Assembly (NCBI GenBank): GCA_013298875.1
Contig: JAAFJH010000001.1
Location: 7,030-71,029, forward strand
Length of the DNA stretch: 64,000 nt
Reading direction: 5' to 3'
DNA from: Synechococcales cyanobacterium bin2.concoct.b11b12b14.033
Lineage (GTDB): Bacteria; Cyanobacteriota; Vampirovibrionia; Caenarcaniphilales; Caenarcanaceae
The position numbers were made by a program, and so were the translations under genes. Below, piece after piece: positions 1 through 64,000 of the stretch; the stretch's first letter is position 1, and every line of letters starts with the position of its first letter. The notes beneath the pieces were generated by a model. It searched no databases, was not told the origin of the DNA, and saw only the letters and a list, made by a program, of their open reading frames with translations.

Positions 1-1326
1 TTTTCTGTAAAGCATGTATATTTCTCTGCAAAAAGATATCTCTCAGATGCTTAGTTTTACGCTTAGCTCTAAAAATTAAATCAAAACGATTATAACTATT
101 TTCAAGAACCTCTGCTTTTTTAAGAAATTCTACTTCACCTATAGTTTGATTATTAATAAGTGATAATCCTAAAGCCCTTTCCATTTCAACTAGCCGATGA
201 CTCCACCTTCCCTTTTCCTGAATACATTTTTGAGAAGCTTTTACAATTTCTTCTCTCCACTTATTATCTTTTAAAAGTTTTTGGCATAGTTCTCTGGCAC
301 CCCATGGAGAGTCAAACATTGGAATATCAATATAATCTTTCGTAAATTCTTTTATACCTTTTGAGTATTTAGAAACAAGGCATCCATTTGAAGCCATTAC
401 ATCCATTACTCTCCAGGAAAATCCAGTTTTCGCTTGTGAGTGATTAATATTTATTAATAATTTGGAAGAATTATAAATATCTTGATTATGTTTAAGAGAA
501 TACTTAGCTTCATTTGACACACAAATATTCAAAGCTGGTATTTCTTTTGCTAAACTATCCCAGTTTGCACCATATATATTTAAATCCAAATCCGCCAAAT
601 AAATCATTAAAACTGCCCGCCATTCGATTAAGCTCCAATAGTCAAATTCGCTTAAATTGAGTTCTTTGAATAAATCAGGAATTACTATTTCATTATCTTC
701 TTTTCGATTAAAACTATCTAAAAAAATTGCTTTAAGAGAACTTGTATTATTTGGATCACGCAAGATAGACAGTTTTTCAGATAAAGTATTTCCAAAATTA
801 GTACCAATAAAAGAAATATTTTTATCCTGAATTACTGTTTCACTATTAATTGCAGTAGCCCAATTAATCAAATGAACTTTTTCTGGTGGAATATTAATAT
901 TTTTATTTTCAATAATAAATTGATACTCTTCCTTTGAAGCAACAAATATATAGTACTTTTCAATGTTTTCCTTAAGAATATCAAAATTTGATAAGTAGGA
1001 AAACGAATCTATGATCCAAAGCACTACTGGGCAATTTACAATTTGTACTAAATTCCTATACAAAACATTATTAAAAGAAATTACTAATTCTGGCTTAAAG
1101 TCTTTAATCTTTTCTTCTAATCTTTCAATATCTAAAAATTCGTCATATTCAGTTTTAGAAGTTTCTACGCCAGCATGTATGGTCGCCCGATCTTTAATCC
1201 AAAAAGCATTATTAATAATTAAAACTTTATTCCCAGATTTTATAAGAGAATTGATAAAACCTTCATAAAAACAATATATTTTTTCTTCTTCCTCTAGCTG
1301 ACATTGCAAAGATATTAGAATTCTCA
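1..1326 (-). CDS. Glycosyltransferase-like protein (CgeB/DUF3880-like), 5' end in window, 3' end beyond position 1
   Basis: Reverse-complement ORF starting at ATG 1326 (MRILISLQCQLEEEEKIYCFYEGF...) stays open to the window edge; the + strand ORFs at 160..345 and 1011..1268 are antisense to it. The glycosyltransferase assignment rests on general fold-like pattern and context next to a sugar ketoisomerase gene only. Confidence 0.35.
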
Positions 1327-1725
1327 TTGTTCGACTGCTTTCAAAAACTCATCATAATCTCTAATATACTCTTCTTCATCATAATATTCACTTGCTAAAA
1401 CCAGTAAAACACAATCAGCCGAAAAATCAAACATCTCTCGCCAAATCATCTGCCCAATAAATAAACCTTGATTTCTTTCTTTCAACTCAATTATTTTTAT
1501 TTCTTTTCCACTATCTACTTTAATTTTGCAATTACCTGAAATACAAATCAAAACTTGATTTAATTCTCTATGTGCATGTTTTCCGCGAATAAAACTTTTT
1601 TCGGTATTAAAAATATAATAAATCCGCTTAATTTCAAACGATATATTCTTTTGCTGTTCTATGGCTACCAAAGAGCCTCTCTCATCGCCTTTAATATCAA
1701 AATTAATTAAATAACAGTTTTTCAT
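1324..1725 (-). CDS. WxcM/FdtA-like cupin, dTDP-sugar 3,4-ketoisomerase family
   Basis: 133 aa; small cupin with the conserved HAH (GKHAHRE) region typical of FdtA/WxcM C-terminal domain proteins; start overlaps the upstream glycosyltransferase ORF by 3 nt. Confidence 0.55.
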   Translation of the reverse strand: MKNCYLINFDIKGDERGSLVAIEQQKNISFEIKRIYYIFNTEKSFIRGKHAHRELNQVLICISGNCKIKVDSGKEIKIIELKERNQGLFIGQMIWREMFDFSADCVLLVLASEYYDEEEYIRDYDEFLKAVEQ

Positions 1726-1905
1726 ATCTTCATAATTTGATTTTTACAGACCTATATTTTTTAGTTTCTCTTTTTTTGAAAACTCTTTAGAAAAAGTTAA
1801 GTATATTATATTTTAGAGTATATTAAAAAAAATTTCATCAAAGCAATTAGTGCCAAAATTATCAAGATATATCACTATTTATAAAAGCTATTTCCGGATT
1901 TTCAA

Positions 1906-2979
1906 ATGCAAAATTTACGATTATTTTTACTTCTATTTTTTTCTTTAAACTTACCCATTTTTAAAGTTTTAGCTGATAGCCAAAATCCTGATTCTAAAGC
2001 GGTTAAAGGTATTGTTTTAAATATAATTTCTGATCAAAAGCGTAAATTAATCGATGGAGAAAAACAAAGACAACAATTAATCGAAATTCAGCTGACAGAC
2101 GGCCGGAAAATTGAAACTATTAATAATATTGCGGATAATTTAGCTTATAAAGTTATTTTAAAGGTTGGAGATCGTATTTTACTAACTGAAGAAGACGGTG
2201 CTTTTTTTGTAGAAGGTTATGAAAGAGAGTGGGTTTGCTGGGTTTTAATCGGTTTATTTTTATTATTAGTAATATTAATTGGACAGAAAAAAGGAGTTTT
2301 TGCTCTTTTATCTTTAAGTCTTAAATTTTGTATTTTATTTTTTGTTTTTATTCCTCTCATCAAAAGAGGCTTTTCTCCAATTTTAGCCGCTAGTTTCTTT
2401 TCGGTTGTATCTACTTTTTTAACTATTATTATGGTTAGTGGCTTTAATAATAAAAGTTTATCGGCTTGTTTTGGCACTATCGCAGGAATTATTGTGTCAG
2501 GTTTACTGGGAGCATTTTTAGTCAGTCAAGCTCATTTAAGTGGGCTTATGGAGCAAGAAACAAGTGCTTTATATGCTCAATTTCCGGTTATAAAAATTAC
2601 TGAATTAATTTCGGCAGGAGTTTTAATTGGGGCTTTGGGAGCTTGCATGGACGTTGCTATTTCAATTGCAAGTGCTTTAAATGAATTAAAAGAAGCGGCT
2701 CCCAATATGGATTTTAAAGATTTATTGAAAAGTGGCATGAATATTGGCCAGGACATAATGGGTACTATGATTAATACCTTAATTCTGGCTTACCTGGGGA
2801 GTTCTTTGCCAATTGTTATTTTAATTACCCAAATTCAGCCAACTTATTTATTTAATATGGAATTAATGGTAAAAGAATTGATTTTATCGATTGTCGGCAG
2901 TATTGGATTAGTGCTTACCATCCCATTTACCGCTTTAATTGCTAGTTATTTATATACTAAACCTAGCCAATCTAATTAG
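1906..2979 (+). CDS. YibE/F-family integral membrane protein
   Basis: 357 aa; N-terminal signal/TM, soluble segment, then multiple hydrophobic helices; architecture and several motifs resemble the YibE/F family. Confidence 0.45.
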   Translation: MQNLRLFLLLFFSLNLPIFKVLADSQNPDSKAVKGIVLNIISDQKRKLIDGEKQRQQLIEIQLTDGRKIETINNIADNLAYKVILKVGDRILLTEEDGAFFVEGYEREWVCWVLIGLFLLLVILIGQKKGVFALLSLSLKFCILFFVFIPLIKRGFSPILAASFFSVVSTFLTIIMVSGFNNKSLSACFGTIAGIIVSGLLGAFLVSQAHLSGLMEQETSALYAQFPVIKITELISAGVLIGALGACMDVAISIASALNELKEAAPNMDFKDLLKSGMNIGQDIMGTMINTLILAYLGSSLPIVILITQIQPTYLFNMELMVKELILSIVGSIGLVLTIPFTALIASYLYTKPSQSN

Positions 2980-3058
2980 CTATTAGCTAACAAAAATGTC
3001 AAAATGAGTGGGCTAAATAAAAACCTGGAAATAAATTAGTAAGAAAACAAGAAGGTGA

Positions 3059-4378
<1,320 letters not shown>

Positions 4379-4400
4379 GTAGTAGCTTACTTAAAAAAAT

Positions 4401-4430
4401 GGGGGAGACTTGAAAATACTTTTCTCCCCT
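4401..4430 (-). terminator. Rho-independent terminator-like hairpin (7-bp GC-rich stem, 14-nt loop) followed by an A/T run; T-tract lies on the minus-strand reading
   Basis: GGGGAGA(4402-4408)/TCTCCCC(4423-4429). The reverse complement gives hairpin + UUUUUUU (plus-strand AAAAAAA at 4394-4400). On the plus strand the tail is weak. Confidence 0.4.
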
Positions 4431-4437
4431 ATCATAT

Positions 4438-4639
4438 GCAATGGCGTTAAGTTAAGGAAAGAAGGTATAAATAAGTAAAAAATAAGAACTTTCAGTTGGG
4501 TCATAAACAGAATTTCGACAGAGTCCAACGAGTATAAGGGAAGGAAGAAGTCATGCAAGAAAAAGGTCAGCTTCTAAGTCAGCTCGTTACCGAAAGTACT
4601 CACGCAAAGCTTGTTTTTAGCTTAACTTAACGCCATTGC
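4438..4639. repeat. 202-bp element bounded by perfect 19-bp terminal inverted repeats (MITE-like element or structured RNA with long closing stem)
   Basis: gcaatggcgttaagttaag (4438-4456) is the exact reverse complement of cttaacttaacgccattgc (4621-4639). The 164-bp interior is non-coding (only a 26-codon ORF). Confidence 0.5.
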
Positions 4640-4666
4640 CCTTTAGGGGGTTAGGGGGCTTTTGAT

Positions 4667-5500
4667 TTATTTAAAAAAGCCTTTTGAAATGGCGAATAAA
4701 ACGATTGAGCCGACTATTAACCGGTAAAGCATAAATGGGAATAAAGATTGAGTTTGTAAAAATTTAAGTAAAAATTTAATTGCAAAATAACCAATAATCG
4801 CCGAAAAAACTGCTCCGATAATAGCTGCTGTCCAGCTAACTTCAAGGGATTTGGTATTTTTGAAAGCTTTAAAAACTTCATATAAGCCAGCTCCTAAAAT
4901 AACTGGAGAACCCATCAAAAAAGAAAAACGAGCTGATTCAGGCCGCGAAAAGCCTAATAATCTGGCAACCGTAATAGTTGAACCTGATCGCGAAACACCC
5001 GAAAACAATGCAGCCGCTTGCCCAAAGCCTATAAGAAGAGCTTGCCACCAATTAATATTTTTTTCTAAATCGTTTATGGTAACAGGTTTTAAATCAGTTA
5101 TAAAAAGTAAAATACCAACTACAATTAAACAAATAGTTGTGATTGTTAGGTTTTGATCAATTTTTTCAAAGAAGTCATGTGCAAAAAAACCGAATATAAT
5201 GGCTGGCAGACTGGCAATTATTATTTTAAAACCGAGGCTAGCAAAAAAGCTTTTCGGTGAACTTAAACTCTTGAATGTCTCAATGGCAATTTCAAATAAG
5301 TCTTTTCCAAAATAAATAAAAACGGCTATTAAAGTTCCCAAATGCAAAAAAGCAGATAATCCTAATCCAATGGCTGGCCAACCAAAAATATCGGGTACTA
5401 AGCGTAAATGAAAAGAACTACTAATTGGCAAAAATTCAGTTAAGCCCTGCACAATTCCCAGCACCATACAACGTATAATTTCTTCGTATTTTTCAAGCAT
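4667..5500 (-). CDS. uppP: Undecaprenyl-diphosphatase (UppP/BacA)
   Basis: 277 aa polytopic membrane protein; GxxQGxTEFLPISSSxH motif at N-terminus and conserved SRSG / PESARFSF region. Confidence 0.9.
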   Translation of the reverse strand: MLEKYEEIIRCMVLGIVQGLTEFLPISSSFHLRLVPDIFGWPAIGLGLSAFLHLGTLIAVFIYFGKDLFEIAIETFKSLSSPKSFFASLGFKIIIASLPAIIFGFFAHDFFEKIDQNLTITTICLIVVGILLFITDLKPVTINDLEKNINWWQALLIGFGQAAALFSGVSRSGSTITVARLLGFSRPESARFSFLMGSPVILGAGLYEVFKAFKNTKSLEVSWTAAIIGAVFSAIIGYFAIKFLLKFLQTQSLFPFMLYRLIVGSIVLFAISKGFFK

Positions 5501-5774
5501 AAATGATTATTTTCCTTTGATTTTTATTTATTTTATTTTTATTTTTATTTCTTTGCTAAAAATTTTTCTGTTTGCATAAATCATTTTTTGAAAAAAGCGG
5601 CTTTACTAGATTGAAAAGATAAAAGATTTATAATTGTCTAAATTACAGTATTTATGTAGAACCATAAAATAAAAAACATAGTCTGTCATTTAATTAAATC
5701 AGCATAATTACACTTCCAGACAACTTGTGTATAATTTAATTAACTTGAATTTTAGGATTAAATAATTAAATAAA

Positions 5775-6350
5775 ATGGCTTTTGAAAAAGAATTTGAAAA
5801 TTTATTTCGTAGTTTCGCTGAACTAAGAAACCAGCAGGCAAAAACTGATGAGCAATTGAAACGTACTGACGAACAGATGAAGTTTACTGATGAAAGACTT
5901 TCCGCTAAGTTAGAAAAATTATCCAAAGAACTAGGAAATATTGGTAATAATAATGGTGCCGCCGCGGAAGAATTCTTTTGGAATGGATTGAAAAATAAAA
6001 AAGAATTTGAGGGGATCAAAATTGATTATACTGAAGCCAATGTCAGGCCGCCAAGCAAAAAAGGTATTCAAGATGAATTTGACATACTTATGTGGAACGG
6101 TAATTCAGTAGTTATTGTTGAATCAAAATACAAAGTACATCCAAATTTAGTAGAGCAAATCAAAGAGAAAAAAATCCCAAATTTCAAAACCTTAATTCCG
6201 GACAGAGCTAATCATAAAATTTATTGTGCGATTGCTGGCTTTTCAATACCCGACGAAGTTGCCAAATCAGCGAAAGAAGAAGGATTTTTTATCATAAGGC
6301 AGTCAGGAGATAATATGGTAATTGAAAAGGGTGAAATTAAACCTTATTAG
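5775..6350 (+). CDS. Hypothetical protein: N-terminal coiled coil plus C-terminal PD-(D/E)xK-like motif (DUF3782-like)
   Basis: 191 aa; heptad-rich N-terminus (EQLKRTDEQMKFTDERL...); C-terminal D(EFD)...x13...E-S-K arrangement (DEFDILMWNGNSVVIVESKYK) compatible with a restriction-endonuclease-like fold. Confidence 0.3.
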   Translation: MAFEKEFENLFRSFAELRNQQAKTDEQLKRTDEQMKFTDERLSAKLEKLSKELGNIGNNNGAAAEEFFWNGLKNKKEFEGIKIDYTEANVRPPSKKGIQDEFDILMWNGNSVVIVESKYKVHPNLVEQIKEKKIPNFKTLIPDRANHKIYCAIAGFSIPDEVAKSAKEEGFFIIRQSGDNMVIEKGEIKPY

Positions 6351-6398
6351 CGGCTATTCAATTCTTGAATTGAGGGAAAAGATGTAAAAGCTATACTC

Positions 6399-7517
6399 TT
6401 ATGGCATTAGGCGGCTGATAATCTCAGTGGAAAGTAAAAAACCTTTTGGGGTAATTTTTAAATAATTGTTTTCTAGTTTTATCAAATTTTGGTTTTGTAA
6501 ATCCCTGATTAAATGCTCTTTGCCGGCTAATAAATCAATTTTATATTTAGTCTGATAATCTTTCAAATTTAAACCCCATTTAGTACGTAAAGGTAGCATC
6601 AAGTCTTCCAAAGCTGGATTTCTCTCTAATATTTTTTGATTACTTAATGAATTTTTTATATATTCGTCCAAATTTTCGGTATTAGCTTTTCGATTACCCT
6701 TTATGAATTCATGTGCTGAGACTCCGAAACCCCAAAAGTCTGTATTTTTCCAATAATTTAAATTATGCTTCGATTCAAAACCTTTTTTGGCGAAATTACT
6801 AACTTCATATTGCTCAAATCCTTTTTCCAAACATAATTTCTGCAGTATTTCATACATGTCTTCTAAACTCTTTTCTTGAGGTAATAAAGGATTTTGTGAA
6901 TTAGTATATATTTTGGCAAAAGGAGTATTCTCTTCAATACTTAATCCATAACAAGAAATATGCTCAATCGGTAATTCAAAAGCTTGTTTAATGCTTTCAG
7001 TCCAGCTTTGTATGGTTTGTTTAGGTAAGCCATAAATTAAATCAAGACTAATATTTTCAAAACCTTGCTTATGAGCATTTATAATTATATTTTTAGCTTC
7101 GATAGCATTATGTCCTCGAGCCAGCCTTTGTAATAATTCATCATTAAAAGTTTGTACTCCAACACTCAAGCGATTTATACCTAAAGTTTTAAAGCCTTGC
7201 AATTTATATTCGTCAGCAGTGCCTGGATTACATTCCAAGGTAATTTCAACTTTTGGGTCAAATTTAAATTGAGAATATAAAGTTTCAAACAATTCTTGCA
7301 ATAATTCAATCGGTAAAATAGATGGCGTACCCCCGCCTAAATATAAAGTTTGAATTAAATTATCATTTGACTGAAATACCCTATTTTTAATTTCTTGGCA
7401 GAGAGCTTTGATATAAGGCTCAAATAATTTTCCAGTATGATCCAACTTAACCGTAAAATTACAGTAAGGACAATGCGTTTTGCAAAAAGGAATATGTATA
7501 TAAATTGAACTTGGCAT
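6399..7517 (-). CDS. hemW: Radical SAM HemW/HemN-like protein (heme chaperone / oxygen-independent coproporphyrinogen III oxidase family)
   Basis: 372 aa; N-terminal IHIPFCxxxCxYCNF radical-SAM cysteine triad; GGGTPS motif; HemN C-terminal-like tail. Confidence 0.85.
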   Translation of the reverse strand: MPSSIYIHIPFCKTHCPYCNFTVKLDHTGKLFEPYIKALCQEIKNRVFQSNDNLIQTLYLGGGTPSILPIELLQELFETLYSQFKFDPKVEITLECNPGTADEYKLQGFKTLGINRLSVGVQTFNDELLQRLARGHNAIEAKNIIINAHKQGFENISLDLIYGLPKQTIQSWTESIKQAFELPIEHISCYGLSIEENTPFAKIYTNSQNPLLPQEKSLEDMYEILQKLCLEKGFEQYEVSNFAKKGFESKHNLNYWKNTDFWGFGVSAHEFIKGNRKANTENLDEYIKNSLSNQKILERNPALEDLMLPLRTKWGLNLKDYQTKYKIDLLAGKEHLIRDLQNQNLIKLENNYLKITPKGFLLSTEIISRLMP

Positions 7518-7986
7518 TTATTAGATAATGATAAACACTAATTCTTAGATTTACGCAAAAGGAAAAAAGTAAAAAAATTATTTAAAGTGAATTTGGTAAA
7601 CGAAAAAAACAAAAAACCTCTGATAGGTATTCCCTATGAGTGATTTGATGTATTACTTATTGTTGCTTGACATTTGTTTTATTGCTACTTACTTTTCAGA
7701 TACCCTCTCAGTAGGTCTTATTCGGTTTGTTACTTTTGGGCGAAGAAGGTAGTATTCCGAGTTTGTGATAGTTATGGAATGGAATTAATTCAGCTAATTA
7801 GAGAAGAAAGAAGTGGATAAGCAAAATAATAAAAAATTGGAAAATCAAGCGAAATCCCTAAATTAAAAAATGTATTAATGCAATATTAAAACAGAACTGA
7901 ATATGTTTATAATTTAAAAAAAGTGTTTATTTTTTGGATGGGTAAAGTATAAATATTAAAGAATAAAAAAACTAAAAAATTATTTT

Positions 7987-8769
7987 ATGACTCTTTTCTT
8001 GAATTTAATTTCATCATTTTTTGAAGGCTTTTTCCTAGTTTTATCGCCCTGCATTTTGTCAGTTTTGCCCATTATTTTATCTTCAACCATGCAAGGACGA
8101 AAAAGAAGAGCTTTTGCCATTGTGATTGGTTTATTAGGTTCTTTTGTTTTATTTAGTTTATTTTTAGGTAAAGCTTTTCAGTTTTTGGCCATCCGGCCTG
8201 AGGTTTTGCGCTTAATTGCTGGTTTAATTATTGCTGGTTTTGCTTTGCTAATGCTTTTTTCGGAATTAACTTATAAATTAAATACTTGGTTAAATCCAAT
8301 TGCTAAGTTTGGCCATCAGCTAACCGAAAATTTACATCATTCACTTTTGTCGAAGCACGATTTGTTAATTGGTTTATTGATTGGTGCTTGTTTAGGCTTA
8401 ATCTGGACTCCTTGTATTGGACCTTTCTTGGGTATTGCCATTATCAAAGCGGCGGCTCAAACTTCCTTATTGGCTAATTTTTCTAGTATTTTATTTTTTT
8501 GTTTGGGTTTTTCTCTGCCAATGCTTTTTATTATTCTCTCTGGGAAAGGCTTTTTACAACAATTTAATTTTATTCATGTTCAAAGGGCTAGACAAATATT
8601 AGGTTTAATTATTTTGATTAATGTTTTCTTTTCATTATCCAGTAATTCGTCCTTACAATTTGCAAATACTTGGCTACAAGCAAATTTAATGCAAAACAAA
8701 TCTGCGAAATTAGAATTGGCTTCTTATCAAGACGAGAATTTTCAAATAGGTTGTAAAATCAACATTTAA
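7987..8769 (+). CDS. ccdA: CcdA/DsbD-family thiol-disulfide transporter (cytochrome c biogenesis protein CcdA-like)
   Basis: 260 aa, 6+ TM helices; paired cysteines in LSPCILSVLP and WTPCIGPFLG match the CcdA/DsbD-beta SPCxLPxLP / TPCxGPxL signature. Confidence 0.7.
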   Translation: MTLFLNLISSFFEGFFLVLSPCILSVLPIILSSTMQGRKRRAFAIVIGLLGSFVLFSLFLGKAFQFLAIRPEVLRLIAGLIIAGFALLMLFSELTYKLNTWLNPIAKFGHQLTENLHHSLLSKHDLLIGLLIGACLGLIWTPCIGPFLGIAIIKAAAQTSLLANFSSILFFCLGFSLPMLFIILSGKGFLQQFNFIHVQRARQILGLIILINVFFSLSSNSSLQFANTWLQANLMQNKSAKLELASYQDENFQIGCKINI

Positions 8770-8776
8770 GTGTTTT

Positions 8777-9388
8777 TTAGTTTAATAATTCTTTTGCTTC
8801 AAAAATATGATGAACTTTTAAATTGGCTTCTTTTTCCAATAATTCTTTACCGGAGTTTTCACGTAAAATCAAACATATTAAATGATTTACTTCACAGCCA
8901 TGTTTGCGAGTTGAATTAATAGCCATTAAAGAAGAAGAACCCGTAGTAATCACATCTTCCAAAATAACTACTTTTTCCCTTTTGATTAAAGGTCCTTCTA
9001 CTAAGCGGCCTCGTCCATGTACTTTTTGCTCTTTGCGAATTAAACCAGCTTTTAATGGGTGTCCAGCCAAGAAAGAAAATTGACAAACCCCACTTACTAT
9101 CGGATCTGCTCCAATTGAAGGCCCAGCTATGCCCTGTATTTCATGAATGATCGGGTATATCATTGCCCAAACTAAATACGAAATTAAAGTTAAGCCTTCC
9201 GCTGATAAAGTGGTCAGTCTGGCATCTAAATAATAATCACTTTTTTGTCCGGAAGCTAAAACATAATTTCCTTTAAAAACAGACTGAGCTTTTAATATTT
9301 TCAACAAATTAAACTTAGCTTCTTTAATAGCGGGCAAAGATAGATCTAAATTAAGAATTCCTTCCAAATGGCTCATTATCTCCACCAC
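8777..9388 (-). CDS. pyrE: Orotate phosphoribosyltransferase
   Basis: 203 aa; FxxGxFxLxSGxxSxxYxD N-terminal motif and the PRPP-binding loop VxxLEDVITTGSS. Confidence 0.9.
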   Translation of the reverse strand: MVEIMSHLEGILNLDLSLPAIKEAKFNLLKILKAQSVFKGNYVLASGQKSDYYLDARLTTLSAEGLTLISYLVWAMIYPIIHEIQGIAGPSIGADPIVSGVCQFSFLAGHPLKAGLIRKEQKVHGRGRLVEGPLIKREKVVILEDVITTGSSSLMAINSTRKHGCEVNHLICLILRENSGKELLEKEANLKVHHIFEAKELLN

Positions 9389-9579
9389 TTTTCAAGCTCA
9401 TAAAAATTTGGCTTACAAACAGAATTACAAACTTTGACATAACATTTGCTTTCAGTCGAACATTTTTCACTTTTTTTGCATTTATTTTTAAGTGGGCAGC
9501 AGAAAATCTGAGCGGAAGAATTTAAAGGCAGTAAAAAAGTTAGGCACCCTAAAAGAAAAACTAAATATTTGAAAAACAT
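9376..9579 (-). CDS. Small secreted cysteine-rich peptide (hypothetical)
   Basis: 67 aa; hydrophobic signal-like N-terminus then 9 Cys in 45 residues (CCPLKNKCKKSEKCSTESKCYVKVCNSVCK); 3' end overlaps the pyrE start by about 13 nt. Could be a spurious ORF. Confidence 0.25.
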   Translation of the reverse strand: MFFKYLVFLLGCLTFLLPLNSSAQIFCCPLKNKCKKSEKCSTESKCYVKVCNSVCKPNFYELEKWWR

Positions 9580-9670
9580 TTTATAAATATAAGCTTTAAG
9601 TATTAATTTAATTTATATTATCTCAAAGAGCGATTTTTTTCCGCTTCAATTCAAGAGATTTTTGTAATAA

Positions 9671-10960
<1,290 letters not shown>

Positions 10961-10975
10961 TTACTATTTGATTTT

Positions 10976-11164
10976 TTATTTAATAATCCGGCGTTTTTTC
11001 TTTCTTTCATTCCGACGCTTTTTCAATCTTCTTTGAACTGATTCTGACACGAAAAAAGCTCTTTGTTTTACTTCTTGTAAAATTTTTTGTTTAGTTACTT
11101 GACGTCTAAATCTTCTAATTAAATTGTCGATTGGTTCTTGATCTTCGCGGGTAACTTCTATCAA
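10976..11164 (-). CDS. rpsU: 30S ribosomal protein S21
   Basis: 62 aa, very basic; N-terminal xEVxVREx-E-P-IDxxLRRFRR and C-terminal KKRR-rich tail typical of bS21. Confidence 0.85.
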   Translation of the reverse strand: MIEVTREDQEPIDNLIRRFRRQVTKQKILQEVKQRAFFVSESVQRRLKKRRNERKKKRRIIK

Positions 11165-11329
11165 AATTTTCTCCTTGATTTTTGTGATTAATTAAATTCA
11201 AATTATTAGGTATTCTACCTCTTTTATTATTTTCTTGTGATAATTTCGTCAAAAAATTTTAATTTAGTTTTTAAGCTTATAATGTTTAACATTAGTTTTT
11301 TGTTTTTAAGCTTTAACTTCTCAATCGTA

Positions 11330-12301
11330 ATGCGTAAAATAGAATTAAAACAACTTGAATATTTTTTAGCAGTTGCTGAGAATTTAAGCTTCACGAAAGC
11401 TGCCGAAGAAATTCATGTTGCTCAGCCAGCTATTAGTCAGCAAATAAAATATCTTGAATTTGTGCTTGGAGTGCCGCTTTTCAATCGAGATAATAAAAAA
11501 GTGACTTTAACCGAAGCCGGTGAATTATTACAAAAGCACACTCTTGAAGTTTTGGAATGCGTAGATCGAACGGTAGAAGTAATTGAAGAATTAAGAGGTT
11601 TAGAAAGAGGTTCCGTTTCAATAGCTATGTCTTCGACAGTTGCAACAGTTTTGATGGCGGATTTGGTGCATGAATTTAGAATGCAATTTCCAGACATAAA
11701 AGTGCGTGTAACCGAAGCTATGACTTCCGAAAGTATACAAAGACTGCAAAGCGGAGAGCTGGATTTAGCCATTGTTACTTTGCCGATTCAGGAAGAAAAT
11801 AATTTGAATGTTGAAAATTTATTCGATGAAGATTTAGAAGTAATTGTCTCTAATAAGCATGAATGGGCCAGGCAAAATATTGAATCAGTTAATTTAATTG
11901 ATTTGAATAAATATGAATGGATTTTAGCTAATAATCAAAATGGCTTAAGGCGTTTAATCAATGAAGCCTGCTCACAAAAAGGTTTTTGCCCGGTGCCAGC
12001 CATTGAACTTGACCGTATTAGTTCCGTTAAAAATGTTTTAATGTATTCTGAAAAAGGCATTACCATTTTGCCACCAACTGCTGTTTTAACCGAACTTTCT
12101 CTAGGTTTATTAAAACGTATCAAATTTAAAGATATAAGAATTTTCAGAATGGTTGGTTTAACTTGTCGACCGAAAAACTTATTGTCGCCGGCAGCTAGCG
12201 AAATGGTATCGGTTATTAAGCAAATTTGTTATAAATATCCAGAACGTTCATTTGTGGCTCACCCGGCGAATGAATTTTCCCTTCCTCCAAATCATAAATA
12301 A
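11330..12301 (+). CDS. LysR-family transcriptional regulator
   Basis: N-terminal HTH beginning MRKIELKQLEYFLAVAENLSFTKAAEEIHVAQPAISQQIKYLE, followed by a LysR substrate-binding domain. The tracked ORF starts at 11237, but the 31-aa hydrophobic extension is unlikely to be real, so the start is placed at ATG 11330. Confidence 0.8.
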   Translation: MRKIELKQLEYFLAVAENLSFTKAAEEIHVAQPAISQQIKYLEFVLGVPLFNRDNKKVTLTEAGELLQKHTLEVLECVDRTVEVIEELRGLERGSVSIAMSSTVATVLMADLVHEFRMQFPDIKVRVTEAMTSESIQRLQSGELDLAIVTLPIQEENNLNVENLFDEDLEVIVSNKHEWARQNIESVNLIDLNKYEWILANNQNGLRRLINEACSQKGFCPVPAIELDRISSVKNVLMYSEKGITILPPTAVLTELSLGLLKRIKFKDIRIFRMVGLTCRPKNLLSPAASEMVSVIKQICYKYPERSFVAHPANEFSLPPNHK

Positions 12302-12322
12302 ATACTTGTTTTCACTTTCATA

Positions 12323-12916
12323 ATGCAACTTTTCAATGAGAAAATTCCTTTTAATTTGTATTTTTCTGCTTTTGCTTTGGCATTTTCTTTAGGAGCAGCT
12401 TATTTTGACCTTAAAAACCGTAAAATACCCAATTGGTATAATTTAACTGGCTTTGGAATTGCTCTTTTAGTCAGATTAGTTTTACTTTTTATTAGTTTTG
12501 AATATTTAAAAAGTGGCGGACTTGGGTTTTTAACCGGCTTTTTTGTTTTATTTCCGTTTTTTATTTTTCGTTTAGCGGGCGGTGGAGATATTAAATTATT
12601 GGCGGCTTTAGGAATGATTTTGGGTTTTAAAGGTTTTTTGTGGGTTTTTGTATTAACAGCTATTTGGGACGGTGCTATTTTATTCCCACTTAATTGGATT
12701 TGGACTTTTTATTTGTTTTTAAGGCTTCCCTTTCCACTCAAAGAAAAATTTAATAATATTGTCTCTCATTTTAAAAGCTTAAAGCGTTCTAGCAAAAAAC
12801 CCTATGCTCTGCCAGTCTTTTTGGCCTGTTTATCTTATATATTTTTGTACTTGTATGCCAATCAATTTATCATTCACTATTTGGGACATAGGTTTGACTT
12901 GAGAAATAATTTATAA
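12323..12916 (+). CDS. A24-family prepilin peptidase-like membrane protein (CpaA/TadV-like, short form)
   Basis: 197 aa; first catalytic Asp context YFDLKNRKIPNW and second catalytic motif AGGGDIKLLAALG match the type IV prepilin peptidase (A24) signatures. Confidence 0.55.
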   Translation: MQLFNEKIPFNLYFSAFALAFSLGAAYFDLKNRKIPNWYNLTGFGIALLVRLVLLFISFEYLKSGGLGFLTGFFVLFPFFIFRLAGGGDIKLLAALGMILGFKGFLWVFVLTAIWDGAILFPLNWIWTFYLFLRLPFPLKEKFNNIVSHFKSLKRSSKKPYALPVFLACLSYIFLYLYANQFIIHYLGHRFDLRNNL

Positions 12917-13005
12917 AATTGAATTTTGTATATAATAAAAAATCCCCGACTTTGTTTAGAAGCGAGGATTCATAATAAAAGCAGCCAAATAGCAAATGAA
13001 AAAAC

Positions 13006-13551
13006 TTAATTATAATATTGAGGAAAAGTCAATAAATTTTCAGTTGTGTTTATGCGATGGACAAAACTTTTTTGTTGCAATTTCCGTTTATTCTTTAAAC
13101 CTCTTTCCACTGAAGTAATACAAACCTCGACGGCACCTAACTTTTCAGCTATATAATCACATGCAATTTGTGGAAAAACATGTTCACCGCAAGTATAAAT
13201 ATCAATTGCAGCATATTCTTCTTCTGGCCAAGTATGAATGGAGCAATGTGACTCAGAAAGTAAAATAATTCCGCTGACACCAATTGGCGTAAATTGATGA
13301 AACCGAGAGCTAATAATTGTGGCACCAGCTTTAATAACTGCTTCTTCCAAAGTTTTCTTGACAAAGTCAACGGATGAAATTAATTCTGCCTGACAATCAC
13401 TTAAATCTGCCAGTATATGGCGACCAAAGGTCCCGAAACTTTCGGCCTGACTAGCCTCATGAGATTGTTCTAAAGTTAAATTAGGAACTACCTTTTGTCC
13501 TATTTGTCCTATATTTTTTTCTAACAGGTATCCATGGAATTTTTGTTGCAA
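13006..13551 (-). CDS. speH: S-adenosylmethionine decarboxylase proenzyme, small class 1b (SpeH-type, pyruvoyl-dependent)
   Basis: Core GRHILADLxxC...GVSGIILLSESHCSIHTWPEE...IDIYTCG matches SpeH including the ES|H self-cleavage site. The ORF has a 45-aa N-terminal extension with no alternative in-frame start codon. Confidence 0.75.
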   Translation of the reverse strand: MQQKFHGYLLEKNIGQIGQKVVPNLTLEQSHEASQAESFGTFGRHILADLSDCQAELISSVDFVKKTLEEAVIKAGATIISSRFHQFTPIGVSGIILLSESHCSIHTWPEEEYAAIDIYTCGEHVFPQIACDYIAEKLGAVEVCITSVERGLKNKRKLQQKSFVHRINTTENLLTFPQYYN

Positions 13552-13901
13552 TTTTTGTATTTGCCCTCGGTTTTAACAAAACAAGAATAGAGATTATGCA
13601 ATCTTTTATTTTAAATGTAAATAAATTTTATTAAATTTCATAAAGATTATATAATTTCTTGTTTTCCCGCTTCTTTAAAGGCTAAATTAACCCAAAATGT
13701 TTTCCTCGCCAAATTAGTCAAAACCCTAAGCCAAAGTATCTTTAATCGAATTTTAATTTTAATTATTTATTCTCAATTCAGTCAGAGATATTTATCAATC
13801 AAAATCAAGTCTCTTCTCTCTCATCAATTAGCTCTTCTCTTTTTTCTGTCTCCGATTAATTTGTTTTTGTGTTGATGATGATTGATAAATCTGACTAAAA
13901 C

Positions 13902-14645
13902 TTAAACAATTGAATTTTTCAGCCATTTTGTCAGCGGCATTTTATTTGCTATTTCAATCAATGCAGTTTCCTGAAAATAGTTGTTTTCTGAACTAGGCTC
14001 CTGATAAGGAATTTCTCCTAAGAATTTAATTTTTCCATATTCTTCAATGAATTTAGCATTTGTCTGTTTAACTTCATTATCAACGGCACTTAAAGACTGA
14101 GAATAACAGAATAGAAAACCAATTAAATTTAAACCCAAACTTTGAGCATAAAAAGCACTTAAACAAGTTTGATTAATAGTCCCCAGTTTGTTTGCACTAA
14201 TTAATAAAGTAAATATTTCATGATTAAGTGAATTCTTTTGTAAAAATAAAATTAAATCTGCCAAAGTTTTTCCGCCACCTAATGGCACAATTAAGCCGCC
14301 CGCTCCCTCGACAATTAAAAAGTCTGGGTTTTGATTTATTAATTTTGCATAATCATTTTTAATTAAATTAAAATCAATAATAATATTTTCTTGTTTAGCG
14401 GCTAATTCTGGGGTCGCTGCTAGCTTTAAATAATAAGAACAATGTGTTTGTGTATTTGAGCAGTTTTTCTGAATGAAGTCAATGTCTGGAGCAATGAGGT
14501 GGCTTCCAAAATCTTCACAACCGCTTTGCACAGGTTTATAGAAAATTACTTTTTGTTTTAGGCTAATTAAATAATTAATTAAAAAAGCCGAGCTAAAAGT
14601 TTTGCCAATATCGGTGTCAGTGCCAGCTATAAAAATTATTTTCAT
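13902..14645 (-). CDS. bioD: ATP-dependent dethiobiotin synthetase
   Basis: 247 aa; N-terminal P-loop IFIAGTDTDIGKT (BioD GTDTxVGKT signature) and EGAGG motif. Confidence 0.85.
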   Translation of the reverse strand: MKIIFIAGTDTDIGKTFSSAFLINYLISLKQKVIFYKPVQSGCEDFGSHLIAPDIDFIQKNCSNTQTHCSYYLKLAATPELAAKQENIIIDFNLIKNDYAKLINQNPDFLIVEGAGGLIVPLGGGKTLADLILFLQKNSLNHEIFTLLISANKLGTINQTCLSAFYAQSLGLNLIGFLFCYSQSLSAVDNEVKQTNAKFIEEYGKIKFLGEIPYQEPSSENNYFQETALIEIANKMPLTKWLKNSIV

Positions 14646-14657
14646 TTAAATCCTTTT

Positions 14658-15158
14658 TTAAATTTGTATTTTAGCGGGACCCAATTTAGTAATTTGAATT
14701 TCTGGCTTAGAAAGGTTTTTATCGGAATTCAGGTAAATTAAAAAGATTTTGCTTTGACCTTTTAAAGAAGTTATTAAGTCATTTTCAAGCAAATTTAAAG
14801 TTAATAAATACTCACCAGTGCTAGGAATAAAGGTTTTACTTTTAATACTTGCATTTTTGTTTAAAACTGCCTCTTCTGAAATATAAGTTTGCATGATTTG
14901 CCGAGATGATAATTTAGAGCCATTGATTTTGATTTTGTATAAACCTTCTTCATCAATGAAATATTCTTTTTGCTGCCAATTTGAACTTTTAAAAGCAATT
15001 TTTTGAGGTTTTAATTCTTGTTTTTTTGTGTGTAAATCCGCAGAGTAGATCAATAAAACAAATGATAATAAATAAAAACTTAAAATTCTATTTTGCTTGG
15101 CTTTTTGTAAAATTACTTTTAGTAAAACTATTAACCTAAATTTCATCATTAAAAACAA
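14658..15158 (-). CDS. Hypothetical membrane-anchored protein
   Basis: 166 aa; N-terminal hydrophobic helix, no recognisable motif; immediately upstream of bioD on the same strand. Confidence 0.3.
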   Translation of the reverse strand: MFLMMKFRLIVLLKVILQKAKQNRILSFYLLSFVLLIYSADLHTKKQELKPQKIAFKSSNWQQKEYFIDEEGLYKIKINGSKLSSRQIMQTYISEEAVLNKNASIKSKTFIPSTGEYLLTLNLLENDLITSLKGQSKIFLIYLNSDKNLSKPEIQITKLGPAKIQI

Positions 15159-15196
15159 GACTAATTAGATTGATTTATTGTTCCCCCCTTAAATAA

Positions 15197-16138
15197 TTGA
15201 ATATGCTTTGTAAACCATTTAGTTTTGGAATGATAGAATCAAATCTAGAAATTTCTCGTCATTATGAAATTAGTAGCAAAGACAAAAATTCACCTATTAT
15301 GAAAAATAAATTTTCTCATCATTATTTTTACCTATTATTTTGTTGTTTATTTACAATATCTCAAGTCACGACTGCTCAGCCTTCTAATCAGGCTCAAAAG
15401 CCAATTTTAACTTTAAACCAAAAGCAGGAATTAAAAGCCAAAGAAGCTAAATTAAAATCTTTATTGAGCCAAAACCCACGAGTGCCAGAATTACACTTAA
15501 ATTTAGGAAATAATTATTGGGAACAAGGCCGTGATGGTAAGCCGATCAGACATTATTTGGCTGCCATTAAATTAAACCCAAACTATGCAGAAGCCTATTA
15601 TAACTTGGCTAATATTTACTTTGAGCAAGGAGAGCATGAATCTGCCATTCAAAATTACGAAAAAGCTATTCAGGTTAAACCTTCATTATTACAAGCTTGG
15701 AATGGATTAGCTAATGCTTTAATTGATGAAAAAAAATATTCAGAAGCGATTGAAAAATATCAAAAAGTGATTTCGATGGACTCCAGCAATAAAGATGCTG
15801 TTTATAATTTATGCTCAGTTTACATTTATTCAGCTCTTTATAATAAAGCAATTTCTGCGTGTAAAAATGCTACCGAAATAGTTAGAGATGCTCGCTCTTT
15901 CAATAATTTGGGCAATTCTTATTTTAGAACTAATCAATTTGATTTAGCTTTAGAAAATTATAAAAAAGCCCTTACGATTGATTCTGAACTGCCAGAAGCA
16001 CATTTCAATATAGCAGCTATTAGCTTGGTTCATAATAAAAATAAAACTGAAGCTTTAAGTAGACAAAAAATATTAGAAGCAATTGATCCACAAAAAAGTC
16101 ATAAGTTATTGGCCTTAATTAAGGCTTCCGGCATATAA
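15197..16138 (+). CDS. TPR-repeat protein (secreted/periplasmic?)
   Basis: Multiple 34-residue TPR-like units (AxxYxNLGNxY..., AIxxYxKAI...). A more plausible start is the ATG at 15299 (MKNKFSHHYFYLLFCC... signal-like). Confidence 0.65.
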   Translation: MNMLCKPFSFGMIESNLEISRHYEISSKDKNSPIMKNKFSHHYFYLLFCCLFTISQVTTAQPSNQAQKPILTLNQKQELKAKEAKLKSLLSQNPRVPELHLNLGNNYWEQGRDGKPIRHYLAAIKLNPNYAEAYYNLANIYFEQGEHESAIQNYEKAIQVKPSLLQAWNGLANALIDEKKYSEAIEKYQKVISMDSSNKDAVYNLCSVYIYSALYNKAISACKNATEIVRDARSFNNLGNSYFRTNQFDLALENYKKALTIDSELPEAHFNIAAISLVHNKNKTEALSRQKILEAIDPQKSHKLLALIKASGI

Positions 16139-16167
16139 TTTATTTTTTTAATTTCTACTTTTATCTC

Positions 16168-16656
16168 ATGAAAAACTTTGTATTTATTACTTTATTTGTT
16201 AGTTTAATTACTTTATTCCAGAATCCAGCTCACAGCGATAGTTTATTAAGTCAGTTCAAATGCCTAAGCCCTGAACAAGCCCAAACCGCCCAGCAAATTT
16301 TAAAGGAAAAAGGGTTTATTATTGATTTCTGCTCAGATTGCGAGCCCGCCAAAGCAGTTGTTAGACGCATTAATATTGTCGAAACTAAAATTGAACAAAC
16401 AGCTTGTGGCTCTGAAATAAAAATCAAAGGCAAAATTGTGCGTGGGATTAAGCCACCCGTCTTTGAAGGTAAATGTAGCGAAGAATTAAGTATTTATAAT
16501 CCTAGTTTTACTTTAGATTTGAATTATGAAAAGAGCCTTAATATTGCTTATAGTTATGTGCTGGCTGAGGATAAAAAGTCTTTCATTACAATTGCTGAAT
16601 TAATGGGCTTGGAAACTAATAATATTTGTATTCGAAAAATTCAATTGAAAAAATAA
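16168..16656 (+). CDS. Hypothetical secreted protein
   Basis: 162 aa; signal peptide (MKNFVFITLFVSLITLF...AHS), several Cys; no recognisable domain. Confidence 0.4.
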   Translation: MKNFVFITLFVSLITLFQNPAHSDSLLSQFKCLSPEQAQTAQQILKEKGFIIDFCSDCEPAKAVVRRINIVETKIEQTACGSEIKIKGKIVRGIKPPVFEGKCSEELSIYNPSFTLDLNYEKSLNIAYSYVLAEDKKSFITIAELMGLETNNICIRKIQLKK

Positions 16657-16726
16657 TATAACTTGTATGTCTAAATTTGTGGGCAAAGTTTAAGAAAAAA
16701 AATTAAAATAAAATAATTATTCATTA

Positions 16727-17596
16727 ATGTCCAAAAATTTTATGCAGATAAACCACTTTATATTTATTTGTGTAAGATTTTCAGCTTTATTTTTTTTATT
16801 TATAAATATAACTAGCTGCAATTCTTCGTTGCATCAACAGAAAATCACAATTGCTGGCTCGACAACTATTTTACCAATATCGGAAGACTGGGCAGGTTTA
16901 TTTCAGAAAAAGACAGGAGTTATTGTGAATGTGCAGGGCGGCGGCTCTACAAACGGTATTAATTTAATAAAAGCTGGCAAAGTAGATATTGGTGCTTCAT
17001 CTCGCAACTTATCCGAGGAAGAAGAAATTGATTTGCGCAAAATTGAAATTGGAAAAGACGCTTTAGCAATAGTGGTTCATCCCAGCAATTCAATCGCGGC
17101 AATTAATACGGACCAATTAAAAAAAATATTTTCAGGCAAAATTAAAAATTGGAAAGAATTAGGCGGATCTAATAGGCCAATTCAGGTTTTAAATCGTGAG
17201 TCTGGCTCGGGAACAAGATCCACTTTTGAAGAATTGATTATGTGCTTTTCTAAAGATAAAAACCATCCGAAATGTGAAAAAATGGAATTATCTTCAATTG
17301 TTTTAAATTCTAATGCGGAAGTTAAACGCTCAGTGATGGCTATTCCCGATTCAATTGGTTATATTTCATTTGGCTTTTTAGATAATAATGTTAAAGCTTT
17401 AGTTTTGAATGGAATTAGCCCATTAGAAGATGAAGTTAGAGCGGGGAAATATCCAATTTCTCGTGGGCTTTATTATTTATTGCCAGCTCACAAACAAAGC
17501 CCTGAAACAGTTAATGAGTTTTTAGCTTTTATTAAAACTCCCGAAGGATTGAAAGTATTAGCTAATGAAGGTTTTTTAGCGGTTAAAGAAAAGTAA
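16727..17596 (+). CDS. pstS: Phosphate ABC transporter substrate-binding protein PstS family
   Basis: 289 aa; signal/lipoprotein-like N-terminus (…ITSCNSS), then ITIAGSTTILP...GGGSTNGI...VDIGASSR blocks typical of PstS/PBP superfamily. Confidence 0.8.
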   Translation: MSKNFMQINHFIFICVRFSALFFLFINITSCNSSLHQQKITIAGSTTILPISEDWAGLFQKKTGVIVNVQGGGSTNGINLIKAGKVDIGASSRNLSEEEEIDLRKIEIGKDALAIVVHPSNSIAAINTDQLKKIFSGKIKNWKELGGSNRPIQVLNRESGSGTRSTFEELIMCFSKDKNHPKCEKMELSSIVLNSNAEVKRSVMAIPDSIGYISFGFLDNNVKALVLNGISPLEDEVRAGKYPISRGLYYLLPAHKQSPETVNEFLAFIKTPEGLKVLANEGFLAVKEK

Positions 17597-17598
17597 AA

Positions 17599-17671
17599 AG
17601 CCGACAATGGGATTCGAACCCACGGCCTACGCTTTACGAGAGCGTCGCTCTACCAACTGAGCTATGTCGGC
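17599..17671 (-). tRNA. tRNA-Thr (anticodon CGU)
   Basis: Reverse complement GCCGACA-UA-GCUCAGUUGGUAGAGC-G-ACGCU-CUCGUAA-AGCGU-AGGCC-GUGGG-UUCGAAU-CCCAU-UGUCGGC-U folds as a cloverleaf with a 7/4/5/5 stem pattern, T-loop GTTCGAATC and anticodon CGU; CCA is not encoded. Confidence 0.9.
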
Positions 17672-17723
17672 AAAATGCAGAAATATATTATAAGCTATAA
17701 AGAAAAATAGAGTTTAATTTATA

Positions 17724-18371
17724 ATGACCGAAAAAACTGAAAACAAATATAGTTATTATTCTTTCTTTTACCGACTGGCACAGTATTTGATTATTTATGG
17801 CATTTTCTGGCCTTATTATTTTTTCCGCTACAAATTAAAAATTGTCGGTCTAGAGAATCTTCCGAAGGATAATCTGCCTTTTTTATTCATTTCTAATCAT
17901 TATTCTTACAATGATCCAGCTCTTTTATCTTTGGCTTTGAGAAGGCCAATTGCTTATATTGCTAAAAAAGAATTATTTGAAGAAAAATATTTAGGCCCGA
18001 TTATAAGTGCTTTAGGTACTATTTCAATTGACCGAAAAAAAACCGGCTTAAGTACTATCAAAAATATCAAACAAGCCCTCAAAGACAATTGGGTAGTCGG
18101 AATTTTTATTGAAGGAACCCGCAATTTATCCAGGACTGAAATGACAAATCTTGAAGAAGGCACGGCATTTATTGCCCGAATTGCTGGAGGAATAAGAGTT
18201 TTACCGATGGCTTTGCGTGGAGGCGAAAAAAACTTTGACAAACTAGAAATTCACATTGGGGAAATTATTGAATTCAATTCAGCTTTGTCAAGCGAGGAAA
18301 TGACTTTAATTTATGGTCAAAAAGTTGCTGAATTAGCTGGCTTAGAACTAAAAATTAAACCTAAAAATTAA
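17724..18371 (+). CDS. plsC: 1-acyl-sn-glycerol-3-phosphate acyltransferase
   Basis: 215 aa; acyltransferase motif I NHYSYNDP (NHxxxxD), motif III FIEGTRN, PM motif. Confidence 0.8.
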   Translation: MTEKTENKYSYYSFFYRLAQYLIIYGIFWPYYFFRYKLKIVGLENLPKDNLPFLFISNHYSYNDPALLSLALRRPIAYIAKKELFEEKYLGPIISALGTISIDRKKTGLSTIKNIKQALKDNWVVGIFIEGTRNLSRTEMTNLEEGTAFIARIAGGIRVLPMALRGGEKNFDKLEIHIGEIIEFNSALSSEEMTLIYGQKVAELAGLELKIKPKN

Positions 18372-18473
18372 TAACTTTCCAGAACTAACTAATTGTATTT
18401 GGTGCTTTTTGTTTAATAAGTGTTAAATTATTTAAATGCTTAGAGCTTTAATCATTAGAAATATAATTAATTT

Positions 18474-18998
18474 ATGAATTCTTCCCTTGAAAATAAAAGA
18501 GCTGAATTTTATTCTTTGGAAGGTTGTTCCAGTCGGTCTCATTGTCAAGAGAATTTTCATGAAGCTTCTTCCCATTTGACTTTAAACTTAATTTATACTT
18601 ATCAAACTTTCACTAAGCTCATCGAGAAAAAGCTAGCTGAATTTGGACTTTCTTTAGCTTCTCTGAATGCTTTAATTATTTTGCGGGAATATCCAAATTG
18701 CACTATGAGTTTTTTGAAAGATATGCTTTTGGTGAGCGGGCCGAGCATTACTTCTTTAATTGATAATTTAGAAAAGAAAAAATTAGTCAAAAGGTCTTAC
18801 CCGGAAAAGGACAGACGCTCCAAAACTTTAATATTGACCGAAGGCAGCCATCAGCTTTTAAAGACTTTTTTGCCTCATTATCATAAATATCTACAAGAGC
18901 TGAGTTCCGGTATGCAAGATTCAGAGCTCTATAGCCTTAGTCAATTATTAAGTAATTTAAGGCAAAGTATTTCAGGCGAACCGGGAAAATTAAAATGA
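18474..18998 (+). CDS. MarR-family transcriptional regulator
   Basis: 174 aa; winged-helix region (LSLASLNALIILREYPNCTMSFLKDMLLVSGPSITSLIDNLEKKKLVKR); first gene of the efflux operon, stop overlaps the next start (ATGA). Confidence 0.7.
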   Translation: MNSSLENKRAEFYSLEGCSSRSHCQENFHEASSHLTLNLIYTYQTFTKLIEKKLAEFGLSLASLNALIILREYPNCTMSFLKDMLLVSGPSITSLIDNLEKKKLVKRSYPEKDRRSKTLILTEGSHQLLKTFLPHYHKYLQELSSGMQDSELYSLSQLLSNLRQSISGEPGKLK

Positions 18999-20407
18999 AA
19001 AAACTCTATTCAATTTTGTTTTATTTTTCTTTTTTAGCTTTAGCTTCCGCTTCCAAAGATGAAAAGCCAGCCGTTTTAAAAGGAAATATTAATTGGTCGG
19101 GTATTCAAGATAAAGAATATGAAAATAATTTAGCAAAAGAAACAACTTTATTTTTAGATTTAGAAACAACTTTACAAATGGCTTTAGACAAAAACTTAAC
19201 CATTCAAGTTCAGCAATATCAAGTCAAACAAGCTAAAGATCAGGTTTTGGGAACCGGAGCGGAATTTTTGCCAAGTGTTTCTTTTTCACAGACCTTTCTG
19301 CGTAGAGATGGAAATATTCAGCTTTTTGGTAATCAAGTTGTGCCAGTTAATGTTAGATCTATTCAGCCGCAAATTTTGCCGAGCTTTCGTTTATTTCAAG
19401 GCGGTCGAGTTTTATTTGGTTTTATAGCGGCTCGTAAAAACCTGAAATCCGAAAAACAACAATTTGAATCAGTCTCTCAGTCAACTTTACAAGATACAGC
19501 TAATACTTATTTTTCTTTGCAACGCTTTAAAGCTGAACTGGAAAGTGAATTAACTAGGTTAGCTCAAGCTGAACTGAATTTAAAAGAAAGGAAAATCGCC
19601 AAAGAGCTAGGAGCAGACATTGCTTTAAGTATTTTATTTGCCCGGCAAGAAGTAGAACAAGCTAAAGCTCGAATTGAAGAATTAAAGGGTAATTTGTACA
19701 CTGAATCAGCTAAATTGAATAAATTTTTAAATTTAAATGCAAATATTTTGGTTTTGCCGACGACAGGCATTCAGGAGCAAGATTTAATTAGTATTTTGGG
19801 TGAAAAACCAGTTAAAAAGTTAATTGCAAAAGCATTATTAAATAGTCCTGATATTGCTTCCTTGAAAGAATTAAGTGAATATTATAGATTTAAAAAAATA
19901 CAAAATATATCCGCTTTTTTACCAACGGTCGAAATCAGAAATATTTCTAGCTGGATTGGCTCTGAATTTAATAATTTGTCTCCCGATCGGCAATATATTT
20001 TAGCTATTCAATATGATTTTTTTCAAAACCTAGGCGGAAAAGCCATTACTAATTTATTGCTTGCCAAACATGTCCAACAAGAGAATGAAACCAGACTTAA
20101 AGAGCAAATCAAAGAATTAGAAAGTAAGGTTTCAGAGGCTTATTTGAAAGTAATGTCAGGTAAAAAAATCTTTTTGGCTAATAAAACCTCACTGCAAGTT
20201 TCCCAAGAAGCTTATAATCAATCAGTTGCTAGGCTCAAAGGAGAAGTTGGAACTTCCTATGAAGTAAAAATTGCCCAAACAGAACTTGAAAGAGCCAGAG
20301 CCAATTATTACGCAGCTTTAATTAATTATCAAATAGCCCAAATTAGCTTACTGAGAACTTTAGGCTTAGTTAATATTATTAATTTGACCCAAGGAGTAAA
20401 TTTATGA
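18995..20407 (+). CDS. Outer-membrane efflux protein (TolC/OEP family)
   Basis: 470 aa; signal peptide, two OEP-like repeats with coiled-coil heptads; operon position upstream of the MFP and RND genes. Confidence 0.8.
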   Translation: MKKLYSILFYFSFLALASASKDEKPAVLKGNINWSGIQDKEYENNLAKETTLFLDLETTLQMALDKNLTIQVQQYQVKQAKDQVLGTGAEFLPSVSFSQTFLRRDGNIQLFGNQVVPVNVRSIQPQILPSFRLFQGGRVLFGFIAARKNLKSEKQQFESVSQSTLQDTANTYFSLQRFKAELESELTRLAQAELNLKERKIAKELGADIALSILFARQEVEQAKARIEELKGNLYTESAKLNKFLNLNANILVLPTTGIQEQDLISILGEKPVKKLIAKALLNSPDIASLKELSEYYRFKKIQNISAFLPTVEIRNISSWIGSEFNNLSPDRQYILAIQYDFFQNLGGKAITNLLLAKHVQQENETRLKEQIKELESKVSEAYLKVMSGKKIFLANKTSLQVSQEAYNQSVARLKGEVGTSYEVKIAQTELERARANYYAALINYQIAQISLLRTLGLVNIINLTQGVNL

Positions 20408-21588
20408 ATTTGAGAATATTTCAACTTATTAATTTGTTTTTTATTATTTTATTTTTTAGTGCTTGTGCCAAAAAACCAACTGCTCCACCCAAAGCACCAC
20501 CGCCTGTCGTCAAAACTATTCAGGTAAAAGAAAGCCAATTTTATGATTCCGAAAAATATTTGGCTACGCTTAAGTCTCGACAATCAGTCAATTTAAACCC
20601 AGAAATTATCAGTAAAGTCGAGAATATTTATTTTAAATCTGGCGACCGAGTTAGTAAAGGCCAATTATTAATTTCACTCAGGGCGGACGAAGAAATATCA
20701 TCTTTGAATTCACAAATTGCTTTATCAAGTAGCAAAAATGAAGCAATTTCTTCCAAAGGAGCTGAAGTACAAGAAGCAAAAGCCAATTTAGACTTTGCCA
20801 AAGGCCGCTATGAAAGATATAAACAATTACAGCAAAAAGACTTAATTAGTAAGAACCAATTAGAAGAATATGAAAATCAATTAGCGAAAGCTCAAAATAC
20901 TTATAATTCGCTTAAATTTAATCTTGCCGGAGCCAATGATGAGTTAAAACAAGCCAAATCTACCATTAATGAAAGACGAGCCAAAGTGAATAAATTACGC
21001 ATTGTGGCTCCTTTTAGCGGTATTGTACAAGATATTCCAGCTAAAGTTGGTGATTCAGTTTCTAATTCAACCACTTTAATTTCAATTGCTAATGCGGATA
21101 ATTTAGAAGTTTATTTGAATATTCCAGTCGATAAAGCTATTGGTGTAAAAAGCGGCTCTCTGATTGAATTATTGAGCCCCGACGATGAAATTTTAGCCAC
21201 TAGCCAGGTTTCATTTACTTCCTCAACGGTTGATCCGCAAACCCAAACCGTTTTAGTTAAAGCAAGTTTGAATAATAATGAAGGCTTATTCCGTGATAAT
21301 CAACAAATAAAATGCAGAGTTAAATACAAACAAAAAACTGGCATTTTAATTCCAGCTACGGTTATTTCGCGGTTTGGTGATACTACTTTTATCTTTTTAT
21401 TAGCCAAGGACGATAAAGGCCAAGCAATTGCCAAGCAAAAACCAGTTCAATTAAAAAAATTAGTTGATAATAAATCTTATGAAGTGGCTGAGGGGTTAGC
21501 TCCTGGCGATATTATAATCAGTACCGGCATTCAAAAATTAGCTGATAATTCCCCAGTTAAGCTTGCTGAGGAGGAAGTTGAAAAATGA
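20404..21588 (+). CDS. RND efflux periplasmic adaptor (membrane fusion protein, AcrA/HlyD family)
   Basis: 394 aa; lipoprotein-like N-terminus (FFSACAK), biotinyl/lipoyl-like hairpin, coiled-coil, beta-barrel domain; overlaps neighbours by 4 nt at both ends. Confidence 0.85.
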   Translation: MNLRIFQLINLFFIILFFSACAKKPTAPPKAPPPVVKTIQVKESQFYDSEKYLATLKSRQSVNLNPEIISKVENIYFKSGDRVSKGQLLISLRADEEISSLNSQIALSSSKNEAISSKGAEVQEAKANLDFAKGRYERYKQLQQKDLISKNQLEEYENQLAKAQNTYNSLKFNLAGANDELKQAKSTINERRAKVNKLRIVAPFSGIVQDIPAKVGDSVSNSTTLISIANADNLEVYLNIPVDKAIGVKSGSLIELLSPDDEILATSQVSFTSSTVDPQTQTVLVKASLNNNEGLFRDNQQIKCRVKYKQKTGILIPATVISRFGDTTFIFLLAKDDKGQAIAKQKPVQLKKLVDNKSYEVAEGLAPGDIIISTGIQKLADNSPVKLAEEEVEK

Positions 21589-24500
21589 ATTTAAATGTTT
21601 TTATCCAAAGGCCGATTCTGGCTTCGGTTTGTTCATTTTTATTTTTATTGGGAGGGTTAATCTGCATTCCAAATTTGCCTTTGGCTCAGTATCCAGACAT
21701 TGCCCCACCCCAAATTAGAGTACAGGCTACTTATTTAGGAGCAAATGCAGATACTGTTGAATCAGCCGTTACAACTCCGCTCGAAAAAGAGATTAATGGA
21801 GCTGAAGGTGTGCAATATATTACTTCAACCAGCACGGATAATGGCTCTTCACAAATTAGCGTTGTAATAGACCGATCACGAAATTTGGATGATGCCATTA
21901 TTGATATTCAAAACCGTATAAAAAAGGCTGAGCCACGTTTACCCCAAGAGGTCAGACAAAGTGGTGTTCAAGTTAATAAATTCTCGCCCGAAATTCTTAT
22001 GGTAGTGGCTTTTTATGCTGAAAATAGAGCTTATGATAATTATTTTATTAGCAATTATGTCGATCGTTACGTTGTTGAAAGCCTGAAAAGACTGAAAGGA
22101 GTCGGAGATATTCGTCTTTTTGGTGAAAGAAAATATGCTATGCGTTTGTGGCTTGATAATAATAAATTAGCGGCTTTAAGTTTAAGTGCTGGTGATGTAG
22201 TAAAGGCTTTGCAAGAGCAAAATATACAAGTAGCGGCCGGTCAAATTGGGCAAATGCCAGCACCTGAAGGGCAAGCGATACAATTACCAATTAAAACCCA
22301 AGGCAGGCTTCAAACAGTTGAAGAATTTGAAAATATTATTTTAAAGCGTAGTCCTAGTGGAGCTTTAATTCATTTTAAAGATATTGGCCGTGTGGAGCTG
22401 GGAGCTGAAGATTATAGTACTCTTTTACGCTTTAATGGTGATGAAAAAGCGGTTGGCATGGTCGTCAATCAATTACCTGGTTCTAATGCAATTGAAGTTG
22501 ACAAAAATTTAAAAATTGCCCTTAAAGAATTGGAAGCTAAATTTCCGCCAGGACTGCATTATAAATTGGGTTTAAATCCGACTGAATTTGTCAAAAAGTC
22601 AATTGATGAAGTTATTCACACTTTAATTGAAGCAATTTTACTAGTAGTTTTGGTGATTTTTATTTTCCTGCAAAATTGGCGTAGTGTTTTAATTCCAGTC
22701 ATTACGGTGCCAATTTCTTTGATTGGGACTTTCATTTTTGTCAAGGCTTTTGGATTTTCGATTAATACTTTAACTTTGTTTGGGCTAACTTTGGCTACTG
22801 GACTGGTGGTGGATGATGCCATTGTCGTTTTGGAAAATATTGAAAGATTAATTAATGAAAAGAAAATGTCTTCTTTTGAAGCGGCAACTGAATCGATGAA
22901 AGAAATTAGCGGGGCAGTTATGGCAATTTCTTTAGTTTTAATGGCAGTTTTTATTCCCGTTTCCTTTTTGGAAGGTGCAACTGGTCAGCTTTACCGGCAA
23001 TTTGCTTTAACTATTGCTTTTTCAATTGCGATTTCAACTTTTAATGCTTTAACTCTCACACCAGCTCTTTCGGTAATTTTACTCAGAAATCATGCAGCCG
23101 AAAGCCATAAGCAAAAGAATAAAGTTTTTCAGTTTTTTGATTCAGTGATTGATGGCTCAAAATATTGGTATGCAAAGTATTTAAGTTTTGTACTCAGAGC
23201 CAAAGGAATAGTTGTAATTATTTTTATAATTTGCTCTTTAGCTTCAATTCTTCTATTACAAATTTTGCCTAAAAGCTTTGTTGCTTCGGACGATAGAGGT
23301 TATTTGATTGTTAGTGTACAGTCTCCAAGTGGCAGTTCAATTGAAGTTACTAAAGAAGTTATGAAAAAAGCTGAAAAAATTATCGGTAAACAAGAAGAGG
23401 TTTTAGGTATTTTCTCAATTGTTGGTTTTAGCTTTTTGGGTTCAGGGCCAAGCAAAGGGACTATTTTTGTGCCATTGAAAAACCTCGAAGATCGAATTGG
23501 TAAAGGACATTCATCTGAGATAGTTTTAGGGCGTTTGCGAGGAGCTTTGGGTGGAATTTCCGAGGGTATAATTGTTGGTTTTCCGCCAGCTCCTTTGCCA
23601 GGCTTAGGGAATTTCGGTGGTTTTCAATATGAGCTTAAGGCCGAAGGTTCTAATATCGATCTTGACACTTTAGCTGGCACAGCTGCTGACTTGGTAAAAC
23701 AAGGAAATCAGACCAAAGGCTTAGTCGGTTTATTTACGGGTTTTACTACTAATGATCCTCGCCTGGTGGTAGAAATTAACCGTGAAAAAGCCAAATCCTT
23801 GAATGTAAACTTAAAAGATATTTTTGATACTTTACAAATTTATTTAGGCTCTCAGTATGTTAATGATTTTGAAATTATGAATAGAATTTACCGGGTTTAT
23901 GTGCAAGCTGATCAGCAGTTCAGAGCCAATCCTGAAGATATTACTAATGCTTATGTTCGCTCTTTAGATGGCCAAATGATTTCTTTGAATAATTTTTTAA
24001 CGGTTAAAGAAGAAACTGGGGCACAAAATATTTCGCATTTTAATCTTTTTAGATCAGTTGAAATTAATGGCTCCGCCGCACCTGGTTTTAGCTCGGGGCA
24101 AGCTTTAGACAACTTAAAAAACTTATCCGAAAGGATTTTGCCAAAAGGTTTTAGTTATGAATGGGGAGGATTGGCACGGGAAGAGGTAAAGGCTGGTTCT
24201 CAGGCCATTTGGGTTTTTGTTTTTGGTTTTATATTTGTATTTTTGATTTTAGCCGCTCTGTACGAAAGTTTAATCGATCCAATTATTATTTTACTTTCGG
24301 TACCCTTGGCCATTTTTGGCGGCCTTTTAGCTCAATATTTAAGGGGTTTACAAAATGATGTTTTTTGCCAGATTGGACTTTTAATGCTGATTGGACTAGC
24401 TAGTAAAAATGCAATTTTAATTGTCGAATTTGCCAATCAACTATACAAACACAAAAATAATAGCCCATTACGTGCAGTAATTAAAGCTGCTAGAACTCGC

Positions 24501-24701
24501 TATCGACCAATTATTATGACTTCCTTGGCTTTCATTTTTGGAATTTGGCCTTTAGTAGTAGCTCAGGGAGCTGGAGAAAATAGCCGTCATTCTTTAGGTA
24601 CTGTCGTTTTGGGTGGAATGATTGCAGCGACCGTTTTAAGTTTATTTGTGGTGCCAATTATTTACTTATTTGTGGTAAAAAAGCCAACACAAAGAAATTA
24701 A
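21585..24701 (+). CDS. RND multidrug efflux permease (AcrB/HAE1 family)
   Basis: 1038 aa; 12-TM RND architecture, conserved TM4 motif ...GLVVDDAIVVLENIER..., two large periplasmic loops. Confidence 0.95.
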   Translation: MNLNVFIQRPILASVCSFLFLLGGLICIPNLPLAQYPDIAPPQIRVQATYLGANADTVESAVTTPLEKEINGAEGVQYITSTSTDNGSSQISVVIDRSRNLDDAIIDIQNRIKKAEPRLPQEVRQSGVQVNKFSPEILMVVAFYAENRAYDNYFISNYVDRYVVESLKRLKGVGDIRLFGERKYAMRLWLDNNKLAALSLSAGDVVKALQEQNIQVAAGQIGQMPAPEGQAIQLPIKTQGRLQTVEEFENIILKRSPSGALIHFKDIGRVELGAEDYSTLLRFNGDEKAVGMVVNQLPGSNAIEVDKNLKIALKELEAKFPPGLHYKLGLNPTEFVKKSIDEVIHTLIEAILLVVLVIFIFLQNWRSVLIPVITVPISLIGTFIFVKAFGFSINTLTLFGLTLATGLVVDDAIVVLENIERLINEKKMSSFEAATESMKEISGAVMAISLVLMAVFIPVSFLEGATGQLYRQFALTIAFSIAISTFNALTLTPALSVILLRNHAAESHKQKNKVFQFFDSVIDGSKYWYAKYLSFVLRAKGIVVIIFIICSLASILLLQILPKSFVASDDRGYLIVSVQSPSGSSIEVTKEVMKKAEKIIGKQEEVLGIFSIVGFSFLGSGPSKGTIFVPLKNLEDRIGKGHSSEIVLGRLRGALGGISEGIIVGFPPAPLPGLGNFGGFQYELKAEGSNIDLDTLAGTAADLVKQGNQTKGLVGLFTGFTTNDPRLVVEINREKAKSLNVNLKDIFDTLQIYLGSQYVNDFEIMNRIYRVYVQADQQFRANPEDITNAYVRSLDGQMISLNNFLTVKEETGAQNISHFNLFRSVEINGSAAPGFSSGQALDNLKNLSERILPKGFSYEWGGLAREEVKAGSQAIWVFVFGFIFVFLILAALYESLIDPIIILLSVPLAIFGGLLAQYLRGLQNDVFCQIGLLMLIGLASKNAILIVEFANQLYKHKNNSPLRAVIKAARTRYRPIIMTSLAFIFGIWPLVVAQGAGENSRHSLGTVVLGGMIAATVLSLFVVPIIYLFVVKKPTQRN

Positions 24702-25846
24702 GTAGTCGGTAAATCGATTAAAGTGGCAATTTCTTTATCCATTAATTTATCAACTTCAGCCACTGGCTCGGCTCCAGATAAATCCGTTAAAATAATACGA
24801 CTAGATCTCATCCGAAAGTTAATTCTTTTTAATTCTCTTTCAATTTGTCTAATTCTTATTTGGCTTAAAAATTTTGATTCCGGAGTATTAAGATTTAAAG
24901 CGGCCGCTGCTTCATTTTTGGCTTCTTGCAATTCATTATAAGCTAGGGCTGCATCCGTTCTTTCTTGTTTGTATAAATGATATTGCTGACGCACTCTTTC
25001 TGCCACTTGGTCAATCATCATAAACATAATAACCATTTCTGTTTGACTTAACTGCATATGGTCGCTGTTTTTTTTAGCTTTTCCATTAATCAAATCACTG
25101 GCTAAACCAGCACCCACATAACTTGATAAAGAAGAAATATCAGTTGGAGCAACGGTTTGCAAAGCATAAAAAGGTAAGAAAATAGCGGTATTTAAAATTT
25201 GGCTTAAAACTTGATTTTTCTTTTGGTTTTTATCTTCGGGCGTTAATTTTTGAACAATGAAGCGAATAGTTTTATTTCTTTCGAGGGTTGCTCTCCACAA
25301 AATAGTTAATTGTTCCTGCTCAGTACGGGTTAAAGCATAATCAATTAAAGCTTGCTCGTCTTTATTAAGTTCAACTGAAGGCTGAATAAAATTAATAATA
25401 TCTAAGTTTTTTTTACCTTGTTCTTTACTTTCATCGGTAATTTTTTTTAATTCACTTTTCTCTTTTTCTTTTTCAGTTTTTTGGTCAGTTTTTGGTTCTT
25501 CAGAAGTATTATTTTTTTTATCATCTATTTCGATAGGCTTACTAATATCTTTATCGGCTTTAGTTTGTTTTTCAGGTATTGGTTTGCTTTTCAGCTTTGA
25601 TGATTTTTTCTTTTTAAATTCAGTCTTTTTTACTTCTTTAGTTTTAGGAATGGAATCATTAGTTTTTGCGGTCTCAGAAATTGTTGCTGGCTCAGATTCT
25701 TGCTTAGCCTTAATTGTATTTTGTCCTGATTTATCAGCGGTTGATTTTTCAGCTTCTTCTTCCCAAAATGTCTTACAATCAGCTTGGAAAGATAGAATTA
25801 TTAGTAAAGAAAAAATACAACATGTCAATAATAATTTTTTTTTCAT
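24698..25846 (-). CDS. Hypothetical secreted Lys/Glu-rich coiled-coil protein
   Basis: 382 aa; signal peptide, about 130 aa of K/E/T low complexity, C-terminal helical domain; stop overlaps the acrB-like stop convergently (4 nt). Confidence 0.4.
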   Translation of the reverse strand: MKKKLLLTCCIFSLLIILSFQADCKTFWEEEAEKSTADKSGQNTIKAKQESEPATISETAKTNDSIPKTKEVKKTEFKKKKSSKLKSKPIPEKQTKADKDISKPIEIDDKKNNTSEEPKTDQKTEKEKEKSELKKITDESKEQGKKNLDIINFIQPSVELNKDEQALIDYALTRTEQEQLTILWRATLERNKTIRFIVQKLTPEDKNQKKNQVLSQILNTAIFLPFYALQTVAPTDISSLSSYVGAGLASDLINGKAKKNSDHMQLSQTEMVIMFMMIDQVAERVRQQYHLYKQERTDAALAYNELQEAKNEAAAALNLNTPESKFLSQIRIRQIERELKRINFRMRSSRIILTDLSGAEPVAEVDKLMDKEIATLIDLPTT

Positions 25847-26005
25847 GGTGAATTGATAAACCGAAAACTTAAAAGTTAATATTAAGAATTCATTGTTTCA
25901 TACATATAGTTGATTAAGCTATATGAATTGCCTAATAGAAAGCTGAAAAATTGTTTACAAAAGTTGGTAAAACAAATATAGTTATTAAAACGGCTTTAAA
26001 TACCA

Positions 26006-27049
26006 ATGCCAAATATGAGCAACAAAATATTGAATTTACCAGAACGGGAAAAAATACAACGCATTTCAGCTTTAATTCGTTATGCAGAAGAAAAATTAGC
26101 CAGAAAATTTCCCATTTTAAAAAAGCAGAATTTATTAGGAGCTTTAATTCTATTTACTTCTTGTTTTTGTTTTTTACTTAATTGTTATTTGTATATTCAA
26201 GGCATAATGCCCGCTTGGCTTTGTTTTATATTAAATGCTTTTTGTACTTCCTTTTTACATGAGCTTGAACATGATTTAATTCATAATTTATATTTTGGCA
26301 CCCGACCAATAATCCAAAATGCCTTCATGACTATTATTTGGATATTCAGAGGAAATTTAATTAGTCCTTGGTATCGTAAAATGATTCATATGTTGCATCA
26401 CCGTGAAGCTGGCCAAACAAGTGATATTGAAGAAAGATTAATTGGAAATGGTATGAAATATGGTGTGAAAAGGTTAATTACTATGTTTGATACCGCTTTA
26501 GGTTGGATTAATTTTAGTGAGTTAAAACAACAAATTCCGCAATTCAGCCTCAAGCAAATTTGGGGAGCTACTTTTCCGATATTTATTATTTTCAATGCTA
26601 TTTGGTTTAGTTTTTTAACTCATGAGGGCTGGAAAATTGTTAATTTAATTCACACCGTTGTGCCGCCTTTCCCTGAATGGTATATCGCGATAGTTAATAC
26701 TTTAATGGTTGTTTATGTTGGACCAAATATTTTAAGACAGGGCTGTTTATCTTTCGTCTCTTCCAATTGCCACTATTACGGAGATATTAAAAAAGCGGAT
26801 ATTTTAAAGCAAACTCAAGTTCTACAGCCATGGTATTTATTTCCGTTTCAGTTATTTTGTTTTAATTTTGGTGGAACTCATGCTATACATCATTTTGTAA
26901 TCGATCAGCCTTTTTATCTCCGACAATTTATTTCTCCTTTAGCTCATGCGGCGATGAAGAAATATGGCGTTAGATTTAATGATATTGCAACTTTTCTGCG
27001 TAATAATCGTTATTATGATTCATCATCTGGCATTGCATTGTCGTCGTAG
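26006..27049 (+). CDS. Membrane fatty-acid desaturase/hydroxylase-family protein
   Basis: 347 aa; three His boxes (HELEHDLIH, HMLHHRE, HAIHHF) in the HX3-4H / HX2HH / HX2HH arrangement with intervening TM helices. Confidence 0.65.
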   Translation: MPNMSNKILNLPEREKIQRISALIRYAEEKLARKFPILKKQNLLGALILFTSCFCFLLNCYLYIQGIMPAWLCFILNAFCTSFLHELEHDLIHNLYFGTRPIIQNAFMTIIWIFRGNLISPWYRKMIHMLHHREAGQTSDIEERLIGNGMKYGVKRLITMFDTALGWINFSELKQQIPQFSLKQIWGATFPIFIIFNAIWFSFLTHEGWKIVNLIHTVVPPFPEWYIAIVNTLMVVYVGPNILRQGCLSFVSSNCHYYGDIKKADILKQTQVLQPWYLFPFQLFCFNFGGTHAIHHFVIDQPFYLRQFISPLAHAAMKKYGVRFNDIATFLRNNRYYDSSSGIALSS

Positions 27050-27064
27050 TCTTAAAAAATTAAT

Positions 27065-28348
27065 ATGCAAGAAATATTTAAAATTGGTTTATTAGGCTGC
27101 GGAAATATTGGAGAGGCTGTGGCTCATGAGTTAATTGCAGGTAAAATTCCAAGCTTAAAATTTAAGAAGGCTTTTGTTAAAGACCTAAATAAAAAAAGAA
27201 ATATTCCAACTAATTTTTTAACTGATAAAGCGGACGATATATTAAATGACCCCGAAATAAATTTAATCATTGAAGTTTTAGGGGGCGAAGAGCCGGCTTT
27301 GGAATTGGTAATTAAGGCTTTAGAAAATAAAAAACACTTAGTAACCGCCAATAAAGAGTTAATTGCTAAGCATGGACCACAAATTTTTGAAGCCGCTTAT
27401 AAAAATGGCGTGCAAGTTCGATTAGACGCAACCGTTGGCGGCGGAATACCAATTATTAACACAATACTTGATAGCTTAAAAGCGAATGAAATTAATGAAG
27501 TTGTGGGGATTTTAAATGGTACAACTAATTATATTTTGACCCAAATGAAAAGAGGCCATAGTTTTGAGCAAGCTTTAAAAGAAGCACAAGAAAAAGGCTA
27601 TGCAGAACCTGATCCAACGAATGACTTGGAAGGAATTGACGCAAAATATAAAATTGCTATTTTGGCTTCTTTGGCTTTTGGAAATTATATTTCCCCCGAT
27701 CAAGTTTTTTGCCAAGGAATTAAAGGTATTTCGGTCTTAGACTTTAATTTAGCTAAAGAATTAGGCTTTTCGATTAAATTATTAGGAATTGCCAAAAAGT
27801 TTGCTCAAGATCAGATTAAAGTAAAAGTTTATCCGTGTTTAATACCATCCAAAAAACCCTTAGCCCGCATTGACGATGTTTTAAATGCAATTTTGGTAAG
27901 AGGTAATTTAATTCAAGAACTTTTATTAGTGGGGTCAGGAGCAGGAGCTAAACCAACAAGTAGTGCTATATTAGGCGATGTTTTGTCTATTCAAAAATTA
28001 ACAGATTCGTTAAAGTCGGTGATGCCTTATAAAATAAACTCATCCATAACACCAAATAATGGCTTTGAACAAAATTATCGTTTTTATGTCAGGCTAATGG
28101 TCGATGATCAAGTAGGTGTAATCAGGGATTTGGGCAATATTTTAGCTCAAAATAATATTAGCCTTGAATCAATCTCTCAAAAAGCCTATAATGATGAAAA
28201 TATTGAGAATAATAATCAAACAGAAGAAGCTATTTTAACTTTTTTAACCCATGAAGTTTCAGAGAATAACTTTGAATTGGCTTTAAAACAGGTAAGAACT
28301 TTAAAACCAATCCGAGAAGTTGCTTGTATTTTAAGGGTTTTTGAATAG
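27065..28348 (+). CDS. hom: Homoserine dehydrogenase with C-terminal ACT domain
   Basis: 427 aa; N-terminal Rossmann GLLGCGNIGEAV, catalytic-domain blocks (GGGIPII, AKYKIAILASLAFG), C-terminal ACT-like region. Confidence 0.9.
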   Translation: MQEIFKIGLLGCGNIGEAVAHELIAGKIPSLKFKKAFVKDLNKKRNIPTNFLTDKADDILNDPEINLIIEVLGGEEPALELVIKALENKKHLVTANKELIAKHGPQIFEAAYKNGVQVRLDATVGGGIPIINTILDSLKANEINEVVGILNGTTNYILTQMKRGHSFEQALKEAQEKGYAEPDPTNDLEGIDAKYKIAILASLAFGNYISPDQVFCQGIKGISVLDFNLAKELGFSIKLLGIAKKFAQDQIKVKVYPCLIPSKKPLARIDDVLNAILVRGNLIQELLLVGSGAGAKPTSSAILGDVLSIQKLTDSLKSVMPYKINSSITPNNGFEQNYRFYVRLMVDDQVGVIRDLGNILAQNNISLESISQKAYNDENIENNNQTEEAILTFLTHEVSENNFELALKQVRTLKPIREVACILRVFE

Positions 28349-28414
28349 TTAGTGGTTTTGTGTTAGGATTATTAGCTCTTTTTAAATATAAATTCTCATT
28401 TTAAACTTAAGATA

Positions 28415-28633
28415 ATGGCTGTACCAAAGAAAAGAAAATCAAAACAGAAATCCAGACAAGGCAAGGCTGGAAGAGCTAAATTACAAATTTTAAAAGCCAC
28501 TCCTTGTCCAAATTGTGGCGGGCCTAAAATTTCCCATCAAATATGCGGTACCTGCGGCTATTATAATGGGCGAATTTATGATTTCAAGAAAAAAGTTGTT
28601 AGCGACGAAATAGCCCCCGAGCAAGCTGCTTAA
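28415..28633 (+). CDS. rpmF: 50S ribosomal protein L32 (zinc-ribbon form)
   Basis: 72 aa; MAVPKKRKSKQKSRQ N-terminus typical of bL32 plus CPNCG...CGTCG C4 ribbon. Confidence 0.85.
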   Translation: MAVPKKRKSKQKSRQGKAGRAKLQILKATPCPNCGGPKISHQICGTCGYYNGRIYDFKKKVVSDEIAPEQAA

Positions 28634-28650
28634 ATAATTGGCTTGAAACT

Positions 28651-28980
28651 ATGAAATTTTTAGACCCAACCAATGATTTAGCATTTAAGAAAATATTTGG
28701 GAATATTAAGAAAAAAATATTCTCATTAGTTTTTTGAATGCAATTTTAGGCTTTGAAAATGAAAGAGCAATTATTGATGTTGAAATTGTAAATCCTTAGC
28801 AAACCCCAAAATTGAAAAGTTAAAAGAAACAATCTCTTGATATTCAAGCAATGAATGCTAAAAATGAAATAGAAACCGCTCAGAACGAAGGTTTTAATAA
28901 AGGCTTTAACGAAGGAATTGAAAAGGGCTGAAAAAAGGAGTAGAAAAAGCTCCACCTGAAGGATAAATCAGCCATAGCTT
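28651..28980 (+). pseudogene. Degraded Rpn/YhgA-like PD-(D/E)XK 'putative transposase' remnant
   Basis: Frame fragments MKFLDPTNDLAFKKIFGNIKKK..., ...NAILGFENERAIIDVEIVNP*, ...NEGFNKGFNEGIEKG* reproduce the N-terminal DPxNDxAFKKIFG and C-terminal GIEKG-repeat signatures of this family. They are broken by stops and frameshifts and represent about 110 of about 300 codons. Confidence 0.55.
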
Positions 28981-29209
28981 CTCGTCTTTTCTTTTTCAAT
29001 CTCCCGTTATTGCTAGACAGGGGAAAAGTTTTATGAAACCAATTATCAATAATTTACAATAAAAACCAAGACTCAAATATTGATGTAAAGTTTGTCTGAG
29101 TTAAATTTCATATCTCTGCAGCTTTGATTTTGGGTATTTAACCTGTAAGCAGACATTTATTAAGTGAATAACTATAAAATTGAATAACTAAAATAAAAGT
29201 TAATAAAAA

Positions 29210-30685
29210 ATGTTTGAATCAGGTTTAAGATTAAGAATTCCCCCTAGCCCAACTGGCTCACTACACTTAGGAACAGCTCGCACAGCTTTATATAATTGGT
29301 TATTAGCTAAAAGATTTAAAGGTACTTTTGTTTTTAGATTAGAAGACACTGACCGTGAAAGAAGTAAAAGTGAATTTGTAACCGATATAATTGAAGGTTT
29401 TAAATGGCTGGGAATTGATTGGAATGAAGGCCCATTAAGGCAAAGTGAGCATAAAGCTAGACATCAAATGGTCGTTAATCAACTTTTGGAAAATAATTTA
29501 GCTTATGAGTGTTTTTGTTCATCTGAAGAATTAGAGCAAATAAGAATCTCGCAAAGAGCTTTGAATAAAGTGGAAGGTTATGATAATCGGCACCGAAATT
29601 TAACTAAACAAGAAAAAGACAATTTTAGAGCCGAAGGACGTAAACCGGTTATTCGTTTTAAATTACTTAATAAAGCCGAAATCACCTGGACAGATTTGGT
29701 GCGTGGAAAAATGAGCGTTAATGCTTCTGATTTGGGCGGAGACCCGGTAATTGCAAAAGATAATGGCGATGTTTTATATAATTTTGCGGTTGTGGTCGAT
29801 GATCATGATTCAGCGATTAATTGCGTTATTAGAGGTGAAGATCATTTGCATAATACAGCCAAGCAAATACCAATTTATGAAGCTATGCAGTGGGAAATAC
29901 CCCAATTTGCCCATGTGCCTTTAATTTTAACTGCCAATCGTGAAAAGCTTTCCAAGCGGAAACATGGTGATATTGCCAGTATTAGTAATTATCTAAAAGC
30001 CGGTTATTTACCGGAAGCCATTAATAATTATTTAATTGCGATGAGTTGGCAATTCCCGTCAGATGACCATAAAGAAGTTTTTAGCAAAGAAGAAGCCGTT
30101 TTGCATTTTGATTTAAAAGATTTAAGTAAAAGTGCGGCCATTTACGATCCTTTGAAGTTAAATTGGTTTTGCAAAGAGCATTTTCAAAGATTGTCTGCTG
30201 AAGAAGTTTTAACTAGAGCCAAAACCGGAGGATTTTTAGAAGCCTTAAATAATTTAAAAGAATACTCGCCAGATGAGCAATTGAAAATAATTTCTTTGAT
30301 GAAAGATGGTTTGATCAAACTTAATGATTTGTCTAATCCAGCTTCAGCTGCTAACTTATTAGTATTTTGCCAAGCACCGAATTTGCAAGATTTAAAAGAA
30401 GAAGCTGAAAACTGCCTGCGTGAGCCAGAAGCTAAAATTGTTTTAAGTGAATTAAATAATTTATTGGAAACTTTGGCAGATTTAAACCCCGAAATTGTAC
30501 AAAAATTATTAGCGGATTTGGCGGCAAAAACTGGTTTAAAAAAAGGTAAAAAATTATTCTGGCCGATTAGAGTAGTGATTTCAGGGAATATACACGGAGC
30601 AGATTTGGTGGCTTTATTGAGTATTTTAAATAAAAACCGTCTTCAAGAGAGAGTAAAAGAAGCTTTAAAATATTTGGAAATGTGA
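29210..30685 (+). CDS. gltX: Glutamate--tRNA ligase
   Basis: 491 aa; class I HIGH-region PSPTGSLHLGTARTALYNW, KMSKS-equivalent KLSKRK, GluRS anticodon-binding C-terminus. Confidence 0.95.
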   Translation: MFESGLRLRIPPSPTGSLHLGTARTALYNWLLAKRFKGTFVFRLEDTDRERSKSEFVTDIIEGFKWLGIDWNEGPLRQSEHKARHQMVVNQLLENNLAYECFCSSEELEQIRISQRALNKVEGYDNRHRNLTKQEKDNFRAEGRKPVIRFKLLNKAEITWTDLVRGKMSVNASDLGGDPVIAKDNGDVLYNFAVVVDDHDSAINCVIRGEDHLHNTAKQIPIYEAMQWEIPQFAHVPLILTANREKLSKRKHGDIASISNYLKAGYLPEAINNYLIAMSWQFPSDDHKEVFSKEEAVLHFDLKDLSKSAAIYDPLKLNWFCKEHFQRLSAEEVLTRAKTGGFLEALNNLKEYSPDEQLKIISLMKDGLIKLNDLSNPASAANLLVFCQAPNLQDLKEEAENCLREPEAKIVLSELNNLLETLADLNPEIVQKLLADLAAKTGLKKGKKLFWPIRVVISGNIHGADLVALLSILNKNRLQERVKEALKYLEM

Positions 30686-31110
30686 AAATAGAATTTGTAA
30701 ATTACCTTTCAGAGTCATATTATGAAATTTTAAAACTCAGAAGAGAAATTTTACGTAAACCTTTATGCTTTGACTATACTGATTCACAGCTTTTAGAGGA
30801 GAAAGACGATTTATTTTTGGCTTATTATTTGAATGATAAAATTGTGGGCTGCTTGCTTTTAAGGCTTTTAAACCAAAATGAATTAAAAGTTAGACAAATA
30901 GCAGTAGATTTTAATATTCCGGGCAAGGGAATTGGCTAGGCTTTAATGAAATTTGTGGAAAATTATGCTAAAGAAAATGGCTTTTCCAAAATTAGCCTGC
31001 ACACTCGGGAAACGGCCATACCTTTTTATTTAAAACTTAATTATCAAATATTGGGTAATAAGTTTTATGAAATCAATTTTCCTCACCAGAAAATGTTTAA
31101 AGAAATTTAA
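30682..31110 (+). pseudogene. GNAT-family N-acetyltransferase interrupted by a single in-frame TAG (30937-30939)
   Basis: ATG overlaps the gltX stop (ATGTGA). Translation reads ...VRQIAVDFNIPGKGIG*ALMKFVENYAKENGFSKISLHTRETAIPFYLKLNYQILG.... This is a GNAT motif A (R/Q-x-x-G-x-G) with the stop sitting exactly where the residue before ALM belongs. The frame stays open to the TAA at 31110 (142 codons total). Confidence 0.6.
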
Positions 31111-31126
31111 AGGTGAGTTGGATAAT

Positions 31127-31690
31127 TTAAACAAAATTTCTTTCAAAGCTTCCTCTTAATGGTTTAATTCCTAAAAGTGAAAAAAACTCTTCTAAGTGAA
31201 ACCAAAAATTAAACTTGGCTAAAATCCCATTTGTAAAGCTTGTCATAACGCAAAAATTCTTGTCATAAGGCTTGGTGTGGTGTAATCCGTGTTCCTTTTT
31301 TGATTGAAGAATTTTTAGTTTTTGAAGCAGTGTAATAAATGCACCATTTTCTCTTTCTGTTCGGTGAGTAATTGCATGAAACTCATTACCCTGCGAAGCA
31401 AGTAAAAGGAAAAAACATATTTGCCAGTTCAATACCTGACACAAGGCCAAGATAGCTATTAAAACTATCGCCACTAAAACCGAAAGCTTAACTCTATGCC
31501 AATAAGTACTTTCCACAATGGCTCTTGGCTTAATATGATGATTTAAATTAGGCATAATTAGGTGCTTTCCAATAATGAGCCATTTGGGATTTCCATAAGT
31601 GTCTTCCCACCAATGAAATAAGCCCGTAAAAAAATCAGCCAAAATATAAAGCCCAAATATTTGAAAAGTAATAAAAAAATAGTTCAACAT
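31127..31690 (-). CDS. TMEM189/FAD4/CarF-like membrane lipid desaturase-family protein (Kua domain)
   Basis: 187 aa, 4 TM; His clusters HWWEDTYG, NHHIKP, HAITHRTE and C-terminal HGLHHTKPYDKNFCVMT resemble the HxxHH...P...YC arrangement of the FAD4/PEDS1 family. Confidence 0.4.
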   Translation of the reverse strand: MLNYFFITFQIFGLYILADFFTGLFHWWEDTYGNPKWLIIGKHLIMPNLNHHIKPRAIVESTYWHRVKLSVLVAIVLIAILALCQVLNWQICFFLLLASQGNEFHAITHRTERENGAFITLLQKLKILQSKKEHGLHHTKPYDKNFCVMTSFTNGILAKFNFWFHLEEFFSLLGIKPLRGSFERNFV

Positions 31691-31908
31691 CTTGTTTGTT
31701 TATTTGTGATTAGTTTGAGATGCAACTATTATACAAATATTAGTTCAAGATTCAACTACTTTTTTGTTATTTTAATAAATCAAATTATAAATTTTCGAGA
31801 GAGCATCCGATTAAAAAAATAGCAAACCTTATTTCTTTGTCCCAAAAAGCTTTTGAGCGGAAGTTAATAAGACTATGAGCTAAAAAAGGACACTCTCTTG
31901 AAAGGTTT

Positions 31909-32307
31909 TTACTTGGACTTTTTCTTAGTGGTAGCGGCTTTGGCTGAAACTTTAGAAGTGCTGGCTTTAGTAGCTGCTTTTTTCTTAGCACCAGCGGCAA
32001 CAATTTTTTTACCAAAAGATTTTAATTTTTTCTTTTGAGCGACTGATTGTTTAAGATTGTCCGAAAAACTAATAACTGGCACGTCAGTAGCAGGAATGGT
32101 CATTATTTTACGGGTTTGAGGATTAACGCCTTTGCGAGATTTACGATGTCTGACCTGAAAGCTTCCAAAACCGATTAAAGATACATTTTCATGCTTAGCT
32201 AAAGCTCCTGTAACCACATCCAAAAAAGAATTAAGGATTAAGGAAATTTTAGTTTTTTCCAATTCAGTTTTTTGAGCAATTTCATTGACTAATTCAGTTT
32301 TATTCAT
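31909..32307 (-). CDS. hup: DNA-binding protein HU with lysine/alanine-rich C-terminal tail
   Basis: HU fold (MNKTELVNEIAQKT...GFGSFQVRHRKSRKGVNPQTRKIMTIPA...) followed by a 45-aa KKKLKSFGKKIVAAGAKKKAATKASTSKVSAKAATTKKKSK histone-H1-like tail. The start is placed at MNKTEL; the tracked ORF begins 14 codons earlier. Confidence 0.85.
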   Translation of the reverse strand: MNKTELVNEIAQKTELEKTKISLILNSFLDVVTGALAKHENVSLIGFGSFQVRHRKSRKGVNPQTRKIMTIPATDVPVISFSDNLKQSVAQKKKLKSFGKKIVAAGAKKKAATKASTSKVSAKAATTKKKSK

Positions 32308-32464
32308 TTTTCTATTTTTATTGGTAAACGATAATATGCAAAAAAGCAATTAGAGTAAATCCGCCCTGAGTGAGTTGAAATCCAGCTCTAGTTTACTTTT
32401 CAACTTTGTCTAATGGCTTTTAAAGTATTAATTTCGGTTAAAAAATTTTCTTTTGCCGATTAGA

Positions 32465-33490
32465 CTAAGCATATAAACTTTGCCCAGTTGATCGTAAATC
32501 ATCACAAGCCAAACTTATTCTAGCTGCCATATTTTTCTCAGCTAATTTACCATAGTTTCGCGGATCATAAAACTTTTTATCACCAACTTCCCCATCAATC
32601 TTTAAAACTTTATCGTAATTTCTAATCATATGCTCGACAATTGGCCTTGTATAAGCATATTGAGTATCCGTGTCAACATTCATTTTTATGACGCCATATT
32701 CTAAAGTTTCATGAATTTCTTCAATTGACGATCCTGAGCCACCATGAAAGACTAAATTCAAATTAACTCCCGGGAATTCTTTGGTAACAGCAGTTTGTCC
32801 GTCATGTAAAATACTTGGTTTTAACTTAACACTGCCTGGTTTATAGACTCCATGAACATTTCCAAAGGTCGCGGCAAATAAAAATTCTTTTGATATTGGG
32901 CTTAATTGTTCATAAACATAAACCATATCTTCACGCGTTGTATAAAGCTTATCATTGCTCACTCCACTGGTATCATGGCCATCTTCTTCACCACCAACAA
33001 CTCCAGCTTCTACTTCCAACAATAATTCCAATTCAGTCATTTCTTTTAATAATTCTTTGTCAATGTTCATATTTTCTTTTAGTGGAAGCTCTGATCCATC
33101 AAACATATGAGAATTAAATAAATTAGCCAAGCCTTTTTCACGCCGACGACGAGTTTCAGAAATTAAAGGCCTTACAAATTTGTCTAATTTACCTGGTTGG
33201 CAGTGATCAGTATGCAAAGCGACATAAATATTAAATTGTTCGGCTAAACGGTGGACATATTCAGCAATCGCAATCGCTCCAGTTGGCATATCTTTAATTT
33301 TTGTTCCGGAAGCATATTCAGCTCCACCAGTTGAAACTTGTATTATTCCGTCAGATTGTTTATCTGCAAAACCTAGTAAAGCCGCTCTGGCTGTTTCCAT
33401 GCTGGTTACATTAATGGCGGCGAAAGCAAACTTTTTTTCTTTGGCTTTGGCAAGCATTTTACGGTAAATTTCGGGTGTGGCGACTGGCAT
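32465..33490 (-). CDS. fba: Fructose-bisphosphate aldolase, class II
   Basis: 341 aa; class II FBA blocks (AINVTSMETA..., HTDHC, GGEEDG, FHGGSGS). Confidence 0.95.
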   Translation of the reverse strand: MPVATPEIYRKMLAKAKEKKFAFAAINVTSMETARAALLGFADKQSDGIIQVSTGGAEYASGTKIKDMPTGAIAIAEYVHRLAEQFNIYVALHTDHCQPGKLDKFVRPLISETRRRREKGLANLFNSHMFDGSELPLKENMNIDKELLKEMTELELLLEVEAGVVGGEEDGHDTSGVSNDKLYTTREDMVYVYEQLSPISKEFLFAATFGNVHGVYKPGSVKLKPSILHDGQTAVTKEFPGVNLNLVFHGGSGSSIEEIHETLEYGVIKMNVDTDTQYAYTRPIVEHMIRNYDKVLKIDGEVGDKKFYDPRNYGKLAEKNMAARISLACDDLRSTGQSLYA

Positions 33491-33510
33491 AATTTATTTT
33501 TTTAGCTGAA

Positions 33511-33685
33511 CTAGTTTGATAATTTAAAATATAAAGCTTTTATTAAAAATAAGCGGGAAATAACTGACTTTTTAAGTAATTTTTAACTTTTTTAATTAAC
33601 TCAAACAAATCCTTAGACGCCAAGAATAATGATTGTTTTTAATTTTATTTTCCAAAACTTAAGATTATTACTTTTAGATTTTTGT
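33511..33685. repeat. Copy A of a roughly 170-bp duplicated upstream/5'-leader segment
   Basis: ctagtttgataatttaaaatataaagcttttattaaaaataagcgggaaataactgac...ccttagacgccaagaataatgattg... is about 95% identical to 34168-34335; lies between divergent fba and the 33763 gene. Confidence 0.8.
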
Positions 33686-33762
33686 TCATGTGAAGGTTTG
33701 TTTTAAAGTTCTCAATGATAGTCTTTGGTATATTTATTAAGTAAACTTTTAAAGGCAAAACA

Positions 33763-34107
33763 ATGACCGATTCAATCAGAGCAATTTCCCCTCAAAGCTG
33801 GAGAAACCTCGGACGAGAACTTACCCCTAGGGAAGAGGTTAGACAACGGGCAAAAAAATATTTACCTAATGCACAAGAACCTATTCTACCATTATCAGCC
33901 CCAAGAACTAAGCCAACTACTCCACAAAATGAAGGAAGTACTAATACAAATTCAGCACATTCAGAAAGTAATGACTTTCCCGATCACGTAAGTAGATTTG
34001 ATTTAAATGATAAACAGTTTTCTCTGCTGCCACCGGATAAGCAAGCTGAATTAAGTAAGAATGGCGGAACGATACCAGGCTGGTTAGCAAAAAGACTCTT
34101 AGGATAG
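33763..34107 (+). CDS. Hypothetical hydrophilic protein, paralog of the next gene's N-terminus (candidate secreted effector)
   Basis: 114 aa, no signal peptide, Pro/Ser/Thr/Asn-rich. Its first codons (atgaccgattcaatcagagcaatttcc) are recognisably homologous to the start of the 34424 gene, and it shares the duplicated upstream segment. Confidence 0.45.
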   Translation: MTDSIRAISPQSWRNLGRELTPREEVRQRAKKYLPNAQEPILPLSAPRTKPTTPQNEGSTNTNSAHSESNDFPDHVSRFDLNDKQFSLLPPDKQAELSKNGGTIPGWLAKRLLG

Positions 34108-34167
34108 TACCGCATAATTAATAGTTTCAAACCATAAAGTTAAAAGTGATTTCAATCCATTTTTTAA

Positions 34168-34335
34168 CTAGTTTGATGATTTAAAATATAAAGCTTTTAT
34201 TAAAAATAAGCGGTAAATAACTAACTTTTTAAGTAATTTTTAACTTTTTTAATTAACTCAAATAAATCCTTAGACGCCAAGAATAATGATTATTTTTAAT
34301 TTTATTTTTCATAGTTTGAGATTATTATTTTTTGT
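34168..34335. repeat. Copy B of the roughly 170-bp duplicated upstream/5'-leader segment
   Basis: Near-identical to 33511-33685 (a handful of substitutions); directly upstream of the 34424 gene. Confidence 0.8.
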
Positions 34336-34423
34336 CAATTGGTCAAACGAAGGTTTATTTTTAAATTCTTTAGTGTTAGGCTGTAAATTATATTTACTAA
34401 ACAAACTTTACAGGTAAAGAATA

Positions 34424-35629
34424 ATGACAAATCCAATTGGAGCAACTTCCACAGGACAAAAATATCAAACTCCAAGAAATAGTTTAAAACAAACTTGGGA
34501 GGAGCCTTCAGCTAGAACTATGGCTGAATTTGAGGCACAACAAGCCCAATCTCTAAGGGTTCCTAATCTTGAGGTAATAAAGGAATTGTTTACGAATGCT
34601 AAAACTGAAGCCCCCCAAAGCAAACTTTCAACTCCCGCCAGTAAATTATTAGAACCAGCTAATCAAAATCTTCAATTAACTGCTGAATTGCCAACTGATA
34701 AATTACTTCAAGAGTATGATACTTCACTCCAAACATTGGCTGCTGAGCATTATGCCAACTTACATGCTTTAACCCAATCAAATGAAGCAGATATTGAGGA
34801 ATTAAAAAGTAATATTGAAACAAAATTTAAAGAATTCTCAGCCAAAGAACTTCGGTCTCATCACGAAGCCGTAAAAAGAGCAGAAGAAGCCTTACTTTTA
34901 GCTAAAGCAGATTTGGCAAATGAAGAGAAAAAATTACTCGATATTAAGGGAGATTCACTAGAAGCTAAGAAAGCCAATTTATTAAAAGCTCACCAGAAAG
35001 CTCTGCAAACTGCTGGAAAAGAACATGAAAAAGCTGTGTCAAATGCAACTGGAGCCTATTATTTGAAAAAGAATAAATCGGAAGAGTTGGCAGAAAAAGT
35101 TAATAGTGTGTCAACCGCTTTTCTTTCTCAATTACCCCAAGAAGGGAAATCCACAACGCCTAATTCATTTCAAGATTCTATTACTGGATTAGGAGTATTG
35201 AAAAAGAATCTTCTTTCTTCAGCTAAAGCTAAACCTCAGTCAAATAATTCAGGTACGCCAACTACTTCGGAGCCATTAAGTAATAATACTACTTCCTCCA
35301 ACAACAATGAGTGGTTACCTAAAGCAGGTCAATCAATGCTTACCCCAAGGACAAAACCGTCAGTTTCACTTCCTAATAATGAAACAAGTGCTTCAAAACC
35401 AACGATTGAATCAATGACGACTCAGATTAAAAATAGTAATTTTATTAGTGCGGAAGATAAACAACAAAGACTTAGCTTAATTAAGGATTTTGATGAAATG
35501 CTTTCGGAAGGTAAAAAAGGAGAAGCCTTTAACCACTTAAACAAAATGATAACTAATAGAGAAGGAGTGCTAGCTAGTAAACTTAAAGACCTCTGGAATG
35601 CAACTCACCCAAATAATCCAATCGGTTAA
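34424..35629 (+). CDS. Hypothetical coiled-coil / low-complexity protein (candidate secreted effector)
   Basis: 401 aa; no signal peptide, disordered N-terminus, central coiled coil, S/T/N-rich tract (SNNSGTPTTSEPLSNNTTSSNNNEW). Confidence 0.5.
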   Translation: MTNPIGATSTGQKYQTPRNSLKQTWEEPSARTMAEFEAQQAQSLRVPNLEVIKELFTNAKTEAPQSKLSTPASKLLEPANQNLQLTAELPTDKLLQEYDTSLQTLAAEHYANLHALTQSNEADIEELKSNIETKFKEFSAKELRSHHEAVKRAEEALLLAKADLANEEKKLLDIKGDSLEAKKANLLKAHQKALQTAGKEHEKAVSNATGAYYLKKNKSEELAEKVNSVSTAFLSQLPQEGKSTTPNSFQDSITGLGVLKKNLLSSAKAKPQSNNSGTPTTSEPLSNNTTSSNNNEWLPKAGQSMLTPRTKPSVSLPNNETSASKPTIESMTTQIKNSNFISAEDKQQRLSLIKDFDEMLSEGKKGEAFNHLNKMITNREGVLASKLKDLWNATHPNNPIG

Positions 35630-35683
35630 GAACGCTTCTGAATCAGGATTTATTGGATTAAAGGATAAACAGGATTTACGTTT

Positions 35684-36094
35684 GTGAAAAGTTATAAAAG
35701 TCAATTCTTAAAATCTCAAAATCTTAAATATCCTGATTCAGATCATAAAAATATGATTATTCAACGAACAAATTTATCTGCTCAATTTATTAAAAGCCAA
35801 GTTGCTTACAAACATAAATCGGCACATTCCGTAGAGACGGGTAGTTATAGGGGGAGAATTTCAGAAGTTCGTGGATTTATTCTTGGTTTATTTTTGCTCG
35901 AACATCAAGCAAAATCATTAATTAAAAAACTTGATGAATTTGAATCTGCAATTCGAGATACTCGCTTCCTTACTGCTAAAGAAATTATAAATTCTTTTGA
36001 TCAATCGACCACAGACCCTTTAAATATTAAACCCGACGAAATAACAATTCAGAGACATTTACAAGAAATATTAAATCACGAAAGAAAATCTTAA
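35684..36094 (+). CDS. Hypothetical basic protein
   Basis: 136 aa; tracked ORF begins at GTG; first ATG (MIIQRTN...) is 23 codons in; no recognisable motif. Confidence 0.3.
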   Translation: MKSYKSQFLKSQNLKYPDSDHKNMIIQRTNLSAQFIKSQVAYKHKSAHSVETGSYRGRISEVRGFILGLFLLEHQAKSLIKKLDEFESAIRDTRFLTAKEIINSFDQSTTDPLNIKPDEITIQRHLQEILNHERKS

Positions 36095-36233
36095 ACCACT
36101 TTGTACCTTTTCTATTTTGAATACTCGCCTAGTAATTCAATTTACAAAGTCTCCTAAGCCTGTTTCTTATTGAAGCTTGCAAGATTTTAGGTTTATTTCT
36201 CCAACAAAAACATTGAAATTATTAAAAAGTAAT

Positions 36234-37061
36234 TTAATTTTGAGCGGCAAAAGCCGGAGCCATTCCAGCTAAGCGTCTTTTTATATATTCTTGGCTTGAT
36301 GGATAAGAACGGCGAAATGAAGCAGTTGGAATTATTTTTTTGAATAGAATTTCTGCCAAGTTTTCAACATTAATTTCAACATTTAAATAATAACTGTCAA
36401 GCCCAGCTCCAATTAAGCTAGTATATTCTCCATAAACAGGAAATACACTAGTACTTAATTCGCCTTTTAATAAAACTGCACGTGTTTTTCCCGAAGAATT
36501 ACTGTGTTGATAAGCAGTATTCCCCATAGAGCGATCCAACATGCCCAGTAAATTCCGCCTTGCAATTGGTAAAAGAGAGCTTTGTGGGTTTAAATTTCCT
36601 TTTTGTTTTGCCAAATCAATTATTTCAGCCGGTGGAATTAAAACTGGAAGTGCTATTTCGGGGTTTAAACGTAAACTGGCAAAATGCAAAATAGCATGAA
36701 AGCTTTCATGAATCCAGACTTTAATAACTTGTTCGGAATTATATTCTTTAAAATAATTGCCTGAAAAACGCATGCTCCAGTCATCTGAATGAAAGGTAGC
36801 CACAAATCGAATTCGGTCATAAGTAATTTCAGTAATTGGCAAAGGAGCTAAGCTAGGAAATAAAGCTAAGTGTAAGTCTTGCAAAAAGCTAATACGACTT
36901 TCTTTCGACATATAAGCCCACTCTGTCCGGGTTCTGCTAAAAAGTTGAGTTGCTTCCTGAAAAGCTATTGGTTTAAAAGTTTGTGCAAAAAAGCTTTGAT
37001 AAATCTCACTTGAAAGAGGTTTTACCTCGTCTGGTATTGGTTTTCCAGGCTGAATATACAT
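36234..37061 (-). CDS. Hypothetical protein with HExxH zinc-metallopeptidase motif
   Basis: 275 aa; WIHESFHAILH contains a canonical HEXXH; no signal peptide; otherwise unrecognised. Confidence 0.4.
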   Translation of the reverse strand: MYIQPGKPIPDEVKPLSSEIYQSFFAQTFKPIAFQEATQLFSRTRTEWAYMSKESRISFLQDLHLALFPSLAPLPITEITYDRIRFVATFHSDDWSMRFSGNYFKEYNSEQVIKVWIHESFHAILHFASLRLNPEIALPVLIPPAEIIDLAKQKGNLNPQSSLLPIARRNLLGMLDRSMGNTAYQHSNSSGKTRAVLLKGELSTSVFPVYGEYTSLIGAGLDSYYLNVEINVENLAEILFKKIIPTASFRRSYPSSQEYIKRRLAGMAPAFAAQN

Positions 37062-37070
37062 GGTGATGGT

Positions 37071-37670
37071 TTATGAATTATTTTGAATGAAATTTTTTAA
37101 TAATTGATGACCGTATTCTGTCATAATCGACTCTGGGTGAAATTGTACGCCATAAATTGGATATGTTAAATGCTGAATGGCCATAATTAAATTATCATCC
37201 TGGCTATGAGCGGTTATATTCAATTCTTCTTTTGGAAAAGTTATGTCGTTAATTACTAATGAATGATAGCGAGTTGCCTTGAATGAAGAAGGAATTTCTT
37301 TGAAGATAATTGAGTTTTGATGTTCTATAACTGATACTTTACCGTGTTTGGGTAAGGGTGCTTTGATAATTTCTCCGCCAAAAAACTGCCCAATGCACTG
37401 ATGGCCTAAGCAAACTCCCAAAATTGGTTTTTGATTATAAAAGTTTTTTAAAATATCTAAGCTGATTCCTGCCTCATTAGGAGTGCCAGGCCCTGGCGAA
37501 ATTACTATATGGCTAAAATTTAAACTCTCAATTTGACTTATGGTAATCTTGTCATTTCTTTCAACCAGAGTTTCATAGCCTAATTCCCATAAATATTGTG
37601 CCAAATTATAAGTAAAGCTATCGTAATTATCAACTAGAAGAATTTTAGTGGAATTATTCATGACATTCAA
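37071..37670 (-). CDS. pabA: Class I glutamine amidotransferase, anthranilate/aminodeoxychorismate synthase component II
   Basis: 199 aa; ILLVDNYDSFTYNL N-terminus, catalytic GVCLGHQ and HPES motifs. Confidence 0.85.
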   Translation of the reverse strand: MNVMNNSTKILLVDNYDSFTYNLAQYLWELGYETLVERNDKITISQIESLNFSHIVISPGPGTPNEAGISLDILKNFYNQKPILGVCLGHQCIGQFFGGEIIKAPLPKHGKVSVIEHQNSIIFKEIPSSFKATRYHSLVINDITFPKEELNITAHSQDDNLIMAIQHLTYPIYGVQFHPESIMTEYGHQLLKNFIQNNS

Positions 37671-37828
37671 GCAAATTATTAATTTATTTTACTATTTTAA
37701 ACTTTTAGCGAATTAGAATAATTAATTTTAAATTTATTTACATTTTCAGATTCTGAGATTAGCTTTGAGACCAGATTAATTGAAAATCTTTTGCAAAGCG
37801 AGAAGCTTAAACATACCATTAATCTACT

Positions 37829-37945
37829 TTATAAAAGTCCTAATTTTTTAAGTCTAAAACTCATGGCTTGACTAGAAACCTGAAAAGTATTAGCTAAGTC
37901 ATTAACTTCTTCGCATTGATTCCAGTACAAAGAAACTAATTGCAT
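37829..37945 (-). pseudogene. 38-codon remnant resembling the C-terminus of an ImmA/IrrE-family (DUF955) metallopeptidase
   Basis: Minus-strand ORF MQLVSLYWNQCEEVNDLANTFQVSSQAMSFRLKKLGLL* has the ...VSxQAMxxRLxxLGL* ending characteristic of ImmA/IrrE proteins; no upstream HExxH part remains. Confidence 0.3.
37832..37851. repeat. Left copy of the 20-bp direct repeat flanking hicBA (taaaagtcctaattttttaa)
   Basis: Identical 20-mer recurs at 38452-38471. It encodes ...KKLGLL* of the ImmA-like remnant on the minus strand. Confidence 0.8.
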
Positions 37946-37964
37946 TGAATAATCTAAGGAATTA

Positions 37965-38174
37965 TTAAATTAAGTCTTTTTCTGTGAGGTTAGCTTGTTT
38001 CATTATTGATTTTAATATCCCAATTCCTAAATCTTGATTTGAATGAACTGGCACAGAAATTGCAAAGTTATTTCCTTTTTTTCTATATACATGATGACTT
38101 CCATTAACACGAATAAAGATCCAGCCATGTTTTTCTAAAACTTTACAAAATGCTTTACCAGAATAACTTTTCAC
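37965..38174 (-). CDS. hicA: HicA-family mRNA interferase toxin
   Basis: 69 aa; YcfA/HicA fold with GWxxxRxxGSHHxY motif (KHGWIFIRVNGSHHVYRK). Confidence 0.85.
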   Translation of the reverse strand: MKSYSGKAFCKVLEKHGWIFIRVNGSHHVYRKKGNNFAISVPVHSNQDLGIGILKSIMKQANLTEKDLI

Positions 38175-38377
38175 AAATTAAACTCCATCAATTGAGAACG
38201 CTTATCTAATTCACCTTCTGGAATATTCATTGCTTCAATCCAGCCTTCAGCAGACTCTTTTAAGTTTTCAATTATCTCTTCAATAGTTTTGCCTTGAGTA
38301 AAACAACCAGGTAAAGCTGGTACTTCCGCCCAGTAACCGCCTTCTTCTGCTTCGTGAATAATTGCTTGAATTTTCAT
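38171..38377 (-). CDS. hicB: HicB-family antitoxin (short UPF0150 form)
   Basis: 68 aa; MKIQAIIHEAEEGGYWAEVPALPGCFTQGKTIEEIIENLKE matches the HicB RNase-H-like N-domain; 4-nt overlap with hicA downstream. Confidence 0.7.
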   Translation of the reverse strand: MKIQAIIHEAEEGGYWAEVPALPGCFTQGKTIEEIIENLKESAEGWIEAMNIPEGELDKRSQLMEFNL

Positions 38378-38451
38378 CTTGTTTTTTTATTACTAATTAC
38401 ATCTTACCTAAAAAAATATTAACTTAAAATAATACAAATCTAGCCTGTTTT

Positions 38452-38471
38452 TAAAAGTCCTAATTTTTTAA
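38452..38471. repeat. Right copy of the 20-bp direct repeat flanking hicBA
   Basis: Exact copy of 37832-37851, 620 bp away; sits in the 5' leader of the OLD-like gene. Confidence 0.8.
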
Positions 38472-38509
38472 AGTTTATTTTACAATCAAGCAAATGAAAA
38501 AGTTTTGAG

Positions 38510-39964
38510 ATGTTTAAGAACATGGCAATCTTAAAAGAAGTATGTATTGAAAAATTTCGAGATATAAAAGATCTAATTTTACCAATTGGTGAGCGGCTTA
38601 CAATAATAGCTGGGCGAAATGGAACTTCCAAAACAACAATTTTAGGAATGCTAGCACATGGGTTTACTTTTGATGCAGAACATAAAACATTATTTGGATC
38701 TGCTTTTCATACAGACTTAAAAGAGGTACTCCAGCTAAGTGATGAAGAGATTCAAAGTACAAAAATTAATATAAATCTCCACTCTAAAGAAAGACCATTT
38801 ATTCAGCTAATACCTACTTATCATAAAGAGGAGGATAGACACAGAATTGTTGCAAGAGGAAAAGCGGAAGACTCAGAGGGAAAGCTTAAGGCAATAAGTT
38901 CAAAACATTCTTGTCCAGTAATTTACTTAACTCTTGGCAGATTAAGTCCACTATTTGAGCTTACATCTGCCGATCCAGATCATTCTTTTCAAGAGGAAAG
39001 CTTAAGTGAGGATGAGCTAAAAATAGGCCAACACTTACATAAAGCTTTAATTAACATTGATGAAGAGCTTATCAGTTTTGAAAGACTGACATCAAAGATA
39101 AAAACAAAAAGTGGAAAGAATACCAGAAAAATAGCTGCGGGAACGAAGAAGTATGGGAAATATGGCATGTCCGCAGGACAGGATACTATTGTTCAAATTG
39201 CTTTTGCCATCCTTTCCTTCAAGCGATTAAAAGAAAAAACTCAAGATTATAAAGGAGGTCTTTTATTAATTGATGAAGTTGAAGCGACCTTGCATCCATC
39301 TGCCCAGAGAAGTCTTATTCAAATACTAAATCAATATTCCAGAGAGTATAGCATGCAAATTGTTTTAACTACCCATTCATGGTCATTTCTTCAAGACAGT
39401 CGTAAGGAAAAATCGCAGATCAACTATATTACAAAAGATGAAGGGGAATTTAAATTACTTACAGATATGCAGGGGATAGAAGAAGATTTCTTTTCGAGAG
39501 CATTTGATCAAAGAAAATCAAAAATACAAATACCTGGTTTTTGTGAAGATAAATCTGCAAAGAAATTCTTGGAACTCATTCTTTCAAAAGAAAATAAGGA
39601 GCAAATTCATCTTGGAGTATTGGGTACACGTGATGTTATTGTGCAGCTGGCAAAGAATTTCTTTAAGTGTAAATTGAATCCTTGCGTATGGTTCTTGGAT
39701 GGAGATCAATTGAGATCTAAAAACTTAGAAAAGGGAGTACTCGTTTTACCTTCTAATAGGCAAGTTTGCCCAGAATTGGAAATTTACGAGTTTCTAGTTG
39801 GCTTAGAATCTTCAGATTCTTTGTGGCAATTAATTAGCTATACAAAATCTCAAATGTTTCACAAGTCAAATAGTGAGCCATTAAAGTCTAGGCCAGAAAA
39901 CAAAGCGAAAAGATTATGGGAAGATATCTCAAATACAAGTCGTAAAGTGAACATAAGACTTTAA
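38510..39964 (+). CDS. OLD-family ATP-dependent nuclease (ABC/AAA_21-type ATPase fused to a C-terminal Toprim domain)
   Basis: 484 aa; Walker A GRNGTSKTT, ABC-signature-like MSAGQ, Walker B LLLIDEVEATLHP, H-loop VLTTHS; then Toprim-like glutamate (GFCEDKSAKKFLE) and DxD (WFLDGDQ). Confidence 0.75.
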   Translation: MFKNMAILKEVCIEKFRDIKDLILPIGERLTIIAGRNGTSKTTILGMLAHGFTFDAEHKTLFGSAFHTDLKEVLQLSDEEIQSTKININLHSKERPFIQLIPTYHKEEDRHRIVARGKAEDSEGKLKAISSKHSCPVIYLTLGRLSPLFELTSADPDHSFQEESLSEDELKIGQHLHKALINIDEELISFERLTSKIKTKSGKNTRKIAAGTKKYGKYGMSAGQDTIVQIAFAILSFKRLKEKTQDYKGGLLLIDEVEATLHPSAQRSLIQILNQYSREYSMQIVLTTHSWSFLQDSRKEKSQINYITKDEGEFKLLTDMQGIEEDFFSRAFDQRKSKIQIPGFCEDKSAKKFLELILSKENKEQIHLGVLGTRDVIVQLAKNFFKCKLNPCVWFLDGDQLRSKNLEKGVLVLPSNRQVCPELEIYEFLVGLESSDSLWQLISYTKSQMFHKSNSEPLKSRPENKAKRLWEDISNTSRKVNIRL

Positions 39965-40082
39965 GTGGAAACGCAATATTAACTAAAATTATCAAGGAAT
40001 GGATAAAGCGGAATCAAGCGATAGTAGACGTATTTAATAAAGATTTTCAACAAACAATTATAAAAATCCAAAGGGCTAAAAA

Positions 40083-40949
40083 ATGAGCTTTGATTCACCT
40101 CTTCGATATCCAGGCGGCAAAGGTCGTCTAACAAACTACATTAAATCAATTTTTGAACTGAATGATTTAGTAGGTGGTGAATATGTTGAACCTTATGCTG
40201 GTGGTGCAGGAATAGCCTGTTCACTTTTACTTTCTGGTCATGTATCTAAAATTCACCTAAATGATTTAAACAAGTCTATTTATGCTTTTTGGTACTCAAT
40301 AATGAATAGTACTGATGAATTTTGTAAATTGATTTTTGACACTGAACTAACTATTGAGGAATGGTATAAACAACGAGAAATTCAAAAAGATTATGATTCA
40401 TGGCTTTCACTTGGTTTCTCTACATTTTTCTTAAATCGTACTAATCGATCTGGAATTATTACTGCTGGTGTAATTGGAGGATTGAAGCAAGATGGAGAAT
40501 GGAAATTAGATGCTCGATTCAATAAAAGCAATTTAATTTCAAGAATTGAAAAACTTGCGCAATATAAAAAACAAATTAAGTTATCTAATAAAGACGCTGT
40601 TATTTTTGTGAAGGAAACTATCAAAAAACTTCCTGAGAAATCTTTGATCTATTTTGATCCACCTTATTATATGAAAGGGCAAAAACTGTATGCAAATTAC
40701 TATGAGCATCATGATCATCTTCAAATCTCTTCTTTAATTCAAGAAAAAATAACGCAAAATTGGATTGTTTCTTACGATTATGTTCCTGAAATTGCAAAAA
40801 TGTATAAAGTTCAGTCAAAAGTTTATGATTTAAGTTACAGTGCTGGTAATCGTTATAAAGGTAAAGAAATAATGTTTTTTTCTCCCAATTTAAAGAAACC
40901 CACAACTATAAGCAAATCAAGCCTTTTGGAGAGAAAGAAGTTTAGCTAA
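40083..40949 (+). CDS. dam: DNA adenine methyltransferase, D12 (Dam) class
   Basis: 288 aa; N-terminal YPGGKGRL (Dam AdoMet/FxGxG-region equivalent), catalytic DPPY (IYFDPPYY); 118 bp downstream of the OLD-like gene, same strand. Confidence 0.85.
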   Translation: MSFDSPLRYPGGKGRLTNYIKSIFELNDLVGGEYVEPYAGGAGIACSLLLSGHVSKIHLNDLNKSIYAFWYSIMNSTDEFCKLIFDTELTIEEWYKQREIQKDYDSWLSLGFSTFFLNRTNRSGIITAGVIGGLKQDGEWKLDARFNKSNLISRIEKLAQYKKQIKLSNKDAVIFVKETIKKLPEKSLIYFDPPYYMKGQKLYANYYEHHDHLQISSLIQEKITQNWIVSYDYVPEIAKMYKVQSKVYDLSYSAGNRYKGKEIMFFSPNLKKPTTISKSSLLERKKFS

Positions 40950-43790
40950 ATATTTACCAGTAAAAGATTGTTTATTTTTTATAATTTGTATTGGGGTACC
41001 TTCGGCGATAATTTCCCCGCCAGCTTGTCCACCTTCAGGCCCCAAATCAATGATCCAATCAGCTTGTTTAATAACATCCAAATTATGCTCAATAATTAAA
41101 ACAGTATTTCCCGCCTCTGCTAATTTGTGTAGTACTAACATTAATTTTTCAATATCATACCAATGCAAGCCGGTAGTCGGCTCATCCAAAATATAAAGCG
41201 TTTTGCCAGTATGTCTGCGTGATAATTCGGTGGCCAATTTTATGCGCTGAGCTTCGCCACCAGAAAAGGTAGTTGCAGATTGACCTAATTGTATATAACC
41301 CAAGCCTACTTCTTCTAAAGTTTTAAGCTTATTATAAACCGCTGGAATTGACTCAAAGACATTGTTAGCTTGGCTTACCGTCAGATTGAGTATGTCGGAG
41401 ATCGAATAGCCTTTATATTTTACTTCTAAAGTTTCTTGATTATATCTTTTGCCATCACAGACTGCACATTTCACAAAAACCGAAGGCAAAAAATTCATTT
41501 CAATTTCTAAATGTCCTTGCCCATTACAAGCCTCACAACGCCCACCTTTGACATTAAACGAAAAACGCCCTGGGCCATAACCTCTTAGCTTAGCGTCTGA
41601 CATAGTAGCAAAAAGCTCTCTGATTGGTGTGAAAGCCCCCGTATAAGTAGCCGGATTAGAATGGGGAGTTCTTCCAATTGGGCTTTGGTCAATTTCAATT
41701 ACTTTGTCTATATTTTCCAGTCCTTCAATTAAATCAACACCCACTGGTTTTTGGCGATTTTTGAGTAAGCAACTTTGCAAATAAGGAAAAAGCAAATTCA
41801 TAATTAAACTTGACTTGCCCGAACCAGAAACTCCTGTAACCAAAACCATTTTTCCAAGCGGAATTTCAGTACTTACATTTTTTAAATTGTTTAAATGAGC
41901 ATTTGTAATTTTAATTGATTGATTATTTCCTTCTCGAGGTTTAATTGGGCCTTTTAATTGCCATTCTCCTGATAAATATTTGCCCGTTAAAGATTCTTCG
42001 GTTGAACAAATACTTTCAAAACTGCCGGTTGCTACTATTTCTCCGCCTTCTCTTCCAGCTTTTGGCCCAACATCAATAATCCAATCACAAGCTCTAATGG
42101 TATCTTCATCGTGCTCAACCACTAAAACTGTATTTCCCAAGTTTTTTAATTTTTTTAAAGTTTCGATTAAGCGGTCATTATCTCTTTGGTGCAGCCCAAT
42201 GCTAGGTTCATCCAAAACATATAAAACTCCCGATAAACCAGACCCAATTTGTGTCGCTAATCTAATTCTTTGGGCTTCTCCGCCCGATAAAGTTGATGCA
42301 CCACGAGACAAGTTTAAATAATTTAAGCCCACATCTTTCAAAAACTGCAAACGATTTTTAATTTCCAGAATAATTCTTTCCGCTACTTTTAAGTCAAATT
42401 CACTAACTAAAGAAGGTATTTTCTCAAAAAACGCTAAAGTATCATCAATGCCTAAACTTGTTATTTCATTAATTGATAGATCGCCAAATTTAACTGCCGA
42501 AGATTCTTTACGCAGACGAGAACCATTACATTCCGGGCAAGTCTGAAATGACATATAACCTTCGAGGTCGCTTTTGGCTTTGTCATTACTGGAGCTGCAA
42601 GCTTTTTGATATTTTTTGTTTAAATTATTAATTACTCCTTCAAAGGGCATATTAAAAGTTAAAAGATCGTCCCCATCAAAAGAATCATAACTTAATTCAA
42701 TTGGCTCATCGGAACCGTATAAAACAGTTTTTCTAATTTCTCGGCTCAAGGATTTCCAGGGCGTGGCGGGTTTAATTTTAAAAGCTTTGCAAACCGAATT
42801 TAATAATTGTACATAATAATTAGTGCTTGACTTTGCCCATGGCACAATACAATTCAGCAAAGCCATATCTGTATTTGGAATTAATTTAGAGAGGTCAAAT
42901 TCTTGGGTATGTCCTAATCCATGGCACTCTGGGCAAGCACCTTCTGGGCTATTAAAAGAAAATAATTTGGGTGAAAGAGGCGGCAAACTTCCATGTCCTT
43001 GCGGGCAAGCTAAATGCTCCGAAAAGTGTAGCTCAGAAGTAATTTCTTGATCGTCATTCACAATTGCAAATTTAGCAAAGCCATTTCCTTTACGCAGAGC
43101 CAAACCCAAACTATCTGCTAGGCGAGAACGGTTTTCCAATTTGACACTTAAACGGTCAATGACAATTTCGATATTATGTTTTTTATTTTTAGTTAATTTA
43201 ATTTCCTCATCCAATGAATAAATTATTTCATTTACCTTAACTCGCAAAAATCCTTCTTTTTTTAATTTGCCAAATAAAGTTGTATGGTCACCTTTTTTCA
43301 GTTCAGCTACTGGAGCTAAGATTAATCCTTTTTGATCTTCGGCCTTGCTAAAAACTTCATCAATAATTTGATCAATACTTTGTTTGCTTACAGCAGTGCC
43401 ACAAATTGGGCAAAATTGTTTTCCGACACGTCCAAATAAAAGCCTTAAGTGATCGTAAATTTCGGTTACTGTTCCAACGGTTGAACGTACATTATGGCTA
43501 GCTGACTTTTGGTTAATAGCAATGGCGGGGCTAAGTCCTTCAATTGAATCAATGTCTGGTTTATCAACTTGGCCTAAAAACTGCCGAGCATAAGAAGATA
43601 AAGATTCGACATAACGGCGCTGGCCTTCTGCAAAAATGGTATCAAAAGCTAAAGAACTTTTGCCAGAGCCAGAAACACCTGTTATAACCACCAATTGGTT
43701 TTTAGGAATGCAAACATCAATATTTTTTAAATTATGTTCTCTTGCTCCAGTAACTTTAATCCATTCTTGGTTTTTCCCATCAGCAGTCAT
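40917..43790 (-). CDS. uvrA: Excinuclease ABC subunit A
   Basis: 957 aa; two ABC ATPase modules (GVSGSGKSSL twice), zinc-finger cysteines, UvrB-binding and insertion domains in canonical order; last 11 codons overlap dam's last 11 codons on the opposite strand. Confidence 0.97.
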   Translation of the reverse strand: MTADGKNQEWIKVTGAREHNLKNIDVCIPKNQLVVITGVSGSGKSSLAFDTIFAEGQRRYVESLSSYARQFLGQVDKPDIDSIEGLSPAIAINQKSASHNVRSTVGTVTEIYDHLRLLFGRVGKQFCPICGTAVSKQSIDQIIDEVFSKAEDQKGLILAPVAELKKGDHTTLFGKLKKEGFLRVKVNEIIYSLDEEIKLTKNKKHNIEIVIDRLSVKLENRSRLADSLGLALRKGNGFAKFAIVNDDQEITSELHFSEHLACPQGHGSLPPLSPKLFSFNSPEGACPECHGLGHTQEFDLSKLIPNTDMALLNCIVPWAKSSTNYYVQLLNSVCKAFKIKPATPWKSLSREIRKTVLYGSDEPIELSYDSFDGDDLLTFNMPFEGVINNLNKKYQKACSSSNDKAKSDLEGYMSFQTCPECNGSRLRKESSAVKFGDLSINEITSLGIDDTLAFFEKIPSLVSEFDLKVAERIILEIKNRLQFLKDVGLNYLNLSRGASTLSGGEAQRIRLATQIGSGLSGVLYVLDEPSIGLHQRDNDRLIETLKKLKNLGNTVLVVEHDEDTIRACDWIIDVGPKAGREGGEIVATGSFESICSTEESLTGKYLSGEWQLKGPIKPREGNNQSIKITNAHLNNLKNVSTEIPLGKMVLVTGVSGSGKSSLIMNLLFPYLQSCLLKNRQKPVGVDLIEGLENIDKVIEIDQSPIGRTPHSNPATYTGAFTPIRELFATMSDAKLRGYGPGRFSFNVKGGRCEACNGQGHLEIEMNFLPSVFVKCAVCDGKRYNQETLEVKYKGYSISDILNLTVSQANNVFESIPAVYNKLKTLEEVGLGYIQLGQSATTFSGGEAQRIKLATELSRRHTGKTLYILDEPTTGLHWYDIEKLMLVLHKLAEAGNTVLIIEHNLDVIKQADWIIDLGPEGGQAGGEIIAEGTPIQIIKNKQSFTGKYLAKLLSLQKA

Positions 43791-43957
43791 AATTTATTTA
43801 TATAATTCAAGTCAATAAGTAAAATTATATAGTTTTTTAGATTTTTTCAATGTTAAAATGTGTTGATTGAATTACAAACTTGACATATTGATTGTTTTTT
43901 AGCACACTTAGCTTATGCTTTGCTGCGTACTGAAAAAAGGCTAACCTGTTAAATAAC

Positions 43958-45652
43958 ATGGCTAACGAAAGAATTACAGAAAATATTGTGAGGAATCTTT
44001 TAAGGGATAAAGGGTATTATGATAATGATAAAATCATAATTGAAGAACAATCATCTGCCAACCCCCAAATAAACAAATTACTGAAATTAGCCTCTAAGAG
44101 TGGTACGGGAAAAGGTTATCCTGAATTTATTATATCCTTTAAAAACAAACCTAATGACCTTATAGTCATTGAATGTAAGGGGAGCATTACATATCACGAG
44201 AGTAAGGATAGAGAGCAATATAAGAATTATGCAGTTGACGGGGTCTTGCTGTATGCCTCTTATTTGAAAGATTCGTTTAACGTAACAGCTATTGCGGTAA
44301 GTGGTGAAAATGAGAGAGAGAAAAAAATATCATCTTTTATTTGGCTGAGAGAGCATTACACCTATAAAAACATTCAGGATAAAATACTATTAGCTCCTGA
44401 TGAAATTTCCAATATAATAGTAGAGCAATCCAAACCTATTTCAGAAGATGAGTTAATAAAAAAGGCTATTGAATATAACTCCTTTTTACACAAATACTCT
44501 ATACCCGAAGTTGAAAGATGTACCCTGATAAGCTCAATATTGATAGCGTTACAAGACAAACCTTTTCTAAGCAGCTACAAAGAATATACAAACAACAGGG
44601 ATTTAATAGAGAACTTAATTGAGGCTTGCAAGCGTGTTTTAAAAAGTAAGGAATTAGAAGATAGAAAGACAGAAGTAATCATTGATGAATACTCAAAGTT
44701 TAAAAACAACAATGGTTCATTTAACTCTCAGACATTCTATAATAAAAAGACTAAAAGCGACGAAGCAAACACTATACTTAGAGATTTTATAATTCTCATT
44801 AATGAAAATATACTTCCTTATATCAATAATAGTGAATTTGATGTATTAGGTAAGTTCTATACACAGTTTATAAGATATGCAGGTAGCGATAAAAAAACGG
44901 GGTTAGTCTTAACACCTACTCATATAACAGATTTATTTTGTGAAATAGCCGATTTAGGTATAGATGATATAGTTTTTGATGAGTGCTGCGGTACTGCAGG
45001 TTTTTTAGTCTCAGCTATGAATTATATGCTAAAGAAAGCAGGGAACAACTCTGAAAAGAAGAAAATAATTAAGTCATCTCAATTATTGGGTATTGAAGAT
45101 CGTTCTGATATGTTTTCTCATGCTTGCTCTAATATGATGATGAGGGGGGACGGCAAAAGCCACATTCTTTACGGCGACTGTTTCAAGGAAGAAAATAAAA
45201 GTATTATTAGAGCAAATAAACCGACAAAAGCCTTTTTAAATCCTCCATACCAAGATGGGAATGCAGCCGAACAATTAGAATTTATCGAAAATGCTTTAAG
45301 TTGCCTAGTAAAAGATGGGCTCTGTATTGCCATTTGTCAAATGTCAACAACTGTTTCGAGTAATAAGGATGTAATAGAAGTTCGGGAACGGATATTGGCC
45401 AACCATACATTAGAAGCCACATTTTCAATGCCTATCGATTTGTTTCACCCCGTCGGAGTTAATACGAGCATTTTGATCTTCAAGGCACATCATGTGCATC
45501 CCCAAAGGAAAAAAACATTTTTTGGGTATTTTAAAAACGATGGTTTTGTGAAAACCAAAAATCATGGAAGGGTAGATAAGAACAATCAGTGGGACGAAAT
45601 TAAAAAAACTTGGCTTAATGCTTACATTAATAAAGAAAGCATTGTAGGATAA
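43958..45652 (+). CDS. N6-adenine DNA methyltransferase (gamma class, HsdM/Eco57I-like) with N-terminal restriction-endonuclease-like domain; no adjacent HsdS/HsdR
   Basis: 564 aa; N-terminal PEFIISF...LIVIECKG resembles a (P)D/E...(D/E)xK nuclease or HsdR-N-like core. The methyltransferase has motif I VFDECCGTAGFL, then motif IV NPPY (FLNPPYQDG); it has no target-recognition domain and no specificity subunit nearby. Confidence 0.7.
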   Translation: MANERITENIVRNLLRDKGYYDNDKIIIEEQSSANPQINKLLKLASKSGTGKGYPEFIISFKNKPNDLIVIECKGSITYHESKDREQYKNYAVDGVLLYASYLKDSFNVTAIAVSGENEREKKISSFIWLREHYTYKNIQDKILLAPDEISNIIVEQSKPISEDELIKKAIEYNSFLHKYSIPEVERCTLISSILIALQDKPFLSSYKEYTNNRDLIENLIEACKRVLKSKELEDRKTEVIIDEYSKFKNNNGSFNSQTFYNKKTKSDEANTILRDFIILINENILPYINNSEFDVLGKFYTQFIRYAGSDKKTGLVLTPTHITDLFCEIADLGIDDIVFDECCGTAGFLVSAMNYMLKKAGNNSEKKKIIKSSQLLGIEDRSDMFSHACSNMMMRGDGKSHILYGDCFKEENKSIIRANKPTKAFLNPPYQDGNAAEQLEFIENALSCLVKDGLCIAICQMSTTVSSNKDVIEVRERILANHTLEATFSMPIDLFHPVGVNTSILIFKAHHVHPQRKKTFFGYFKNDGFVKTKNHGRVDKNNQWDEIKKTWLNAYINKESIVG

Positions 45653-45722
45653 AAATATTGAATTAGGCCAAAAAACTAGTAATGGCCAATCTCAATGGGT
45701 TATTATCGGTAAACAATTAAGT

Positions 45723-45989
45723 TTATTGTGAGTCTGTTTCTACTGTGAAATTATGACTTTCTCCATTTATGTGAATTGTTCCTTTATCTTCTCCATTAAA
45801 TTGGGGATCATAACCATTTTTTGTAAGTGCATTAATCTCAGTAGTATTTAGAGAATCTCCCGCTTTAATTCGTCTCAAAGCCGTTGTTAAATCATTCCTG
45901 GAGCTTGTATCTATTCTATTTTTTCCAGCATAGCTTCTTTCTGTTCTACTTTTTACTTGAAGTGTAGGAATTATATTTGTAATTCTCAT
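45723..45989 (-). CDS. Hypothetical small protein
   Basis: 88 aa ORF with no recognisable motif; may be non-coding. Confidence 0.25.
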   Translation of the reverse strand: MRITNIIPTLQVKSRTERSYAGKNRIDTSSRNDLTTALRRIKAGDSLNTTEINALTKNGYDPQFNGEDKGTIHINGESHNFTVETDSQ

Positions 45990-46342
45990 TTATTTGTGTT
46001 GTATAAAATTTGTTCTACTATTCTATAAGAGGTTGATGATTTTTTCAAATAGACTCAACTATAATCTCAATATTTAATCTTCCGTCCGAGCCACTGGTTG
46101 AAATAATGCGTTTGATTTTGCCATTAATTGGGCTTTTACAAATTATTTCTTGTGGTAGTTTAAGCGAAATTGAAGACTTTTAAATCTCTTTCTATAAGCA
46201 CTTTCTAGTTCAATAGTTGAGTAATACTTGTTCTCGGGTTTAAATTCAAATTAGCTCTCATCTTTCAACTTCTGATTAATAGATTCCCTGAACTAACATA
46301 AAGTAGTATTCACGTAACTAATAGCTAAAAATTATTTCATTT

Positions 46343-47338
46343 ATGCCTCAAAATCAGAGACTCTCGCAGTTGACTTTATTAAGTTTATCTTTATCTTTTT
46401 CACCCAGTATCATATCAATTGCAGCTTCCAACTCTTTGGCAGAAATTCAATCCGCCAGCCAAAATCAGATGATAGCCATTGCTTATGGAGAATATTATCC
46501 ACCGACTAATCATAATCATCAGCCGCAGCAACAATATTACCCAAGGCCGCAGCAAAGATATTATCCAAGACCACCCAGAAACAGATTTCCAAGTGGGGGA
46601 TATGCCACAACTCCCAGAATACCAATTTGTCCCATGCCGCCTGCTCAGCCACAACCAATGCCGCCCTTAGATGATCCACACCATCCTGTGGCTTATAAGC
46701 CAGCTATTTACCTTTATCCCGAAAAGCCAACTGAAGTTGAAGTTTTTATTGATCCGAAAATTAACTTAACTATTGATATTCCAAAATATAATCCCCAAAA
46801 AGGTTGGAAAGTTTTAGCTTATCCAAATGGCTTACTCGAAGATCTTCAATTAGAACAAACTGATCCTGAATCTTATAAAAAATATTTAAATTCAACTGGA
46901 CTAGAATATGCTTATAGTTCTGCTCTCAGAGGTACTTATCCTTATTTGTATTGGGAAGGTACTCTTATCGAAGAAGCCAGTAAAAAAACTAATGGTTGGA
47001 TAGTTTCAGACTCTGAAATCAAAACTTTTTTAAGTGCAAGACTTGATGAAATGAATTTCAGTCGTATTGAGAAAAAAGACTTTTTAGATTATTGGGTCAT
47101 TAAAATCAAAGAAAAACAAAAACCTTTCTATTGGATTTCTTTCGTTTTAACTAAAGAATTTGACCAAAAGCACCCCCTAAAAATTGTGCCTAAGCCAGAT
47201 TCAATCATGAGAGTATTAATTGAAGTAGCTCCATTGGATGAAAAGCCAAGTAAATTACCTGAACCCCAAAAATTGGAAAGTATTATTCGTAAAGGTTTTA
47301 CTGTTTTAGAATGGGGGGGTTATTTCGTGAAGAAATAA
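46343..47338 (+). CDS. Hypothetical secreted protein with proline-rich YYPRP-repeat linker
   Basis: 331 aa; signal-like N-terminus, Q/P-rich tract with two YYPRP(Q/P) repeats, about 230-aa globular C-terminal domain of unknown function. Confidence 0.45.
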   Translation: MPQNQRLSQLTLLSLSLSFSPSIISIAASNSLAEIQSASQNQMIAIAYGEYYPPTNHNHQPQQQYYPRPQQRYYPRPPRNRFPSGGYATTPRIPICPMPPAQPQPMPPLDDPHHPVAYKPAIYLYPEKPTEVEVFIDPKINLTIDIPKYNPQKGWKVLAYPNGLLEDLQLEQTDPESYKKYLNSTGLEYAYSSALRGTYPYLYWEGTLIEEASKKTNGWIVSDSEIKTFLSARLDEMNFSRIEKKDFLDYWVIKIKEKQKPFYWISFVLTKEFDQKHPLKIVPKPDSIMRVLIEVAPLDEKPSKLPEPQKLESIIRKGFTVLEWGGYFVKK

Positions 47339-47354
47339 GTCTCTTTTTATTTTA

Positions 47355-48599
47355 TTAAACTGAATTACCGGCTACCCAGCCAGTTGTCCAAGCTGATTGC
47401 AGATTAAAACCGCCTGTAAAACCGTCAACATTAAGCACTTCTCCTGCCCAATAAAGACCATTTACTATTTTAGATTGCATAGTATTTGGGTTTATTTCAT
47501 TAAATTCAAGGCCTCCAGCTGTTACAATTTCTTCGCCAGATGGACGAATACCTGAAATATTGATTTTTAATTTTATTAAACTTTCAACAATTTGTCCTAA
47601 TTCTTTTTTGCTAATTTCAGATAAGGTTTTTTGGGTATTAAGGCTAATTTGCGAAAGTATTTCGTCTTTTAATCTCTCGGGGCAAACATTTTCCAGGCAA
47701 TTAATTACTTTTTTCCGGGCATTGTTTTTCCATTTTTCTTTTAAGGCATTTTCCAGGTCAGCTACTTTTAAATCAGGAAATAAATTTAAAAAAAGTTCAT
47801 AAATACCTTGGTTATAATCTTGGCCGGCGGCTAAACTGCTTATTTTAAAAACTCCTGGCCCAGTAATTCCCCAATGTGTAAATAAAAGTCCTCCCGTCTG
47901 TTCAGCTATTTTTTTTGAGTTATGGCATAAAGTTAATTTTATATTAGCCAAAGTTAAACCTTTCAAGTTATGCACCCAATTATCTGAGCTTAAATAGCCA
48001 GTCAGAGAAGGTTGAGCTTTAATAACTTTATGACCTGCTTTAATGGCCCATTCATAAGCGTCTCCGGTTGAGCCAGTTTTTTGATAGCTCATTCCCCCAC
48101 AGGAAACTAAAATATTTTTGCTATAAATAATTTCTCCATTTTCCAAAACGATTCCACGAACTATTTGATTTTCAATTAATAAATTTTTGACATTTTGCTT
48201 ATATAAAATTTCTACTTTGGCTTGGCTACAGGCTTTTAATAAAGTATTTAAAACATCGGCTGAATTATCGGTAATTGGAAAAACACGGCCATCGTCTTCA
48301 GTTTTGGTTTTTAAGTTTCGGCTCTCAAACCAATTAATAGTATCAATATGGCTAAATTTAGTTAAAAGTCCCCATAAAAACTTGCTTCCCCGCGGGTAAT
48401 TTTGCAAAAAATCTTTGATTTCTAAATATTTATTATTAGTAATATTACATCTACCACCACCAGAGATCAGGATTTTACGACCAGCTTTTTCGCCTTTTTC
48501 GAGCAGTAAAACTTTTAAACCACGCTCGCCAGCTTGAATTGAGGCCATTAAACCAGCAGCACCTGCTCCAATCACTATTAAATCATAAGTTGAATTCAC
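47355..48599 (-). CDS. HI0933/BaiN-family FAD-dependent flavoprotein (NAD(P)/FAD oxidoreductase)
   Basis: 414 aa; N-terminal dinucleotide fold YDLIVIGAGAAGLMA and GGGRCN motif characteristic of HI0933-like proteins. Confidence 0.8.
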   Translation of the reverse strand: MNSTYDLIVIGAGAAGLMASIQAGERGLKVLLLEKGEKAGRKILISGGGRCNITNNKYLEIKDFLQNYPRGSKFLWGLLTKFSHIDTINWFESRNLKTKTEDDGRVFPITDNSADVLNTLLKACSQAKVEILYKQNVKNLLIENQIVRGIVLENGEIIYSKNILVSCGGMSYQKTGSTGDAYEWAIKAGHKVIKAQPSLTGYLSSDNWVHNLKGLTLANIKLTLCHNSKKIAEQTGGLLFTHWGITGPGVFKISSLAAGQDYNQGIYELFLNLFPDLKVADLENALKEKWKNNARKKVINCLENVCPERLKDEILSQISLNTQKTLSEISKKELGQIVESLIKLKINISGIRPSGEEIVTAGGLEFNEINPNTMQSKIVNGLYWAGEVLNVDGFTGGFNLQSAWTTGWVAGNSV

Positions 48600-48754
48600 T
48601 AAATGTTTTTGCCTCTGCGCTTCAAGTTGACCGAGTTTATCCTTGTATAATAACTTTTTTAATTGCTAAGGTAATTTAAGAATAAAAAATGGGAACAAAA
48701 TATACTAGTTTGTGCTTCATTAAGGTTATTGGATTATCAGAAATTAGGTTTTAA

Positions 48755-49003
48755 ATGCTTACGGAATTATATAATAGAGCGGAAGAATTGATTTTAACAG
48801 AAGAACAAAAGCAGGCTTTAAATTTGCTTAAGTGTATTCAAACATATCGAGTTTATCCTTCGGTGGCTCAGTTGCTGGCTAGTCGGTCAAAATTAGTTTA
48901 TCAGTTAGATGACATTTATAAATTATGGAGACGCTTTGATCGTTTATCGAATAAAGAATTAGCTGAATTAGCGATGGAATTGATTAATGAAATTTGGGAT
49001 TAA
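48755..49003 (+). CDS. Hypothetical small protein
   Basis: 82 aa helical ORF; no recognisable motif. Confidence 0.3.
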   Translation: MLTELYNRAEELILTEEQKQALNLLKCIQTYRVYPSVAQLLASRSKLVYQLDDIYKLWRRFDRLSNKELAELAMELINEIWD

Positions 49004-49112
49004 TTAGGATTTGGCTGCTTAATATAAACTTTTAGCTTGGAAATAATTAATATTAACAAATAATTAAAATCATCCTTCGTAACAAAAATACAACTTAAAA
49101 TCGTATGTATAT

Positions 49113-50129
49113 TTGTTGTTAGACTTGCTTATGATTATTCGCCCAGGATTAAGTGTACTCAGACAAGCTTTTTCTCTTACAGATGTTAGTCAAGCTAAAG
49201 CTCCAGTTGAAGTTGAAGATCAATGGAGGAGTGGACTTCGCTTACCAGATGGAATTAATTCTCAGGATTCAGGAATAATACCTACTTCTAATAATAAGCA
49301 GATAACGATTGAAGAGTCTGGCCTATCAGCTTGGGCTTTTAATATCTTGAAAAAAACAGGTTTACTAACTGTAGAAAAAATACTACAATCCATTCAAGAA
49401 AATAATGGAAATCTTCCAAAGGGTACGGTAGAAAATTCAAGCAAAACAGGGCGTGAAATTATAAATTATGCACTAACTAAAAATGCTGAGCAGGAAGGTG
49501 AAACGTCAATTGAAGAGTCTGGCTTGTCAACTAGAGCTTTGAAAATCTTAACTACAGAAGGTTTACTAACTGTAGAAAAAATACTACAATCCATTCAAGA
49601 AAATAATGGAAATCTTCCAGAGGGTACAGTAAAAAACTCAAGCGATACAGGGCGTGAAATTATACATTATGCACTAACTAAAAATGCTGAGCAGGAAGGT
49701 GAAACGTCAATTACGGATACGGAACTTGGTTTAGAGATACAGTATTTTAGTGTTTTATTGAGGAGCGGTTTATTCACCGCCGAAGATGTACTCGAAGCAA
49801 TTCAAGAAAATAATGGAGCTCTTCCTTATGGTACATTAGAAAACTCAAGCCAAACAGGACGTAAAATTATAAATTTTGCCTTAAATATAAATGCTAAGAA
49901 AAAAGATAAAACGTCAATTACGGAACTTAACTTAGACATAAGGTATATTAATGCTTTGTTAAAAAAAGGTTTATTTACGGTTGAAGATGCATTCAAAGCA
50001 CTTTCCCAAAAACAAACAATTTGTAGAGATCAAGGAGTAATTAAAGTAGCTGTTTTAGGGTTTTGGGCTAGACAAAGTGAACAAGCTAAACTTTTGCCTA
50101 CTGGATTAAAAGCAAAAGAGGCGGACTAG
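49113..50129 (+). CDS. Protein composed of four tandem RNA-polymerase-alpha-CTD-like helix-hairpin-helix repeats
   Basis: 338 aa; four units of 67-69 aa (IEESGLSxxALKILxxxGLLTVEKILQ...GRExIxYAL...) match the alpha-CTD pattern E-L-x-L-S-V-R-x-x-N-x-L-K-x-x-G-I-x-T-V-x-D-L. The underlying 201-bp DNA repeats R1 and R2 are nearly identical. Confidence 0.55.
   Translation: MLLDLLMIIRPGLSVLRQAFSLTDVSQAKAPVEVEDQWRSGLRLPDGINSQDSGIIPTSNNKQITIEESGLSAWAFNILKKTGLLTVEKILQSIQENNGNLPKGTVENSSKTGREIINYALTKNAEQEGETSIEESGLSTRALKILTTEGLLTVEKILQSIQENNGNLPEGTVKNSSDTGREIIHYALTKNAEQEGETSITDTELGLEIQYFSVLLRSGLFTAEDVLEAIQENNGALPYGTLENSSQTGRKIINFALNINAKKKDKTSITELNLDIRYINALLKKGLFTVEDAFKALSQKQTICRDQGVIKVAVLGFWARQSEQAKLLPTGLKAKEAD
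49308..50129 (+). repeat. Tandem array of four 201-207-bp coding repeats (starts 49308, 49509, 49710, 49917)
   Basis: R1 vs R2 about 90% nucleotide identity over 201 bp; R3 and R4 are progressively diverged. Confidence 0.8.
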
Positions 50130-50181
50130 TTAAAGCCAACCTCTTAAGATTTTAAATTATCAAGTTTTAAGTATCTAAAGC

Positions 50182-50688
50182 TTATAAATTATTTTTGAAA
50201 TAACTATAGTCTTCTTCATTTTTAGGTTTTGCACCTACAATGATTTTACCGCCTTTGATTTGTTCCTCATACTCTTTAGCTTCACTTTCGGCTATGCCCA
50301 TACCTACTAATGCTCCCACTAATCCACCAGTAAGACCACCAGCTCCGGCTCCGGCAAGTGCGGCAGCAAGAGGTCCGGCTACTACTAATCCTAAACCAGG
50401 AAGAAATAATGAAGTACCAATTGCAGCTATAGCAGCAGTGGTTGCTCCAATAACACTACCAACAGCAGAACCTACACCACTTCCTTCTTTAGCAGCTTCT
50501 TCTAAGCGTTCTGGATGATTCATTGTACCGTGATATTTTTTTCTGGTTTCATCCGACATCATCAAAGCAATTTCTTTATCGGTATAGCCTCTAGCTTTAT
50601 ATTTATCATAGGCAGACATTGCACTATCATAATCGGCATAATCTTTTCCAAAAAAGTTCTTTTGGTTATTTTGAGTTGAGGTTTCCAT
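50182..50688 (-). CDS. Glycine-zipper (GxxxG-rich) membrane protein, general-stress-protein-like
   Basis: 168 aa; hydrophilic N-terminus, then about 60 aa of G/A-rich helices (GSGVGSAVGSVIGATTAAIAAIG...GLTGGLVGALVGMG); the coding strand is GC-rich relative to its surroundings. Confidence 0.45.
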   Translation of the reverse strand: METSTQNNQKNFFGKDYADYDSAMSAYDKYKARGYTDKEIALMMSDETRKKYHGTMNHPERLEEAAKEGSGVGSAVGSVIGATTAAIAAIGTSLFLPGLGLVVAGPLAAALAGAGAGGLTGGLVGALVGMGIAESEAKEYEEQIKGGKIIVGAKPKNEEDYSYFKNNL

Positions 50689-50820
50689 AAAATTATCCTA
50701 TTGTTATCTGCTCACTTAAAAAGCCTACCACCCTAGATAATTAATAAACCTTAAAATTTAATTAAGATGAAAATCCAAATTATAACAAAAACTATGCCAT
50801 TTGTAAAGTTTATTTTTTAT

Positions 50821-52422
50821 TTATAAGCAAAACCAATTCAATAAAGATTTTCCGGTCATTTGGTCAGGCTTTTCGATGTGCATTAATTTTAAAACCGTGG
50901 GAGCAATATCACATAAAGCACCATTTTGAAGTTTATGGTTTTTATATTCTTCACTCACTAAAATAAAAGGTACCAAATTTAAACTATGAGCCGTTCTAAT
51001 ACTTCCATCCGGATTAATCATTTGGTCAGCATTTCCATGGTCAGCGGTAATTAATAAATTAACTTTTTTCTTCAAACATAATTCACTTAAGTCTTTCAAA
51101 GCTAAATCAATATATTCAATTGCTTTGGAAGCGGCTGTAAAAATACCTGAATGCCCAACCATATCTGCATTAGCAAAATTAGCCACAATTAAATCAAATT
51201 TATCGCTTTCAATCGCATTAATTAAAGCACTCATAATTCCTGGTAAGCTCATTTCGGGCTGCAGGTCATAAGTGGCAACTTTTGGAGAAGGTATTAAAAT
51301 TCTTTCTTCACCGTCAAAAGGATTTTCCAGGCTTTGATTGAAAAAGCTAGTTACATGTCTAAACTTTTCAGTTTCTGCTATACGTAATTGTTTTAAGCCT
51401 GTTTGTGACACAATTTCTCCCAAACTCAAGCTTTTATCCTGGGCAGGAAAGGAAGATTCATGAAAAGCAACTGGTACAATTGGGTTAGCACCAGCTTCTG
51501 CACAGTCTAAAGAATTATCATAGCTAGTAAGACAAACATAATTAATTTGTGGAAAAATATCTCTTTCAAAACCGGTAAAATTCTTTTGGGTTAAAACCGT
51601 TGTTATTTGCCTAGCCCGGTCAGGACGGAAATTAAAGAAAATTACTCCATCTCCATTTTTGATAGTGCTGTCTAGACCTACAAAATAAGTTGGCTGTATA
51701 AACTCATCACTGTTTTCGGCTGGAGTATATAAACCATGTGGTCTAGTATAAGCTTCCTGAACTGCACTGGTGGGGTTTTGGCTAATAAGCCCTTGATTTT
51801 TAGTTAATAAATTCCAGTATTTTTTAATTCTTTCCCAATTATTATCACGATCCATAGCCCAATAGCGGCCACAGACTGAGCCAATTTTGCCATTATTTGT
51901 ACGGCTTAATTTGTTTTGTAAATCTTTTAATAAATGAAGACAATTTTTCTGTGGATCATCTCGGCCGTCTAGGATTGGATGTATGAAAAAGCTGATATTA
52001 TCTCTCTCGGCCCAATCGATTAAAGCATATAAATGCCCTAAATGACTATGCACATCCCCTTCACTCAATAAACCAATTAAGTGCAATTTTTTATTAGTAG
52101 CTTTAGTTTGGCTAAATAAACTTTGCAAAGTTTGATTTTGAAAAAAGCTTTTATTTTCAATGGCTTCGCTGATTAAAGTTAATTTTTGTTTTGAGGCACG
52201 TCCAGCACCAATATTTTCATGACCCACTTCAGAATTGCCCATTACTCCTACTGGTAAACCAACGGCTTTTCCACTTGCCTCCAGTTGACTATTTGGATAA
52301 TCCTCAAGCAATTGATTAAAAACGGGCGGATTAACTTTAGCAATGGCACTTTGCTCTTTATTCGGATTTATACCCCAACCATCTAAAATTAATAAAACGG
52401 TTTTTTTATTTTCTTCAGTCAT
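50821..52422 (-). CDS. gpmI: 2,3-bisphosphoglycerate-independent phosphoglycerate mutase
   Basis: 533 aa; N-terminal LLILDGWGI, catalytic Ser region, metal-binding ADHGN and TADHGNA motifs. Confidence 0.95.
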   Translation of the reverse strand: MTEENKKTVLLILDGWGINPNKEQSAIAKVNPPVFNQLLEDYPNSQLEASGKAVGLPVGVMGNSEVGHENIGAGRASKQKLTLISEAIENKSFFQNQTLQSLFSQTKATNKKLHLIGLLSEGDVHSHLGHLYALIDWAERDNISFFIHPILDGRDDPQKNCLHLLKDLQNKLSRTNNGKIGSVCGRYWAMDRDNNWERIKKYWNLLTKNQGLISQNPTSAVQEAYTRPHGLYTPAENSDEFIQPTYFVGLDSTIKNGDGVIFFNFRPDRARQITTVLTQKNFTGFERDIFPQINYVCLTSYDNSLDCAEAGANPIVPVAFHESSFPAQDKSLSLGEIVSQTGLKQLRIAETEKFRHVTSFFNQSLENPFDGEERILIPSPKVATYDLQPEMSLPGIMSALINAIESDKFDLIVANFANADMVGHSGIFTAASKAIEYIDLALKDLSELCLKKKVNLLITADHGNADQMINPDGSIRTAHSLNLVPFILVSEEYKNHKLQNGALCDIAPTVLKLMHIEKPDQMTGKSLLNWFCL

Positions 52423-52503
52423 TTTTATTATGTTGAATCAGCTATTCTTCAATTTTATCCTCTCTTTCTTTTTGTGAGTTAAGTAACCAATAAAAAAATA
52501 AAA

Positions 52504-53811
52504 TTAAACGTTCAAATTAATACGAGCTAAATTCTGGGCACCTGGGAGTTTAACTAAAAGAACATTACTTTCAATTACCGAATTTCTTTCTAAAACTGGG
52601 CCTACCAAAGCACTGCAACCAATACGTCCATAGGCAGGAATTTGGTTGGCCAATAAGCAGTTAGCGGCTGGTATTTGTCTATTCCATTTAACCGGAAACG
52701 ATTTTTGCGTAAAGAAATCAATAATTTTTGTTCTCTCGGCACTCATCGCAGCTCTTAAAGCCCCATTTAACTGAATACTATGAGGACTATTATTTTTTAC
52801 TGTCCAGAAAACTTTAGCTTCGCTGCCATCAGGTGATACAGCCACCGAATTTAATTCATAAACAATATCTTTAATTGGGCCTTGCACGGTTGCAATTGTA
52901 TAAGCAGCGGGTGAACTCCCTCCTTCGATTACTTGGCTGTAAGCCTGATTATCTTGATTTTCCGAACGTAATATTCCCTGGGTATTATAATCATTAATAT
53001 TTCTTCTTTCAGCTTGTCCATAGTTTGGGCTCATATCCTCGGGGTTATAATTTTGATTTTCAGGTGTTATGCCATTCCAAATTTCCACCGACGAAGCTGT
53101 GTTTGGATTAGGGCAATTGCAAATACAATGAATTTGAGTTGGATGATTATTATAATAATTATTTACTCTAGCAATATGTTTGTCTAGTTGAGTTGGTGGT
53201 CTTTTTTTAATAGTATGTGAAGTGTCGCCTGGCGGAATTGCCCTCTGATAGTGATTATCAGGCGAATTGTTTTGATTATTATAATTAGTCGGTGAATTTT
53301 GGGCTGGGTTTTGGCTTAATTCATTATCATTATTAGATTGGACATTATTATTTTCGGGTACTGGAGCTGGAGAGGGCGGCAAATTCAAGCTACTTTCAGT
53401 ATTTAATCCTTCTTTTGAATTTTCTTGCACTTCCTTATTTTCATTAGGCAAGTCGAATGGCAAAGTATTTTCTAAAGCGGCTCGATAAGCACTCAAATTA
53501 ATAGCAAAATCATTTACTAAACTTTGGGTAAAATTTTTATCTTTCAATTCGGTTAATAAATTATCTTCTAATAATTGTTCGTCAATCACTCTCTGAGATA
53601 GGTCATCAACTTCTTGATTGCTAGTAGTTGCTTCATTATTTTGAGCTTGTTCTTCGAGGCCTAAAATAGCGTCATTAGCGGACAGATTAACAGCTTGCTC
53701 GGTGAACTGTGTATTTTGAGATTGTTGCCAAAAATAACGGCCAGCAAAAAATATAATTACTCCTAAAATACAAATTGCTAACAAGCGAGAGATGATATTA
53801 ATGCTTATCAT
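52504..53811 (-). CDS. Hypothetical membrane-anchored protein with Asn/Gln/Pro-rich low-complexity region
   Basis: 435 aa; N-terminal TM helix, about 250 aa of N/Q/P/S-rich sequence, about 150-aa C-terminal globular domain. Confidence 0.45.
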   Translation of the reverse strand: MISINIISRLLAICILGVIIFFAGRYFWQQSQNTQFTEQAVNLSANDAILGLEEQAQNNEATTSNQEVDDLSQRVIDEQLLEDNLLTELKDKNFTQSLVNDFAINLSAYRAALENTLPFDLPNENKEVQENSKEGLNTESSLNLPPSPAPVPENNNVQSNNDNELSQNPAQNSPTNYNNQNNSPDNHYQRAIPPGDTSHTIKKRPPTQLDKHIARVNNYYNNHPTQIHCICNCPNPNTASSVEIWNGITPENQNYNPEDMSPNYGQAERRNINDYNTQGILRSENQDNQAYSQVIEGGSSPAAYTIATVQGPIKDIVYELNSVAVSPDGSEAKVFWTVKNNSPHSIQLNGALRAAMSAERTKIIDFFTQKSFPVKWNRQIPAANCLLANQIPAYGRIGCSALVGPVLERNSVIESNVLLVKLPGAQNLARINLNV

Positions 53812-53992
53812 GAAGGTTTAATTTAATTTATATAGCGTATTAACTTTATGGTTTTATCTTAACATATTAAGTTTTTGAAATTGCAGTTATATTTACAATT
53901 TTTATTTTTACAACTAATTATTTGATTTAAAAGTGCTTTAGAAGCTGTTACTGTTAAAATAATCTTTCTCAGATTTTTATTTTTATTTTCTA

Positions 53993-55285
53993 ATGTCTAC
54001 TTCTTTATCGCCTGAACTTAATTTATTCATTTGTGCTGGTGAGTCATCTGGCGATTCGCACGCCGCAGAAATTATTTTAGCTCTCAAAGAATTACTAACT
54101 ACTCAAAATTCCGGCATAAATTTGAAAGCTTGGGGAATGGGTGGGACTAAGTTAAAAGAAGCTGGCCTTGAAATTATTCAGGATTCCACTAATTTGGGCA
54201 TAATTGGAATTGCTGATATTATCAAGAATTTGGGCTTTTTTATTAAGCTAGAACAAAGACTAATCCAAGAATTAATTGCTCGCAAACCTCAAATTGCTCT
54301 TTTTATTGATTATCCTGGTTTGAATTTACGTTTAGCAAAAGCCATCAGAAAACATGTACCAAGCTGCAAAATTATTTATTATGTGGCACCACAAGTTTGG
54401 GCTTGGAATGAAGGACGTTTAAAACAAATTCCTAATTTAGTAGACCGTTTATTTCCAATTTTACCTTTTGAAGAAGATTTGCATAAAAAAGCTGGCACTT
54501 CTGCTAAGTATGTAGGCAATCCGTCAGCTTGGATTATTGGGCAAGTAGAAAAGATTTTTGATAAACAAAAGTTTTTTGATTTTATGGGTTTTGATATAAA
54601 TAAACCTTTAATTGGTATATTCCCTGGCTCTCGCAATCGAGAAATTGAGTATATGCTGCCAGTATTTTTGGAGGCTGCTAAAGAATTAAATAAAACAAAT
54701 CCAGAAATTCAGTTTTTATTAGTGCGAGCAAACAGCATCAAGGCCGAAAAAATTGAACAATATTTACAAAAACACAATATAAAAGAAAACCTAATTAAAG
54801 TCTCAGACTCTCAATATAATCATTATATTTTAAAAGGTTTGGATATTGCTTGGCTTACGTCAGGAACAGTAACGCTTGAAGCCGCTTGTACCGAAACTCC
54901 TTTAATTTTGGGCTATCGAGAAAATCCTTTATTTTGGCCATTTTATTTATTAGTGCGGAAAATAGACAAAATTGGTTTACCAAATATTATTGCTAATGAA
55001 AGTATTTGCCCCGAATTATTACAAAAAGATTGCACACCGGAAAACTGGATTGATCTGACTCAAAAGTGGCTAGCAGAACCAGAGTTATTAGAAGATATTA
55101 AAAAGAATTTACGAGACAAAGTAAAAGCCAAATTAAAGCCCGAATTAGACCCAACTTTATATATTGCCCAAGAAATTCAAACTATTTACCAAATCGGAGA
55201 AGCCAGCTTAATAAATGCTTCTCATATCAAAGAACAAGCCAAAATAAATAGTGCCAAAACCAAAAGTGAAATCATCAGAAAGTAA
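53993..55285 (+). CDS. lpxB: Lipid-A-disaccharide synthase
   Basis: 430 aa; N-terminal GExSGD motif (ICAGESSGDSHAAEII) and GT-B fold blocks of LpxB. Confidence 0.9.
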   Translation: MSTSLSPELNLFICAGESSGDSHAAEIILALKELLTTQNSGINLKAWGMGGTKLKEAGLEIIQDSTNLGIIGIADIIKNLGFFIKLEQRLIQELIARKPQIALFIDYPGLNLRLAKAIRKHVPSCKIIYYVAPQVWAWNEGRLKQIPNLVDRLFPILPFEEDLHKKAGTSAKYVGNPSAWIIGQVEKIFDKQKFFDFMGFDINKPLIGIFPGSRNREIEYMLPVFLEAAKELNKTNPEIQFLLVRANSIKAEKIEQYLQKHNIKENLIKVSDSQYNHYILKGLDIAWLTSGTVTLEAACTETPLILGYRENPLFWPFYLLVRKIDKIGLPNIIANESICPELLQKDCTPENWIDLTQKWLAEPELLEDIKKNLRDKVKAKLKPELDPTLYIAQEIQTIYQIGEASLINASHIKEQAKINSAKTKSEIIRK

Positions 55286-55300
55286 TAATTTACTTTATTC

Positions 55301-56038
55301 TTAGGCTTTAACCGCAACGCCAATATAAGAAAGCAATAAACTTTTTGTCAATTCAAACCTTAAAGTTTTTGGCACAATACCGCTAAATAAACTACTAGAT
55401 GGAATACTCGATAAAACTGGCTTAATACCGACCATTTCAGTTACATTCATACTTGCATTCAGGCAATATTGCTTTAATTCACTTGGCTTAATGAATAAAT
55501 GTAAAACGTGCAAATTTTTTGGTGTTTTTTTAATCAGCCATTCCACCATTTTTATAATTACTAAATAAGCCACCAAGTTCCGATTAAAAGTATGAAAAAT
55601 AAATAAACCTTTTGGTTTTAAAACCCGAGAAAACTCCTTAATAATTTCAGCTGGTTTATCAACATGCTCCAAAAAGTCCATTGCAGTAATAATATCAAAG
55701 CTTTGGTCTGCAAAAGATAAGCGATAAGCATCCGCCACTTGATAATTAACACTATTTGTTTCATCGTGATTTTTAGCAACTTTTAAGCTTTCAGCGGATA
55801 AATCAATTCCAGTAACTTGTAAATTTTGCTTGGCTAAAGCATTGCTCAAAAAGCCGCCACCGCAGCCAACATCTAACACTTTAGTATTTGTATTTAAATA
55901 ATTATATTCTTTTATTTTGTCAATAATCCACGGAGTTTTAGTTTTCGATTCAGCTCTTAATAAAGCAACTGGGTCATCATCAGCCGTATACCAGCGATCG
56001 CCGTATTCATCATAAATGTCATTATTTACTTTTTCCAT
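55301..56038 (-). CDS. Class I SAM-dependent methyltransferase (UbiG/UbiE-like)
   Basis: 245 aa; motif I VLDVGCGGGFLS, motif post-I GIDLS, motif II ITAMDFLEH. Confidence 0.7.
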   Translation of the reverse strand: MEKVNNDIYDEYGDRWYTADDDPVALLRAESKTKTPWIIDKIKEYNYLNTNTKVLDVGCGGGFLSNALAKQNLQVTGIDLSAESLKVAKNHDETNSVNYQVADAYRLSFADQSFDIITAMDFLEHVDKPAEIIKEFSRVLKPKGLFIFHTFNRNLVAYLVIIKMVEWLIKKTPKNLHVLHLFIKPSELKQYCLNASMNVTEMVGIKPVLSSIPSSSLFSGIVPKTLRFELTKSLLLSYIGVAVKA

Positions 56039-56075
56039 AATTCAATAATATCAACCAATCAAGCCTTTGAATGAA

Positions 56076-56798
56076 TTATCTTTTAGGTTGCATAATTTGC
56101 CTCAATAAATTAATTGAATGAATGGTGCTTGTATATTCAGGAAAATTACCTTCTTTTTGAAATAAATTTTTGGCTTCTTCATGATCATTCATTGAGTCGT
56201 GATATTGATGTAATTTATATTTAGCATAAGCTCTTAATTTATAAGCTTGAGCTAAGTCTGATTGGCGGATTAAAGCTTCATCTAAGTCAGTCAAGGCATT
56301 TCGATATTCACCGATTTTGATTTTAGCATTGGCTCTTTGCAGAAATAAAATTGGTAAATTATCATCAATATTAATGGCTTTTGAATAGTCTTTAATGGCA
56401 GCTATAAAGTCGCCGCTGAGTTCTTTTTGTTGGCCTTGTTTCAAATAAAAATTAGCACTGTCTGGGTTTAAAGTTAAAGCATAAGCAAAATCTTCATTGG
56501 CTAATTTATTTTCGCCCTGTGCTTTGAGAGATTTCCCTCGGGCTAAATAAGCTTTGCCAAAATTGGGATTTAATTCAATTGCTTTATTAAAATCTTCCTC
56601 CGCTCCTTTATAATCAAGTAAGTTTAATTTGGACAGGCCTCTTTCATAGAAATCAGCTGAGGTTTTTACTTGTTCTGAGCGCACTTTATCAAATTCAGCA
56701 ATAAAAGAATTGTCATTTGCAGCTCTGCCGGAAAGAATTGGAAGGCAAGTTAAGCTTAAAAATAAAAAGCTCTTGAAAATAAAATCAAATTTTTGCAT
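56076..56798 (-). CDS. TPR-repeat protein (signal peptide; periplasmic/lipoprotein?)
   Basis: 240 aa; signal peptide then at least 5 TPR-like 34-mers (AxxDFxKAIELNP..., AYxxRGxxxxxxG...). Confidence 0.65.
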   Translation of the reverse strand: MQKFDFIFKSFLFLSLTCLPILSGRAANDNSFIAEFDKVRSEQVKTSADFYERGLSKLNLLDYKGAEEDFNKAIELNPNFGKAYLARGKSLKAQGENKLANEDFAYALTLNPDSANFYLKQGQQKELSGDFIAAIKDYSKAINIDDNLPILFLQRANAKIKIGEYRNALTDLDEALIRQSDLAQAYKLRAYAKYKLHQYHDSMNDHEEAKNLFQKEGNFPEYTSTIHSINLLRQIMQPKR

Positions 56799-56803
56799 AA
56801 GTT

Positions 56804-57310
56804 TTATTTCTGGAAGGAAGCAGAAGCATTTTTTACTTTAGAATTAAGGTTTGGATTTTTAGACTTAGCTAAAAGAGCAAAAACTATTTTCTGTCTGTCC
56901 CGAAGCCTAGTTAATTGTTTAGAAGTGAGTTGTCCTTTAACTAATAGCCAAGTTTCAAGTTGATAATTCCGTAAAGTCTGATAATTATTGTCTAATTCTT
57001 TATTTCTTTTAACTAAAGCTGAGCCTTTTATATTCTCTTGCAGAGCTTCGTCTAAGTAATTTTTCATTAAATTAATAGATTTATCTTGCAATTCTCGGGT
57101 TTTATCAGCTCTCTGAGTCAAAATTGCTTCGATTTTTTCTTGTTGTTCAGGAGCCAAATCTTCTAATTCAAGCACCGATTTTATTAAAGATTGAATGCCG
57201 GGCTTATTTTCTACTTTTAAAGTTTTGGGCTTGGCAAAAATTGAACTAGAAACAAAAAAACTAATTAGAAGTAAAAAAGCAAATTTATTTTTATGCGAGT
57301 AAAAAAACAT
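56804..57310 (-). CDS. Periplasmic LTXXQ-motif protein (Spy/CpxP-like)
   Basis: 168 aa; signal peptide, helical, contains LAPEQ and QLTSKQLTRL LTXXQ-type motifs. Confidence 0.4.
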   Translation of the reverse strand: MFFYSHKNKFAFLLLISFFVSSSIFAKPKTLKVENKPGIQSLIKSVLELEDLAPEQQEKIEAILTQRADKTRELQDKSINLMKNYLDEALQENIKGSALVKRNKELDNNYQTLRNYQLETWLLVKGQLTSKQLTRLRDRQKIVFALLAKSKNPNLNSKVKNASASFQK

Positions 57311-57414
57311 ACAAATTCAATAACCTTAAAAAACAAATATTTTAAAAATCAATTTTAGCTAAAAAGACTTTTTCTTTAAGGAATTGTTCCACTTTTATTA
57401 TTTTCTTAATTAAG

Positions 57415-57837
57415 TTATTTTTCGTAATCATTTATTCGGTCAATCAATTCTTGCTCAGAAAGACCTTTTAAGCGATCATAATTTAATTTAAAAAGCCAAA
57501 TCGCACGCTGAGCATCTTCTTCAGATAAAATCGTGAATTGAACCCAACCATCATAAACTCCACCCCCATATTCAAATACTTTCGCCAAATCTTTTTCAAT
57601 TAATTTAACTTTTAATTCTTGATTAGTTGCTAAATGAACTTCTCCCGAAAGATGAATATGTCCAATTTCCTCTTCCTTTAAGTAAAAATCAGCACCGTCA
57701 ACAATATTTGGCTGATACAAATCCCAGTGAGCCACGGAAATTATATTGGGTAAAGCCTGCACTGCTTGAGAGGTTAATTCTGCAAAATTATCGAAAATTG
57801 GTGGAGCTTGAATTTTTCCTTTTTCTTTTAATTTCAT
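57415..57837 (-). CDS. Hypothetical protein
   Basis: 140 aa; no motif I can name with confidence. Confidence 0.35.
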   Translation of the reverse strand: MKLKEKGKIQAPPIFDNFAELTSQAVQALPNIISVAHWDLYQPNIVDGADFYLKEEEIGHIHLSGEVHLATNQELKVKLIEKDLAKVFEYGGGVYDGWVQFTILSEEDAQRAIWLFKLNYDRLKGLSEQELIDRINDYEK

Positions 57838-57999
57838 AATTTAAAAAGATATTTTAATGAAGGGATTGAAGAACGTCTGAAAGGAAGCTTTAAGTAAACT
57901 AATTAGAAGCGGCATAACTGAAGAACAAGCCAAAAATATTTTAGGATTATAGAATTGTAAACCAGCTTAATTGAGAAAGCATTAGGGAAATAATAAATT

Positions 58000-59892
58000 A
58001 TGCAAAAAATTAATTTAAATAAAATTATTGGCTTATGTTTTATTAGTATTTTGTTTTTAAGTGCTTGTAGTGATAAATCTAATATAAACAATAAAATTGC
58101 AATTAAACAAATTGATGATACAAAAAATGCCAAAAGCCTCTATAAAAGCAAAACTATTAATATTGATGGCACCGAATATAAACAACTTTTACATGGCAAA
58201 CCTGGTAAATATGGCGGAAATTTGATTTTAGCTTTGGGTGGCACGGGTCCCAAAACTTTTAATTATTGGGCTTCGACTGACTCAACTAGTTCGCAAGTTA
58301 GTAGTTTAATGTTTAGTGGCCTGCTTGAAAGAGACCCGTGGACTGGTGAAATGATGCCTGCCTTAGCCAAAAATTATGAAGTTCAAGACGGCGGTAAAAC
58401 CATTATTATTCATTTGCGTAAAGGTTTAAAATGGTCTGATGGGAAGGCAATTACTAGCGAAGATATTGATTTTACGTGGAATACAATTTTAAAAGAAGGC
58501 TTTGAAAGACTTGGGGCTAGGGAAACCGTTTGTATCGATGGAAAATTTCCTGAAGTGAAAATCTTAGACGAATATACAGTATCTTTCAAAACAATTAGGG
58601 TGTTTGCACCTTTTTTGGGTGAATTAGGTTATTCAATTGCTCCTGCTCATTATTTTAAGCCAATTTTACAAAAAGCCAGCCGAGGTTTAAGCCCTGAAAA
58701 AGCCCTTGAAAAGCAAAAGCAAGTTTTTTCTTCAATTTGGGGAGGAGATATAAACCCCCAAGAACTGATTGTGAGCGGGCCTTTTAAACTTAATAATTAT
58801 GCTAAAAGTGAAAGACTTGAATACATTAATAATAAAAATTATTATGTTTTGGACTCTGAGAAGAATCATTTGCCTTATGTAGAAAAGCTAACTTATTTAA
58901 TTTTGCCAAATGATGATTTAGAAGTTTATAAGTTTACTTCTGGGGAAATTCCGTTCTTGGGTTTAAATCCAGATACTTTTGCTTTACTCAAAAAAGTTAA
59001 ATCCAAAAATGCTTTTACTGTTTATGATCAAGGGCCGGCCAGCTCTTTGATATTTTGGGCTTTTAATTTGCAAAAAGGCAGAAAACCTCCCGCCAGTATT
59101 TGGTTTAACGATAAGTCTTTCCGGGCAGCTCTAGCCAAAGCTATTGACCGAGAAGCCATTATCAATAGTATTTATTTAGGTTTAGGTAGTCCAACTTGTT
59201 TAATTCAGCCTGATAATTCAATTTACTTTAATAAGCAATTAGGTAGTCAATGTAATTCTAAAGCAAGTCTGGAAGAGGCTAAAGGTATTTTAAAAAAAGC
59301 CGGTTATAAATATGACGCAGAGGGTAATTTGCATGATAAAAAAGGCAATTTAATTCAATTTTCTTTATATACAAATGCGGGCAGCAGCTCTGAAACAAAT
59401 TCTCCCCGGGAATTAATGGCTGTTTTAATTAAAGAGAATTTACAAAAGCTAGGTATTAAACTAGATATTAAAGTGGTTGAATTCAATAATTTAGTGGCCA
59501 GACTGACGCAAACTGGTGATTGGGAAACTACTATTATGGGGTTTAGCGGCGGAGACCCTTTTGAACCAAATAGTTCTGCTAATTTTTTATATTCAGATTC
59601 CCGCTTACATATTTATGATCAAAGGCCTGCTGGCAAAAAAATAAATGATTTACGTCCTTGGGAGGCTGATATTGATTATAATGTTAAAGAAGGAACCGCT
59701 TATTTGGACTTTGCGGAGAGAAAAAAATATTATGATAAAGTACAAGCTATTTTGTGGGAAGAAAAACCATTAATTTGTTTGGCAGTGCCTAAAAGCTTAA
59801 GTGCCGTGCGGGAAAATTATATTGGCAACTTTATGCCTAGCAAAGCAGCGGGGCTTTCTCATAATATTGAACAGTGGTATTTAAAACCATAA
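58000..59892 (+). CDS. ABC transporter substrate-binding protein, family 5 (oligopeptide/dipeptide OppA/DppA-like), lipoprotein
   Basis: 630 aa; lipobox LSACSD, SBP_bac_5 architecture. Confidence 0.8.
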   Translation: MQKINLNKIIGLCFISILFLSACSDKSNINNKIAIKQIDDTKNAKSLYKSKTINIDGTEYKQLLHGKPGKYGGNLILALGGTGPKTFNYWASTDSTSSQVSSLMFSGLLERDPWTGEMMPALAKNYEVQDGGKTIIIHLRKGLKWSDGKAITSEDIDFTWNTILKEGFERLGARETVCIDGKFPEVKILDEYTVSFKTIRVFAPFLGELGYSIAPAHYFKPILQKASRGLSPEKALEKQKQVFSSIWGGDINPQELIVSGPFKLNNYAKSERLEYINNKNYYVLDSEKNHLPYVEKLTYLILPNDDLEVYKFTSGEIPFLGLNPDTFALLKKVKSKNAFTVYDQGPASSLIFWAFNLQKGRKPPASIWFNDKSFRAALAKAIDREAIINSIYLGLGSPTCLIQPDNSIYFNKQLGSQCNSKASLEEAKGILKKAGYKYDAEGNLHDKKGNLIQFSLYTNAGSSSETNSPRELMAVLIKENLQKLGIKLDIKVVEFNNLVARLTQTGDWETTIMGFSGGDPFEPNSSANFLYSDSRLHIYDQRPAGKKINDLRPWEADIDYNVKEGTAYLDFAERKKYYDKVQAILWEEKPLICLAVPKSLSAVRENYIGNFMPSKAAGLSHNIEQWYLKP

Positions 59893-59901
59893 AGCTTTAG
59901 A

Positions 59902-60360
59902 ATGAATATTGGCCGTCGTGTAGTAAATATCCTAAAAACAATGTTAATTTATGAGTTAAGTAGCCAAAAGCCTGTCAGTGCTTGTCAGTTAAAAGCAGAG
60001 TTGGGCGTTATAGGAACCGAAAATATTGATTTACGTGAAGTTATGAATTTGGTTAGTAGCGGTAAATATGCTTCTTTTGATGAAATAATCATTGATGATC
60101 AAACCCCCAAGGAATTATTAAACAAATTTTCCGAAGAGCATTTGCACCATGATGAAGAAGTAAGATATTTCTTGGAAGGCAAATCTATTTTTGATGTACG
60201 TGGCTCTTCAGACGAATGGATTAGAATTGAAGCAGAAGAAAAAGACTTTATTACAGTTCCAGCTAATTTATATCATCGTTTTTTTGCTATCGATAAAAAA
60301 GTAAAAGCTATTCGTTTGTTTACTGATACCGATGGCTGGCAACCAATCTACCGAGAGTAA
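59902..60360 (+). CDS. mtnD: Acireductone dioxygenase (ARD, methionine salvage)
   Basis: 152 aa cupin; EEHLHHDEEVRYFLEG and metal-ligand His/Glu pattern of ARD. The tracked start may be slightly N-terminally short. Confidence 0.8.
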   Translation: MNIGRRVVNILKTMLIYELSSQKPVSACQLKAELGVIGTENIDLREVMNLVSSGKYASFDEIIIDDQTPKELLNKFSEEHLHHDEEVRYFLEGKSIFDVRGSSDEWIRIEAEEKDFITVPANLYHRFFAIDKKVKAIRLFTDTDGWQPIYRE

Positions 60361-60450
60361 TCAATCGTTTTTCAACCCCTAATTATTAAATTGTATAAAT
60401 TTGTTATACTAAATCAAAATATTAATTTGGCTAATTTTTGAGGACTGATT

Positions 60451-60801
60451 TTGAAATTTCTCCTTTTATTTATATTTCTGATTTCAGTTCAGACTTCTCA
60501 TATTGCTATTTCCACGGAGATCAAAGCTCTATGTTATGGGCCAGGCCTTTATGGCAATAAAACTGCTTGCGGATTAAAATTAAGCCCCGATTTGCGTGGC
60601 GTAGCTCATAAAAGCTGGCCGCTAGGCAAAAAGATAAAAATAAAATATTGTAAAAAAGAAATTATTTTGCCAATTATTGACCGAGGGCCTTATGCAACTG
60701 AGGCTCAGTTAGACGTTACGGAAGCTGGGGTTCAAGCCTTAGGTTTTAAAGACTGTGCTGACTTTGGCTCACGGACATTATTAGTTGACATCCAAGACTA
60801 A
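60451..60801 (+). CDS. RlpA-like double-psi beta-barrel (DPBB/3D-domain) protein
   Basis: 116 aa; signal peptide, CYGPGLYGNKTACG...IIDRGPY motif typical of RlpA/3D domains. Confidence 0.6.
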   Translation: MKFLLLFIFLISVQTSHIAISTEIKALCYGPGLYGNKTACGLKLSPDLRGVAHKSWPLGKKIKIKYCKKEIILPIIDRGPYATEAQLDVTEAGVQALGFKDCADFGSRTLLVDIQD

Positions 60802-60894
60802 TTTCCTTACCGATTTTATCTGTTTACCCCTTGTAGGTAATCTTCTTTTATAATAGGTGAAATATCATTTTGTCTAGCAGCTTATATAAATATT

Positions 60895-61776
60895 ATGCTT
60901 TCAGCTTTTAACCAAGTAATTAACAGTTCGGAATTTATTATTACCTGTGAATTATCGCCGCCCAAAGGTGTAAACTATTCTCAAATGATTGAACTCGCCA
61001 GGCCGCTAAAAAATTTGGTACACGCTATTAATATTACTGATGGGCAGGGTGCAAATATGCACATGAATTCAATTATTGCGTCTCACCTAATAGAAAAGGA
61101 AACTGGCATTGAATCTATTTGTCAATTAGTTTGCAGAGATCGTAATTCTATTGCTTTGCAAGCTGATTTATTAGGAGCTTTGGCTTTGGGGCTAAAAAAC
61201 TTTTTGGCTTTGTCTGGAGATAAAAGTTCAGCTGGAGACCATCCTCAGGCAAAAGATGTTTTTGAATTAGGCACTGACGATTTAATTAAAATATTCGGAC
61301 AATTTGCCAAAGGTTTAGATTTGATGAATAATAAAATTGACCAAATTATTCCAGCGGAAAATAATTGTATTGGAGCAGCGGCTCATCCTGGAATGGAAGA
61401 TTTGAAGACTCAAGCCACGAAAATGAAACAGAGACTTGAAACCGGGGTTAAGTTTTTTCAGACCCAAATAGTTTATGACTTAGAGCAACTCAAAAGGTTT
61501 TTAGATTCAATTCAAGAAATTAAAGTACCAGTTTTAATTGGAATTACGCCCCTGAAAAGTGTCAAGATGGCTAATTTTATGAATGAAAAAATTTATGGAG
61601 TTACGGTCCCAGACAATTTAATTAAACGTTTAGCTCAGGCTGATAATCAAAAAGAAGAAGGTTTTAAAATAGCAGCTGAATTGGTGGCTGAAGTTAAAGC
61701 TTTAAAAGGCCGAGGAGTGCATATTATGGCAATTGGACAAGAGAGTTTCTTACCGCAAATCATTCAAGGCATTTGA
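60895..61776 (+). CDS. metF: Methylenetetrahydrofolate reductase
   Basis: 293 aa; TIM-barrel MTHFR blocks (ITCELSPPKG, ALSGD, GAAAHP). Confidence 0.85.
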   Translation: MLSAFNQVINSSEFIITCELSPPKGVNYSQMIELARPLKNLVHAINITDGQGANMHMNSIIASHLIEKETGIESICQLVCRDRNSIALQADLLGALALGLKNFLALSGDKSSAGDHPQAKDVFELGTDDLIKIFGQFAKGLDLMNNKIDQIIPAENNCIGAAAHPGMEDLKTQATKMKQRLETGVKFFQTQIVYDLEQLKRFLDSIQEIKVPVLIGITPLKSVKMANFMNEKIYGVTVPDNLIKRLAQADNQKEEGFKIAAELVAEVKALKGRGVHIMAIGQESFLPQIIQGI

Positions 61777-61869
61777 GTATTTATTAATTTGTAATTAAGT
61801 TTCATAATTCGGTGATTTAAATGACTGAGAACTGGGAAAAATTTATTTAAATTAGGCCACGTTTGTGTA

Positions 61870-63393
61870 ATGAAAAATAAAATCCAGAATTCGACAGTTT
61901 TAGTTTTAGGCTCAAATCCTTTAAGTAAAAAAGACTTGAATTATGAATTGCTCAATTTGAAATACTTGCCCTCTCTGGATCAGGTATTAGCTTTAAAACC
62001 TAATTTATTGATTGTTAATTTTAATAGTTACAAATCAAATTATCATGGCCAATTAATCGAGCTTTGCGAAAATTTAAAAAAACTTTCAGCTTTACCCATA
62101 ATTTTAATTGAAGATCAAGACAAGGCTGGCTCAGAAATTGAAGATCATATTAAAAATTTATTTGAAAATATTTGGAGTACTTCTTTTAGTATTAATCAAG
62201 CCTCCGATCAAATTAATGCCCTTTTAACCCAAGACAATTCAGAGACGGAAGAGTTTTTAGCTAAAACCCATAATTCAGAGGAAAAAGAATTAAAATTTCA
62301 AGAAAATATTTTTCTTAATTGTCTTTCCCCAATTAATTTAGAAACACATTTTTACAGCTCTTATGCAAATACTAATAAACCAATAATTAGCGGCAACTTT
62401 TTTAAAATTATAGATTTGTCTGCTAGTCAAGTGGGTATTTTCTTTGCGGAAATAAAGTCTAGCGAGGCAATTAAAGCTTTTTTGACTGGATATTTATTAG
62501 CAGAAATTAATACTTTAATTAATACTGAGCAAAAACAAATACTTTGGTCGGCTAATTCATTACTAAGCAAATTGTCAGATTCTTTATATGAAGTGAATAA
62601 AGATTGCTCCACCAGTATAAAGGCTTGGTATGGAATTGTTGACCTAGGAAATTTGAAAATTAATTATGCTAGTGCCGGAAAATTATCGCCGCTCCTTAAA
62701 ACAAATTCATTAAAAACTGAAATACAAAGTGAATTGGGCTTAAAAGCTGGAATGGTTTACCCTGAGGCTAATTGTGAATTAGAAGCAAAAAGTAATTTTT
62801 TATTTTATACCGACAATTTGATTAATAATGAGCAACTTTTTAGCCAACTTGAAAATATAAGCCAAGAAGTGAATGCTCAAGATGAAAATAAAAATTTGGA
62901 GAATATATTAAAAGACTTTTCGAATGAAGATTATTTAGTTTTATATTGTAAATTGAAAGAAAATCGTGAAATTCATTGCCTAGGAGATAGTTTTTCGGAA
63001 ATTTTGCCTCAAATCGATGAAATATTAAATTCTTTACCCGAAAATTTAAATCCTGAAATTGTTAATGAAACCGAAATTGCTTTGCAGGAATTGTTTTTCA
63101 AAGCTTATACCAAAATTCAAAGAAGCCGCCTAATTGACTCTTTTAATGAGGAAGCAGACCAAATTGGCAAACAACTAAATTTATTTTCGATTAAAGGTTT
63201 TAAAGCTAATTGGTGGCTAAATTCAGACAAATTAGATATTTCGATTTATTTGCATGAAAGCAATATTCCTTGGTCTTGGAATAATAAATTGCATCAAGAT
63301 TTAGAAGGAATTAGCGATTTAATTTTATTCTTTGACAATATTCAAATTCACCCCAATCAAAGAGAAATAACCATGAGCAAAAGCCTTTTTTAA
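61870..63393 (+). CDS. Degenerate PP2C/SpoIIE-like (pseudo)phosphatase with receiver-like N-terminal domain
   Basis: 507 aa; C-terminal region follows SpoIIE/RsbU block order (GNFFKIIDL... for GDFYDV, ASAGKLSP for ANAGHPP, YTDNL for YTDGL), but the metal-binding GDVSGHG block is replaced by AEIKSSE. Confidence 0.45.
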   Translation: MKNKIQNSTVLVLGSNPLSKKDLNYELLNLKYLPSLDQVLALKPNLLIVNFNSYKSNYHGQLIELCENLKKLSALPIILIEDQDKAGSEIEDHIKNLFENIWSTSFSINQASDQINALLTQDNSETEEFLAKTHNSEEKELKFQENIFLNCLSPINLETHFYSSYANTNKPIISGNFFKIIDLSASQVGIFFAEIKSSEAIKAFLTGYLLAEINTLINTEQKQILWSANSLLSKLSDSLYEVNKDCSTSIKAWYGIVDLGNLKINYASAGKLSPLLKTNSLKTEIQSELGLKAGMVYPEANCELEAKSNFLFYTDNLINNEQLFSQLENISQEVNAQDENKNLENILKDFSNEDYLVLYCKLKENREIHCLGDSFSEILPQIDEILNSLPENLNPEIVNETEIALQELFFKAYTKIQRSRLIDSFNEEADQIGKQLNLFSIKGFKANWWLNSDKLDISIYLHESNIPWSWNNKLHQDLEGISDLILFFDNIQIHPNQREITMSKSLF

Positions 63394-63426
63394 AATCTAC
63401 CTTCTTAAACTTCTTTTTTGATTAGA

Positions 63427-64000
63427 TTACATGGTCAAAATCTTGAAAGTTTCGGGGAATATTTCTTTTGCGATTTCTTTCATAGCCTTGGCATATTGTT
63501 GAATTTCCCATTGAGCGTTTTCATGATCTCGGAGTTTTATAAAATGCAGCAAAGCCCTTAAATTACAAGTCCAATAATATTCGGTATAAGTAGTTAGTGG
63601 CAATACTCCCCTGGCTTGTTCTCGAGCTACTCCTAATGCTAATAGCTGTTTATAATTTTCAAAGCTTTCTTTGACGGTTTTTGTATAAATTAAATTGGCT
63701 TTTTCATGCTCTAATTCATTACCTTCAATACTTGCTTGTCGATTATTAGTACTTTGTTGTCTAAATTCTTTCGGTATATAAAATTCTTCTTTTACTTCTA
63801 CGTATCGTCCACTTATCTCATTAAAACTGGAAATACGATGGCGAAAATGTTGACGGGCAATAAATATAGGAGCTTTAACCAAAAAAGTAATTGAATTATG
63901 CTCAAAAGGTGTTCCGTGATCATGTTCGAGCAAATATTTAATTAATTTTCGGTCTTTGTCTTCAATGCTGTCTATTTTCTTTCCAAAACTCACCCGTGCA
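63427..64000 (-). CDS. thyX: Flavin-dependent thymidylate synthase, N-terminus beyond window end
   Basis: ThyX signature RHRxxSxxExSxRY (ARQHFRHRISSFNEISGRY) and HGTPFEH. The frame is open through position 64000 (...ARVSFGKK resembles the ThyX N-terminal AARVCY block), so the true start lies outside the window. Confidence 0.9.
   Translation of the reverse strand, partial: ARVSFGKKIDSIEDKDRKLIKYLLEHDHGTPFEHNSITFLVKAPIFIARQHFRHRISSFNEISGRYVEVKEEFYIPKEFRQQSTNNRQASIEGNELEHEKANLIYTKTVKESFENYKQLLALGVAREQARGVLPLTTYTEYYWTCNLRALLHFIKLRDHENAQWEIQQYAKAMKEIAKEIFPETFKILTM

What the first reader, a model, noticed from the sequence alone, without database searches (positions are those of the whole stretch)
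43958..45652. Solitary fusion of a nuclease-like N-terminal domain to an HsdM-like N6-adenine methyltransferase lacking any specificity subunit
The 564-aa protein has a gamma-class N6-adenine methyltransferase core (motif I DECCGTAGFL, then NPPY) like HsdM, but no target-recognition domain. There is no hsdS or hsdR nearby. Its first 270 aa carry a PEF...IVIECKG core reminiscent of PD-(D/E)xK or HsdR-N-terminal nuclease folds.

It could be a decayed type I or type IIG remnant, or a compact methyltransferase-nuclease enzyme of an undescribed kind. It sits divergently from uvrA, next to the OLD-Dam pair.
Basis: partly seen in the sequence, partly recalled or inferred. Interest (0 to 1): 0.5.

Follow-up and report, generated by a model that had tools for sequence, protein, structure and literature searches.

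The report
Truncated BcgI-like restriction-modification subunit gene
This gene encodes the nuclease-plus-methyltransferase subunit of a well-known two-part restriction enzyme (BcgI-like, type IIB), but a deletion has removed its docking tail and the partner gene that reads DNA, so it is most likely a recently disabled remnant, not a new kind of enzyme.

Summary
A 564-aa ORF (43958-45652, +) has an N-terminal PD-(D/E)xK nuclease domain, a helical connector and a gamma-class N6-adenine MTase core. It has no TRD, and no hsdS or hsdR lies in the 64-kb window.

It is not an undescribed compact enzyme. It matches PADLOC's fused restriction-methyltransferase model end to end (E 2.9e-107) and aligns with annotated BcgI-like A subunits (phage "bcgIA"; phage phi-42 Sau42I).

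Intact relatives (up to 89% identity) are either about 610 aa or about 780-830 aa with a fused TRD. In the 610-aa class, 34 of the 34 downstream ORFs tested are overlapping or abutting PF01420 S genes (36 of 38 such loci have one).

Homology in the window stops exactly at codon 564. The missing ~46 residues, conserved in the relatives, are by position the helical tail that the literature says docks the S subunit. No trace of tail or S gene remains.

The retained part is pristine: 0 changes at 159 near-invariant sites, dN/dS 0.036. So the loss is recent, or the stub is still used.

A close relative (94% UvrA) carries a different, intact RM+S system in the same slot beside uvrA.

Verdict: an ordinary, degenerate member of a known family. 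Low interest.

The parts
43958..45652 (+). 3'-truncated gene for the RM (A) subunit of a BcgI-like type IIB restriction-modification system (564 codons plus stop).
   Evidence: PADLOC REase_MTase_IIG PDLC03608, E 2.9e-107, residues 4-562 on profile positions 8-565 of 614. 83% nt / 89% aa identity to an intact 610-aa homologue. Aligns with annotated bcgIA and the phi-42 Sau42I RM ORF.
43958..44392 (+). PD-(D/E)xK nuclease domain (residues ~1-145) with catalytic-motif residues E56, E72 and K74.
44396..44827 (+). Multi-helical connector (residues ~147-290), equivalent to the HsdM N-terminal helical region.
   Evidence: The AF2 model shows helices 147-250 and 273-284. The HsdM structure 2okc aligns over about 435 columns, i.e. 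connector plus MTase. The domain order R-H-M matches that described for BcgI-like RM subunits (PMC11997821).
44837..45649 (+). Gamma-class N6-adenine methyltransferase core (residues ~294-564), with motif I D341-L350 and motif IV N428-Y431.
   Evidence: Pfam PF02384, E 4.6e-22, residues 294-552. PDB HsdM matches: 2okc E 1.2e-14 and 4.9e-22 with a profile.
45647..45652 (+). Deletion breakpoint: the last homologous codon GGA (G564), followed at once by TAA.
   Evidence: The codon-by-codon alignment with L002 and L001 holds through G564 and then shows no similarity. blastn similarity ends at 45642 (L002) and 45648 (L001).
45653..46342 (.). AT-rich, apparently non-coding DNA where the A-subunit tail and the S gene would be expected; no remnant of either.
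   Evidence: tblastn and profile HMMs for the tail and for S subunits find nothing. There are no relatives among the fetched loci apart from one 38-nt blastn match to L042 (E 7e-4), taken as chance. It holds only an 88-aa ORF on the minus strand with no family hit.

Best explanation
The gene encodes the A (restriction + modification) subunit of a BcgI-like type IIB R-M system. In intact systems, two A subunits flank one HsdS-like B/S subunit (A2B). S reads a bipartite DNA site, the MTase domains of A methylate adenines in it, and the PD-(D/E)xK domains of A cut on both sides of unmodified sites. The published description of RM+S type IIB enzymes has A docking onto S through a lone C-terminal helix that packs against the S conserved-region helices. 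In this genome a deletion begins immediately after codon 564. It removed the ~46-residue C-terminal segment that, by position, corresponds to that helix, together with the whole downstream S gene. What remains is an open, undamaged reading frame for nuclease + connector + MTase, with no DNA-reading subunit nearby and no means of docking one. The most likely state is a recently inactivated remnant with no sequence-specific restriction or modification activity. It sits in a slot next to uvrA where R-M cargo differs between close relatives. Shown here: family membership, domain architecture, intact catalytic motifs, the truncation point, absence of S within 64 kb, and lack of sequence decay. Inferred: that the missing segment is the docking helix, loss of activity, and recency of the deletion.
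Against: The retained 564 codons show no decay: 0 deviations at 159 positions that are >=97% conserved (homologues average 1.5), dN/dS 0.036 against the closest intact relative, and no excess of lineage-specific amino-acid changes (26 vs 18; 7 vs 9). This fits a recent deletion, but it fits continued selection on the stub equally well. An S gene or a second BcgI-like system elsewhere in the genome could not be searched for. The sequence appears to come from a metagenome-assembled contig (the identical protein is recorded on one 90-kb NCBI contig), and the junction could not be confirmed in independent data. Loss of activity was not tested experimentally.
Confidence: 0.7

Rival explanations
1. 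The tail-less A subunit is still functional and under selection. For example, it could supply free nuclease domains in trans to another BcgI-like A2B complex encoded elsewhere in the genome, or work with an S subunit through contacts other than the C-terminal helix.
For: The ORF is intact and pristine. In vitro, free BcgI A protein activates DNA-bound A2B for cleavage (PMC3592470). BcgI-like systems clearly circulate in this lineage, since L065 carries a second type.
Against: No other BcgI-like or S gene lies in the 64-kb window. The missing segment is, by position, the element described as holding S (PMC11997821). Among 120 close homologues and 61 genomic loci, no other complete member ends just before the tail; P0035 (574 aa, on a 3.5-kb contig) ends even earlier and was not examined further. 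The allele is seen on a single contig. The L065 A subunit is only 28.5% identical, so cross-talk between the two types is doubtful.
Confidence: 0.15
2. The truncation is an assembly artefact: a chimeric or collapsed join in a metagenome contig at the strain-variable S gene. The real genome would then carry an intact A + S pair.
For: The source looks like a metagenome-assembled contig. S genes are hypervariable (mean column identity 37% in A2), and such regions often break assemblies. Homology ends abruptly, with no recognisable deletion scar or repeat. The junction was not found elsewhere.
Against: The junction creates an immediate in-frame TAA and continues into 690 bp of host-like AT-rich DNA and then ordinary host genes, with GC content unchanged across it. 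No fragment of S or tail occurs anywhere in the 64 kb. A misjoin is possible, but no evidence points to one.
Confidence: 0.1
3. A compact, self-sufficient nuclease-methyltransferase of an undescribed kind that needs no specificity subunit.
For: Only that the ORF is open, solitary and has all catalytic motifs.
Against: It is 89% identical to proteins that are invariably longer and paired with, or fused to, a TRD. Its shortness is explained by a breakpoint at codon 564. No DNA-recognition element replaces the TRD. The BcgI A subunit alone is inactive as a nuclease (PMC3592470).
Confidence: 0.03
4. An ordinary type I HsdM subunit whose HsdS and HsdR are encoded elsewhere.
For: Source databases label close relatives 'type I restriction enzyme M protein' or 'HsdM family'. 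The MTase core and connector match HsdM structures.
Against: Residues 1-145 are a PD-(D/E)xK nuclease domain with a conserved catalytic motif, which HsdM lacks. None of the inspected family loci with gene calls or annotation has an adjacent HsdR-type gene; they show A followed by S. The best models are fused REase-MTase models, not MTase_I.
Confidence: 0.02

Closest known systems
BcgI (Bacillus coagulans) and BcgI-like type IIB R-M systems with separate RM (A) and S (B) subunits, including Sau42I of Staphylococcus phage phi-42
   Same: The domain order is the same: PD...ExK nuclease, helical connector, gamma-class N6-A MTase (NPPY), C-terminal helical tail. In intact relatives the sizes also match: A about 610 aa against 637-639 aa, and S about 310-370 aa against 333-341 aa (the 637- and 341-aa BcgI lengths are from memory; the paper gives 71.6 and 39.2 kDa). 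The A and S genes overlap. The catalytic Glu, Glu and Lys align (PMC3592470; PMC11997821).
   Different: The window copy lacks the C-terminal tail and the S gene. Sequence identity to the annotated phage bcgIA-type proteins is only 31-32%, so it belongs to a different subfamily. No recognition sequence or activity is known for any member of that subfamily.
BsaXI (type IIB; cryo-EM structures 8W0P, 8W2P, 8W2Q)
   Same: It is the best whole-length structural match among fused enzymes (E 6e-16, 634 columns). The (RM)2S logic and the N-terminal PD-(D/E)xK domain are shared.
   Different: The BsaXI RM subunit is ~915 aa and has 'knob' and 'paddle' elaborations that this family lacks. According to PMC11997821, BsaXI is the exception that does not use the simple M.EcoKI-like C-terminal tail.
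Type IIG/IIL single-chain enzymes (BpuSI, DrdV, MmeI)
   Different: Those enzymes carry their own C-terminal TRD in the same chain. In the close relatives here, specificity comes from a separate HsdS-type protein or from a fused HsdS-type half.
Type I R-M methyltransferase (HsdM2-HsdS, e.g. M.EcoKI)
   Same: The connector and MTase core are homologous to HsdM. The partner is an HsdS-type subunit, docked by the M subunit's C-terminal helix (PMC11997821; PMC3592470).
   Different: There is no separate HsdR motor subunit; the nuclease domain is fused to the N-terminus of the M-like chain. The window copy has neither S nor the docking helix.

Membership tests
BcgI-like type IIB R-M system, RM (A) subunit | An N-terminal PD-(D/E)xK endonuclease domain with a conserved catalytic motif, on the same chain as the MTase. 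| tested here: met
BcgI-like type IIB R-M system, RM (A) subunit | A gamma-class N6-adenine MTase domain (motif I before NPPY) of the HsdM type. | tested here: met
   PF02384, E 4.6e-22, residues 294-552. HsdM structures are the top sequence and fold matches. DECCGTAGFL at 341-350 and NPPY at 428-431.
BcgI-like type IIB R-M system, RM (A) subunit | Sequence homology to recognised members over the full length. | tested here: met
   PADLOC REase_MTase_IIG E 2.9e-107, covering residues 4-562. tblastn to phage 'bcgIA' (91% coverage, 31% identity, E 3e-50) and the phi-42 Sau42I locus.
BcgI-like type IIB R-M system, RM (A) subunit | A C-terminal helical tail that docks the S subunit (four-helix bundle with CR1/CR2). 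| tested here: not met
   It is present in nearly every complete relative and absent here, where the protein ends at G564. This copy is therefore a truncated derivative of the family, not an intact member.
BcgI-like type IIB R-M system (whole system) | An HsdS-like specificity (B/S) subunit, encoded adjacent or fused. | tested here: not met
   34 of the 34 downstream ORFs tested in relatives are PF01420. None exists in any frame of the 64-kb window. The rest of the genome could not be searched.
BcgI-like type IIB R-M system (whole system) | Cleavage on both sides of a bipartite site, and SAM-dependent methylation of the same site. | not testable with these tools
   This needs biochemistry or methylome data. 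No member of this subfamily has been characterised, as far as my searches show.
Type I R-M HsdM subunit | An M subunit without a nuclease domain, working with separate HsdS and HsdR (SF2 motor + nuclease). | tested here: not met
   A nuclease domain is fused at the N-terminus. No HsdR-type gene lies in the window or next to the inspected relatives that have gene calls or annotation.
Type IIG single-chain R-M-S enzymes (MmeI, BpuSI, DrdV type) | The TRD is in the same polypeptide, C-terminal to the MTase, with no separate S subunit. | tested here: not met
   The window protein has no TRD. The closest relatives use a separate PF01420 protein, and about a third of close homologues have a fused HsdS-type half (PF01420) in place of an MmeI-type TRD.

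The most novel reading that the evidence does not exclude
The tail-less, S-less A subunit is not junk. It is kept as a free nuclease/methyltransferase module, for instance a trans-acting activator that supplies extra nuclease domains to another BcgI-like A2B complex in the same cell (as free BcgI A does in vitro), or an enzyme with S-independent activity. The evidence that leaves this open is the complete lack of sequence decay in the retained 564 codons.
Probability: 0.08. Interest if true: 0.5.

Novelty: new member of a known kind. Interest (0 to 1): 0.15.

Why it matters
It matters little beyond correct annotation. The finding shows that an apparently solitary nuclease-methyltransferase fusion is a BcgI-like type IIB RM subunit that lost its S-docking tail and S gene. 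Source databases label its relatives 'type I M protein' or 'N-6 DNA methylase', which hides the nuclease domain. Two modest points of wider use follow. (i) The family is widespread and uncharacterised: it occurs in Bacteroidota, Rickettsiales, phytoplasmas, CPR bacteria and DPANN archaea. It exists in split and fused forms at high identity, which could be mined for new type IIB specificities. (ii) The region beside uvrA in this Melainabacteria-like lineage seems to exchange defence cargo between close relatives. If the stub turned out to be functional, it would be a natural example of a free A subunit acting in trans, a behaviour so far seen only in vitro.

Tried and rejected

2. The 331-aa ORF downstream (46343-47338) was considered as a diverged S subunit and rejected. 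It has no Pfam, NCBIfam or PADLOC hit, a Pro/Gln-rich N-terminus, and no match to the S-subunit HMM.

3. A frameshift or point nonsense mutation (including phase variation at the A7 run at 45602-45608) was considered as the cause of truncation and rejected. No frame downstream encodes the tail.

4. I looked for repeats or mobile-element scars at the breakpoint. There is only a 25-nt, 76% inverted match (43830-43854 / 45654-45678), no better than the many chance pairs in this AT-rich DNA. The window has no distal copy of the uvrA promoter segment, unlike L065.

5. Identifying the source record failed.

6. The junction 30-mer was not found in the JGI metagenomes. Relatives of the 331-aa neighbour were not found there either, so the right boundary of the deletion could not be set by synteny.

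7. The window's own genome is not among the GTDB representatives searched (best match 76%). A genome-wide search for an S partner was therefore impossible.

8. Tests for relaxed selection (conserved-site deviations, relative rate, dN/dS) gave no signal. They cannot separate a recent loss from retained function.

Full report
**Observation.** The ORF at 43958-45652 (+) is real and encodes 564 aa.
- Pfam finds only N6_Mtase (PF02384, E 4.6e-22, residues 294-552). Motif I (DECCGTAGFL, 341-350) precedes NPPY (428-431), as in gamma-class HsdM-type enzymes.
- Residues 1-290 match no Pfam or NCBIfam model.
- The gene is divergent from uvrA (40917-43790, -). An OLD-like ATPase gene and a Dam-like methyltransferase gene lie beyond uvrA.
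- No HsdS-like sequence occurs in any reading frame of the 64-kb window. tblastn with two cognate S proteins and profile HMMs built from 34 S subunits gave all E > 0.1.
- The ten large ORFs outside the island that I scanned are housekeeping: RND pump, GltX, iPGM, LpxB, homoserine dehydrogenase, aldolase and others.

**What the protein is.**
- PADLOC gives an end-to-end match to a fused restriction enzyme-methyltransferase model: REase_MTase_IIG PDLC03608, E 2.9e-107, residues 4-562 on profile positions 8-565 of 614. Two further models of the same class also match.
- An AlphaFold2 model built on 80 homologues is confident (pLDDT 87.2, pTM 0.81). It shows three parts:
  - an alpha-beta-beta-beta-alpha-beta domain (residues ~1-145);
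  - an all-helical connector (~147-290);
  - the Rossmann-type MTase (~295-564).
- With the whole model, the only PDB entries that align over the full length are fused nuclease-methyltransferases: BsaXI RM (type IIB, 8w2p_A, E 6e-16, 634 columns), BpuSI and DrdV. HsdM structures cover only connector plus MTase.
- P55, E72 and K74 are invariant in 80 homologues, and E56 is conserved in at least 90%. E56 lies just before beta-2, and E72/K74 lie on beta-3, which is the canonical PD-(D/E)xK arrangement.

**Anchors to named systems.**
- tblastn against annotated phage genomes finds Staphylococcus phage phiSabovST1, whose homologue is annotated 'bcgIA protein' (630 aa) and is followed by an overlapping 'bcgIB protein' (333 aa).
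- It also finds the phage phi-42 restriction-modification record X94423: a 639-aa ORF plus an overlapping 337-aa ORF. [quoted passage not shown]
- In a joint alignment, P55, F57, E72 and K74 are invariant across the window protein, an intact close relative, both phage proteins, an E. coli IncK2/Z plasmid homologue and the relative genome's 685-aa protein.
- The family is thus the RM (A) subunit of BcgI-like type IIB systems.
- The published BcgI description (PMC3592470): A (71.6 kDa) carries both catalytic functions. B (39.2 kDa) is HsdS-like, and its sole function is DNA recognition. The protomer is A2B. Isolated A is a monomer without nuclease activity.

**The family's normal layout.** A search of 5.8 billion proteins returned 3,848 relatives. 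The best 120 are 59-89% identical and fall into two length classes:
- about 610 aa;
- about 780-830 aa, often with a C-terminal PF01420 (HsdS-type TRD).

Evidence on the short class:
- For three of the four closest 610-612-aa relatives (P0002, P0004, P0006), the next gene overlaps the A gene by a few bases and encodes a 339-355-aa PF01420 protein.
- Across 61 loci from named genomes, 36 belong to the short class. Of these, 32 have an abutting or overlapping downstream ORF; three have only short, offset ORFs (L011, L044, L057) and one has none (L063).
- All 34 downstream ORFs tested (those 32 plus L001 and L002) match PF01420.
- The family occurs in Bacteroidota, Rickettsiales, phytoplasmas, Nitrospirales, Patescibacteria and DPANN archaea, as well as on plasmids and phages. 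This distribution is typical of a horizontally mobile R-M system.

**What is wrong with the window's copy.**
- Nearly every complete relative continues beyond the residue equivalent to G564 with a conserved segment, LSV..(D/E)EWCAEAYMETDYS..F....Y.. The exceptions fit recoded UGA in Gracilibacteria/Patescibacteria loci (not checked) or contig-end fragments.
- The window protein stops at G564.
- At the nucleotide level it matches L002 (83% identity) and L001 (77%) from the start codon up to 45642-45648. The codon alignment holds through GGA (45647-45649), TAA follows, and all similarity then ends.
- Neither the tail nor an S gene is detectable in any frame downstream or elsewhere in the window.
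- This is therefore a deletion or replacement, not a frameshift or a point nonsense mutation.
- The BsaXI structural paper states that type IIB 'RM + S' enzymes such as BcgI end in a lone helical tail that forms the four-helix bundle with CR1 and CR2 of the S subunit, as in M.EcoKI (PMC11997821, section 29).
- The window's gene has therefore lost both the DNA-reading subunit and, by position, the element that would dock one.

**State of the remnant.**
- The retained 564 codons are undamaged. None of 159 positions that are at least 97% conserved in the family deviates, whereas homologues average 1.5 deviations.
- dN/dS against the closest intact relative is 0.036, with dS near saturation.
- Lineage-specific amino-acid changes are balanced: 26 vs 18 with one outgroup and 7 vs 9 with three.
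- So either the deletion is recent relative to the 11% protein divergence, or the stub is still under selection. These data cannot tell the two apart.
- Other short family members lose the opposite end: P0052 and P0053 lack the nuclease motif but keep the tail. Among 120 homologues and 61 loci, no other complete member ends just before the tail. P0035 (574 aa, on a 3.5-kb contig) ends slightly earlier and was not examined further.

**Genomic context.**
- UvrA places the host near Candidatus Caenarcaniphilales (Melainabacteria), at 70-72% identity to named entries. One metagenomic contig carries a 94%-identical UvrA.
- That relative (L065) shares only uvrA and about 80 nt of upstream sequence with the window (87% nt identity, window 40916-43868).
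- Beyond that point it carries a T5orf172 gene, a 685-aa nuclease-MTase fusion (28.5% identical to the window protein, with its own PDF...IENK motif), a 359-aa HsdS (PF01420, E 4.9e-20) and a weak IS200-like ORF.
- Direct repeats in L065 lie near the ends of that island, among them copies of uvrA 5' and promoter fragments.
- The other flank of uvrA also differs: the window's OLD-like + Dam-like pair (PADLOC PD-Lambda-5_B, E 6e-121) is absent from L065.
- The uvrA neighbourhood thus behaves as a variable defence locus, and the truncated gene looks like a leftover of cargo turnover.

**Mechanism and likelihoods.**
- Best explanation (0.70): an inactivated remnant of a BcgI-like type IIB system. 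Without S it has no sequence recognition and therefore no specific methylation or cleavage. The protein may still fold and bind SAM.
- Rival 1 (0.15): the stub is used, for example as a free A subunit that donates nuclease domains to another A2B complex, as BcgI A does in vitro (PMC3592470).
- Rival 2 (0.10): a metagenome misassembly at the hypervariable S gene.
- Rival 3 (0.03): an S-independent enzyme of a new kind.
- Rival 4 (0.02): an ordinary HsdM, refuted by the nuclease domain.

**Novelty and verdict.**
- The kind of system is known (BcgI, Sau42I, BsaXI and others) and is already modelled in PADLOC. This is a degenerate new member in an uncultured lineage.
The 'undescribed compact enzyme' alternative is not supported.
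- Interest is low (0.15).

Noticed in passing
window 38510-40949: An OLD-family ATPase-Toprim gene (484 aa) is followed by a Dam-like D12 methyltransferase (288 aa). The methyltransferase matches PADLOC PD-Lambda-5_B end to end (E 6e-121). Its 3' end overlaps the 3' end of uvrA convergently (40917-40949). The pair is absent from the 94%-UvrA relative L065, so it is probably an acquired defence cassette.
   Followed up: partly
L065 3900-10100 (relative of the window's host): The same uvrA-divergent slot holds T5orf172, a 685-aa nuclease-MTase, a 359-aa HsdS and a weak IS200-like ORF. Direct repeats lie near the ends of this island: a 125-nt repeat at 97% (3912 / 9099), and copies of uvrA 5'/promoter fragments at 4196/10065 and 4889/9950. 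This suggests site-directed cassette insertion next to uvrA.
   Followed up: partly
P0003, P0009, P0010 and others versus P0002, P0004, P0006: The family exists in a split form (A ~610 aa plus an overlapping S gene with two PF01420 stretches) and a fused form (780-830 aa, A joined to a ~220-aa extension about the length of one TRD, PF01420 in about half of those listed). The two forms are up to 87% identical to the window protein. Fusion or splitting of RM and S has therefore happened repeatedly among close relatives.
   Followed up: partly
P0052 (517 aa, 393-kb contig) and P0053 (544 aa, 23-kb contig): These family members lack the N-terminal nuclease motif but keep the S-docking tail. They are possibly methyltransferase-only derivatives, the opposite decay route to the window's copy. 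They could also be miscalled start codons; I did not check this.
   Followed up: no
L019 and L047 (Candidatus Phytoplasma mali NC_011047): Two copies of the fused form sit at mirror-image positions, 27.8-39.5 kb from each end of the 601,943-bp chromosome and in opposite orientation. That would place them inside the terminal inverted repeats of this chromosome, which I recall is linear.
   Followed up: no
L045, L046, L048, L049, L051, L052 (Gracilibacteria / Patescibacteria): Under table 11 the A gene appears to stop 7 codons after the G564 equivalent. This would fit UGA read as glycine (code 25) in these lineages, in which case it is not a truncation. I did not inspect the stop codon or retranslate.
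   Followed up: no
window 46343-47338: A 331-aa ORF with a Pro/Gln/Tyr-rich repeat region (PQQQYYPRPQQRYYPRP) has no Pfam, NCBIfam or PADLOC match and no relatives in the JGI metagenome scan. It is an orphan gene immediately right of the deletion junction.
   Followed up: partly
L001 7059-7997: An IS1595-family transposase gene ends 4 bases before the start of the intact A gene in one relative, which fits the family moving with insertion sequences.
   Followed up: no

Follow-up and report, generated by a model that had tools for sequence, protein, structure and literature searches.

Normally present once and tethered to the enzyme, the C-terminal domain of the alpha subunit of RNA polymerase (alpha-CTD) reads upstream promoter DNA and activators. 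What, then, is a protein that carries modules of this kind in tandem and has no N-terminal alpha domain (alpha-NTD)? The question is raised by an open reading frame (ORF) at positions 49113 to 50129 of a 64,000-nucleotide stretch of a metagenome-assembled genome (MAG), deposited as Synechococcales cyanobacterium bin2.concoct.b11b12b14.033 (GCA_013298875.1). We refer to this whole stretch as the window, and all positions are counted along it. An earlier note on the same DNA had described the protein as four tandem alpha-CTD-like modules, encoded by recently duplicated repeats, and had suggested that it could act as a decoy or competitor for contacts with UP elements or activators, or as a scaffold. 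Here we ask whether the gene is real, how its repeats arose, how closely the modules resemble the alpha-CTD, how the gene varies between strains, and what the protein may do.

An intact gene in a non-photosynthetic lineage

The ORF at 49113 to 50129 (plus strand) is a real gene and not a chance frame. It is complete and uninterrupted, comprises 338 aa counting the stop codon, and begins with a TTG; in the independent assemblies L084 and L085 the gene is called from an ATG at 49131, in the same frame. With a GC content of about 33% throughout the window, a stop codon is expected about every 13 codons, and at the local base composition the chance of 338 stop-free codons is P ~3e-12. The composition of the ORF (GC 0.348, GC3 0.209) is similar to that of the adjoining genes. 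Its first 63 codons (49113 to 49301, plus strand) encode no detectable domain or family, as judged from the lack of a Pfam match and the low confidence of the AF2 model in this part. The protein as a whole has a pI of 5.2.

The surroundings of the gene contain few recognizable signals. The AT-rich intergenic stretch upstream (49004 to 49112, plus strand), which is also kept in the ORF-less strain L083 described below, contains weak matches to -10 and -35 elements that are no commoner than in shuffled sequence. Neither a promoter nor a terminator of the ORF stood out convincingly above shuffles. A scan of both strands between 48500 and 50900 with Rfam returned no match, and neither the ORF nor its immediate neighbours significantly matched a phage family in PHROGs or a defence family in PADLOC.

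The neighbouring genes reveal which organism we are dealing with. The adjacent iPGM shares 85% identity with its counterpart in a 'Candidatus Caenarcaniphilales' MAG (L001), and the homologues of the 82-aa ORF upstream are named from Caenarcaniphilales and Vampirovibrionales. By the names of these homologues, the host belongs to the Caenarcaniphilales (Melainabacteria), a non-photosynthetic relative of the cyanobacteria. In L001, the closest relative at the species level, a different gene lies beside iPGM, hence iPGM offers no synteny. Our comparison of strains is anchored instead on the upstream 82-aa ORF and on the downstream 168-aa gene, which encodes a glycine-zipper protein.

Three and a half repeat units

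The tandem repeats described in the earlier note are there, but their number is not four. Tandem Repeats Finder reports a period of 201 nt with 2.0 copies, 90% matches and no indels (score 670). A repeat search finds three in-register 201-nt copies (at 100, 90 and 68%) and, between units 3 and 4, an 85-nt match at 73%. Units 1 (49302 to 49502) and 2 (49503 to 49703) are 67 aa long each and, like the rest of the array, lie on the plus strand; unit 2 has the most canonical first helix-hairpin-helix (HhH) of the array (LSTRALKIL). Unit 3 (49704 to 49910) carries a 2-codon insertion, which brings it to 69 aa, and is about 67% identical to units 1 and 2 at the nucleotide level. Of unit 4 (49911 to 50021) the first 37 aa, comprising the first HhH only, resemble the other units (shuffle P <= 0.0002), whereas its second half and the tail show no similarity to the units in DNA or protein (P 0.12-0.72). 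The array therefore consists of 3.5 units and a tail of 35 aa plus stop codon (50022 to 50129, plus strand) that is unrelated to the second half of the unit.

Units 1 and 2 have a mosaic relationship. By direct count they differ at 24 of 201 nt (88.1% nucleotide and 80.6% amino acid identity), which agrees with the figure of about 90% given previously. The accompanying idea of a single clean and recent duplication did not survive, as the mismatches are distributed very unevenly: 17 of the 24 fall within the first 56 nt (binomial P 1.5e-5), and elsewhere there are runs of 61 and 38 nt that are 100% identical (P 0.002 for the longest run). Expressed differently, identity is about 70% in the helix-1 segment versus about 95% in the remainder. 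Synonymous and nonsynonymous divergence follow the same pattern, with a dS of 0.66 and a dN of 0.31 in codons 1-19 (dN/dS 0.43-0.47) and a dS of 0.064 and a dN of 0.046 in codons 20-67 (dN/dS 0.73). The mosaic fits an older duplication on which a partial gene conversion, covering the 3' two-thirds of the unit, would have been superimposed.

Two other accounts of the mosaic were considered and rejected. Positive selection on helix 1 does not leave the expected signature, because dS is raised in codons 1-19 as much as dN, and dN/dS remains at 0.43-0.47. A re-duplication with an offset fails because units 2 and 3 lack near-identity in their first 56 nt.

Across all pairs of units dN/dS ranges from 0.37 to 0.84 and is below 1 throughout; values of 0.37-0.57 between units indicate no more than moderate constraint. 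There are no frameshifts across the repeats. Five residues of the first HhH (L, G, L, T and E), all at structural core positions, are invariant in all four units.

How did such an array come about? It grew stepwise by in-frame duplication of the 201-bp unit. Ordered by divergence, the lineage of unit 4 is the oldest, followed by unit 3 and then by units 1 and 2. The latter two were partly homogenized later on, which we attribute to gene conversion, leaving the helix-1 segment 30% diverged.

Only the first half of the unit is recognizably alpha-CTD

Pfam assigns the protein to RNA_pol_A_CTD (PF03118), the only family above its cut-off, with 38.1 bits for the whole protein against a cut-off of 23.8 (E 1.3e-9) distributed over 3 stretches. 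The source protein database makes the same assignment. Scanned singly against PF03118, units 1, 2 and 4 score 16.2, 13.9 and 15.4 bits, all below the threshold, and unit 3 gives no match. These single-unit matches extend from profile position 11/13 to 38/43 (of 67), that is, over the first HhH. Among NCBIfam models the sole matches at E <= 1e-3 are rpoA equivalogs, which align at their CTD and score far below the model cut-offs.

Profile comparisons point the same way. Searched against the PDB, a profile built from the four units has RNAP alpha subunits as its six best matches (residues ~250-279, E 7.6e-4 to 0.036); phmmer with the whole protein yields only matches at E ~0.1-0.5. With hhalign, the alignment of the units matches an alignment of 41 free-standing alpha-CTD proteins (see below) over 33 columns at 96.4% probability (E 1.2e-9). 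Conversely, an HMM built from these 41 proteins matches all four units (59 bits, E 9.3e-18, among 408 ORFs from the six frames of the window) and nothing else in the six-frame window; a genuine rpoA, which the earlier note had advised looking for elsewhere, is thus absent from the window. On this profile evidence, we assign the first HhH of each unit specifically to the RNAP alpha-CTD type.

The second half of the unit does not share this assignment. No profile recognizes it, and all matches are limited to the first ~30-33 residues. A second motif, 'G+EI', that had been put forward as a further alpha-CTD feature is detected by no profile either. What stands of the description as alpha-CTD-like modules is therefore its first HhH.

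Membership in a different HhH family, the outcome that by the earlier note would have overturned the alpha-CTD relationship, found no support: in Pfam, the families HHH, HHH_2, HHH_3, HHH_5 and HHH_8 are not listed for the protein at E <= 1, and several of them match P0002, a relative discussed below. The NusA and SAM families have no profile match to the protein. RNA_pol_A_bac and RNA_pol_L do not match it either, so there is no alpha-NTD; lacking this domain, the protein does not form part of the polymerase.

Predicted fold and DNA-contact residues

AF2 models the whole protein from its single sequence with low confidence (pLDDT 37). For unit 2, with an alignment of 45 rows (the four units and the 41 free-standing alpha-CTD proteins), the confidence is much higher (pLDDT 83.9, pTM 0.73). 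The model has three helices (construct residues 16-24, 30-39 and 54-72), and a 14-residue loop takes the place of helix 3 and the second hairpin of the alpha-CTD. The module is hence predicted to fold as a compact three-helix domain that is SAM-like or (HhH)2-like. Foldseek finds mostly alpha-CTDs among the best PDB matches of this model (TM 0.45-0.58, all at E > 0.03), and in the BFVD fold search the top matches include phage proteins named 'RNA polymerase alpha subunit C-terminal domain-containing'. Because the alignment used for the model was itself built from alpha-CTD proteins, the fold is partly built in, and we regard the model as supportive and not as independent evidence.

The fold search can be complemented by the residues with which the alpha-CTD touches DNA, numbered here after E. 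coli rpoA (NC_000913.3). In units 1 to 4 the position of R265 is occupied by W, R, Q and R, that of N268 by N, K, S and N, and that of C269 by I, I, V and A. R265 and N268 are thus each kept in two of four units. For the hairpin G296-K297-K298-S299 the units have no clear counterpart under either of the two plausible alignments. Judging from these alignments, the canonical UP-element contact residues (R265, N268, C269, G296, K298 and S299) are not conserved and are mostly replaced. Units 1-3 are also acidic (pI 4.7-5.1), as is the alpha-CTD of E. coli (pI 5.1). The partial retention of R265 and N268, the unrecognizable hairpin and the acidity of units 1-3 are observations that speak against DNA binding.

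Compared with the RNAP alpha-CTD itself (PF03118; PDB 1z3e_B, 1doq and 1coo), the protein therefore differs in several ways. The alpha-CTD is present in a single copy, whereas here there are 3.5 copies in tandem and no alpha-NTD. By its sequence the second half of the unit is unrecognizable, the model has a loop in place of helix 3 and the second hairpin, and the residues that contact DNA are mostly lost.

Few relatives, and none of them RpoA

By its sequence the protein is an orphan with two distant relatives. In a search of 5.8 billion proteins it matches only itself, as a singleton cluster from one 90-kb NCBI contig. Collections of genomes, metagenomes (by exact DNA and by protein), phages and plasmids contained no relatives. 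When 1.84 billion representatives were scanned in full with HMMER, just two proteins came within E 1e-3. One of them, P0002, is 182 aa long and consists of three strong tandem alpha-CTDs (140 bits); the other, P0003, has 707 aa, in which Sigma70_r4 is followed by two to three alpha-CTD-like modules. Among the same 1.84 billion representatives no RpoA falls within E 1e-3. Since these two proteins do and RpoA does not, the units are probably not a recent copy of the CTD of the host's rpoA.

The tandem arrangement is common to our protein, P0002 and P0003, and P0002 also shares the inter-unit junction 'TSI..LGLSTR'. Identity to the two is 29-35%. Unlike in our protein, R265, N268 and the G-x-K hairpin are preserved in both, and the sigma region 4 of P0003 is missing from ours. 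The genomic contexts of P0002 and P0003 were uninformative.

Single free-standing modules are less rare. A profile search recovered 41 short proteins (49-128 aa; P0004-P0044) that consist of a free-standing alpha-CTD, some of which are already named 'DNA-directed RNA polymerase subunit alpha C-terminal domain-containing protein'. Free alpha-CTD modules are hence an existing class that is annotated and uncharacterized, within which tandem arrays are rare. The impression that a free-standing array is unusual holds for the tandem arrangement, of which there are two other examples, and does not hold for free-standing alpha-CTDs as such, which phages carry as well. For free-standing or tandem proteins of the alpha-CTD type, our literature search yielded no relevant paper. 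Like our protein, the free-standing proteins (60-130 aa; for example those of Rhodococcus phage Finch and Mycobacterium phage Mithril in BFVD) have an alpha-CTD module and no alpha-NTD. Their domain is single and canonical, and its second HhH is intact (NFGEKS motif), whereas our protein has 3.5 divergent modules, from all of which this motif is absent.

Two known systems with repeated HhH modules also invite comparison. The AR1-AR2 region of NusA (PDB 1u9l and 2jzb) is a tandem (HhH)2 array whose function is to bind proteins. It has two repeats as opposed to 3.5 and no sequence match to our protein, from which the NusA core domains (NTD, S1 and KH) are absent. Topoisomerase V of Methanopyrus kandleri contains an (HhH)2 array of many tandem HhH modules that binds DNA multivalently and independently of sequence. 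The concept of many tandem HhH modules is alike, but topoisomerase V is an unrelated enzyme with canonical motifs of another HhH family, and our protein has no Pfam HHH match.

Presence and absence in closely related strains

Contigs assembled from independent sequencing runs allow us to check the MAG and to follow the gene through close strains. The Logan contigs L084 (SRR9948933) and L085 (SRR9948926) are 99.9% identical to the window up to position 49387, inside the gene, and L087 (SRR9948924) is 100% identical and ends just inside the gene, at 49160. On the other side, L101 (SRR9948933) matches the window from 49683 on and L102 (SRR9948926) from 49969 on. Both ends of the gene are thereby independently confirmed. 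The central ~295 nt (49388 to 49682) and the exact number of copies of the unit 1/unit 2 type rest on one MAG assembly.

Could the repeat be a chimera or a mis-joined sequence of the MAG? Short-read assemblies do break in the central part, which is covered by the MAG contig only. The way in which they break points to a true repeat, however: the contig ends at 49387 (L084) and 49683 (L101) lie ~30 nt inside stretches that the units have in common, as results when an assembly with k=31 meets a real repeat. In addition, the window is matched at 99.9% on either side of this part by contigs from other runs, and units that differ by 24 mismatches, with 61 nt as the longest identical run, can be resolved by ordinary reads. 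We consider an assembly artefact essentially excluded.

Two close strains do not have the gene. Contig L083 (JGI 3300079869), which is 95-97% identical to the window, aligns up to 49111 and again from 50106. In it the ORF is replaced by an unrelated 145-bp filler, which has no significant match in the window, and the last 24 nt of the ORF as well as the downstream genes are retained. Contig L086 (SRR26069601), ~97% identical, contains neither the ORF nor the 168-aa glycine-zipper gene. Here the 82-aa ORF is followed, right after its stop codon, by a relic of ~85 nt, which consists of the last 54 nt of the ORF and downstream sequence with a 1-nt indel. The last 24-54 nt of the gene, from its C-terminal tail, thus persist as non-coding relics in strains without the gene. 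In more distant relatives the 82-aa ORF occurs in other contexts.

The two deletions differ in their end points, and each has left a 3' relic; the simplest explanation is an ancestral gene of this locus that has disappeared twice, in strains 95-97% identical to ours. A gene that is lost in close strains is dispensable. The comparison thus shows that we are dealing with a lineage-specific, strain-variable and dispensable accessory gene. Dispensability and a moderate dN/dS between the units are also compatible with partial decay. The earlier note had advised looking for variation in repeat number between strains; what we found is presence or absence of the whole gene, and the number of copies of the unit 1/unit 2 type comes from the MAG alone, as the other contigs break in the repeat.

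The strains also speak to the neighbour that had been singled out in the earlier note. The glycine-zipper gene does adjoin the ORF, but L083 keeps it without the ORF and L086 has neither, hence it is not a partner. By this pattern of gene content, the gene is not functionally tied to either neighbour, and we found no conserved neighbour that would suggest a protein partner.

What the protein may do

Taking everything together, our explanation as a whole, a strain-variable accessory array of alpha-CTD-like modules that would act as a multivalent binder, has a confidence slightly better than even. Its functional part is more tentative. It is possible, at somewhat less than even probability, that the protein is a multivalent nucleic-acid-binding or tethering protein of low affinity and low specificity. 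Each module would make one weak DNA contact of the HhH type, the array would provide avidity, and the variable surface of helix 1 would set each module's preference. Multiplied weak binders are a common route to avidity, and members of this fold family overwhelmingly bind the DNA backbone or the minor groove. It is from the fold family and the closest relatives that a role in DNA binding or tethering is suggested: P0002 and P0003 keep the residues with which the alpha-CTD contacts DNA, and P0003 is fused to sigma-70 region 4, which reads the -35.

The main rival is that the modules have lost DNA binding and serve as a protein-protein scaffold or adaptor, like NusA AR1/AR2 or tandem SAM domains. 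Each module would then have a partner protein, perhaps a transcription factor or the alpha-CTD of RNAP, and the helix-1 surface would set partner or affinity. The acidic units 1-3 fit this idea, as do the DNA-contact residues, with R265 and N268 lost in half of the units, and the clustering in helix 1 of the differences between the youngest units. Yet a genuine alpha-CTD is just as acidic, the dN/dS of helix 1 is not above 1 and so does not point to positive diversification, the sequence is unrelated to the NusA and SAM families, and no conserved neighbour suggests a partner. We therefore find a scaffold rather unlikely, if worth keeping in mind. A further step down in probability is a gene that does nothing (any more): a captured alpha-CTD-like module that was expanded, is drifting, and is being lost. 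That the gene is a singleton in all databases searched, was apparently lost twice in such close strains, ends in a truncated unit, has degenerate functional residues and shows a dN/dS (0.4-0.6) suggestive of relaxed constraint would all be expected of such a gene. A frame of 338 codons that stays intact at 33% GC and free of frameshifts across the repeats, a native-like codon composition, a dN/dS below 1 in all comparisons, and the invariant core of the first HhH would not, and we consider decay improbable.

The decoy proposed in the earlier note is the least supported of these functional readings. It supposes that free alpha-CTDs compete with RNAP for UP elements, or titrate class I/II activators, and so dampen activated transcription globally. 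The specific likeness of the first HhH to the alpha-CTD speaks for it, and several copies without an alpha-NTD could in principle bind the ligands of the alpha-CTD without delivering RNAP. However, the residues that define UP-element recognition are mostly replaced, and the counterpart of the activator-contacting '287 determinant' (helix 3) is modelled as a loop and differs in sequence. The units are also far from any RpoA, which makes it unlikely that they mimic the surface of the host's alpha-CTD, and close strains have lost the gene without a replacement. We judge a decoy to be very unlikely.

Going beyond the multivalent binder that we prefer, one can speculate that tandem alpha-CTD-like arrays, including our protein, P0002 and the C-terminus of P0003, form an unrecognized class of transcription modulators. 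The variable helix 1 of each module would read a short AT-rich minor-groove site or a specific regulator, and duplication and gene conversion would reshuffle the number of units and the sequence of helix 1 and so rewire promoter-upstream contacts in a strain-specific manner, for example by turning the array into a decoy or a bridge for the ligands of the polymerase alpha-CTD. This is a long shot, to which we attach as little probability as to the decoy.

The importance of the gene itself is modest. It is an uncharacterized accessory gene of one uncultured lineage, moderately unusual and not a new kind of system, and the data on strain variation are our main new result. As a natural case of repeat-protein evolution, however, the locus is a clean one, in which stepwise duplication, partial homogenization, a last unit cut short and repeated losses among sister strains may be followed side by side. 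If the protein is functional, it would mean that an alpha-CTD module can leave the polymerase, become repeated and diversify. An array detached in this way could offer multivalent binding close to promoters or the titration of regulators.

Genes flanking the main ORF

The 82-aa ORF that lies directly upstream of the main ORF (48755..49003, + strand) is conserved at 57-100% identity throughout Caenarcaniphilales and Vampirovibrionales, and a Pfam search placed it in no family. Because its homologue is flanked by FliJ-like and FliR (Bac_export_1) genes in more distant relatives, its position hints at a role in flagellar export.

The other flanking gene (50182..50688, - strand) encodes a 168-aa protein with a glycine-zipper membrane segment and a weak YflT-like match at its N-terminus (Pfam 2.1e-4, under the cut-off). 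This gene is polymorphic for presence and absence: it is found in L083, a strain contig that lacks the main ORF, and is missing from a second such contig, L086 (at L086 939..1042). Comparison of L083 with the window, to which it is 95-97% identical, shows a 145-bp filler (L083 1763..1907) in place of the main ORF; a comparison of this filler with the whole window returned nothing significantly similar.

Predicted defense genes

PADLOC and family matches identify an ATPase gene followed by a D12 N6-adenine methyltransferase gene at 38510..40949 (+ strand). The first encodes a 484-aa AAA_15/AAA_21 ATPase (PADLOC ATPase-Toprim_I-B, 1.6e-22) that resembles AriA, PtuA, GajA and Old, and the 288-aa product of the second matches PADLOC PD-Lambda-5_B (6e-121). 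The pair is probably a two-gene anti-phage system similar to PD-Lambda-5, judging from these matches. The methyltransferase gene overlaps the 3' end of uvrA (40917..43790, - strand) by about 33 nt; uvrA in turn adjoins a gene for a 564-aa protein resembling Type IIG restriction enzyme-methyltransferases (43958..45652, + strand; PADLOC 2.9e-107, Pfam N6_Mtase).

Repeat and low-complexity proteins and a distant relative

A 331-aa protein (46343..47338, + strand) carries the Pro/Gln/Tyr-rich repeat QQYYPRPQQRYYPRPP close to its N-terminus, and searches of Pfam, NCBIfam, PHROGs and PADLOC gave no family. Pfam and NCBIfam scans likewise gave no significant family for a 435-aa protein (52504..53811, - strand), in which a hydrophobic N-terminal segment precedes a long low-complexity middle rich in Asn, Gln and Pro. 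In L001, a contig of a related Candidatus Caenarcaniphilales MAG, iPGM is followed not by the window's genes but by a gene for a 1118-aa protein (L001 6438..9794, - strand) packed with repeats of about 45 aa, 'RGRVFNADGTPVNASDFLVSTS'.

P0003, a distant relative of the main protein (707 aa; from a 4296 bp contig of NCBI assembly GCA_016648615.1), carries a Sigma70 region 4 and, at its C-terminus, two to three alpha-CTD-like modules. As predicted from these domains, P0003 is a single polypeptide that unites both promoter-upstream readers of RNA polymerase.
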